DNA of 30,412 nt, taken from NCBI GenBank assembly GCA_038238625.1, contig JBBSFP010000001.1, positions 1-30,412 on the forward strand, read 5' to 3'. The stretch comes from Tepidisphaerales bacterium. GTDB taxonomy: Bacteria; Planctomycetota; Phycisphaerae; Tepidisphaerales; Tepidisphaeraceae. Position numbers and translations under genes: made by a program. Within the stretch, counting starts at the first letter, position 1. Each line of letters starts with the position of its first letter. Shown here one piece after another: positions 1 through 30,412 of the stretch. The notes below the pieces were generated by a model that searched no databases, had not been told where the DNA came from, and worked only from the letters and a program-made list of their open reading frames with translations.

Positions 1-1477
1 GCTGATCGGCGCGGGTGAAATCCACCATCGCCTCGTTGACGAAGCTGGGCCGTTGCACGAGGACGGCATTGCGCGGATCATGCCGCGAGGTTGATTGTAT
101 TTCTAAGTTTTGCAATGGATTCATCAAAAGATGCTCCTCGGTTGCATGCCCATGCATGCCAGCCCGCAAGAAGGATTCGTTCGAAGTGTTCTCAAGAAGC
201 CGCCGCACCAGGTATGCCATCCCGGGCAGGAGTTGACCGTAAGGCGTGTATACGCGCACCCGCTGCCCCATTGCCACGAGGCTGGTTTTGATGGGATCGG
301 CCATGCCGTAGAGCATTTGAAATTCGAGCAGCCGCGGAGGCAGTAGGTAGCTTTCCGCCAACGCCAGGGCATGAGCAATGCTGCGAATGTTATGGCTCGC
401 AATCGCGGGGCGCAGGTGGGCATGGTTAGCGATTAAAAAAGCTGTCAATGCTTCGTAATTTGCATCCGTCTGAGCCTTCCGGGCATAGACTGGCAACGGC
501 CAACCATTTTGGCGGGCGACGACGGTTTCGTAATCCCAGTAGGCCCCTTTAACCAGCCGGACCCAGACCGGCGCGCCGCGGCGCTGCGCCCATTGCACTA
601 ATGCCCGCAAATCGTCGCCGCTGCTTTCGAGATAGGCCTGAATGGCCAGACCGACATCAGTCCAATCGGCAAACTCTGCTTCGGACAGTACGGAGCGAAA
701 GATGGCCAGCGTGAGGTCTTTGTACGCAAATTGCTCCATGTCGAAGTTCACGAAAACACCGCGCCGCCGCGCAGATTGCAGAATGGGCCGAAGCCGACCG
801 AGCACCGCAGTAGTGGTTCCTTCCGGACTGGCAGGATCGAATTGGCTAAACAGCGATGAGAGCTTCACCGACACGTTGATCCGCGGAATCGGCCCGGCGG
901 GGGAATTATCCAACATGGGCACCGACGACCACGCCCGGGCCGCATCGGCCAATCCCTCGATAAGGGTGTGATACTCCGCAGCGTAGCGATCGGCTTCGGC
1001 CTCGGAGAGAACTGCTTCGCCCAACAGATCGACTGTAAATGCCATGGAACGTTTACGAAGCTGCTTAACCATATGGAGCGCCTGGGGCACGTTGCTTGCG
1101 GGGATGAACCGTTTTGCCATCCGCGAGGCACCGAAGCGCGCCAGGGTTGCGACTATTTCGACAGGCCAGCCTTCGTCCGGCATCTGTCGCACTACGTTCA
1201 CCAGCCATATGGGTAGGCGATGCTGCACACTAAGCAGGTACTCACGCAGGTGAAGCACGACCTGGCGGTCATCGCTAAGGACAGGCAGGACGTCGACGAA
1301 TCGAAACAGCTCTGCTTTGACGCGTTCATCGCGCAAGGTCAGGTCCATGAGGCGCGCTTCGAGCCACCCCTCGCCCCCACTTTCGCGGACAAGCGAAAAT
1401 ATCTGTCTACCGATGGCACGCGTACGCTCTTCCACCGCTGTCGATCGCTCCACGGGCATCGTCAGCGGGATGGACAT
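1..1477 (-). CDS. putA: Bifunctional proline dehydrogenase / P5C dehydrogenase, 5' part (runs off the left edge of the window)
   Basis: Not in the ORF track because no stop falls in the window. Manual translation from ATG at 1477 gives MSIPLTMPVERSTAVEERTRAIG...ELFRFVDVLP...FTVDLLGEAV...INVSVKLSSL...VNFDMEQ...RLVKGAYWDYE...AIASHNIRS...EFQMLYGM...GMAYLVRRLLENTSNESFL, the PRODH barrel motifs of PutA. Confidence 0.95.
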   Translation of the reverse strand, partial: MSIPLTMPVERSTAVEERTRAIGRQIFSLVRESGGEGWLEARLMDLTLRDERVKAELFRFVDVLPVLSDDRQVVLHLREYLLSVQHRLPIWLVNVVRQMPDEGWPVEIVATLARFGASRMAKRFIPASNVPQALHMVKQLRKRSMAFTVDLLGEAVLSEAEADRYAAEYHTLIEGLADAARAWSSVPMLDNSPAGPIPRINVSVKLSSLFSQFDPASPEGTTTAVLGRLRPILQSARRRGVFVNFDMEQFAYKDLTLAIFRSVLSEAEFADWTDVGLAIQAYLESSGDDLRALVQWAQRRGAPVWVRLVKGAYWDYETVVARQNGWPLPVYARKAQTDANYEALTAFLIANHAHLRPAIASHNIRSIAHALALAESYLLPPRLLEFQMLYGMADPIKTSLVAMGQRVRVYTPYGQLLPGMAYLVRRLLENTSNESFLRAGMHGHATEEHLLMNPLQNLEIQSTSRHDPRNAVLVQRPSFVNEAMVDFTRADQ

Positions 1478-1484
1478 CGACTTT

Positions 1485-2891
1485 TCAGTTCTTTCGCGGA
1501 TCGGTGGTATTGAGGATTTCACTCACGCCGTGCTGATTGAAGCCTTTGAACCCGTCGTTGCGTTCCAGGTTTTCCAAGTGGGAACCGAGCGCGCCATGTT
1601 CCCGAAACTGGGTAGCGTTCTCCGGTGTAATGGTACCGGCCTGCAGCAGGCGCTCGATGCGATCCGCTCGCACTGGCCAGCGGTCGGCTTCGGTAAATGC
1701 CTGGCGCAGATAGGGGAAATTGCTGAACGGTTTCATAACGCCAATGCCGTTTGCTTGCAGTTGATCGCGCAGCGCTTCAAACTCGAACTGGCATTCCAGG
1801 TGATGCATCCCCGCTTCGAGAATTGCTTCGCCATGGAGGGCACACCACAGCCCGGGGGTGGACATTTCGCAACGGGTCGCCAGTGGCTCATGCGCGAAAT
1901 CGCCACGTACCTCCTCGGGTGACAAATCAACATCCGCGAAAACCACGATGCCGGCGTTGGGTTGCTCCATGACCTGCGCGCCCCATCCGGCCTCGGCCCC
2001 CGCGTAGAAACGCTCGCGACAGCGCACGCCCAGCTTCTCCAGCAACGACACCAGGTGCGTGAACCACTTTCGCGAGGACCGATAAGTGTGGTGATCGTGA
2101 TTGCCCCAACCTAATCCCAGCTGATCCTGCCGCTGTTTCTGCACCTGCCCCGCGCGATTGCGCGCTTGCCAAAACCCCCGTTCGGCAGCGAAGAAAAGAT
2201 CGCAGGCCCAGTCGCGGCCGATATCACGCACGGCCGCTTCAACCAGCGCCGTGGTATGGGCAAATCCATCTGCTTCATCATCGAATCGGCGGCGTCGTAA
2301 TCGAAATGCTTCACCGTGCCGACGAGCGAGTTGATGACGCTGGAGATCCGGTGACGGCGACAAAAAGCCGCGATGGCCGTGCCGCTCAACCGCCCACAAT
2401 TCGGCCTCAGCCGTCTGGAAGATCAGGGCCTGCCGCATTTGTCCGCCGCATTCACCAATGACATCGTGTCCTGCTGGCAAATTGGCGAGTTGATCGAAGA
2501 CGGCGGCGTCGAGGGCCATGAGAAAATCGACAATTGATTCGGGACGGATCGCCACGCGCAGCCTCACCGATCGATTGGTTGCATCGTGCAATAAAACGCG
2601 GGGGAAGACGCCATTTTCCTGCACAAAACAGCGTTCGTGCGAGTCTGCTTCCCGTTCGATAAATCCCACCGATATTAGTTGATCTTCGATATCAACCGTA
2701 GCGGGCAAAACCAAGTGATCGATCCAGTCGATGAAGCGGGTTCCGGTCAGCGTGCGCATGCGCTCGGCAAGATGGGCGGCTGGAAGACACTGGTCCAAAA
2801 ATGTTTCTACCACACTTTGGATAAACTTTGCGGCGGCGGGCTGAGGCTGCCAGGAGGGATCAGAATCACGTTCATTCGCAACATTTGCCAT
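1485..2891 (-). CDS. Uncharacterised protein with probable VOC/glyoxalase (HPPD-like) fold and a putative His/His/Glu metal triad
   Basis: 468-aa ORF ending 7 nt before the putA start. Motifs DWIDHLVLP, NHDHHTYR, AGMHHLECQ and HLENLERNDGFKGF resemble the metal-ligand segments of HPPD-type VOC enzymes. The CDS is well supported; the fold call is inference. Confidence 0.7.
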   Translation of the reverse strand: MANVANERDSDPSWQPQPAAAKFIQSVVETFLDQCLPAAHLAERMRTLTGTRFIDWIDHLVLPATVDIEDQLISVGFIEREADSHERCFVQENGVFPRVLLHDATNRSVRLRVAIRPESIVDFLMALDAAVFDQLANLPAGHDVIGECGGQMRQALIFQTAEAELWAVERHGHRGFLSPSPDLQRHQLARRHGEAFRLRRRRFDDEADGFAHTTALVEAAVRDIGRDWACDLFFAAERGFWQARNRAGQVQKQRQDQLGLGWGNHDHHTYRSSRKWFTHLVSLLEKLGVRCRERFYAGAEAGWGAQVMEQPNAGIVVFADVDLSPEEVRGDFAHEPLATRCEMSTPGLWCALHGEAILEAGMHHLECQFEFEALRDQLQANGIGVMKPFSNFPYLRQAFTEADRWPVRADRIERLLQAGTITPENATQFREHGALGSHLENLERNDGFKGFNQHGVSEILNTTDPRKN

Positions 2892-2897
2892 GCCGAT

Positions 2898-2903
2898 ATT
2901 ATA
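2898..2903 (-). promoter_or_regulatory. Perfect -10 box (TATAAT) 6 nt upstream of the VOC-like gene ATG; probable leaderless transcript
   Basis: attata at 2898-2903 reads TATAAT on the minus strand; ATG at 2891; no clear -35 box. Confidence 0.5.
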
Positions 2904-2964
2904 CCTCGTAAGGGCATATGTTTTGCGACTCGCATGGAGGACACTTACTTAGGGTGAGCACCAC

Positions 2965-4218
2965 ATGCGATATTTTGAAGAGGAGATTGCGTGGGTTGGC
3001 TCCCAGCAGCTACGAATGGAGCGTTTAGTCGAGCAGTGGTGTCTGCTTAATTCAGGCACATATCACACCGCCGGGGTGGAACGTTGTGCCCAGGCTGTTA
3101 TCCAGGAATTCGCGGCTTTAGGCAAAATCCATCGTCTCCCCCTCCCGGCTGAGGAGTCGATTGATGTGCTCGGGAGGACCATTTCAGCACCGCTGTGCCC
3201 AGCAGTGCAGATCACTGCATCAGATGTCGTGGCATCCGATATACCGAGGGTATTGTTATGTATCCATCTAGACACGGTGTTTGGTGAAAACAGTGCGTTT
3301 CAGCATGTACAGCGGGTTGAGGGGGACAAGTTCAACGGCCCAGGTGTAGCCGACGCCAAGGGGGGAATCGTGGTGATGTTGCTTGCTTTGGAATGCCTGA
3401 TGCGCAGCCGATACGCAAAGGGAATTGCCTGGGAGGTGCTGCTCAATACCGATGAAGAAATTGGGTCGGTTGGATCGTTGCCATTGTTGCAGGAGGCCGC
3501 ACGGCGAAATGATGTGGGCCTGCTATTTGAGCCTGCGTGGCCGGATGGAATGCTTACGGGGCAGCGCAAGGGTTCGGGGAATTTTTCGGTGGTCATCACC
3601 GGCCGCTCAGCCCATGCCGGGCGCGATTCGGCAAGCGGGCGAAATGCCATGCATGCAGCGGCGCGCTTCATCGTGGCGCTTAATAATTATGCAGAGCGCC
3701 TGCCGGGGACTATTGTAAATGTCGGTCGCATCGAAGGTGGCGGTCCATCAAATATCGTCCCGGACCTGGCGATTGTGCGCTTCAATGTGCGTGTTGAAAC
3801 GGCGCAGCAACAACACCTGATGGAACACGGCATCAACTGGCTGGTTGGAGAAACGAATCGGCAAGAGGGTTTTGGAATGCGACTGCATGGCTGCTTCACT
3901 TCGCCACCGCGCTTGATGGAGGGGGCCACGCTAGACCTGTTCGATCAAGTAGCCACCTGCGGAAAAGAGCTTGGAATGGTAACAGGCTGGCGCGCCTCTG
4001 GTGGTGTAAGTGATGGCAACAAGCTCGCCGCCGCGGGGCTGCCTAATGTAGACACGCTGGGCGTTTGTGGCGGCAACCTTCACACGTCGCAGGAATACAT
4101 GCTGATTAGTAGCCTCAGCGAGCGCGCCAAGCTCTCGGCGCTGTTCCTGCTTAAGCTGGCCAGTGGGCAAATACCGTGGCCCAATCGCGCCATCCCCTCC
4201 TGCGAGGCGATCGCATGA
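2965..4218 (+). CDS. M20 family amidohydrolase (carboxypeptidase G2-like), probable desuccinylase of the AST pathway
   Basis: M20 motifs HLDTVF, GPGVADAKGG, DEEIGS, FEP, GRSAHAG, GGVSDGN, GGNLHT; ATGA overlap with astA. Confidence 0.85.
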   Translation: MRYFEEEIAWVGSQQLRMERLVEQWCLLNSGTYHTAGVERCAQAVIQEFAALGKIHRLPLPAEESIDVLGRTISAPLCPAVQITASDVVASDIPRVLLCIHLDTVFGENSAFQHVQRVEGDKFNGPGVADAKGGIVVMLLALECLMRSRYAKGIAWEVLLNTDEEIGSVGSLPLLQEAARRNDVGLLFEPAWPDGMLTGQRKGSGNFSVVITGRSAHAGRDSASGRNAMHAAARFIVALNNYAERLPGTIVNVGRIEGGGPSNIVPDLAIVRFNVRVETAQQQHLMEHGINWLVGETNRQEGFGMRLHGCFTSPPRLMEGATLDLFDQVATCGKELGMVTGWRASGGVSDGNKLAAAGLPNVDTLGVCGGNLHTSQEYMLISSLSERAKLSALFLLKLASGQIPWPNRAIPSCEAIA

Positions 4219-5312
4219 TCATCATGCGCCCCGCAGCCACGGACGATCTTCTGCCATTGCTGGAGCTCACCCGCCTTACCGGTTTTGGTTTGACGACTCT
4301 GCCCACGGATCGCGAGCTGTTGCGAAAGCGAATTGCCAAATCGACACGCTCCTTTTCAAACATCCCCGATCAGCCTGGCGATGAAAACTATTTGCTGGTG
4401 ATGGAAGATACGAAAAGAAAACAAGTTGTGGGGACTGCTGGAATCATTGCAAAGGTGGGCGGATTTGAGCCTTTTTACGCCTATCGGATCGTACCGACGG
4501 TGCATGAGTCTACTTTTTTGAAAGTGCGCAAAGAAATTCGCACGCTGCACCTGGTTTCAGAACACAACGGGCCATCGGAAGTATGCAGTTTGTTTTTGGC
4601 ACCGGACGCACGAGGGGGGCAGAACGGACGTCTCCTGTCACTTTCACGCTTCATGTTCATGGCGGAAAATCCACGTGCGTTTGAGGCGAATGTCATCGCC
4701 GAAATGCGTGGGATTATTGATGATCAGGGACGCTCGCCATTCTGGGATGCGATTGGTAAGCATTTTTTTGAAATCGATTTCCCCACCGCTGATTACCTGA
4801 GTCTTGTAAACAGGCGATTTATTGCAGACCTGATGCCACGCCATCCAATCTATACGACCCTGCTACCCCCAGAAGCTCAGGCGGTCATTGGGCAGGTGCA
4901 TCAGCAAAGTGTACCGGCCCTGAAGCTATTGGAGAGTGAAGGCTTTCGCTTTACCGGAATGCTCGACATCTTTGAGGGCGGCCCGATCGTAAGTTGCCCG
5001 CTCGAGCAGGTGCGAACGATACGCGGCAGCCGCAGGGCGACCGTTGTTGACGTAAGCCACGAACCGCTGGCGACGGAAATCTGTGTAATGGCCGCGGGCA
5101 GTATGGATTTTCGGGCATGCCGTGGGGAGGTCGAAATCGTGGCAAGCGGCGTACGCATTAGCGCGGAGTGCGCGAAAGCGTTGCGGCTGGGGATTGGTGA
5201 TTCTCTGCGTTTTGCGCCTTTGAGAGCGCCTATTCCGCACGATTTGCAGGAGGCGCCGGGATCGGACGAAACGCCCAACGCTAACGATCCAATGATTGCC
5301 GATCGTTCATGA
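4215..5312 (+). CDS. astA: Arginine N-succinyltransferase
   Basis: MIIMRPA..., GLTTLP, GPSEVCSLFL, GRLLSLSRFMF, AEMRG, SPFWDAIG, DIFEGGP. Start placed at ATG 4215, overlapping the upstream TGA, not at the ORF-track start 4176. Confidence 0.95.
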   Translation: MIIMRPAATDDLLPLLELTRLTGFGLTTLPTDRELLRKRIAKSTRSFSNIPDQPGDENYLLVMEDTKRKQVVGTAGIIAKVGGFEPFYAYRIVPTVHESTFLKVRKEIRTLHLVSEHNGPSEVCSLFLAPDARGGQNGRLLSLSRFMFMAENPRAFEANVIAEMRGIIDDQGRSPFWDAIGKHFFEIDFPTADYLSLVNRRFIADLMPRHPIYTTLLPPEAQAVIGQVHQQSVPALKLLESEGFRFTGMLDIFEGGPIVSCPLEQVRTIRGSRRATVVDVSHEPLATEICVMAAGSMDFRACRGEVEIVASGVRISAECAKALRLGIGDSLRFAPLRAPIPHDLQEAPGSDETPNANDPMIADRS

Positions 5313-5372
5313 TCGAATACCCGGTCAAGTTCCCGGTAAATCCATGCTCAGAATCCACCCCACGGGAGATCG

Positions 5373-6830
5373 ATGAGTCATTTTATAAATAACGCCTGGA
5401 TCGAAGGGACGGGCACGCCCTTTTGCTCAACTAACCCAGCAACGGGGCAGCCGGTGTTTGAAACTCGCGCGGGAACATCCGACGAGATAGATCGCGCCAT
5501 TGCCGCAGCGAGATCGACCCTGCCGTCGTGGAGCTCGCTGGCGTTCGATCAGCGGGTCGTCCACGTTGAGGCATTCACCAGGGAACTCAAAGAGCACGGT
5601 CAGCAGCTCTCTGAAGCCATCAGTCTTGAAACGGGTAAACCCCACTGGGAAGCAGCCGAGGAACTCGCGGCAATGGTCAACAAGGCCCCGATTTCTATCA
5701 CGGCGTATCGGCAGCGGCGGCAGGAAACCTCTGCAGCGCTCCCCAATGGTTCCACCGCCGAAACGCGATTTAAACCTCACGGGGTGGTCGCGGTATTTGG
5801 GCCGTTCAATTTCCCAGGTCATTTGCCCAATGGGCACATCATACCGGCGTTGCTGGCAGGCAACACCGTCGTCTTCAAGCCCAGTGAATACACACCGCTC
5901 GTAGGCCGGCGCATGGCGGAATTGTGGGAAGCAAGCCGGCTGCCATCCGGCGTGGTTAACGTGGTGCAGGGGGGCCGTCAGACGGGTGTTACGCTTGCGC
6001 AACACCCGGGCATTGACGGTATTTTCTTCACCGGAAGCGTCAATGCCGGGCTGTCACTTCACCGCGCCGTCGCAGGGCAGCCGCAGAAAATCCTCGCACT
6101 GGAGCTCGGTGGCAACAATCCACTGATCGCCTGGGATTTTGATGATCTGGACGCTGCCGTCACAGTGATCGTGCTTTCGGCATTCCTGACTTCCGGTCAG
6201 CGTTGTACTTGCGCGCGCCGATTAATTGTCCCGACTGGGGCCGATGCGCTGTTGAATCGGCTCCAAAGCGTCGCCAGCCAACTGATCCCCGGCCCCTTTA
6301 CACAGTCACCAGAACCGTTCATGGGACCTGTCATCTCCGCGTCGGCGGCGTTGCAGTTGCTCGATGCGCAGGAACGTCTGCAACATAATGGCGGGCAGTC
6401 AATGCTCTCCATGAAGCAACTTCACGGAAGCCCCGCAATGCTCACGCCCGGAATCATGGATGTGACCAGCGTCATCGACCGGCCCGATATCGAGCTGTTT
6501 GGTCCGTTTTTACAGGTGATACGGGTAAACGATTTTGAGCACGCGCTGGCAGAAGCCAATAGCACTTCCTACGGGCTGGCAGCGGGATTAATCAGCAACG
6601 ATCGCGCTCGTTTCGAGCAATTTTTTGCCCAAATCCGCGCGGGCGTCGTTAGCTGGAATCGCCCCACGACGGGTGCCAGTGGATCATTGCCTTTCGGCGG
6701 TTTGGGCCAAAGCGGCAATCATCGCCCCAGCGGTTATTACGCGGTCGATTATTGTTCTGATCCGGTTGCAATTTTGCAGTCACCCAGGGTCGGCCCCCTA
6801 GGATCGCTGCCGCCGGGATTCATCCTTTAA
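5373..6830 (+). CDS. astD: Succinylglutamate-semialdehyde dehydrogenase
   Basis: ALDH motifs FGPFNFPGHLPNGH, FKPSE, FTGS, LALELGGNNP, SGQRCTCARR, ELFGP, GNHRPSGYYAVDYC; GGGAG SD before the ATG; lies between astA and astB. Confidence 0.93.
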   Translation: MSHFINNAWIEGTGTPFCSTNPATGQPVFETRAGTSDEIDRAIAAARSTLPSWSSLAFDQRVVHVEAFTRELKEHGQQLSEAISLETGKPHWEAAEELAAMVNKAPISITAYRQRRQETSAALPNGSTAETRFKPHGVVAVFGPFNFPGHLPNGHIIPALLAGNTVVFKPSEYTPLVGRRMAELWEASRLPSGVVNVVQGGRQTGVTLAQHPGIDGIFFTGSVNAGLSLHRAVAGQPQKILALELGGNNPLIAWDFDDLDAAVTVIVLSAFLTSGQRCTCARRLIVPTGADALLNRLQSVASQLIPGPFTQSPEPFMGPVISASAALQLLDAQERLQHNGGQSMLSMKQLHGSPAMLTPGIMDVTSVIDRPDIELFGPFLQVIRVNDFEHALAEANSTSYGLAAGLISNDRARFEQFFAQIRAGVVSWNRPTTGASGSLPFGGLGQSGNHRPSGYYAVDYCSDPVAILQSPRVGPLGSLPPGFIL

Positions 6831-6870
6831 AACAAGCGCTGCGTATTTCGGTACGCTCCAGTGGCAGATT

Positions 6871-8217
6871 ATGATCGTGCCCATGCGCGCCAAGGAATGG
6901 AATCTCGACGGTTTGCCCGGTCCCACGCACAACTATGCTGGTTTGTCCTACGGAAACCTGGCATCGACGCGTTCACGGGGCAGCATTTCACATCCGCGCG
7001 CCGCTGCACTTGAGGGATTGGCGAAAATGAAGCTCGTGGCGGACCTGGGAATTCCACAGGCAATCCTCCCGCCACAAATTCGGCCGGATCTGGCAATGCT
7101 GCGGGCGCTGGGTTTCGAAGGATCTGAAAAAGAAATTGTGCTCAACGCGCACCGGGCAGACCCGGCGCTGCTGACTTCTTGCTACAGCAGCAGCGCCATG
7201 TGGGCAGCGAACGCGGCGACGGTATCCCCCAGTTCTGATGCCGCCGATAGAAAACCGCACATCACCCCTGCCAACCTGGTCAGCCGATTCCATCGTTCGC
7301 TTGAGGCAACGCAAACGGCTGCCCAGTTGCGCTCGATTTTTGATCCAGAGACCGGTTTTGCGCACCATGCAGCGCTTACATGTTCGCCCTTGCTGGCGGA
7401 TGAGGGGGCCGCAAACCACACCCGACTTTGCGCGGCATTTGACCAGCCGGGAGTGCAGCTATTCGTTTATGGGCGCGATGGGTTCGATGATGAAAGCGAA
7501 GCCAGCGCCCCCCCCCCAACCCGCTACCCGGCGCGGCATACCCTTCAGGCATCGCAAGCGATCGCGCGTTTGCACAAGCTCGACCCAAATGCCGTCGTGT
7601 TTGCTCGCCAAAGCGCCATAGCAATCGATGCCGGCGTCTTCCACAACGATGTGATCGCCGTCGGAAACCAAAATGTATTACTGTACCACGCGCAGGCGTT
7701 TGTAGAAGAGGATCGGGTCATCGGACAATTGCAGCAGTGTTTCCAACGCATCTGCGGACAAAAATTAATCCTGCTGCGCATCGATTCAGCGGAAATGTCG
7801 CTGGCGGCTGCGGTCAAGACTTACTTCTTCAACAGCCAGTTGCTGACATTGCCCAACGGCATGATGACGCTGATCGCACCGATCGAATGCCAGGAAGATA
7901 TCATCGCACAGACGACCATCGGGCGTCTGCTGTTTAGCGGCGGGCCAATCAAATCGGTTCACTACGTGGATCTTCGACAGAGTATGCAAAACGGTGGTGG
8001 GCCGGCTTGCCTGCGGTTGCGAATGGTGTTGACCGAACGGGAACAGTCGGCCATGCACCCAGGTGTGATTTTCAATGAAGCTTTATACGGAAAATTGGTG
8101 CCCTGGGTGAACAGTTTTTATCGAAATCAGCTGTCGCCAGACGATTTATCAGATCCCCGCTTGCTGGTGGAATCGCGTGAAGCACACTCCTCGCTGCAGC
8201 GGATATTGTGGGGATGA
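6871..8217 (+). CDS. astB: N-succinylarginine dihydrolase (alternative start 6883)
   Basis: DGLPGPTHNYAGLSYGNLAS, MWAANAATVSPS, DEGAANH, GVFHNDVIAV, YFFNSQL, SMQNGGGPACLRLR. Confidence 0.96.
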   Translation: MIVPMRAKEWNLDGLPGPTHNYAGLSYGNLASTRSRGSISHPRAAALEGLAKMKLVADLGIPQAILPPQIRPDLAMLRALGFEGSEKEIVLNAHRADPALLTSCYSSSAMWAANAATVSPSSDAADRKPHITPANLVSRFHRSLEATQTAAQLRSIFDPETGFAHHAALTCSPLLADEGAANHTRLCAAFDQPGVQLFVYGRDGFDDESEASAPPPTRYPARHTLQASQAIARLHKLDPNAVVFARQSAIAIDAGVFHNDVIAVGNQNVLLYHAQAFVEEDRVIGQLQQCFQRICGQKLILLRIDSAEMSLAAAVKTYFFNSQLLTLPNGMMTLIAPIECQEDIIAQTTIGRLLFSGGPIKSVHYVDLRQSMQNGGGPACLRLRMVLTEREQSAMHPGVIFNEALYGKLVPWVNSFYRNQLSPDDLSDPRLLVESREAHSSLQRILWG

Positions 8218-8369
8218 CGGTCGTCATTTTTACGGCCGGCACATGATCCCGGATGTCGCGCACAGATTTCCCAAACCCACCTCAATACTATCAGTTGTTA
8301 ACGGTTCTTGCGGTTGCCTGCCTTTTGCTTGAGGTGGAAAACCGTTAAATTGTCAAACCGGAGGATTCA

Positions 8370-9611
8370 ATGCCTGAAGCTGTTTACCTGGTCGGTTCCG
8401 GTCGCACGGATTTTAAGCGTAACTTGAAAAAAGAAGGGCTGTCCCTTCGGGATGTGATTGCCGAAGCCGGCAAGGCCGCCCTGAGCGATGCCGGACTGCA
8501 GCCCAGCGACGTGCAGTCAGGCGTGGTGGGAAACTTTGCAGCCGGGTTGTTCACCAGGCAGTTGCATGTGGGCGCCCTGATGTTGAACATCGATTCGGCC
8601 CTCCAGGGCATTCCAACGATTCATACCGAGGCCGCTTGCGCTTCCGGAAGCGTCGCCGTAATTACCGCGATTCACCAGATAATGGCAGGGGCATACGACG
8701 TGGTATTGGTGGTGGGTGCCGAACAGCAAAAAACCATGTCACCTTCTGAAGGGTCCGACGTGCTGGGGGGTGCCGGCGATTTTGCCCATGAGAAGCCGAT
8801 CTATGGCGAGTTTATGTTTCCCAAACTTTTCGGCCGCATCGCACAGCTTTATCGTGAGCGTTATGGCGTAACCGATGAGCAGCTTTCGCAGGTCGCGGTA
8901 AAAAACCGGGCGCATGCGCAGCTGAATCCGCTGGCACAAACGCGCGGCAGCAAGCTGACGTTGAACGATGCGCTGACCGTATCCGACCAAAACGTTTGCA
9001 TCGCCGCTCCACTGAAAATTACGGATTGTTCTCAGATTACGGATGGCGCGGCGGCAGTGGTGTTGGTATCTGAACGCTTTGTCAAGAAGATGGCGCAGAA
9101 GCGACCCTTGGTGAAATTGGCGGGCTTCGGGCACGCGACCGATTTCCTGGCTCTGGATCAGAAAGATGTGCCGGAGTTTCCGTGCGGAAGAAAGTCAACA
9201 ACCGCTGCATATACCATGGCTAACCTGACACCCACACAGATTGATGGGGCTGAGGTTCATGATTGCTTTAGCATCTCTGAAATTGTTGCCTACGAACTGC
9301 TTGGCTTGGCCGAGCGCGGACAGGGCCCAGCGCTGGTAGCCAGCGGCGCTACTGCCCTGCCGAGCGTACGCCAACAACTCGGCGGGAGTGCCGGCAGCCC
9401 AGGGCGATCAATCCCAGTCAACACCGGTGGCGGTTTGATAGGTGATGGGCACCCCGTGGGTGCCACCGGGGTGCGGCAAGTCGTTGAAGCCTATCAGCAG
9501 CTCACCGAAGCCGCCGGCGAACGACAGGTTGCCAATGCCCGGCGATACTTTACTTACAACATGGGTGGCAGCATGACCACCTGCGTCAGCATGATCTGGC
9601 AGCGCAACTAA
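8370..9611 (+). CDS. Thiolase, SCP2-type (acetyl-CoA C-acyltransferase family)
   Basis: EAACASG (catalytic Cys), EVHDCFS, GGLIGDGHPVGATG, CSQITDGAAAVVL; GGAGG SD upstream. Confidence 0.9.
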   Translation: MPEAVYLVGSGRTDFKRNLKKEGLSLRDVIAEAGKAALSDAGLQPSDVQSGVVGNFAAGLFTRQLHVGALMLNIDSALQGIPTIHTEAACASGSVAVITAIHQIMAGAYDVVLVVGAEQQKTMSPSEGSDVLGGAGDFAHEKPIYGEFMFPKLFGRIAQLYRERYGVTDEQLSQVAVKNRAHAQLNPLAQTRGSKLTLNDALTVSDQNVCIAAPLKITDCSQITDGAAAVVLVSERFVKKMAQKRPLVKLAGFGHATDFLALDQKDVPEFPCGRKSTTAAYTMANLTPTQIDGAEVHDCFSISEIVAYELLGLAERGQGPALVASGATALPSVRQQLGGSAGSPGRSIPVNTGGGLIGDGHPVGATGVRQVVEAYQQLTEAAGERQVANARRYFTYNMGGSMTTCVSMIWQRN

Positions 9612-9657
9612 TCACCTCATGGCTCCCGTTGACGACCGGTCGAACGAAGGACTTGTA

Positions 9658-10908
9658 ATGGAAAACGCACAACGGGAAAAAATGAGCCCCGAACCAGACG
9701 GTGTCCGCGTGCTGACAGCAGTCCCTATCTGTGACGGACATGACAGCGCAATCAACACCGTCAACCTCGAATTCATCCATCACGGCATTGAGGTGATTTA
9801 CCTCGGTTATCATCGGCCGGTTGAAGAAATTGTCCGCGCCGCCATCCAGGAAGACGTACGGGCTGTCGGCATTTCCAGCTACAACGGGGGACATGTGGAA
9901 TTTTTTGCCCGCGTCGTGGAGGGGCTCCGCCAACAGGGTGCCGCTGATATCAGCGTATTCGGTGGCGGGGGCGGCACCATCACCGAGCAGGATGCCGTCC
10001 AGATGCGTGCTGCAGGCGTGGAACAAATTTTCTTCGCCGGTACACCGCTCAAAGCCCTGACCGAATACGTGCATCAGCATTACAAACCACCCGCTGTCGA
10101 CGCGGCTGGTCGAAATCGCGACCACACCGCTTCGCACGATCGCCAATTAGCACGCCTGCTAAGCGATGCAATCGCATCACCCCAACGTGGCAACGGAAAA
10201 GCCAGACCCATCGCCGATGGGCATAAGTCGCTGGTTATCGGCATTACCGGTCCGGGGGGTGCGGGAAAGACCACGCTCATCGACGAGTTGGTGCTCCGCT
10301 GCCTGACGACTTCGCCCACCGCTCGAATCGCTATTCTCTCTCATGATCCCAGCATCGTGGGTAAAGGTGCCTTGCTGGGCGACCGGGCAGCGATGATCTA
10401 TTCCCAAAACGACCGCGTATTCATGCGCAGCCTTGCCACGCGCGGACAAACCGGTGGAATTTCCGCCGGTACCGAACAATGCCTTGAATTGCTCAAATCA
10501 GTTGATGTCCCCGGCGGCGCATTTGATGTGATCTTTGTAGAAACCGTCGGGATTGGGCAGGAAGCCATGCCCTTTACTAAGGCGGTGGTGGATCAGACGC
10601 TGCTGGTCATGAGCCCCGATTACGGCAGCCGATTGCAACTGCAAAAGATTGTGATGCTTGATCTGGCAGATGTGGTGGTGATCAACAAGTCTGATCTTGC
10701 CGGCGCTAAGACAGCCGCTTCGGAAGTCAGTCATCGCATTGCCACACCAGAGCAGGCCCGCAAAATAATTTCCACTGTCGCCAAACGACATCGCGACACC
10801 GGCGTCAATGAGTTGTTTGATTATCTGATTGCTGGTCATTTGCAGAAATTGCAACCTGCTGCTGTCGATTCCGACAAATCGCTGAAGCCCATCTCCAACC
10901 AGGCATGA
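9658..10908 (+). CDS. Cobalamin-binding domain fused to a MeaB-type GTPase (N-terminal half of an IcmF-like mutase); alternative start 9619
   Basis: DGHDSAIN (DxH B12 motif), SSYNGGHVEFF, VFGGGGGTI, GITGPGGAGKTT, RSLATRG, ETVGIGQ, NKSD; GAAGGA SD 6 nt before ATG 9658. Confidence 0.9.
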   Translation: MENAQREKMSPEPDGVRVLTAVPICDGHDSAINTVNLEFIHHGIEVIYLGYHRPVEEIVRAAIQEDVRAVGISSYNGGHVEFFARVVEGLRQQGAADISVFGGGGGTITEQDAVQMRAAGVEQIFFAGTPLKALTEYVHQHYKPPAVDAAGRNRDHTASHDRQLARLLSDAIASPQRGNGKARPIADGHKSLVIGITGPGGAGKTTLIDELVLRCLTTSPTARIAILSHDPSIVGKGALLGDRAAMIYSQNDRVFMRSLATRGQTGGISAGTEQCLELLKSVDVPGGAFDVIFVETVGIGQEAMPFTKAVVDQTLLVMSPDYGSRLQLQKIVMLDLADVVVINKSDLAGAKTAASEVSHRIATPEQARKIISTVAKRHRDTGVNELFDYLIAGHLQKLQPAAVDSDKSLKPISNQA

Positions 10909-10912
10909 ACCT

Positions 10913-12679
10913 ATGAACACGCTCGCCAGCACCCTTACATCCGTTGCCGCCTCAGTTGAGGAATATGACCAGTTCGTTACCGGGCAGGTGGAGCGCGCGC
11001 GCAGCGATGAGGGGTTTGCGCACAAAACCCGGGAAAAGTGGGAATCGATTAAAAGTGCCATCCCCATGACCACCACGCCAACGGGAATCAAGCTACCGCG
11101 GCTGGCGCTCCCGCAGGTGGACGAGCCGGGAGAAATGGCGCGCTACCTCTATAGCGAGGGACTACCAGGCGAATTTCCCTATGTAAATGGCATCTATCGC
11201 GAAATGTACCTCGCCAAAGACCTTGGCGAAGTGGTAGCCGAAGAGCCGACCCGTCTTTTTGCGGGTCTGGGATTGGCCGAAGACACCAACGCCCGCTTCC
11301 ACTATCTGACCCGGCAACAGCGCAGCCTTCGCCTGAGCACCGCCTTTGATGGACCCACTCTCTACGGCGTGGACAGCGATACCCCCGGCGTACTGGGCAA
11401 GATCGGCGAGGGGGGTGTTGCCATCGACACTATTGACGATATGGAACGGCTCTACGAGGGATTCCCGTTCGGCGATAGTAACTTCTCGGTGTCCATGACC
11501 ATGAACGGTCCAGCACCGATCATCCTGGCGATGTACGTCTCCGCCGCGCGGCGCAAGTACGGTAAAGAGATCATCCCCAAGCTGCGCGGAACCATCCAGG
11601 CTGACATCCTCAAAGAAGTGCAGGCACAGAATGAAATGATCTTTCCGGTCGATGCATCATTGCGGTTCCTGGGGGACATGGTGGAGTATGCCACCGAATT
11701 TATGCCGCGCTGGTACCCGATTTCCATCAGCGGTTATCACATAGCCGAAGCGGGCGCGACCCCTGTACAGCAGGCTGCCTACACCCTCTCAAACGGGTTC
11801 ACCTATGTGCAGCTTTTTAAAGAGCGCGGCATGGATGTAAACGTGTTTGGCCCGCGGCTCTCGTTTTTCCTCGACGGTGGGCTCGACGTGGAATATTACG
11901 CCCTGGCGTCGGTGTGCCGGCGCATCTGGGCCATCGGAATGCGCGATGTGTTCGGCGCAAGCCCCAAAGCGCAGATGTTCAAGCTGCACATCCAAACCAG
12001 CGGCCGCTCGCTCATCGCCCACGAGTTCCAGAACAATCTAACCCGTACCGCCATCGAACTCATGATGGCGTACAACAATCACACCAACTCCTGCCACTCC
12101 AACAGTGCCGATGAGCCGTTTACCACGCCCAGCGAGCAATATGTGCGTCTCGCCGCCCATGCGCAGGCCATCATGCTCGAAGAGAGCGGCCTCTTTAAAC
12201 ACATGATGAACACCACCAGCGGATCGCCGGGGATGAAAATCATCGAGAAGGCCGTGCAGGATGCGATCATCGAAGAGTTCCGCGAGATTGATCGGCTGGG
12301 TGGAGTGCTGTCGGCCATTGAGCACCGCTACCAGCGCAGCCAAATTCAAAATGCCGCGCATCGCTACGAGCAACAGATTTACGCTGGTGTAAGGCCGATC
12401 ATTGCCCTCAACCGTTACGCCGCCATGGGCGAGGGAACATCAGACCTGCCGGTGGTACGTACGGACCCAGCCAAGCAGCATCAGCAAGTCGGACGGCTGG
12501 CGGAATTTAAAAAGCGACACGCCCCCCATGCCCAAAAGGCGCTCGATGAGCTCACGCGCGTGGTAGAAACCGGCGGTAATGTCTTCGCGCAGCTGATCGA
12601 AACTGTCGAACATTGCTCGCTCGGCCAAATCATCGACCGCCTCAGCGCGATCGTCGGTCGTTTCCGTCCAACCGTCTAA
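10913..12679 (+). CDS. Acyl-CoA mutase substrate-binding subunit, IcmF / isobutyryl-CoA mutase type
   Basis: PGEFPYVNG, EEPTRLFAG, RLSTAFDGPTLYG, GTIQADILKEVQAQN, SISGYHIAEAGA, RLSFF, HIQTSGRSL; Phe/Gln rather than Tyr/Arg at the specificity positions. Confidence 0.9.
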   Translation: MNTLASTLTSVAASVEEYDQFVTGQVERARSDEGFAHKTREKWESIKSAIPMTTTPTGIKLPRLALPQVDEPGEMARYLYSEGLPGEFPYVNGIYREMYLAKDLGEVVAEEPTRLFAGLGLAEDTNARFHYLTRQQRSLRLSTAFDGPTLYGVDSDTPGVLGKIGEGGVAIDTIDDMERLYEGFPFGDSNFSVSMTMNGPAPIILAMYVSAARRKYGKEIIPKLRGTIQADILKEVQAQNEMIFPVDASLRFLGDMVEYATEFMPRWYPISISGYHIAEAGATPVQQAAYTLSNGFTYVQLFKERGMDVNVFGPRLSFFLDGGLDVEYYALASVCRRIWAIGMRDVFGASPKAQMFKLHIQTSGRSLIAHEFQNNLTRTAIELMMAYNNHTNSCHSNSADEPFTTPSEQYVRLAAHAQAIMLEESGLFKHMMNTTSGSPGMKIIEKAVQDAIIEEFREIDRLGGVLSAIEHRYQRSQIQNAAHRYEQQIYAGVRPIIALNRYAAMGEGTSDLPVVRTDPAKQHQQVGRLAEFKKRHAPHAQKALDELTRVVETGGNVFAQLIETVEHCSLGQIIDRLSAIVGRFRPTV

Positions 12680-12720
12680 GATCATCCGGCGTCGGCAACG
12701 TCGAATACCCAAGGCTCCGC

Positions 12721-14175
12721 ATGACCCCCACCGTCGTTACCGGTACCCCAACTGCCGCGCAGCAGCGTGTCGCGCATCCCCTGGCCGACCGTTTGGCCGC
12801 CTACACCCACTCCCTGAAGTTCGAGGACCTGCCCAAGGCAGTCGTGCATGAAGTGAAGCGGCGCGTGATCGATTCCATTGGCTGCGCCCTGGGTTCGTGG
12901 ACGGCCGAGCCGTGCGTGATTGCACGAAAGGTAGCTTCTGAACTCAGCGCCCAGCACGGTGCTACTTTGTGGGGAACCGATCACCGCGCACCTCTGGATT
13001 GGGCCGCATTTGCCAACGGTTTGCTGGTGCGCTATCTGGATTACAACGATACCTATTTGTCGAAAGAACCCGCCCATCCCAGCGACAATATTCCCGCCGC
13101 CATCGCTGTGGCGGAGGCATACAGGGTTAATGGGCGCGAGCTGATCACCGCCATTGCCCTTGCGTATGAAGTCCAGTGCCGCTTTTGTGATGCCGTGAGC
13201 CTGCGGGCACGCGGCTGGGATCATGTGACCTACGGCGCTTTTTCCACCGCCGTGGCGGCGTCCCGTTTGATGAAACTGGATGTCGCAGGCACTCGTCATG
13301 CTATCGGCATCGCCGGTGTCACAAGCGCTGCGTTGCGGCAGTCGCGCGTCGGTGAACTTTCCCACTGGAAAGGTGCCGCTTTTGCCAATTCGGCTCGACA
13401 TGGCGTGTATGCCGCAATGCTGGCGCGCGAAGGCATGACCGGTCCGGCCCCCATCTTTGAAGGCGAGAAGGGGTTTGAAAAACTGGTCAGCGGTGCCGCG
13501 ATGGAAGTCGCCGGTCCATTTGCGCTGCAGTCATCCGACCAAAAACTCCCGCCGCGCGCTCCCGAAGATGGGTTCATGATCCTCAAGACGCTCATCAAAT
13601 TCTGGCCGGCTGAATACCATGCCCAGAGCGCGGTGGAAGCGGCGATGCGCCTTCGGCCTAAGCTTGACGGGGCCGAGAATATCGAAACCGTCATCATCGA
13701 AAGCCACGATGCGGCCGTGGATATCATTGGCAGCGAATCTGAAAAATGGCGGCCCACCCATCGTGAAACCGCCGATCACAGCCTGCCTTACATGGTGGGT
13801 GTGGCGCTGGTGGATGGGGAATTAACTCAGCGGCAGTTCACGCATGAACGTTTGTCGGATGAAAAACTCCTGAGCTTTTTGCAGCGGGTCGAAGTTCGCC
13901 GCAATGCAGAGCTAACCGCCCTCTATCCCGACGCCGTCGCCAACAAGGTCACCATTAAACTCAAAGGCGGTCGCAGCATCAGCGAGCGCATAGATTACCC
14001 GAAGGGGCACGCTAAAAACGCTTTGTCTGATGGTGAGGTGGAAGCCAAATTTCATGCGCAGGCTGATGAAGTCCTAGGAGCGCAGCGCTCCGATGCCGTT
14101 CTCAAATGGGCATGGCAACTTGAGGAAACCGCTAATCCGGCCGATTTGTTGACGCTTCTGAAGATACAAGGTTAA
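12721..14175 (+). CDS. prpD: 2-methylcitrate dehydratase (MmgE/PrpD family)
   Basis: VRYLDYNDTYLSKEPAHPSDN, GWDHVT, RVGELSHWKG, AEYHAQSA, ETADHSLPY. Start placed at ATG 12721 because the ORF-track start 12613 overlaps the mutase. Confidence 0.92.
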   Translation: MTPTVVTGTPTAAQQRVAHPLADRLAAYTHSLKFEDLPKAVVHEVKRRVIDSIGCALGSWTAEPCVIARKVASELSAQHGATLWGTDHRAPLDWAAFANGLLVRYLDYNDTYLSKEPAHPSDNIPAAIAVAEAYRVNGRELITAIALAYEVQCRFCDAVSLRARGWDHVTYGAFSTAVAASRLMKLDVAGTRHAIGIAGVTSAALRQSRVGELSHWKGAAFANSARHGVYAAMLAREGMTGPAPIFEGEKGFEKLVSGAAMEVAGPFALQSSDQKLPPRAPEDGFMILKTLIKFWPAEYHAQSAVEAAMRLRPKLDGAENIETVIIESHDAAVDIIGSESEKWRPTHRETADHSLPYMVGVALVDGELTQRQFTHERLSDEKLLSFLQRVEVRRNAELTALYPDAVANKVTIKLKGGRSISERIDYPKGHAKNALSDGEVEAKFHAQADEVLGAQRSDAVLKWAWQLEETANPADLLTLLKIQG

Positions 14176-14180
14176 AGTTC

Positions 14181-15044
14181 GTGGCACCTATCGAATTGCA
14201 CAGCAAACCCGCACGCCTGCGCCAGCTTCTCGAAGCGGGTTGCGTTGCCATGCCGGGCGCATTCAATGGCGCTTCGGCTCGGCTGGTGCAGCGTGCCGGA
14301 TTCGATGCCGTTTACATCTCCGGCGCGGGCTTAGCCAACGCCACAGCGGGTCTGCCTGACATCGGCCTGCTGACGCTCAGTGAGGTGACATTGCTGGCAC
14401 GGTTTGCCGCGTCGGCGGTTGATATCCCGGCGATTGTAGATGCTGATACCGGGTTCGGGGGCCCCGAAAACGCTGCCCGCACCGTGCGGGATCTCACCCA
14501 TGCCGGGCTGGCGGGATGTCATATTGAAGATCAGGAATTCCCCAAGCGCTGTGGGCATCTGGGAGGAAAGACGCTGGTTTCGACCGAGGATATGTGCGCC
14601 AAGCTGCGCGCTGCAGCCACGGCCAAGCCCGACCGGGATTTTCTGCTGATCGCGCGAACTGATGCCCGCGCCGTGGAGGGATTCGACGCCGCCGTGGCCC
14701 GTGCCCATGCATACCTGCACGCAGGGGCCGATGCAATTTTTCCCGAGGCCCTGCAAACCGCCGAAGAATTTTTCGCCTTCGCCAAGGCAATATCAGCGCC
14801 GTTGCTGGCGAACATGACTGAATTTGGCCGTAGCCCGCTGTTGAGCGTCAGTCAACTGGCGGAAATGGGCTACCGGATGGTGATTTTTCCGCAAACCGCT
14901 TTCCGTGTCAGCATGCGTGCAGCGGATGAATTACTTAAAGACCTGCGAATCGCCGGCACGCAGGAACAGTGGCTCAGCCGCATGCAGACGCGGCAGGACT
15001 TGTACAATCTACTGGGATACGATCCCACGATGAATTCCCGCTGA
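14181..15044 (+). CDS. prpB: Methylisocitrate lyase
   Basis: YISGAG, DADTGFG, HIEDQEFPKRCGHLGGK, IARTDA, ADAIFPEAL, LLANMTEFG; GTG start 5 nt after prpD. Confidence 0.93.
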   Translation: MAPIELHSKPARLRQLLEAGCVAMPGAFNGASARLVQRAGFDAVYISGAGLANATAGLPDIGLLTLSEVTLLARFAASAVDIPAIVDADTGFGGPENAARTVRDLTHAGLAGCHIEDQEFPKRCGHLGGKTLVSTEDMCAKLRAAATAKPDRDFLLIARTDARAVEGFDAAVARAHAYLHAGADAIFPEALQTAEEFFAFAKAISAPLLANMTEFGRSPLLSVSQLAEMGYRMVIFPQTAFRVSMRAADELLKDLRIAGTQEQWLSRMQTRQDLYNLLGYDPTMNSR

Positions 15045-15124
15045 CGCTTGCCAATTCGCATAAGAATCGCTCAAATGCCCAGCCCTCTCGTGGTGCGAGA
15101 ACTCAACAACTTTGAGGAGTGTTT

Positions 15125-16291
15125 ATGACGCAGGCATCCCCCACCGCTACCAAAACCGGCGATAACGCGACCGGTAATAAACCCAACTTTAGCCCTGGCT
15201 TGGCCGGGGTGATTGCCGGGGAATCCAGTATTTGCCTGGTCGATCCGGATCGCGGGCTCTTTTATCGCGGGTATGACGCCGGTGAATTAGCGACCAAATC
15301 CAATTTCGAGGAAGTGGCTTGGCTACTGATTCACGACGACCTGCCGACCGCTGCCGAATATGAAAAATTCAAATCTGAGTTAGCCACTGAGAGTAAGCTG
15401 CCTGGCCCGGTGGTGCAGGCCCTGCGACTGATGCCGCGCAACATGCATCCGATGGACATGCTGCGCACGGGTGTTTCGATGCTGGCGGCGTTTGATTCTG
15501 ACCTGAACGACGTGTCCCATGCCGCCAACGTGCGTAAGGCGGTTCGGCTGATCGCGCGTGTAGGCACGCTGGTGACCGATGGCTGGCGTATCCAGCAAGG
15601 GCAGGAACCGTTCACGCCCGCCAGCAAGATGGACTTCGCATCGCGCTTTCTGTTTGGCCTGACCGGACGTGAGCCGGAGCCATGGCGCGCCGCGGCCATT
15701 AATACGGTGTTGATCCTTTACGCCGAGCATGAATTCAACGCTTCCACATTCGCCGCGCGCGTGACTGCGTCCAGTCTCGCCGACATGTATGCCGGTATTA
15801 CCAGCGGGATTGGCACGCTCAAAGGCCCGTTGCACGGCGGAGCCAACGAAGAAGCGATGGCGATGCTCAACGACATCAAAGATGCCAGCCGCGCTGAATC
15901 CTGGGTGAAAGAGCGCCTGGTCCGCAAAGACAAAATCATGGGGTTTGGTCACCGCGTTTATAAGCAGGGTGATTCGCGCGTGCCCGCGATGCGGAATGTA
16001 TCGCGCGACCTGGCCACCCGCTTCAATCAGCCCGGGTTGGTGGATACCTGCATCGAGCTGGAAAAAATAATGGATCGAGAAAAAGGGCTGTGCGCCAACG
16101 TGGATCTTTACGCGGCACCGCTTTTCCACCTCCTGCAGATCGCGCCGGAGCTCAATACACCCATTTTTGCCGCCGGTCGAGTGGCTGGTTGGTGCGCCCA
16201 TGTGATCGAGCAGCATGACAATAACCGCATCCTGCGGCCGCGCTGCTGGTACAACGGTTCCGAGCCACGCCCCTATCACAAACCGGCATGA
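15125..16291 (+). CDS. prpC: 2-methylcitrate synthase (citrate synthase family)
   Basis: GLAGVIAGES, LFYRGY, YAEHEFNASTF, LKGPLHGGANE, IMGFGHRVYK, NVDLY, RVAGWCAH; context with prpD/prpB; GAGGAG SD. Confidence 0.88.
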   Translation: MTQASPTATKTGDNATGNKPNFSPGLAGVIAGESSICLVDPDRGLFYRGYDAGELATKSNFEEVAWLLIHDDLPTAAEYEKFKSELATESKLPGPVVQALRLMPRNMHPMDMLRTGVSMLAAFDSDLNDVSHAANVRKAVRLIARVGTLVTDGWRIQQGQEPFTPASKMDFASRFLFGLTGREPEPWRAAAINTVLILYAEHEFNASTFAARVTASSLADMYAGITSGIGTLKGPLHGGANEEAMAMLNDIKDASRAESWVKERLVRKDKIMGFGHRVYKQGDSRVPAMRNVSRDLATRFNQPGLVDTCIELEKIMDREKGLCANVDLYAAPLFHLLQIAPELNTPIFAAGRVAGWCAHVIEQHDNNRILRPRCWYNGSEPRPYHKPA

Positions 16292-16300
16292 ACCGGCACA

Positions 16301-16306
16301 TATAAT
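16301..16306 (+). promoter_or_regulatory. Candidate -10 box (TATAAT) for the PTPS-like gene
   Basis: Perfect TATAAT 24 nt upstream of ATG 16331 in a short intergenic gap. Confidence 0.4.
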
Positions 16307-16330
16307 TGCGGCCAGGACGAAGACAAACCC

Positions 16331-17086
16331 ATGTTCCGCCTCACGCGACAGGTGCGTTTTGCAGTGAACGGCCTCAATGTGCCGAGCCCCGATGATCACG
16401 TTAATGGATACGCGGGGTTCCCAACGTTGACCCCCTGGGGAATCTACCTTGGGCTTGATGTCACGCTTGCGGGAAACCTGGAATCGACAAGCGGGTACCT
16501 GCGCAATATCCGTGATGTGGACCAGGCGGTGCGGCACCGGGCGCTGCCGATTGTCCGCGAGCTCATTTCGATGAACGCATCGCCCGAAACCGTGCTGCGA
16601 AAACTATCCGATGAGCTGCGCCCCGCCTGGCCTATCGGCATGTTGCAGCACCTGCGACTGCACCTGAGCCCATTCATTCAACTTGGCCTGCAACTCTCGG
16701 AGCCGAGCATGATTCATCTCAGCCAGAAGTTCGAGTTTTCGGCCAGTCATCGGCTGCATAACCCCGCGCTCAGCGATGCGGAGAACCTGCGGGTATATGG
16801 CAAATGCAACAACTGCAACGGGCATGGGCATAATTACGAACTTCAGGTCACATTGGCCGGGCCGCTGAGCGAGTTGCCGATGTTCGAGCGTATCGTCGCC
16901 GAGACGGTTATTGATCGCTTCGATCACAAAAATCTGAACGTTGAGGTGCCAGAATTTCGAACGCTGATTCCATCCGTGGAGAACATTGCGCAGGTGATTT
17001 ATCGGCTTTTGAAACCGGCGCTGGTGGGGCTGACATCGGTCACGGTCTGGGAAACACCCAAGACCTGGTGCGAATATTCAGAGTAA
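16331..17086 (+). CDS. Two-domain 6-pyruvoyl-tetrahydropterin / 6-carboxytetrahydropterin synthase family protein (QueD-like T-fold)
   Basis: C-terminal half FSASHRL...KCNNCNGHGHNY...DHKNLN...PSVENIA...VWETP; the N-terminal half looks like a second, degenerate T-fold domain. Confidence 0.85.
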   Translation: MFRLTRQVRFAVNGLNVPSPDDHVNGYAGFPTLTPWGIYLGLDVTLAGNLESTSGYLRNIRDVDQAVRHRALPIVRELISMNASPETVLRKLSDELRPAWPIGMLQHLRLHLSPFIQLGLQLSEPSMIHLSQKFEFSASHRLHNPALSDAENLRVYGKCNNCNGHGHNYELQVTLAGPLSELPMFERIVAETVIDRFDHKNLNVEVPEFRTLIPSVENIAQVIYRLLKPALVGLTSVTVWETPKTWCEYSE

Positions 17087-17096
17087 GCGGACTGGG

Positions 17097-17951
17097 TTAA
17101 TCAACTTTTTCAGGGGCGGCCGTGCCTGCTGCATTGAACAGCCGCAATAACGTTGGGCCATCCAGCATTTCGGGGCGAAGCTGGCCATCAATCTGCAGTT
17201 GGGCCAGCAGGTGATCGGCCTCATAATTGGCTTGTGCAAGAGCCTTCCGGAGCGTTTTTCGGCGCGCGGCAAAGAGGAGATGCACCATTTTCCCAAACGA
17301 TCCGACGCTGGATCCGAGCCGGTCGTCGCGGCGGATGCGCACCAAACTCGATTCGACTGTCGGTGCCGGCCAAAAGGCTTCGGGCGGCAGCTTGCGCAGC
17401 ACTTCCACGCGGCCCAGCATCTGCGTCATCACCGACAAAGGGCCATAGGAATCCGACCCGGCTTCGGCCTTTAGTCGCAGCGCCACCTCCTTCTGCACCG
17501 TGAACGCCATCAGGTCGACACCTGCAATCAACAGTTCCACCACCAGCGGCGAAGCGATGTTGTATGGAAGGTTGGCGACCAGTTTCGTTGGGTGCGTGGC
17601 GACTGACAATGCCGCCCGCAGCTCGGTGTTAAGTGCATGCTTGTTGGCCAGGGCATCACCTTCAATGAGCCTGAACTTTTCCACATCGGAGAATTTTTGG
17701 CGCAGCATCTGAGCCAGGTTGCGGTCGATCTCCACGGCAATCAGCCGTGCATCGGTTCTGAGAATCTCTTCACTGAGCGTACCGGTTCCCGGGCCCACTT
17801 CGATGATCTGGTCATCGGGTTTGATCTCCCCCGCTTCGGCAACGAGGCGGACCAGATTCTGGTCGATCATGAAATTTTGCCCAAAACGGTGAAGCGGTTC
17901 GGCGTTGGCCTGGGAAAGGATCGCCTGGATTTCGCGCTTGGTTTGAGACAT
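17097..17951 (-). CDS. rsmA: 16S rRNA m6,2A1518/1519 dimethyltransferase (KsgA)
   Basis: RFGQNFMID, IEVGPGTGTL, AVEID, VANLPYNIAS, QKEVA, FWPAPTVES, RRKTL. Confidence 0.96.
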   Translation of the reverse strand: MSQTKREIQAILSQANAEPLHRFGQNFMIDQNLVRLVAEAGEIKPDDQIIEVGPGTGTLSEEILRTDARLIAVEIDRNLAQMLRQKFSDVEKFRLIEGDALANKHALNTELRAALSVATHPTKLVANLPYNIASPLVVELLIAGVDLMAFTVQKEVALRLKAEAGSDSYGPLSVMTQMLGRVEVLRKLPPEAFWPAPTVESSLVRIRRDDRLGSSVGSFGKMVHLLFAARRKTLRKALAQANYEADHLLAQLQIDGQLRPEMLDGPTLLRLFNAAGTAAPEKVD

Positions 17952-18070
17952 CAAACGAGATTCTAAGAGGGATTTTCAGCCAGAACACCTGATGCGTCAG
18001 AATAGCCTCTGACATCGCCTTGGTGAAACTTCGCTCGCGGATACAATCCCTCGCCAAGGAGCTAACCGAT

Positions 18071-19153
18071 ATGCGTGCGATTGTGACTGGACAAGTGGGT
18101 GTCGAAAAAGCGCCTTATCTGGAAGAGGCGCGGATTTTGGCGGAGCAGAACGGGCACGACCTGCTGGTTTGCCATGTCGGGCAGATGATGTACGCCGAGG
18201 CACTGGATGTGCCACCCGGGCGGATCCTGAATCTTCCGATGTCACGGCTCAACAGCTTGCGGCGCGCGGTGTTTAAAGAAATCCTGCGGCTGGCGGAAAG
18301 ACACGAGCATGTGCTGGTCAACACCCATGCCACATTTCGTTGGAGGCACGGACTTTTTCCGGCCTTTGATTTCGACCAGATCAAGGCGTTCGGTGCGGAT
18401 TTATACGTAACCCTTCTGGACAATGCTGAAAGCGTGCACCAGCGATTGCTCGCTGATCATGATATTGACCATACGCTCAAAGACATCATGGTGTGGCGTG
18501 AAGAAGAGCTGCTGGCGACCGAAATTATCGCCAACATAGCCCGGGGGTACGGATCATTTTTCATGGTGAGCCGGGGTCGCAACGTATTGACGGCGGCAAC
18601 GATTTATCGGCTCATGTTCGAGAAGAATCGACCCAAGGCCTACCTCTCGTTTCCGATGAGCCATGTGATGGATTTGCCGGACACCCTGGAAGAAATCGAG
18701 CAATTCAAAAAGGTGATGAACGAGCACCTGATTTGTTTTGACCCGGCCGACGTGGACGAGTTTGTGCTGCACACCAAGGCCGTCAGGGCCATGGAAGAAG
18801 GCCGCGCGACCATTGAGGTGCAGGCCGTGAATGGTCCGCTGATTTTAAAGACATCCGATGTGGCCCAGATCAGCGGCGACATCATGGGGCAAATTTACGC
18901 CCGGGATTTCAAAATGGTCGACCAGAGTGACATGATCGTCAGCCTGGTCCCTGAACTGCCCAATGGCAAACCGGGCTTGTCCAGCGGCGTCGAGCGCGAG
19001 CTTCACCATGCGTACGAGGGCGGCAAAGAAGTGTACGTAATCTGGGCGTGTCGGGGGTTACCGTCCCCTTTCATCACCGAGACTGCAACGCGCGTTTTCA
19101 AGAACGTTCAGGAGGCGGTGGCACATTTCAAGGTCAAAGGTTACGTGAAATAA
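18071..19153 (+). CDS. Fusion of an archaeal-type adenylate-kinase-like domain and a nucleoside 2-deoxyribosyltransferase (NDT)-like domain
   Basis: N-terminal VTGQVGVEK, NTHATFR and GLFPAF echo archaeal AdkA; C-terminal AYLSFPMS, CFDP, RDFKMVDQSD and SSGVERELHHA echo the NDT/N-glycosidase fold. AAGGAG SD supports ATG 18071; TACAAT at 18042-18047 is a possible -10 box. Confidence 0.72.
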   Translation: MRAIVTGQVGVEKAPYLEEARILAEQNGHDLLVCHVGQMMYAEALDVPPGRILNLPMSRLNSLRRAVFKEILRLAERHEHVLVNTHATFRWRHGLFPAFDFDQIKAFGADLYVTLLDNAESVHQRLLADHDIDHTLKDIMVWREEELLATEIIANIARGYGSFFMVSRGRNVLTAATIYRLMFEKNRPKAYLSFPMSHVMDLPDTLEEIEQFKKVMNEHLICFDPADVDEFVLHTKAVRAMEEGRATIEVQAVNGPLILKTSDVAQISGDIMGQIYARDFKMVDQSDMIVSLVPELPNGKPGLSSGVERELHHAYEGGKEVYVIWACRGLPSPFITETATRVFKNVQEAVAHFKVKGYVK

Positions 19154-19719
19154 TGGTGCGCGCGGTCACCGTTTACTGTTCATCCAGCAACAGGATTGCT
19201 GATTCGTATATGGAAGCTGGGCATCAACTCGGAAAGGCCATCGCTTCACAGGGCTGGACGCTGGTATACGGCGGAAACCATGTGGGTTTGATGGGGCAAG
19301 TAGCCGATGGGGCGCGGGCGGGCGGTGGAAAAGTGGTGGGGATTACGCCACAGGTGCTTGTCGATCATGGCTTGAGCGACCCGGCATGCGATGAGCTGGT
19401 GGTGACCCCCGGAATGCGCGAGCGGAAAGCGCTTTTAGAGGAACGAGGCGATGCATTCTTAGCACTGCCCGGCGGATTGGGAACGCTTGAGGAGATCTTC
19501 GAAATTATTGTGGGTAAGCAACTGGGATATCATCGAAAACCGATCGTGCTGCTTAATCTTGAGAGATATTATGAGCCGTTGCTGGCGATGATTGAGCATG
19601 GAATTGAACATCATTTTATAAAAACTGAATACCGGTCGCTTTATAGGGTTGCCGATTCGGTGGAAACGGCAATCAACCATCTCAGTGAAGTCGAATGTGA
19701 AAAACAGTCCCCGCACTAA
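19153..19719 (+). CDS. LOG family nucleotide monophosphate phosphoribohydrolase (TIGR00730-like Rossmann fold)
   Basis: VYCSSS, LVYGG..VGLMG, MRERK, PGGLGTLEE; TAATG one-base overlap with the upstream gene. Confidence 0.93.
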   Translation: MVRAVTVYCSSSNRIADSYMEAGHQLGKAIASQGWTLVYGGNHVGLMGQVADGARAGGGKVVGITPQVLVDHGLSDPACDELVVTPGMRERKALLEERGDAFLALPGGLGTLEEIFEIIVGKQLGYHRKPIVLLNLERYYEPLLAMIEHGIEHHFIKTEYRSLYRVADSVETAINHLSEVECEKQSPH

Positions 19720-19836
19720 TGCGCGGAGATGCCCACCCTCCCCATTCCGCAGCCGTTAAAATTGCCCAGCCCCCGCCTGTTTGCCGATGGGGGACATGTG
19801 CCTTCGTGGCATAGAATGCTGGCGTCACGGTGATAC

Positions 19837-21420
19837 ATGGGAAAACGAACTGATCTGACCCTCAACCTTGCGCTGGCAGCTTCGCTGGTGATCCACGGCG
19901 TGGCGGCCCTCTCCTATGACCGACTGCGAGCTACCCGTAGACAGGTCGCCAATGCGACGCCGACAAAAATGGGTGAGGCCCGCATCGAAAATGCAACGCC
20001 GCCAGAAACAAAACTGCCCACTTTGCCCCCGCTGATGGAGGCACCTCCCGAGGATGAGGACGAAGTTCGTTTTGGCGAAGAGGGAGGGCAAGGCGAAGCA
20101 TCAAGCAATACGCAGGGTGATCGAATGATGGAGGCGCCCAGGGCTGATGAGATGCAAGCATTCGAGGGGCAAGAAGCTTATGGGCGTGACCCGGTTTTGA
20201 ATTCACCGGGAACGGGCCGATTCAACGGCGATGGAGCAGGCGGGCGTGGCCGCGGTACCCCCGGCGCGGCTTCGGTGGCCGCGCCGGGTCGCGAGGGCGC
20301 GGCCGGTGGCAGCAAGGCTCCCCCGCCGCCGATTTTGGCACAAAAGACTGTCGGTCCAAGTCCCCTTCCAAGTCCGTTTGGTTTTCAACCACCGCCAGCA
20401 CCGTTGCCGCTGCCCAAACGTAAACTATCTTCGGATGTGATAGCGCACGGCCCCCAGGATAATACGGCCACCAGGACTCCGTCGGAGAATCAACTTGATC
20501 CTGAGTCAATAGACATGCCGTCCGACGGCGTTGACGAAGCGCCGGCGACAGCGCCCGTTGCTGAAGCGCTGGCATCCCCTGCCGCCACCCAACCCGCCGC
20601 TACACCCACGGCCAAGCCCAGCGATTCGCCATTGGCGACCACGATGCCGACCACCGGTCCGATGGATGAGCGTTATGCGGGACATATCTCCGCGACGCAG
20701 CCTTTCGATCCGGCGTTAGCGACGACCCATCCATCCGATCCGTCGGATGACACTGCAAATGCTACTTTCACGACACAACCGACGACGGCGCCGAATCTTT
20801 TGGTGTTGAGCTACGGCCCACCGACAACCTTGAAGGCGACGACCAAAACGGCGGTGGCTGAGATCGATCCGAAAATCACCCCGGCGGCCCGGGCCGTCGA
20901 TGGCGTGGCCGAGGGACGTGTGGATGGCCTGGGCGCGACAACATCGCCAGTGATCGATGCACAGGCCAACGAGACGCCCACGCCCAACGCGGTGTTGATG
21001 GCCAGTGCGTCACAGAGCACCGAAGGAGCCGCGCCGGGGGTGCCGCAGCGGCTGGCGGGTCAGAACCCGGGGAAGGAAAGCCAGAGCGAATCTGATGCTT
21101 TTTCGCATGAGCTGGTCTGGCGCGATGGCAAGGTGCTGGCACGCGATGGCATCAAGGTCAAATCCGTTCGACCACGGCTTACTGATGCGGAGGAGCTGGA
21201 TTTGATGAGTCTTGCCGACCCGCGCGTGAAGATCAAAGGAATCCACGATGCCAGCGGAAAAGTGATCGATGCCGTGATCGAAATCCCATCCGGGAGCAAT
21301 TCAGTGAACACCGCCTGCCTGTTGGCGGCATGGCATTGGGAGTTTTTTTTGGGTAACCAGAGCGGCAAAGGACAGCCGGGGAAGTGGTCGATCTGGTTTG
21401 AGTTCAGGCGACGAGGATAG
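19837..21420 (+). CDS. TonB-like protein: N-terminal membrane anchor, long Pro/Thr/Ala-rich linker, TonB C-terminal-like domain
   Basis: Hydrophobic LNLALAASLVIHGVAAL (SxxxH pattern); low-complexity middle; C-terminal ...DASGKV...IPSGSNSVNTACLLAAWHWEF...WFEF pattern resembling TonB_C. Confidence 0.65.
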   Translation: MGKRTDLTLNLALAASLVIHGVAALSYDRLRATRRQVANATPTKMGEARIENATPPETKLPTLPPLMEAPPEDEDEVRFGEEGGQGEASSNTQGDRMMEAPRADEMQAFEGQEAYGRDPVLNSPGTGRFNGDGAGGRGRGTPGAASVAAPGREGAAGGSKAPPPPILAQKTVGPSPLPSPFGFQPPPAPLPLPKRKLSSDVIAHGPQDNTATRTPSENQLDPESIDMPSDGVDEAPATAPVAEALASPAATQPAATPTAKPSDSPLATTMPTTGPMDERYAGHISATQPFDPALATTHPSDPSDDTANATFTTQPTTAPNLLVLSYGPPTTLKATTKTAVAEIDPKITPAARAVDGVAEGRVDGLGATTSPVIDAQANETPTPNAVLMASASQSTEGAAPGVPQRLAGQNPGKESQSESDAFSHELVWRDGKVLARDGIKVKSVRPRLTDAEELDLMSLADPRVKIKGIHDASGKVIDAVIEIPSGSNSVNTACLLAAWHWEFFLGNQSGKGQPGKWSIWFEFRRRG

Positions 21421-21486
21421 TGCCAGCCGGGGGGCAAACGCACCGCTGGTTGGCCTAGGGCGCGGGCAGAATGGTACCATACCCGC

Positions 21487-21960
21487 ATGCGACGATCGCT
21501 CTTAATTCTATGCTTGTGTGCCGTCGGTGGATGTGCGAGTGATAGCGTCAACGGCACATGGATCGTCGACGCTGAGCGCAGCCATATGTTCAGCTTCGCA
21601 AGCACGCGCCCCAGCCAGTCGAACGATCGGATCGAAGCACAACATCGGTCGGCCTTGGCGGGCACGGAATATATTTTCCACCGCAATCAGGAGGGTAATC
21701 CTTGGCCTGATCAATTTGATGGGCTGGTGGAAATTCGCACGGGCGGCCAGGCAATGGGCTTTGCAGGCTGGAAAGCTGTGCCGGTGGCAAAGGGCCTGGC
21801 AAAGGGGGCGAATGTTGGGCGGGCTTACAATATTTTCGAATACCAGACCGGGAACACATTTGTCTTTCAGGGGCCGTTTGTCGTGAAAGGCAAACGTGCG
21901 GAATGGCATCCGCAGTTGGGCAACCTGGGCGGTGCGGTATTGGTGTTCCGCAAAAAATGA
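21487..21960 (+). CDS. Hypothetical lipoprotein
   Basis: Signal peptide MRRSLLILCLCAVGG-C with a lipobox-like Cys; TGGTACCAT (-10-like) 6 nt upstream. Confidence 0.65.
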   Translation: MRRSLLILCLCAVGGCASDSVNGTWIVDAERSHMFSFASTRPSQSNDRIEAQHRSALAGTEYIFHRNQEGNPWPDQFDGLVEIRTGGQAMGFAGWKAVPVAKGLAKGANVGRAYNIFEYQTGNTFVFQGPFVVKGKRAEWHPQLGNLGGAVLVFRKK

Positions 21961-22090
21961 CGTTCATCTGGATGCTCCGGTTGGAACGACCGTGGCCACA
22001 GATCGGTCTGGCCCACTCGAAGCCATCGGCCCGCTATAGTATTTTGCGGCAGGCGTCCGATAATGACTCAATGGCACGGAGGCCGCCCAT

Positions 22091-23272
22091 TTGAGTGATG
22101 TGTTAGATCAATCTGAAGTCGATGCCCTGCTGGCCGCTGTCGACAGTGGCAGCGTGGGGAATGATATCGGCAGTGGGGGCGGCGGGCGCGGAAGCTCATC
22201 CGGCGGGGGCGGCGGAAACTTTTCAGCTCATCTCGACGTTCACACCTATGATTTCAAACGTCCGGAGCGCGTCTCTAAAGATCAAATGCGCGCTCTCGAA
22301 GCGCTGCATGAGGGGTTCGGTCGAAATTTCGGAGCTGCCCTTTCCGGTTATCTGCGAACCATTGTCGAGGTGTCGGTGGCCAGCATCGTGCAGCTCACTT
22401 ACAGCGAATTTATTCATTCGTTGCCCAACCCGACATGCTTTAACCTTCTCAAAGCTGAGCAGTTGGACGGGCAACTTTGCCTGGAAATCAGTCCGCTGAT
22501 TATTTACCCGGTCATTGACCGTTTGCTTGGGGGATCGAATGCCGACCTTTTCATTCCGCAGCGCCCGCTGACGCAGATCGAACAGAGGCTGGTGCAGCGC
22601 ATTACCGACCGCGCGACCCAGCATCTATCGGAAGCCTGGAGCAATCTTACCCCTGTCAACTTCAGCGTGCAGGATTTCGAAAGCAACCCACAACTCGTGC
22701 AGATCGTGCCGCCGAACGAAACTGTGGTCGTGGTAGGGTTCGAGCTGAAGATGGGCAACCGGGCCGGGACGATGAGCTTGTGTATCCCCTACAACGTGAT
22801 CGAGCCGATCATGGGTGTTTTGTCGGCGCAGAACTGGGCAAGCTATCGCCGCAAGGGCGGGCAGGACGATCACCTGCGCAAGCTCACCGGGAACGTGCAA
22901 AACGCCGCTGTAGAGGTGCGAGCGTTTCTGGCGCGAACCACCATCAGTGTGAATGAGCTGCTCTCGCTGCACCCGGGGGATTTAATCACAACCGACAAAC
23001 TTTCCGATACCGATGTGCTTATCCAAGTGGAGGGCAAAAGCAAATTCCTCGGACAGATCGGGCAACTGCGCGGCAACCGAGCGATCCGCATCACACGTCA
23101 CTGCGCCCAGGCCCCCATGGAAATTAAGCCCGATGGCAATGAACCCACTCAAGCCGAGCTCGCAGAAGCCACCGTGGCAACCTCGTCGGCCGCGCAGGCG
23201 GCGATGACAAAAACTGCCCTCAGCACCGTCGCACAGGCCGTCGGTACCAAATTAACGGGAACCCGTAAATGA
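22091..23272 (+). CDS. fliM: Flagellar motor switch protein FliM
   Basis: N-terminal VLDQSEVDALL (CheY-binding helix), YDFKRPERVSKDQ, LHEGFGR, QLTYSEFI, RPLTQIE, ESNPQLVQIV and a C-terminal SpoA domain; TTG start. Confidence 0.95.
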   Translation: MSDVLDQSEVDALLAAVDSGSVGNDIGSGGGGRGSSSGGGGGNFSAHLDVHTYDFKRPERVSKDQMRALEALHEGFGRNFGAALSGYLRTIVEVSVASIVQLTYSEFIHSLPNPTCFNLLKAEQLDGQLCLEISPLIIYPVIDRLLGGSNADLFIPQRPLTQIEQRLVQRITDRATQHLSEAWSNLTPVNFSVQDFESNPQLVQIVPPNETVVVVGFELKMGNRAGTMSLCIPYNVIEPIMGVLSAQNWASYRRKGGQDDHLRKLTGNVQNAAVEVRAFLARTTISVNELLSLHPGDLITTDKLSDTDVLIQVEGKSKFLGQIGQLRGNRAIRITRHCAQAPMEIKPDGNEPTQAELAEATVATSSAAQAAMTKTALSTVAQAVGTKLTGTRK

Positions 23273-24075
23273 GCAGGACAGCCAATCCCCGGTCGGTCGT
23301 CCCTCGATCAGCCGGTGGCTCGACTCCATCCGGCATTTTGGGTTCTCCGTTATCCGCGGAGGGCGGGTACTTCCAACGATCTCAGCTGCCCCTTGCCTGC
23401 CTTTTCTTTCTGCTACCGTTCATGGCAATCTACGAAGTCGGCACGATCTCCATGCCACAAGGCCGAATCGTGGCCTCCATTTGGCTACAGAGCCTGTTCA
23501 AATATTTCGGTATCAGTGCGGCTACCGTCGCACATTTCCTACCCCCCCTGGCCTTGATGGCAGTGCTTCTCGCGTGGCATCTGGCCAGACGCGATCCATG
23601 GCGGCTTTCCCTCCGTGACGTTTTGGCAATGTATATAGAATGCTCGATATTAAGCCTGCCACTACTTGCACTGGCTGCTTGGAGGTTACCGTTTGCCCTA
23701 CCTGAGTCTGACCTTGCAAAACACGTCATAGCATCTGTGGGCGCAGGCATTTATGAGGAATTCGTCTTCCGGCTGATCCTCTATACGTTGTTAAGTATTT
23801 TTCTGGTCGACTTTCTAAAAATGGGCGAAGGGCGCGCCGTGCTACCCATTGTATGCCTATCTGCTGTTGGGTTCGCTTTATACCATTACCCGGGTCACGG
23901 TGTTCTGGTCGTTTCAACGTTTTTGTTCCGCGTGCTGGGTGGAATATATTTTGGGCTTCTCTTCGTAACGCGGGGATTTGGCATAACTGTAGGGGTGCAC
24001 GCTTGTTACGATTTAATGCTTTTACCCCTATCCGTTTTGCACCCTGCTGCGGGAGAATTATTTTCTCGTCAATGA
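23269..24075 (+). CDS. CPBP (Abi/CAAX) family intramembrane glutamic endopeptidase
   Basis: Several hydrophobic helices, GIYEEFVFR (EExxxR), FALYHY, HACYD; ATGA overlap with fliM. Confidence 0.85.
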   Translation: MSRTANPRSVVPRSAGGSTPSGILGSPLSAEGGYFQRSQLPLACLFFLLPFMAIYEVGTISMPQGRIVASIWLQSLFKYFGISAATVAHFLPPLALMAVLLAWHLARRDPWRLSLRDVLAMYIECSILSLPLLALAAWRLPFALPESDLAKHVIASVGAGIYEEFVFRLILYTLLSIFLVDFLKMGEGRAVLPIVCLSAVGFALYHYPGHGVLVVSTFLFRVLGGIYFGLLFVTRGFGITVGVHACYDLMLLPLSVLHPAAGELFSRQ

Positions 24076-24094
24076 AAGCACGATGCTCTATGAT
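24066..24094 (+). promoter_or_regulatory. Candidate sigma70-type promoter for the DUF2617-like gene
   Basis: TCGTCA (24066-24071), 17-nt spacer, TATGAT (24089-24094). Confidence 0.45.
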
Positions 24095-24304
24095 ATTCGG
24101 CCGCAGAAGTCCGCAATGGGCGGACTGCCCCACATTAAAACGGTGGGCGGGTGCCTGTCTCATGGATGACCAGGCTCTCGCACAAATCCTTCGCCTGGGC
24201 GCGAGCTTCTGGACCCGCCGTGGACGCATCGTTCCGACAGCTAAATGGTTGTCTGATCGTCAGTTGAGGGAGACATTCCCTCTAGAAAGTGCATGGACGC
24301 CATC

Positions 24305-24865
24305 ATGAGTAATCGCACAAAACAACGCCGCTCCGGAGGGTTGAACCTCCTTTTGTACCAGCGCACGCTTCATCCTGAACTTTTTCAGATCCTTGGAACT
24401 GATCAGATTAGCCGCCGTGCATATGACGCTGATGTCTGGTTGGTGCAGGGTGGTCATGTCGTCATGTTCACCGCTGGTAAGCACACTTTGACGGAAGTCA
24501 TCGTGGTTAACAACGAACCGCTGACTGATCGTGGTTTGTTACAGACGATTCCCTGCCGTGGTGAAAAGAACCACGAAATGATCGCTCCCGGCGGGACCAT
24601 TCGTTACATGATTTCGACGCAGGAAGAGCAGCTTACCCAGACGATTTACGATGCCACCAAGCATGAGTTAGCGCAATACGCTGCTCAGCGCGAACTGCTT
24701 TCCGCCAACCTCCCAGCCAATGCTGAGCGGGGTGGATCGCTGAGCGTTCTCGACATCGAACGCCGCAGCCACGAATTGCAGGTGCATAGCTTCCACCTGT
24801 TCGATGAAAACCTGATGGTCATGAAAACCCAGGCGATCATCGAAGTTATTAGGCCTGCTCCGTGA
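24305..24865 (+). CDS. Conserved hypothetical protein, probably DUF2617 family (alternative start 24293)
   Basis: LLLYQRTLHPELF and GHVV...LTEV segments recalled from DUF2617 proteins; followed by a terminator hairpin. Confidence 0.6.
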   Translation: MSNRTKQRRSGGLNLLLYQRTLHPELFQILGTDQISRRAYDADVWLVQGGHVVMFTAGKHTLTEVIVVNNEPLTDRGLLQTIPCRGEKNHEMIAPGGTIRYMISTQEEQLTQTIYDATKHELAQYAAQRELLSANLPANAERGGSLSVLDIERRSHELQVHSFHLFDENLMVMKTQAIIEVIRPAP

Positions 24866-24888
24866 TCGATCGAGCTGCCATCAATTTG

Positions 24889-24924
24889 AACAAAGGCCCC
24901 GACGATGGTCGGGGCCTCTTGTTT
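24889..24924. terminator. Rho-independent terminator, probably bidirectional, between convergent genes
   Basis: Perfect 10-bp stem AGGCCCCGAC (24894-24903) / GTCGGGGCCT (24908-24917) with a GATG loop; A-rich before and T-rich (cttgttt) after. Confidence 0.75.
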
Positions 24925-24968
24925 GGGTCGATCTTTGTCGAGTGCTGAACATCTTTTGCAGGAGGGGC

Positions 24969-25505
24969 TTAACTGTCTGTCTCGTCTTGAGATCCTCTCA
25001 GGCTGGCTTCAATTTTGTCGAAGATTGCATCCGTCGGTTCACGCTGATAAATAAAATCATCCAGCGTGCACCGGGTTTGGGCTTGCCCCGGCAATTGAAA
25101 GTGGACATAGGCCACGCCCTTTTTATCCCACAAGCGGCGGTCAACGGCAGTAATACTGTCAGCGGGAATGCCCGGATGCCCGGGCACACTTAGGATGCCA
25201 TCCTGCAGGCGATATTCGCCCCGGGAGTGGTGGAGCGTCCAAACCAGAAACAGCAGGCCGAGGGGCGGGAGCGCAAGGCCCAACATTTTCTGAAGCCGGA
25301 TGTCGGCCTCGGTGTGCTCTTTGGTTAACGGTGGTTGGCCGCGCGCAATCGATTCTTTGCGATCCTGCTCTTCACGGGGATATTGGAAAAATCCGTCTTT
25401 CAAAAACATGAATCCCCCCACCAGGAACAGGGCGACGACGATGTACCGGGTGACGCGGTAATAGCGGCCGGCACGTGCGACAATGGGTTCGGCGTGGAGG
25501 GTCAT
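24969..25505 (-). CDS. Hypothetical membrane protein (two predicted TM helices plus a small soluble domain)
   Basis: 178-aa ORF with hydrophobic stretches YIVVALFLVGGFMFL and MLGLALPPLGLLFLVW. Confidence 0.7.
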   Translation of the reverse strand: MTLHAEPIVARAGRYYRVTRYIVVALFLVGGFMFLKDGFFQYPREEQDRKESIARGQPPLTKEHTEADIRLQKMLGLALPPLGLLFLVWTLHHSRGEYRLQDGILSVPGHPGIPADSITAVDRRLWDKKGVAYVHFQLPGQAQTRCTLDDFIYQREPTDAIFDKIEASLRGSQDETDS

Positions 25506-25559
25506 GAACTGAATCGCAATGAGATGCCCAATTCCGTTCTGCGGAAAATCAGGCGGGCT

Positions 25560-25865
25560 CTATGCGATTGGACGATTATGATCGTCGGAATGGCCGTTAC
25601 TGTCCATCGCACCCAGCGCCTGCTCTAGGTCGTCCAGCATTTTCGACGCCGCCATCACTGCCTTGCGGAATGCCCCCTTCCCTTCGGCCAGGGCCAGTGA
25701 ATGCATCTCTGACGGTGAGTTGGCGCTGAGTTCACGTTCTTGAGCAAGCAAAAGCTCCAGCAAACTCTTGGCACGATTGCGCGCCTGGGTAAGCACGGCT
25801 ATCTGTTCTAAGGCCGGCAAGCGGGGCTTAGGCTGAATTGTCGGATCGCCGTCTGTCTGATTCAT
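25560..25865 (-). CDS. Small hypothetical helical protein
   Basis: ATG at 25865, 29 nt after the stop of the upstream minus-strand gene; amphipathic helical composition; fills the gap in a co-directional run. Confidence 0.55.
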   Translation of the reverse strand: MNQTDGDPTIQPKPRLPALEQIAVLTQARNRAKSLLELLLAQERELSANSPSEMHSLALAEGKGAFRKAVMAASKMLDDLEQALGAMDSNGHSDDHNRPIA

Positions 25866-25894
25866 CGTATCCGGTTCGCAGGCAAGGGCACTAA

Positions 25895-26644
25895 TCAAGA
25901 CCGAGACGAAATTGCACTGGAGATGGGGCGAAGCAGTCGTGGAACCACATAGGTTGAACACAGCGATTCAGCGCGCTCGGCCATCTCGGCCAGCAGTTTT
26001 TGCATGGGTTCTTTCGGTCGATCCCCCCAGTAACGCCTTAAGATCAGGTAAACGCTGATGACATCATTGCTGTAATCGCCGGTTCGCACCTGGTAGCTGT
26101 TAGTGCGTGTGACGATATCAATGCGTGCCTGGAGACGGCAGTCTTCGCTCAATGCAACGGTGATGCTCGGCTGGATGTCCACCGCTTTCACGTCCGCCTC
26201 TTCTAACAGGCAGGTCAAGGGCGAATGAGGCAACAAACTCTCAGCCACCACCTCGTCATGATTGCCGCGATAAGATAGATCGAACCCGAACAGCACGTCC
26301 AGATAGTCGATTTCCAGCGGGCTGATTCCCAGGTCGTATGGTGCCAGTTCCAGAAGCAGTTGATGCAGCCGCAATGATTCTTCAATGCTTGGAGGATTTA
26401 CATGCCCGCTAAGGAGCCGGCGCTGCTCGAGCGTAAGCCAGCGGTAGGTATCGGCATCGCGATTTTCTTCCAGGCAGAGGTCACCCGTCTCTTGTTTGCG
26501 GAAACGCGTCATCCCCGGGTAATCACGCTGCACACGCTCGAAAAAGTGCAAGACGGTCTCCCGCGCATGCGGCAAGTTGAGCTGTGTGCTCAGTCGCATG
26601 TTCACGTAAAAGTCATCGCAGAATGCCGAAAATGGATTGTACAT
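25895..26644 (-). CDS. Hypothetical protein of unknown function
   Basis: MYNPFSAFCDDFYVNMRLST...; globular, protein-like composition. ATG 26644 chosen over the ORF-track start 26713. Confidence 0.75.
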   Translation of the reverse strand: MYNPFSAFCDDFYVNMRLSTQLNLPHARETVLHFFERVQRDYPGMTRFRKQETGDLCLEENRDADTYRWLTLEQRRLLSGHVNPPSIEESLRLHQLLLELAPYDLGISPLEIDYLDVLFGFDLSYRGNHDEVVAESLLPHSPLTCLLEEADVKAVDIQPSITVALSEDCRLQARIDIVTRTNSYQVRTGDYSNDVISVYLILRRYWGDRPKEPMQKLLAEMAERAESLCSTYVVPRLLRPISSAISSRS

Positions 26645-26873
26645 TACGATCTCCCGGCCCCGGTCAATCGCACGCTCCGGGCACCCGGCCCTGCCGTGCT
26701 GGTCTCGGAACACGTTTCGTGCAGACCTACTATTTATCGGTCCAAGAGCCGCTCCAAATACACTTAATTCCTCCTAAAGCGCTCAATCGGCACGAGAGGT
26801 TCGCTCCGGGGTTCAAAATCAGGTTTGACGAAACAGGTCTCCAGCAATAGATACGGATCGAAGAGACGCACGC

Positions 26874-27827
26874 ATGGCCACCACACCCAAACCCGTATAT
26901 GCCCTTGTTGGTTCCGATTCGCTCTTGCAGCTTGAAGAGCTCGGGCGCGTTCTGGCCCTGCTGCCGGGAGCGCAGCGACAGGACGTCGACGGCGAACGCG
27001 CGGAATTGGTGGATGTGCTCGATGATCTGCGTTGCTTTGCGATGTTCGGACCCCAAAAGGTCGTTGTGGTGGCAAACGCCGATGCGTTTGTGACTCGCTA
27101 TCGAGAAGCGGTAGAAAGTTACCTGGGTAAGCCCGCCCCCGGCAGCGTCCTGGTGCTGCGCTTGTTATCGTTGCCAAAAAACCAGCGGGTCTACAAATTG
27201 ATCGACAAGGTGGGCGAGATACGTCCCTGCGATCCGCCGCGCGATTTGAGCAAATGGCTTATGGAGCGCGCACGTACCATCCACAAGATCACTCTGCTGC
27301 CCGATGCAGCACAGCTATTGGTTGATCTTGTGGGCGGACCCATGGGGCGGCTCGACATGGAGCTGGCTAAGCTGGCGTTGCAAACAGATGGGTCCAAAGT
27401 CGATGTCGCTGCTGTCGAACAGAAAGTCTCTTTCCAGCGTGAGCAGGAAATGTGGCACATGACCGATGAGCTGTCGCGCGGCCACATCACCGAAGCGCTG
27501 AAGCGATGGCGTCTGATGGTGCAGGTCGATCCGAGTACGGAATTTCGCGCAGTTGCATGGCTGGCGGTCTGGCTACAAAAGGCAGAGCAAGCTGTGGTGC
27601 TGTCCAAGCGCGGCATCAATGCGTTCACCATAGGCCAGGAGCTAAAAATCTGGCCCCGCCCCGCCGCCGAAGCGTTCGTCAAAACCGCTGTGCATCTGGG
27701 CCTCGACGGCCTCGTGCGGGCCGTCGATTGGTTGGTCGAAGTAGATTATCAATCCAAAACCGGCGTTGGAAACATGGCCGAAAATATCGAACGCTACCTG
27801 CTGTTGGTCGGCAATCTCATGGCATGA
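26874..27827 (+). CDS. holA: DNA polymerase III delta subunit
   Basis: PVYALVGSD, MFGPQKVVVV, ELAKLAL, and typical HolA length and layout ending VDYQSKTG. Confidence 0.85.
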   Translation: MATTPKPVYALVGSDSLLQLEELGRVLALLPGAQRQDVDGERAELVDVLDDLRCFAMFGPQKVVVVANADAFVTRYREAVESYLGKPAPGSVLVLRLLSLPKNQRVYKLIDKVGEIRPCDPPRDLSKWLMERARTIHKITLLPDAAQLLVDLVGGPMGRLDMELAKLALQTDGSKVDVAAVEQKVSFQREQEMWHMTDELSRGHITEALKRWRLMVQVDPSTEFRAVAWLAVWLQKAEQAVVLSKRGINAFTIGQELKIWPRPAAEAFVKTAVHLGLDGLVRAVDWLVEVDYQSKTGVGNMAENIERYLLLVGNLMA

Positions 27828-27864
27828 TTCTTTCGTGGGGCAATACGTTGGTCTCTCAATTCAA

Positions 27865-28656
27865 TCAACCAAAGTGATACTCATGGTTGAGCATCATTGG
27901 CTCCATTTTTGACACGCCCAAGGCAACGATTTCATCCGCTACCTTCTCGCGCACCGATGGTTTCATGTGTACGCAGTACACCATGGGCATGGGTAGGCCG
28001 CCGCTGGTGAGCTTGTTGATCTCGGCCAACACCAGCCTGGGTGTCAAGTGGCCCGTCTTCAGCGCGGTTGATTCCATTGCCTCGGGGAAAGAGCAATCAA
28101 TGAAGACCGCATCGACGCGTGGCAATCGCCCAGCTACTTCCCACAACTCTTCCGTCAGCCCCGTATCGGACGTGAAGATCAGATTTCCATCGTTGCTTTC
28201 GACAATTAGTCCGCAACTTTCGGCCGTGTGATGCACCGGAATGGCGGTGAAGCGCACGCCTTCCAGGTCGAATGTTTGACGCAGCTTGAATTCCGAAAGC
28301 GTTATCATTGGCCGATCTGAACCATTGAGCGGCAATCGCGTCAGATCCAGCCAAACCTGATCACTCAAAAGATGCTGGCGCAGTGCAGATAAGGTTCCCT
28401 GCAAACCATGCACGAGCAATGGCTCATTCATCAACCCATGGCTTTCGATCAGCCCGATCGGCAACGAAACGATGTGATCCAGATGCGCGTGCGTAAGCAC
28501 CACATGCCGCAGTTGGGCAATCTGTTCAGCCGGTAGCACGATCCCAAAACTTCCCGCATCAATGGCGATCGAATCGTTGATCAAAAAGCTGGTTAGTGGC
28601 TGGGCCAACTGCCCATTGATCTGGGTTATCCCCAACAATTGCACCGACATTGGCAT
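27865..28656 (-). CDS. MBL-fold 3',5'-cyclic-nucleotide phosphodiesterase, class II-like (alternative start 28650)
   Basis: TSFLINDSIAIDAG, LTHAHLDH (HxHxDH), TSDTG, DCSFP, GHLTP, HMKP; GGAGGA SD upstream. Confidence 0.75.
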   Translation of the reverse strand: MPMSVQLLGITQINGQLAQPLTSFLINDSIAIDAGSFGIVLPAEQIAQLRHVVLTHAHLDHIVSLPIGLIESHGLMNEPLLVHGLQGTLSALRQHLLSDQVWLDLTRLPLNGSDRPMITLSEFKLRQTFDLEGVRFTAIPVHHTAESCGLIVESNDGNLIFTSDTGLTEELWEVAGRLPRVDAVFIDCSFPEAMESTALKTGHLTPRLVLAEINKLTSGGLPMPMVYCVHMKPSVREKVADEIVALGVSKMEPMMLNHEYHFG

Positions 28657-28711
28657 GGCATCCTCCTTCAGCAACTTGTCCGAGTCGATGGCACGAGATA
28701 TATGGTAGGAG

Positions 28712-29644
28712 ATGAGCCATCGGCAATCGAATCAGGCACTCCGCGTGGTAAAAGTCGGTCTGACCCAGATGCATTGCGACGCCGATCCGGCCAGCAATCA
28801 TGCCCGGCAGGTTGACCTCATTACGCAGGCCGCCGCGCGCGGCGCACAGATCGTCTGCACACAAGAGCTATATGCGACACAATACTTCTGCCAGTCGGAG
28901 GACTACCGCTTTTTTGATTTCGCGCAAACCATTCCCGGACCAAGCACGGAAGCATTCTGCAAGCTCGCGCGCGAAAAGCAGATTGTGATCGTCGCATCCC
29001 TTTTCGAAAAGCGCACGGCGGGTCTGCATCACAACACGGCCGCGATCATTGATGCGGATGGAACATTGTTGGGGATCTACCGCAAGATGCACATCCCCGA
29101 TGACCCACAATTCTACGAAAAATTTTATTTCACACCCGGCGATCTTGGGTTTATGGCTTGGAAAACGCGCTATGCAAAAATCGGCGTGCTGATTTGCTGG
29201 GACCAGTGGTTTCCCGAAGCCGCCCGATTAACCGCTCTCCGCGGCGCTCAAATTCTTTTCTATCCCACCGCCATCGCGTGGCATCCTGAGGAACCAGCGG
29301 AGGTGCAGGCGGCACAGCATGACGCGTGGGAGTTGATTCAGCGCAGCCACGCCGTCACCAACGGGTGCTACGTGGCGGTGGCCAACCGCATCGGACATGA
29401 GAATATTCTGGGCCCCGACGGCGATCCCGTGAGCCCGCACGGCTTGAACTTCTGGGGACAAAGTTTTGTCGCAGCTCCTGATGGTCGTCTATTGCACAGG
29501 GCCTCGGCCAACCAAGAGGAACTGATCATCATCGACTGCGATCTTAATGAGCTGGATTACGCCCGCACGCATTGGCCCTTTCTGCGCGACCGACGCATTG
29601 ATGCGTATGATGAACTCAATCGAAGGTTTATCGATAAGCCCTAA
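28712..29644 (+). CDS. aguB: Carbon-nitrogen hydrolase, probable N-carbamoylputrescine amidase
   Basis: Nitrilase triad QELY / YRKMHIP / ICWDQWFPE, EKFYFTPGD, WPFLRDRR; directly upstream of agmatine deiminase. Confidence 0.85.
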   Translation: MSHRQSNQALRVVKVGLTQMHCDADPASNHARQVDLITQAAARGAQIVCTQELYATQYFCQSEDYRFFDFAQTIPGPSTEAFCKLAREKQIVIVASLFEKRTAGLHHNTAAIIDADGTLLGIYRKMHIPDDPQFYEKFYFTPGDLGFMAWKTRYAKIGVLICWDQWFPEAARLTALRGAQILFYPTAIAWHPEEPAEVQAAQHDAWELIQRSHAVTNGCYVAVANRIGHENILGPDGDPVSPHGLNFWGQSFVAAPDGRLLHRASANQEELIIIDCDLNELDYARTHWPFLRDRRIDAYDELNRRFIDKP

Positions 29645-29659
29645 CCTTGATTTTGCTCC

Positions 29660-30412
29660 ATGACTTCCGCTGTCAAACTATTAACCGGCACGCCCGCCGC
29701 ACTGGGCTATAAATTTCCACCGGAATGGTCCGCGCATCAGGCGACATGGTTTTCCTGGCCAAGGCCGGAGGCGCGCTCGTTTCCCGGGAAATATCAAACT
29801 GTTCCGGAGAACCTAGCGCGGATCTATCGCGAGGTCGCCCTCCACGAGCGGGTCGAAGTGAACGTCAACGACGCCGAGGACGAACATCATGCGCGGCACC
29901 ACCTGATTTCGCATGGCTGCCCGCTTGACAATATCTTTTTTCATCACATCCCCACGAATGAATGCTGGTGCCGCGACCACGGCCCCGGATTTATCGTGCA
30001 GCAAGCGCCTGATGGCCTTGAGACCCTGGCGATCGTGGATTGGGATTTCAATTCCTGGGGCGGAAAGTATTTGCCGTTTGACGATGACAATGCAGTTCCG
30101 ATGCGGATGGCGATGGAACTGGGGTTGCCTGTTTTCAAGCCCAGTATAGTTATGGAGGGGGGTTCAGTGGATTTTAACGGGGCGGGCGTGGTCCTCACCA
30201 GTGAACAGTGCCTGCTCAATAGCAATCGCAATCCTGGCCTAAGTAAGTCCCAGATCGAGCACTATCTAAGAGCATTCTACGGCCAGACACAAATCAGTTG
30301 GCTGGGCCAGGGAATTGCGGGTGATGACACCGATGGGCATGTCGATGATCTGGCGCGCTTTGTTAAGTAGCTCACTATCGTGATAGGCGTCGAGGATGAT
30401 CCACTCGATGAA
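29660..30412 (+). pseudogene. aguA: Agmatine deiminase family gene with an in-frame TAG at 30368-30370; the frame continues to the window edge (nonsense mutation, sequence error or readthrough)
   Basis: PPEWSAH, WCRDHGP, FNSWGGKY, MEGGS, DTDGHVDDLARFV, then K-TAG-LTIVIGVEDDPLDE, which matches the expected family continuation. Family call is confident; pseudogene status is not. Confidence 0.6.

What the first reader, a model, noticed from the sequence alone, without database searches (positions are those of the whole stretch)
8370..16291. Thiolase + IcmF-type mutase + methylcitrate cycle in one apparent operon: candidate branched-chain acyl-CoA pathway
Seen: six co-directional genes with gaps of about 4-80 nt. 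The mutase has Phe (RLFAG, 11258-11260) and Gln (AQN, 11627-11629) where methylmalonyl-CoA mutase has Tyr and Arg. Known: Phe/Gln marks mutases of uncharged acyl-CoAs (isobutyryl/n-butyryl, pivalyl/isovaleryl); PrpBCD consumes propionyl-CoA; n-butyryl-CoA oxidation yields no propionyl-CoA. Inference: the substrate may be a C5 or other branched acyl-CoA (for example 2-methylbutyryl/valeryl-CoA) whose thiolysis gives propionyl-CoA, or the mutase runs toward isobutyryl-CoA.
Basis: partly seen in the sequence, partly recalled or inferred. Interest (0 to 1): 0.6.

Follow-up and report, generated by a model that had tools for sequence, protein, structure and literature searches.

The report
Branched acyl-CoA breakdown operon, split B12 mutase
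A soil-type planctomycete keeps a thiolase, a two-piece vitamin-B12 isobutyryl-CoA-type mutase and the three methylcitrate-cycle genes in one apparent operon. It most likely handles the short branched acyl-CoA leftovers of valine, isoleucine and branched fatty-acid breakdown. The chemistry is known; the enzyme layout and the gene grouping are undescribed.

Summary
Six co-directional genes (gaps 7, 4, 41, 5 and about 80 nt) encode an SCP2-type thiolase, a B12-domain/MeaB fusion, a mutase barrel with Phe116 and Gln239, a divergent PrpD-family protein, PrpB and PrpC.

The mutase belongs to a large, coherent "split IcmF" clade. Members are 63-74% identical to each other, and the nearest fused IcmF is 46% identical. 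The clade occurs in Planctomycetota, Verrucomicrobiota and Acidobacteriota.

In 80 related loci the B12G-barrel pair is nearly constant. The thiolase is adjacent in 22. FadB, ACAD and ETF genes are common. prp genes lie within 10 kb in 12 loci, in at least four different arrangements.

The four PVC/Acidobacteriota genomes checked have no other acyl-CoA mutase and no isocitrate lyase. No 3-hydroxyisobutyryl-CoA hydrolase reached its cut-off in the five carrier genomes checked or in 61 family genomes.

[quoted passage not shown] This is a co-regulated set, not one linear pathway.

The "toward isobutyryl-CoA" idea is disfavoured.

The scan has already noted similar split mutases on other DNA, some next to methylcitrate genes. 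I rate it a new variant of a known kind, of moderate interest.

The parts
8218..8369 (+). 152-nt leader between astB and the thiolase gene; GGAGG Shine-Dalgarno 6 nt before the ATG
   Evidence: Sequence. No Rfam family reaches its threshold. The RNA fold is no better than shuffles (z -0.04). The inverted repeats noted by another reader were not found in 90 related loci. No + strand terminator lies here, so read-through from the ast operon is possible.
8370..9611 (+). SCP2-type (archaeal/SCPx-like) thiolase, 413 aa
   Evidence: Pfam Thiolase_N and Thiolase_C_1; NF004936 376.5 bits against cut-off 375. Best solved relatives are the trypanosomatid SCP2-thiolases 4bi9 and 3zbg (E 1e-64). Cys90 in AACASG, the HDCF loop at 297 and GHPVGATG at 360 are present. 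Orthologues (57-65% identity) lie upstream of the mutase in 22 of 80 loci.
9619..10908 (+). Mutase small subunit: cobalamin-binding domain fused to a MeaB-type G-protein chaperone, 429 aa
   Evidence: Pfam B12-binding plus MeaB. It matches positions 3-395 of the IcmF model NF045497 (290 bits) and residues 45-433 of IcmF 4xc6 (E 5e-60). Motifs DGHD (39), GPGGAGKT (211), ETVGIGQ (308) and NKSD (356) are present. It is adjacent to the barrel gene in 66 of 80 loci.
10913..12679 (+). Mutase large subunit: substrate-binding TIM barrel of IcmF type, 588 aa, with Phe116 and Gln239
   Evidence: PF01642 375.7 bits; NF045497 positions 501-1074, 532 bits. Best PDB match is IcmF 4xc6, E 5e-126. Phe116 and Gln239 are invariant in the family. 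It starts 4 nt after the B12G stop, in another frame. The nearest fused IcmF is 46% identical.
12721..14175 (+). Divergent MmgE/PrpD-family protein, inferred 2-methylcitrate dehydratase (ORF opens at TTG 12613; probable start ATG 12721)
   Evidence: Pfam MmgE_PrpD_N and _C. It scores below all PrpD equivalog cut-offs. It is equidistant from solved PrpD/MmgE (117 bits) and cis-aconitate decarboxylase (111 bits). It is the only family member found in G000, Fontivita, Chthoniobacter and a Bryobacterales MAG, always beside PrpB. The Fontivita and Chthoniobacter copies are 62% identical orthologues; the Bryobacterales copy is only about 30% identical to it.
14181..15044 (+). PrpB, 2-methylisocitrate lyase
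   Evidence: TIGR02317 383.7 bits, cut-off 354.4.
15125..16291 (+). PrpC, 2-methylcitrate synthase (ORF opens at GTG 15119; probable start ATG 15125 after GAGGAG)
   Evidence: TIGR01800 424.8 bits, cut-off 421.3; start. Related complete genomes hold two citrate-synthase paralogues, and this one is the copy in the prp cluster.

Best explanation
This is a catabolic operon for the short acyl-CoA end products of branched-chain amino acid and branched or odd-chain fatty acid breakdown. The host is a Tepidisphaeraceae-type planctomycete MAG with no methylmalonyl-CoA mutase detected and, as far as detectable, no canonical distal valine pathway. The two-gene 'split IcmF' is an AdoCbl-dependent isobutyryl-CoA mutase. 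One subunit carries the B12 domain and the G-protein chaperone; the other is the substrate barrel. It converts isobutyryl-CoA (from valine or iso-even fatty acids) into n-butyryl-CoA. Ordinary beta-oxidation (ACAD and FadB encoded elsewhere in this genome, adjacent in relatives) and the SCP2-type thiolase then yield acetyl-CoA. The same thiolase type can also cleave 2-methylacetoacetyl- or 3-oxovaleryl-CoA and so release propionyl-CoA. PrpC, the PrpD-like dehydratase, housekeeping aconitase and PrpB remove that propionyl-CoA by oxidising it to pyruvate. The genes sit together because they are needed under the same conditions, not because they form one linear pathway. Shown: gene identities, motifs, architecture, conservation and gene content. 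Inferred: substrate, direction, co-transcription and the physiological role.
For: The mutase equals IcmF at the aligned specificity positions: Phe116, Ala144, Gln229, Gln239 and Tyr275-His276. All cofactor and GTPase motifs are intact. A PduO-type adenosyltransferase is present in the genome.

The split pair is a real family, with thousands of homologues of 575-600 aa at 68-74% identity. 284 genome stretches matched, and B12G is adjacent in 66 of the best 80 loci. The family forms one clade (support 99) apart from fused IcmF.

The neighbours in related loci are beta-oxidation genes: orthologous thiolase in 22 of 80, FadB, VLCAD-like ACAD, ETF alpha and beta, an ETF-QO-like Fe-S protein and acyl-CoA ligases. 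Amino-acid catabolic genes also occur: 2-oxoacid dehydrogenase E1/E2, an amino-acid dehydrogenase, PutA and the AST operon.

In 61 genomes of the same family, every IcmF-like holder (10/10) has a FadB-type gene, against 10 of 51 non-holders (p 2e-6).

G000, Fontivita pretiosa (complete genome), Chthoniobacter flavus and a Bryobacterales MAG have this mutase as their only PF01642 protein, so no MCM was detected. They have no true isocitrate lyase. They have a BCKDH-like E1 and one long carboxyltransferase.

No HIBCH reached its cut-off in five carrier genomes or in 61 family genomes. No HIBADH reached its cut-off in five genomes.

prp genes lie within 10 kb in 12 of 80 loci, in at least four arrangements. 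This needs 10 state changes on the mutase tree, where chance predicts about 0.4% per genome.
Against: No biochemical data exist for any member of this clade.

Absence of HIBCH and HIBADH is judged by HMM cut-offs. G000 is only 79% complete.

G000 does have an MmsA (609 bits). It lies beside a class-III aminotransferase, which points to a beta-alanine/aminoisobutyrate role.

HIBCH was not found in any family genome, so its absence does not distinguish mutase holders from non-holders.

85 positions are conserved in the split clade but differ from fused IcmF. Some are in active-site motifs, so specificity could differ from IcmF.

Most family genomes with prp lack the mutase. In the nearest same-family relatives the thiolase-mutase module and prp lie on different contigs.
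Confidence: 0.55

Rival explanations
1. C5 'linearising' mutase. The split clade also, or mainly, converts 2-methylbutyryl-CoA (from isoleucine or anteiso fatty acids) to n-valeryl-CoA. Beta-oxidation and thiolysis of n-valeryl-CoA give acetyl-CoA plus propionyl-CoA, which feeds directly into the adjacent methylcitrate genes. This would make the six genes one pathway.
For: prp adjacency recurs in several phyla and arrangements. There is directly abutting mutase-PrpD-PrpB order in the window, L005 and L023. SCP2-type thiolases are known (my knowledge of SCPx) to handle 2-methyl-branched 3-oxoacyl-CoAs. The clade has its own conserved substitutions in active-site motifs, among them Ala399 where IcmF and HCM have Tyr and human MCM has Phe, and Leu119/Leu121 next to Phe116.
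Against: Phe116 and Gln239 and the other alignable determinants equal those of IcmF. No such activity is documented for any mutase in the literature I could reach. I could not show that the substituted positions line the acyl pocket. Co-occurrence with PrpB is not significant once beta-oxidation capacity is controlled. Both C5 isomers already yield propionyl-CoA without isomerisation.
Confidence: 0.17
2. Two independent operons happen to abut in this genome: thiolase-B12G-mutase and prpDBC. There is no functional or regulatory link.
For: In same-family genomes G009, G048 and G077 the thiolase-mutase module lies on a different contig from prp. In Fontivita the two are 2.6 Mb apart. Only 12 of 80 loci have prp nearby.
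Against: The expected chance adjacency is about 0.4% per genome; about 15% is observed, in at least four architectures and three phyla. The gap in the window is 41 nt with no terminator-like site.
Confidence: 0.15
3. The mutase runs from n-butyryl-CoA to isobutyryl-CoA, which is oxidised through the valine pathway to propionyl-CoA and then, through the methylcitrate cycle, to pyruvate. This would give a route from acetyl-/butyryl-CoA to C3 in organisms without a glyoxylate shunt.
For: No isocitrate lyase was found in G000, Fontivita, Chthoniobacter or the Bryobacterales MAG. The thiolase and a PhaB-like SDR lie beside the mutase in relatives. G000 has an MmsA. The idea of butyryl-CoA entering valine degradation through ICM was considered for Rhodospirillum rubrum and rejected there for lack of an ICM (PMC7238569).
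Against: The obligatory enzymes were not found above cut-off: HIBCH in 0 of 61 family genomes and in none of the five carrier genomes checked, and HIBADH in 0 of 5. MmsA is missing in Fontivita, Chthoniobacter and 8 of 10 family holders. The conserved partners are FadB, ACAD and ETF, that is, straight-chain oxidation.
Confidence: 0.05
4. Anabolic role: the mutase balances n-butyryl- and isobutyryl-CoA as primers for iso-even branched fatty acids or secondary metabolites, as ICM does in Streptomyces.
For: ICM has this role in Streptomyces (PMC2847961). From my own knowledge, many Verrucomicrobiota and Phycisphaerae are rich in iso and anteiso fatty acids.
Against: The neighbours are catabolic (FadB, ACAD, ETF, prp, AST, PutA). 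No fatty-acid or polyketide synthase genes were seen in the loci annotated.
Confidence: 0.05

Closest known systems
IcmF, fused isobutyryl-CoA mutase (Cupriavidus metallidurans, PDB 4xc6; NCBIfam NF045497)
   Same: The same three modules occur in the same order: B12 domain, MeaB-like G domain, substrate barrel. The Phe and Gln determinants, the DGHD cobalamin motif, the P-loop, switch II and NKxD are all present. It is the best PDB match for both subunits.
   Different: It is encoded as two genes, broken between the G domain and the barrel (4-nt gap, different frame). Identity to any fused IcmF is only 41-46%. The two parts sum to 822 bits against the family cut-off of 1500. 85 clade-specific conserved substitutions exist. 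The family forms a separate clade.
Two-subunit isobutyryl-CoA mutase IcmA/IcmB of Streptomyces cinnamonensis (EC 5.4.99.13)
   Same: The large and small subunits are separate, and the Phe/Gln type fits uncharged C4 acyl-CoA chemistry (literature summarised in PMC7238569 and PMC2847961).
   Different: Here the small subunit carries the G-protein chaperone in the same polypeptide. The sequences are nearer to IcmF than to other mutases. I had no IcmA/IcmB sequence to compare directly.
Methylcitrate cycle operon prpBCD(E) of Salmonella and E. coli
   Same: PrpB and PrpC pass their NCBIfam cut-offs. An MmgE/PrpD-family gene sits with them, and that trio is conserved in relatives.
   Different: The PrpD-family member is far from the characterised PrpD and MmgE (117 bits; below every equivalog cut-off). 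There is no prpE or prpR. The genes are fused into one transcription unit with a B12 mutase and a thiolase.
SCP2-thiolases (trypanosomatid type-2, PDB 4bi9 and 3zbg; mammalian SCPx)
   Same: The catalytic Cys, the HDCF loop and the GHP His are present. These are the best structural relatives by sequence.
   Different: It is bacterial and stand-alone, with no SCP2 domain and no DUF35 partner gene in the window. Its substrate is unknown.

Membership tests
IcmF (fused isobutyryl-CoA mutase/GTPase, NF045497) | Cobalamin-binding domain with the His-on DxH motif | tested here: met
   DGHD at residues 39-42 aligns with the DGHD of 4xc6.
IcmF (fused isobutyryl-CoA mutase/GTPase, NF045497) | MeaB-like G domain (P-loop, switch II, NKxD) | tested here: met
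   GPGGAGKT at 211, ETVGIGQ at 308, NKSD at 356; Pfam MeaB 124.9 bits.
IcmF (fused isobutyryl-CoA mutase/GTPase, NF045497) | Phe and Gln at the two specificity sites (Tyr and Arg in MCM) | tested here: met
   Phe116 and Gln239 by alignment to 4xc6, 4r3u and 8gju; invariant in 20 homologues.
IcmF (fused isobutyryl-CoA mutase/GTPase, NF045497) | All three modules in one polypeptide | tested here: not met
   There are two ORFs in different frames, 4 nt apart. The split is conserved in 66 of 80 loci. No fused protein exceeds 46% identity.
IcmF (fused isobutyryl-CoA mutase/GTPase, NF045497) | Score at or above the curated equivalog cut-off (1500 bits) | tested here: not met
   290 bits (B12G) plus 532 bits (barrel).
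IcmF (fused isobutyryl-CoA mutase/GTPase, NF045497) | Isobutyryl-/n-butyryl-CoA isomerase activity | not testable with these tools
   This needs an enzyme assay.
Methylmalonyl-CoA mutase | Tyr and Arg that bind the substrate carboxylate | tested here: not met
   Phe116 and Gln239 occupy these sites. The MCM equivalog NF006944 scores 363 bits against its cut-off of 876.
PrpB, 2-methylisocitrate lyase (TIGR02317) | Equivalog HMM cut-off | tested here: met
   383.7 bits against 354.4.
PrpC, 2-methylcitrate synthase (TIGR01800) | Subfamily HMM cut-off, and being the second citrate-synthase paralogue located in a prp cluster | tested here: met
   424.8 bits against 421.3. G001, G002, G004 and G009 hold two paralogues, and the orthologue of this one lies beside PrpB. 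A housekeeping copy was not found in the 79%-complete G000.
PrpD, 2-methylcitrate dehydratase (TIGR02330, NF006943, NF042438) | Equivalog HMM cut-off | tested here: not met
   145/458, 174/575 and 219/950 bits. It is as close to cis-aconitate decarboxylase as to PrpD in the PDB.
PrpD, 2-methylcitrate dehydratase (TIGR02330, NF006943, NF042438) | MmgE/PrpD two-domain fold and conserved linkage to prpB and prpC | tested here: met
   Both Pfam domains are present. It is the sole family member in four genomes and always lies next to PrpB.
SCP2-type thiolase | Nucleophilic Cys, HDCF-loop Cys and catalytic His | tested here: met
   AACASG (Cys90), HDCF (297-300) and GHPVGATG (360) align with 4bi9.

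The most novel reading that the evidence does not exclude
The split-IcmF clade may be a 'linearising' mutase with a widened acyl pocket (Ala399 in place of the Tyr/Phe of IcmF, HCM and MCM; Leu119 and Leu121 beside Phe116). Such an enzyme would turn 2-methylbutyryl-CoA into n-valeryl-CoA as well as isobutyryl-CoA into n-butyryl-CoA. In PVC bacteria and Acidobacteriota, plain beta-oxidation plus the methylcitrate cycle would then replace the dedicated valine and isoleucine distal pathways. That would be a new acyl-CoA mutase activity and a physiological role for the IcmF family.
Probability: 0.15. Interest if true: 0.7.

Novelty: new variant of a known kind. Interest (0 to 1): 0.42.

Why it matters
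To my knowledge, the physiological role of IcmF-type mutases has stayed unclear since their description. Here a large, uncharacterised sister clade with a different gene architecture is the only acyl-CoA mutase in many soil Planctomycetota, Verrucomicrobiota and Acidobacteriota. It is embedded in beta-oxidation and propionyl-CoA genes, in genomes where no MCM, no glyoxylate shunt and no recognisable distal valine pathway were detected. That gives a concrete hypothesis: B12-dependent straightening of branched acyl-CoAs. The hypothesis can be tested in cultivated carriers (Fontivita pretiosa, Chthoniobacter flavus). It would also correct the widespread 'methylmalonyl-CoA mutase' annotation of these genes (names), and it ties B12 availability to amino-acid turnover in these abundant soil phyla.

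Tried and rejected
- **Cobalamin riboswitch or other RNA element in the leader.** No Rfam hit appeared anywhere in the window. The leader fold is no better than shuffles. The interleaved repeats noted by another reader are not conserved in 90 loci.
- **Sigma-70 promoters and intrinsic terminators.** Counts are at or below shuffle level, so they say nothing for or against internal promoters.
- **Complementary distribution of the mutase and the canonical valine pathway within the family.** HIBCH is missing everywhere, and MmsA shows no relation to the mutase (2/10 against 16/51). The test does not discriminate.
- **A specific mutase-PrpB phyletic link.** It is significant on the raw counts (p 5e-4) but not within FadB-holders (p 0.17).
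- **Primary papers on IcmF and PCM specificity** (PMC4646380, PMC2804213, PMC3281689, PMC4345561). None is held, so statements on PCM and on pocket residues rest on my memory and are marked as such.
- **The look-up of encoding contigs.** I annotated neighbourhoods with my own ORF calls, clustering and Pfam/NCBIfam instead. The crude ORF caller gave some antisense shadow ORFs, which I recognised and set aside.
- **Active-site geometry of Ala399, Leu119 and Leu121.** No coordinates are available from the tools, so this was not evaluated.

Full report
**1. Observation**

The window is contig C1 of a 2.88-Mb, 485-contig, 79%-complete assembly. Six + strand genes occupy 8370-16291.

- 8370-9611: a thiolase with Pfam Thiolase_N/C_1. 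NF004936 scores 376.5 bits against a cut-off of 375.
- 9619-10908: a B12-binding domain fused to a MeaB GTPase.
- 10913-12679: an MM_CoA_mutase barrel.
- ORF from 12613 to 14175: an MmgE/PrpD protein.
- 14181-15044: PrpB (TIGR02317 383.7 bits, cut-off 354.4).
- ORF from 15119 to 16291: PrpC (TIGR01800 424.8 bits, cut-off 421.3).

The likely starts of the PrpD-like gene and of prpC are ATG 12721 and ATG 15125, the latter preceded by GAGGAG. The gaps are then 7, 4, 41, 5 and 80 nt. No + strand terminator-like site falls between genes, but the scan as a whole is at shuffle level.

Phe116 (11258-11260) and Gln239 (11627-11629) align with the Phe and Gln of IcmF 4xc6. At the same two sites HCM has Ile and Gln, and human MCM has Tyr and Arg. 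Both residues are invariant among 20 homologues.

There is one caveat. The 'PrpD' scores far below all three PrpD equivalog cut-offs. In the PDB it is as close to cis-aconitate decarboxylase as to PrpD/MmgE.

**2. The mutase is a split IcmF relative**

The small subunit matches positions 3-395 of the IcmF model, and the barrel matches positions 501-1074. Both have IcmF 4xc6 as their best solved relative. The cobalamin motif DGHD, the P-loop GPGGAGKT, switch II ETVGIGQ and NKSD are intact.

The break is not an assembly error:

- Thousands of database proteins of about 575-600 aa are 68-74% identical to the barrel.
- 284 genome stretches matched. In 66 of the best 80 loci a B12G gene lies beside the barrel gene.
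- No protein over 1030 aa exceeds 46% identity.
- In a FastTree phylogeny the split proteins form one clade (support 99) apart from five fused IcmFs.

Carriers are mostly Phycisphaerae/Tepidisphaeraceae, Verrucomicrobiota (Chthoniobacter flavus, Opitutaceae, Terrimicrobiaceae) and Bryobacterales. A few are Pirellulales and gammaproteobacterial MAGs. Phyla are interleaved in the tree, which suggests transfer.

G000 itself is probably a Tepidisphaeraceae. Its 'same family' genome G005 has a 119,155-base contig, the same length as the record behind L046, which is titled Tepidisphaeraceae.

**3. Neighbourhoods**

I ran tblastn with the window's proteins against the 80 loci.

- Orthologous thiolase (57-65% identity) lies upstream on the same strand in 22 loci.
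- prp genes lie within 10 kb in 12 loci, in several arrangements:
  - barrel-PrpD-PrpB(-PrpC) directly downstream (the window, L005, L008, L023, L070);
  - divergent PrpC-PrpB-PrpD next to B12G-barrel (L049);
  - Bryobacterales, with a carboxyltransferase, AtuA and a second thiolase in between (L048, L067, L078);
  - Opitutaceae, with prp 4-5 kb upstream (L064, L071, L076);
  - a lone PrpB homologue (49% identity) on the opposite strand about 6 kb upstream (L028).

On the mutase tree the 'prp nearby' label needs 10 changes for 12 labelled tips. The adjacency has therefore arisen or been lost many times. Chance predicts about 0.4% per genome (20 kb out of about 5 Mb).

Clustering and Pfam/NCBIfam annotation of other neighbours gave two groups.

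- Beta-oxidation genes: FadB-type hydratase/dehydrogenase, a VLCAD-like acyl-CoA dehydrogenase, ETF alpha and beta, an ETF-QO-like Fe-S protein, acyl-CoA ligases, a FabG/PhaB-like SDR (antisense), an enoyl-CoA hydratase, and a carboxyltransferase with AtuA.
- Amino-acid catabolic genes: a 2-oxoacid dehydrogenase E1/E2 set (L005), an amino-acid dehydrogenase (L049), PutA (L025) and the AST operon (L004, as in the window).

The full six-gene order was seen only in the window. L070 is nearly the same, with FadB added.

**4. Gene content**

The split mutase is the only PF01642 protein in G000, Fontivita pretiosa (complete genome), Chthoniobacter flavus and a Bryobacterales MAG. None of them has an MCM. 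The same four have:

- no true isocitrate lyase;
- one MmgE/PrpD gene, always beside PrpB;
- a BCKDH-like E1 and one long carboxyltransferase.

The three with near-complete assemblies hold two citrate-synthase paralogues, one of them in the prp cluster; only the prp copy was found in G000. G000, Fontivita and Chthoniobacter also carry a PduO-type adenosyltransferase; none was found in the Bryobacterales MAG.

HIBCH (NF004127) is over its cut-off in none of five carrier genomes and in 0 of 61 family genomes. It does register in the Caulobacter and Corynebacterium controls. HIBADH is over its cut-off in none of five genomes.

MmsA is present in G000, beside a class-III aminotransferase. It is absent from Fontivita and Chthoniobacter and shows no relation to the mutase in the family.

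**5. Phyletic pattern in 61 family genomes**

- Ten genomes have the IcmF-like mutase, four have an MCM-type mutase, and none has both.
- IcmF-like holders have FadB in 10 of 10, against 10 of 51 non-holders (p 2e-6).
- They have PrpB in 8 of 10, against 10 of 51 (p 5e-4).
- Among the 20 FadB-holders the PrpB contrast is 8/10 against 4/10 (p 0.17).

The mutase is thus tightly tied to beta-oxidation capacity. Most of its co-occurrence with prp is explained by that shared background.

Kin are not independent, so these p-values overstate. The tallies include genome G006, which is flagged as unpublished. It counts as a FadB-holder without mutase or PrpB, and no conclusion depends on it alone.

**6. 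Interpretation**

The conserved core is (FadB)-thiolase-B12G-barrel. These are the enzymes needed after a branched C4 acyl-CoA has been straightened. The canonical outlet for isobutyryl-CoA is not detectable, whereas a 2-oxoacid dehydrogenase that would make isobutyryl-CoA is present.

The most economical reading is therefore that isobutyryl-CoA goes to n-butyryl-CoA and then to two acetyl-CoA. Without MCM, the methylcitrate cycle is the only recognisable sink for propionyl-CoA from isoleucine and from odd or anteiso chains. The operon groups the terminal steps of branched-chain catabolism. The flanking AST, PutA and HglS-like genes fit an amino-acid catabolic island (earlier notes).

85 positions are conserved within the split clade but differ from fused IcmF. 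Several lie in active-site motifs, notably H-S-N-S-Ala399-D-E against H-T-N-A-Tyr-D-E in IcmF, with Tyr in HCM and Phe in human MCM. I could not test whether these residues touch the acyl group.

The 'toward isobutyryl-CoA' variant needs enzymes that were not found.

**7. Comparison and novelty**

The chemistry and all the protein families are known. Three things are not described in the literature I could search:

- the B12-G-protein fusion with a separate barrel, as a distinct widespread clade;
- that clade's role as the sole acyl-CoA mutase of many PVC bacteria and Acidobacteriota;
- its recurrent fusion into operons with prp genes.

Earlier notes of this scan report similar split mutases on other DNA, some next to methylcitrate genes. 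One follow-up reached the same valine-through-butyryl-CoA reading for a Verrucomicrobium. Those are unverified AI notes, and I reached my reading before seeing them. The two-specificity-site rule is cited second-hand from PMC7238569, because the primary papers were not held.

Verdict: a real, probably co-transcribed catabolic cluster; a new variant of a known kind; moderate interest.

Noticed in passing
window 16331-17086 (+): A PTPS/QueD-like gene with an N-terminal extension of about 125 aa lies 39 nt after prpC on the same strand. No homologue was found near the mutase in 80 related loci.
   Followed up: partly
window 2965-8217 and L004:1367-10479: M20-astA-astD-astB lies directly upstream of the mutase genes both in the window and in a Phycisphaerales MAG (L004, where the thiolase is missing). 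No + strand terminator-like site separates astB from the thiolase gene.
   Followed up: partly
window 12105-12107 (Ala399 of the barrel) and other sites: 85 positions are conserved in the split clade but differ from fused IcmF. They include Ala399 (Tyr in IcmF and HCM, Phe in human MCM), Leu119/Leu121, Gly147/Pro148, Val236 and Thr360, all within conserved active-site motifs.
   Followed up: partly
L022:4390-11713: In a gammaproteobacterial MAG chromosome, two rve-type integrase/transposase ORFs precede the B12G-barrel pair. That genome also has a canonical MCM and an isocitrate lyase. The pair looks horizontally acquired.
   Followed up: no
L026:8156-8902 (-), L005:7916-8671 (-) and at least 10 other loci: A FabG/PhaB-like short-chain dehydrogenase gene lies antisense between the thiolase and B12G genes, or just upstream of B12G. 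It is absent from the window.
   Followed up: partly
L067:11768-15041, L063:12121-16407, L071:11956-13584: In Bryobacterales and Opitutaceae the barrel gene is followed by an acyl-CoA carboxyltransferase (unassigned type; mmdA model 343 bits against cut-off 999). AtuA follows it in L067 and L063. After AtuA come a 110-aa ORF in L067 and an enoyl-CoA hydratase in L063. This hints at a leucine- or terpenoid-type branch.
   Followed up: partly
61 genomes of the window's family: IcmF-like (10 genomes) and MCM-type (4 genomes) mutases never co-occur, and 47 genomes have neither. B12-dependent acyl-CoA mutases are an accessory, patchy trait in this family.
   Followed up: yes
L046 / L087 (G005:C64): A same-family MAG has the barrel gene with no B12G gene within 10 kb. 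In L017, L035, L040 and L068 the two genes are several kb apart.
   Followed up: no
L020: A contig binned as 'uncultured Bifidobacterium sp.' carries a split mutase that is 71% identical to the window's and nests among Verrucomicrobiota. It is probably mis-binned.
   Followed up: no
window 8277-8348: The interleaved 9-bp inverted repeats in the leader, noted by another reader, are not conserved in related loci and do not fold better than shuffled sequence.
   Followed up: yes

What the first reader, a model, noticed from the sequence alone, without database searches (positions are those of the whole stretch)
18071..19719. Archaeal-type adenylate-kinase/NDT fusion translationally coupled to a LOG hydrolase: candidate nucleotide-processing module
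Seen: a 360-aa protein with an AdkA-like N-domain and an NDT-like C-domain retaining Tyr (AYLSFP, 18641), Asp (RDFKMVDQSD) and Glu (SSGVERE, 18998-19000); its stop overlaps the LOG start (TAATG). Known: NDT-fold enzymes (Rcl/DNPH1, MilB, BcmB) and LOG enzymes both cleave N-glycosidic bonds of NMPs, and AdkA-type kinases are mainly archaeal. Inference: a two-gene system that senses or phosphorylates a nucleotide and releases bases, for salvage of modified nucleotides, pool sanitation, signalling or possibly anti-phage nucleotide depletion. I know of no characterised protein with this architecture. The housekeeping neighbourhood favours metabolism over defence.
Basis: partly seen in the sequence, partly recalled or inferred. 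Interest (0 to 1): 0.75.

Follow-up and report, generated by a model that had tools for sequence, protein, structure and literature searches.

The report
Dead-kinase plus nucleotide-glycosidase fusion beside LOG
The gene is real and encodes an uncharacterised, very conserved enzyme: an archaeal-type adenylate-kinase-like domain that has lost its ATP/Mg motifs, fused to a DNPH1/deoxyribosyltransferase-like domain that keeps its catalytic residues. Its pairing with the LOG gene is only local gene order in one bacterial family, not a conserved two-gene system.

Summary
Window 18071-19150 (+) encodes a 360-aa protein. Residues 1-186 have the archaeal adenylate kinase (AdkA) fold and residues 184-360 have the nucleoside deoxyribosyltransferase/DNPH1 fold. 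Its TAA stop overlaps the ATG of a typical LOG (TIGR00730) gene at 19153-19719.

- **Kinase half.** It is degenerate across the whole family. Walker A reads GQVGVEKA, only 2 of 79 representatives keep GK[S/T], and the AdkA 'DTH' Asp is usually Asn. The genome has a normal bacterial Adk, so this half more likely binds a nucleotide than transfers phosphate.
- **C-terminal half.** It keeps D279, S304, G306 and E310, which align with DNPH1 Asp80, Ser98, Gly100 and Glu104, plus the invariant Tyr191. This points to an N-glycosidase acting on 5'-phosphorylated nucleotides.
- **Distribution.** The gene is mostly single-copy in 271 of 298 high-quality Phycisphaerae genomes. It was found in 0 of 191 other Planctomycetota and in 28 of 121 Thermoproteota, including Pyrobaculum aerophilum PAE2951.
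- **LOG linkage.** LOG lies downstream only in Tepidisphaeraceae-level relatives, in about half of them, with gaps from -4 to about 2000 nt. It was never nearby in more distant Phycisphaerae or in archaea.
- **Defence.** There is no defence signal.

This scan met the same family before on other genomes and read it the same way. The substrate remains unknown.

The parts
18071..19153 (+). Gene for the 360-aa two-domain protein (P0001), stop codon included
   Evidence: Open frame and translation. Orthologues are 72-82% identical in Tepidisphaeraceae and share start and length. AF2 model pLDDT 94.4, pTM 0.91.
18071..18628 (+). N-terminal domain (aa 1-186): archaeal adenylate-kinase fold with degenerate Walker A (GQVGVEKA, aa 7-14) and NTH instead of DTH (aa 84-86)
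   Evidence: Foldseek on PDB and Swiss-Prot: archaeal AdkA only at the top, TM by target 0.7-0.83. Profile A5 against 6ln3, E=1.1e-16. Motif tallies.
18620..19150 (+). C-terminal domain (aa 184-360): NDT/DNPH1 fold with Tyr191 (18641-18643), Asp279 (18905-18907), Ser304-x-Gly306 and Glu310 (18998-19000)
   Evidence: Model m372b6a511cb8, pLDDT 95. VIA Z 16.2 to 7o62, 12.1 to MilB, 11.2 to Rcl. Foldseek hits to NDT and DNPH1. Residue alignment to Rcl/DNPH1/NDT. Residue roles from PMC10483697.
19153..19719 (+). LOG-family gene (188 aa, P0002). Its ATG overlaps the upstream TAA by one base
   Evidence: TIGR00730 at 186 bits against a cut-off of 96; Pfam Lysine_decarbox 1.1e-39. The PGGLGTLEE and GGNHVGLMG motifs are visible.
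17955..18070 (.). 116-nt divergent intergenic region between rsmA/ksgA (minus strand) and the fusion gene, with AAGGAG 9 nt before the ATG
   Evidence: Sequence. RsmA assignment. The sigma-70 consensus scan found nothing here.

Best explanation
P0001 is a stand-alone housekeeping enzyme of an uncharacterised family. Its C-terminal NDT/DNPH1-fold domain is the catalytic part. Most likely it cleaves the N-glycosidic bond of a 5'-phosphorylated (deoxy)nucleotide by a DNPH1/Rcl-type double displacement, with Glu310 as nucleophile, tuned by Tyr191, Asp279 as acid/base, and Ser304/Gly306 holding the 5'-phosphate. The N-terminal domain descends from archaeal adenylate kinase but has lost the Mg-ATP transfer motifs. 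It probably acts as a nucleotide- or phosphate-binding regulatory or substrate-positioning module. Because AdkA is known as a trimer and NDT enzymes as dimers or hexamers, it may also act as an oligomerisation module. The downstream LOG gene is a second, independent NMP phosphoribohydrolase. In this genome and a subset of Tepidisphaeraceae it is co-transcribed and translationally coupled, plausibly because both feed nucleotide turnover or sanitation, but it is not an obligate partner. Shown: the folds, motif conservation, distribution and linkage pattern. Inferred: the chemistry, a phosphorylated substrate, the regulatory role of the N-domain and the oligomer.
For: Folds. Catalytic mapping: the profile alignment puts D279/S304/G306/E310 on Rcl and DNPH1 Asp80/Ser98/Gly100/Glu104, whose roles are described in PMC10483697. 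Conservation in 79 full-length representatives: Y191 78, D279 77, S304 71, G306 78 and E310 78, against canonical GK[S/T] in 2 and the DTH Asp in 12. Ser rather than the Asp I recall at this position in nucleoside-specific NDTs (own knowledge) fits a phosphate-bearing substrate. A normal bacterial Adk (PF00406, 93.7 bits) is elsewhere in the genome. The gene is near-universal and mostly single-copy in Phycisphaerae, 271 of 298 genomes, and 72-78% identical across genera where the adjacent LOG is 51-64%. That fits a constrained core function. Neighbours vary in 80 bacterial and 28 archaeal loci. LOG linkage is limited to one family.
Against: No activity data exist for any member. P0001 itself is below the Pfam NDT threshold (12-14 bits against 28.8), and sequence hits to PDB NDT/DNPH1 chains are individually non-significant (E 0.1-0.6). 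The Tyr191 equivalence rests on position in strand 1, not on a printed alignment. The P-loop keeps G7, G10 and mostly Lys/Arg13, so some phosphotransfer or ATP-dependent step is not excluded. Ribo versus deoxy specificity and base specificity are unknown. The tight overlap with LOG in several genomes could reflect a real functional tie in that lineage.
Confidence: 0.6

Rival explanations
1. One reading: the fusion senses or phosphorylates a nucleotide and works obligatorily with LOG to release bases.
For: TAATG overlap here. Overlaps or gaps of 1 nt or less in several other Tepidisphaeraceae loci (L021/L061, L064, L073, L076) and short gaps in about ten more. Both proteins belong to NMP N-glycosidase folds.
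Against: LOG is absent from the neighbourhood in about half of close relatives. Where present it is often separated by 0.2-2 kb, including inserted genes. It was found in 0 of 50 more distant Phycisphaerae loci. In complete genomes G001, G155 and G189 the LOG genes lie more than 270 kb away. No archaeal locus has LOG nearby. Two enzymes with the same chemistry do not form an obvious pathway.
Confidence: 0.1
2. An active bifunctional salvage enzyme, like the dNK-NDT or thymidylate-kinase-NDT fusions: the kinase half phosphorylates a nucleoside or NMP that the NDT half makes or consumes.
For: Independent kinase+NDT architectures exist in Actinomycetota, Pseudomonadota and phages. The P-loop keeps G7, G10 and Lys/Arg13. 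The residue before Lys is mostly D/N/G, which is compatible with loop geometry. Two family members keep GK[S/T].
Against: 77 of 79 representatives lack canonical GK[S/T], and the AdkA Asp of DTH is replaced in 67 of 79. The NCBIfam AdkA equivalog score is 24 bits against a cut-off of 155. The genome has its own Adk.
Confidence: 0.15
3. The C-domain is a transferase rather than a hydrolase: a natural phospho(deoxy)ribosyltransferase that swaps bases between nucleotides.
For: The best structural matches are true deoxyribosyltransferases (Z 16.2-13.2). The engineered phosphodeoxyribosyltransferase 4hx9 is among the sequence and fold hits. The catalytic set is shared by transferases and hydrolases.
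Against: No natural enzyme of this kind is known to me. The features separating hydrolases from transferases could not be assessed here.
Confidence: 0.1
4. An anti-phage nucleotide-depletion or signalling defence gene.
For: NDT/TIR/SLOG folds recur in defence systems. Weak structural similarity to TIR and ThsB (Z about 9-10).
Against: No PADLOC or PHROG hit for P0001. It is mostly single-copy and near-universal in a whole class, with very high conservation. Neighbours are housekeeping genes: methylcitrate cycle, rsmA, fliM. There are no mobile-element or defence-island features.
Confidence: 0.03

Closest known systems
DNPH1 / Rcl (2'-deoxynucleoside 5'-phosphate N-hydrolase; NDT superfamily, PF05014)
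   Same: Same fold. The aligned Asp, Ser-x-Gly and Glu match Asp80, Ser98, Gly100 and Glu104. There is an invariant Tyr in strand 1. Ser at the phosphate-binding position suggests a nucleotide rather than a nucleoside substrate.
   Different: Only about 14% identity, and below the Pfam threshold. A roughly 30-residue helix plus beta-hairpin insertion (aa 230-260) is present. It is fused to a 186-aa AdkA-like domain that DNPH1 lacks. Substrate unknown.
Nucleoside 2'-deoxyribosyltransferases (e.g. 7o62, 6evs, 1f8x)
   Same: Best structural matches, Z 13-16 over about 130 residues. Same Tyr/Asp/Glu catalytic set.
   Different: As I recall, NDTs carry Asp where this family has Ser304 and act on nucleosides (own knowledge). 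NDTs are single-domain proteins.
CMP/hmCMP N-glycosidases MilB / BcmB (4ohr, 4jen)
   Same: Best sequence-profile hit for the whole C-domain (4jen, E=0.06). Z 12.1 to MilB. The S-P-G...E motif aligns.
   Different: Those are antibiotic-pathway enzymes in biosynthetic clusters. This gene is a stand-alone core gene with an extra domain.
Archaeal adenylate kinase AdkA (COG2019; 6ln3, 1nks, 1ki9, 6pjw, 7owe)
   Same: Clear homology and fold for aa 1-186. The THA...GxxPG-like region and an Arg-rich helix are retained.
   Different: Walker A Gly-Lys-Ser/Thr and the DTH Asp are lost. It scores far below the NCBIfam equivalog cut-off. It is fused to an NDT domain. It is labelled 'adenylate kinase' by IMG and 'AAA family ATPase' by NCBI, and both labels are probably misleading.
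Other kinase-NDT fusions (dNK+NDT in Actinomycetota/Pseudomonadota; Thymidylate_kin or KTI12/AAA_33+NDT in phages)
   Same: Same general layout, a P-loop nucleotide kinase followed by an NDT domain.
   Different: They use different kinase families. They surfaced only as feature-similarity leads (scores 0.82-0.87) and were not examined further.
LOG / TIGR00730 phosphoribohydrolases (for the downstream gene)
   Same: P0002 passes TIGR00730 and Pfam PF03641 and carries the PGGxGTxxE motif.
   Different: It is below the cut-off of the cytokinin-LOG equivalog model (163 bits against 300), so the physiological substrate is open.

Membership tests
Archaeal adenylate kinase AdkA | AdkA fold and detectable homology | tested here: met
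   Foldseek TM by target 0.79-0.83, E about 1e-10. Profile against 6ln3, E=1.1e-16.
Archaeal adenylate kinase AdkA | Walker A GxPGxGK[S/T] | tested here: not met
   P0001 reads GQVGVEKA. Only 2 of 79 family representatives have GK[S/T].
Archaeal adenylate kinase AdkA | Asp of the DTH motif | tested here: not met
   Asn84 in P0001. Asp in only 12 of 79 representatives; alignment to AdkA.
Archaeal adenylate kinase AdkA | Passes the curated equivalog model (NF003122) | tested here: not met
   24.3 bits against a cut-off of 155.
Archaeal adenylate kinase AdkA | ATP:AMP phosphotransferase activity | not testable with these tools
   Needs an enzyme assay. The genome has a separate bacterial Adk.
NDT superfamily / DNPH1-Rcl-type N-glycosidase | NDT flavodoxin-like fold | tested here: met
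   VIA Z 16.2-11.2 to NDTs, MilB and Rcl. Foldseek E 2e-5 to 4e-4.
NDT superfamily / DNPH1-Rcl-type N-glycosidase | Passes Pfam PF05014 gathering score | tested here: not met
   12.2-13.9 bits against 28.8 for P0001. However, 38 of 49 relatives match at E<=0.1, the best at 4.8e-7.
NDT superfamily / DNPH1-Rcl-type N-glycosidase | Nucleophilic Glu (DNPH1 Glu104) | tested here: met
   E310 aligns with it and is present in 78 of 79 representatives.
NDT superfamily / DNPH1-Rcl-type N-glycosidase | Acid/base Asp (DNPH1 Asp80) | tested here: met
   D279 aligns with it and is present in 77 of 79.
NDT superfamily / DNPH1-Rcl-type N-glycosidase | Tyr hydrogen-bonded to the Glu (DNPH1 Tyr24) | tested here: inconclusive
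   Y191 sits at the end of strand 1 and is present in 78 of 79, but no residue-level alignment to Tyr24 was printed.
NDT superfamily / DNPH1-Rcl-type N-glycosidase | 5'-phosphate site (DNPH1 Ser98, Gly100; Ser128 of the partner subunit) | tested here: inconclusive
   S304 and G306 align with Ser98 and Gly100, present in 71 and 78 of 79. S332 (65 of 79) is only a positional candidate for Ser128.
NDT superfamily / DNPH1-Rcl-type N-glycosidase | N-glycosidic bond cleavage of (d)NMP | not testable with these tools
   Needs LC-MS assays.
LOG / TIGR00730 (downstream gene) | Curated model passed and PGGxGTxxE motif present | tested here: met
   186 bits against 96.35; PF03641 at 1.1e-39; PGGLGTLEE.
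Conserved fusion-LOG two-gene operon | Linkage kept across the family's range | tested here: not met
   Linkage is seen only in Tepidisphaeraceae-level loci, in about half, with gaps of -4 to 1969 nt. It was found in 0 of 50 distant Phycisphaerae loci and in none of 28 archaeal loci.
Known anti-phage defence systems | Match to a defence model, or a defence-island context | tested here: not met
   No PADLOC hit. Neighbours are housekeeping genes.

The most novel reading that the evidence does not exclude
The family is a new class of allosteric nucleotide-pool enzyme. It would be a hexamer built from AdkA-type trimer and NDT-type dimer contacts, in which a dead adenylate-kinase domain reads adenylate or (d)NTP status. 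That domain would gate an NDT-type active site that either destroys a specific damaged or modified (d)NMP or swaps bases between nucleotides as a natural phosphodeoxyribosyltransferase. It would have been inherited between Thermoproteota and the ancestor of Phycisphaerae.
Probability: 0.15. Interest if true: 0.7.

Novelty: new variant of a known kind. Interest (0 to 1): 0.45.

Why it matters
This is one of the most conserved 'hypothetical' proteins of the class Phycisphaerae. It is also present in cultured Thermoproteota (Pyrobaculum aerophilum PAE2951, and a Caldivirga maquilingensis protein, UniRef A8MBH9). Public databases call it 'adenylate kinase' or 'AAA ATPase', which is probably wrong.

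A defined activity would add a prokaryotic counterpart to the DNPH1-type nucleotide sanitation branch. It would also give an example of a kinase fold recycled as a sensor, and correct thousands of annotations. The prediction is directly testable with a simple enzyme screen.

Tried and rejected
- **Sole adenylate kinase?** Rejected. A normal PF00406 Adk is present in the genome.
- **Conserved partner genes.** ORF clustering of 80 Phycisphaerae loci with 6 kb flanks and of 28 archaeal or other loci with 4 kb flanks found no recurrent neighbour. The only exceptions were LOG plus a Pro-rich TonB-like gene in Tepidisphaeraceae and genus-level synteny in Pyrobaculum.
- **DNA-repair link.** The Caldivirga homologue overlaps an Endo_dU gene, and one Thermoproteota MAG homologue follows an EndoIII gene. 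Neither pairing recurs in other loci, so this stays a weak lead only.
- **N-terminal extension in G117 (717-aa open frame).** No domain was found; it is probably a spurious upstream open frame.
- **Defence.** PADLOC and PHROGs were negative for P0001.
- **Literature.** No paper was found on the architecture or on PAE2951/Q8ZU45/A8MBH9.
- **Expression.** Only one soil-metagenome DNA run holds the sequence and no RNA run does, so co-transcription could not be checked.
- **Direction of transfer.** An ML tree of 57 members has an unresolved backbone. Phycisphaerae plus some metagenomic sequences form one supported group, and the archaea fall into two or more groups. No direction can be claimed.
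- **Domain interface.** Model coordinates are not exposed to scripts, so the distance between the P-loop and the NDT site could not be measured.
- **Technical failure.** The first related-loci run, with the 49-sequence alignment, failed for lack of a conserved stretch. A 12-sequence alignment worked.
Full report
**1. What is in the sequence.**
Window 18071-19150 (+) is an uninterrupted 360-codon frame.
- It is preceded by AAGGAG 9 nt upstream of the ATG. A TTG at 18020 is possible, but orthologues begin at the same MRAIVTGQ and are also 360 aa.
- Its TAA (19151-19153) shares one base with the ATG (19153-19155) of a 188-aa gene that ends at 19719.
- The downstream protein is a standard LOG/TIGR00730 protein: 186 bits against a cut-off of 96, and PF03641 at 1.1e-39. 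It carries the PGGLGTLEE motif.

**2. Domain identities.**
Single-sequence searches are weak:
- AAA_17 at 2.7e-6.
- Nuc_deoxyrib_tr at E=0.2.
- The archaeal adenylate-kinase NCBIfam model at 24 bits against a cut-off of 155.
- PDB 6ln3 at E=0.003.

With an alignment of 49 relatives, AlphaFold2 gives a confident model (pLDDT 94.4, pTM 0.91).
- **Residues 1-186.** These match only archaeal adenylate kinases at the top of both PDB and Swiss-Prot fold searches (TM by target 0.7-0.83, E about 1e-10). A profile of the N-domains hits 6ln3 at E=1.1e-16, followed by 1ki9, 6pjw, 3h86, 1nks and 7owe.
- **C-domain folded alone (aa 184-360, pLDDT 95).** It matches nucleoside deoxyribosyltransferases at Z 16.2, 14.8 and 13.4, MilB at 12.1 and Rcl at 11.2. 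These stand clearly above the generic TIR, receiver and flavodoxin-like background at Z about 9-10. Foldseek adds DNPH1.
- **Family support.** 38 of 49 family members match Pfam PF05014 at E<=0.1, the best at 4.8e-7.

**3. Which half is catalytic.**
A profile of the C-domain core aligns with Rcl, DNPH1, NDT and the CMP N-glycosidase. D279, S304, G306 and E310 fall on DNPH1 Asp80, Ser98, Gly100 and Glu104 (the chain numbering offsets were worked out from the printed alignments).

According to PMC10483697:
- Glu104 is the proposed nucleophile.
- Tyr24 hydrogen-bonds it.
- Asp80 is the likely acid/base.
- Ser98 and Gly100, with Ser128 of the partner subunit, hold the 5'-phosphate.

I tallied 79 full-length representatives of 50%-identity clusters.

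| Feature | Present in (of 79) |
|---|---|
| Y191 | 78 |
| D279 | 77 |
| S304 | 71 |
| G306 | 78 |
| E310 | 78 |
| Canonical Walker A GK[S/T] | 2 |
| Gly before the Walker A Lys | 17 (otherwise D/N/E/S/R) |
| Asp of the AdkA DTH motif | 12 (Asn in 40) |

Other N-domain positions are strongly kept: R64 in 74, H86 in 75, R90 in 69, W91 in 72, W142 in 76, R143 in 76 and E146 in 77. The domain is therefore under selection, but not for Mg-ATP phosphotransfer.

The genome also encodes an ordinary bacterial Adk (PF00406, 93.7 bits).

My reading is that the NDT half is an active N-glycosidase on a 5'-phosphorylated nucleotide. The AdkA-like half would be a nucleotide- or phosphate-binding module that regulates it, positions the substrate or drives oligomerisation. 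The chemistry and the role of the N-domain are inferences.

**4. Distribution.**
- The 90%-cluster database holds more than 5,400 relatives. The nearest are 76-82% identical and come from Tepidisphaeraceae/Phycisphaerae MAGs.
- In genome surveys the gene is found in 271 of 298 high-quality Phycisphaerae genomes (206 of 224 genera). It is mostly single-copy, and a few whole families lack it.
- It was found in 0 of 191 other Planctomycetota sampled.
- The same two-domain protein occurs in Thermoprotei, Bathyarchaeota, Aigarchaeota and Nitrososphaeria, and in 28 of 121 sampled genomes of that archaeal phylum.
- Cultured organisms carry it too: PAE2951 of Pyrobaculum aerophilum and a Caldivirga maquilingensis protein, both annotated as hypothetical.
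- No paper mentions these proteins or the architecture.
- An ML tree groups Phycisphaerae with some metagenomic sequences (support 100/96). The archaea fall into at least two groups and the backbone is unresolved, so no transfer direction can be stated.

**5. The LOG linkage.**
I searched 65 loci at 66% identity or more (some are duplicates from two tools) and 55 loci at 61% or less for LOG downstream.
- Among close relatives with at least 700 nt of downstream sequence, roughly half carry LOG on the same strand.
- The gaps range from -4 or -1 nt (overlaps, as here) through 14-95 nt up to 0.2-2 kb with inserted genes.
- G215 and G223 have LOG about 2.4 kb downstream.
- None of the 50 more distant Phycisphaerae loci has LOG within the flank.
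- In complete genomes G001, G155 and G189 the LOG genes are more than 270 kb away.
- No archaeal locus has LOG nearby.
- De novo clustering of neighbours found no universal partner in 80 bacterial loci or in 28 archaeal or other loci.

The linkage is therefore not unique to this genome, but it is lineage-local synteny and not a conserved module. One of the counted loci (L019) comes from the unpublished genome G202. The conclusion does not depend on it.

The fusion is also more conserved than its LOG neighbour in the same genomes (72-78% against 51-64% identity).

**6. Context and defence.**
The window carries the following genes:
- prpD, prpB and prpC-like methylcitrate genes;
- a PTPS-domain protein;
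- rsmA, divergent from the fusion gene;
- the fusion gene and LOG;
- a Pro-rich protein with no Pfam hit;
- fliM.

PADLOC gives nothing for the three genes tested, and PHROGs gives nothing for the fusion. The consensus scan finds no sigma-70-like promoter or plus-strand terminator between the two genes, which fits co-transcription. Only one soil-metagenome DNA run holds the sequence, so expression could not be examined.

**7. Comparison with known systems.**
- The protein works most like DNPH1/Rcl or MilB-type nucleotide N-glycosidases, but it is not a member by curated thresholds and it has an extra domain.
- It descends from AdkA but fails the defining kinase motifs.
- Feature-similarity search shows that other kinase+NDT fusions exist: dNK+NDT in bacteria, and thymidylate-kinase or KTI12-like+NDT in phages. 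The layout is therefore recurrent, but those fusions use other kinase families.
- Earlier entries of this scan found the same family on other genomes. Two follow-ups reached the same reading. I re-derived each point independently here.
- This report adds the quantified LOG analysis, the family-wide motif tallies, the class- and phylum-level surveys and the cultured archaeal members.

**8. Verdict.**
This is a real, strongly conserved, uncharacterised enzyme family. It is most likely a regulated nucleotide N-glycosidase (confidence about 0.6). The 'two-gene module with LOG' and the defence readings are not supported. The substrate is unknown. Two isolated pairings with DNA base-damage enzymes (Endo_dU in Caldivirga, EndoIII in a Thermoproteota MAG) and the frequent proximity of LOG hint at damaged or modified nucleotide turnover, but these remain only leads.

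Noticed in passing
window 12613-16291: A methylcitrate-cycle cluster: a PrpD-like 2-methylcitrate dehydratase, a PEP-mutase/isocitrate-lyase family protein (PrpB-like) and a citrate synthase family protein (PrpC-like), all on the plus strand.
   Followed up: partly
window 16331-17086: A 251-aa protein whose PTPS (6-pyruvoyl-tetrahydropterin synthase/QueD) domain covers only residues 130-250. The N-terminal 125 residues have no Pfam match.
   Followed up: no
window 19837-21420: A 527-aa Pro/Ala/Thr-rich protein with no Pfam hit. It travels with LOG in Tepidisphaeraceae, and its orthologue in L043 has a weak TonB_C hit.
   Followed up: partly
L130:3412-5092 (Caldivirga maquilingensis): The archaeal homologue overlaps by 11 nt the start of an Endonuclease dU (PF01949) gene on the same strand. 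This pairing was not seen in the other archaeal loci.
   Followed up: partly
L126:4183-6080 (= L133, genome G606): A homologue lies 95 nt downstream of an endonuclease III (HhH-GPD) gene on the same strand. The same genome has a second, divergent paralogue on another contig.
   Followed up: partly
Public annotations of relatives: IMG names the family 'adenylate kinase' and NCBI names it 'AAA family ATPase'. Given the degenerate P-loop and the separate Adk in the genome, both names are probably misleading.
   Followed up: yes
ESM Atlas clusters: Independent kinase+NDT architectures turned up: dNK+Nuc_deoxyrib_tr in Actinomycetota and Pseudomonadota, and Thymidylate_kin or KTI12/AAA_33+Nuc_deoxyrib_tr in tailed phages.
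   Followed up: no
window 22091-24075: FliM (flagellar switch) is followed, with a start/stop overlap, by a CAAX-protease-like (Rce1-like) membrane protein.
   Followed up: no
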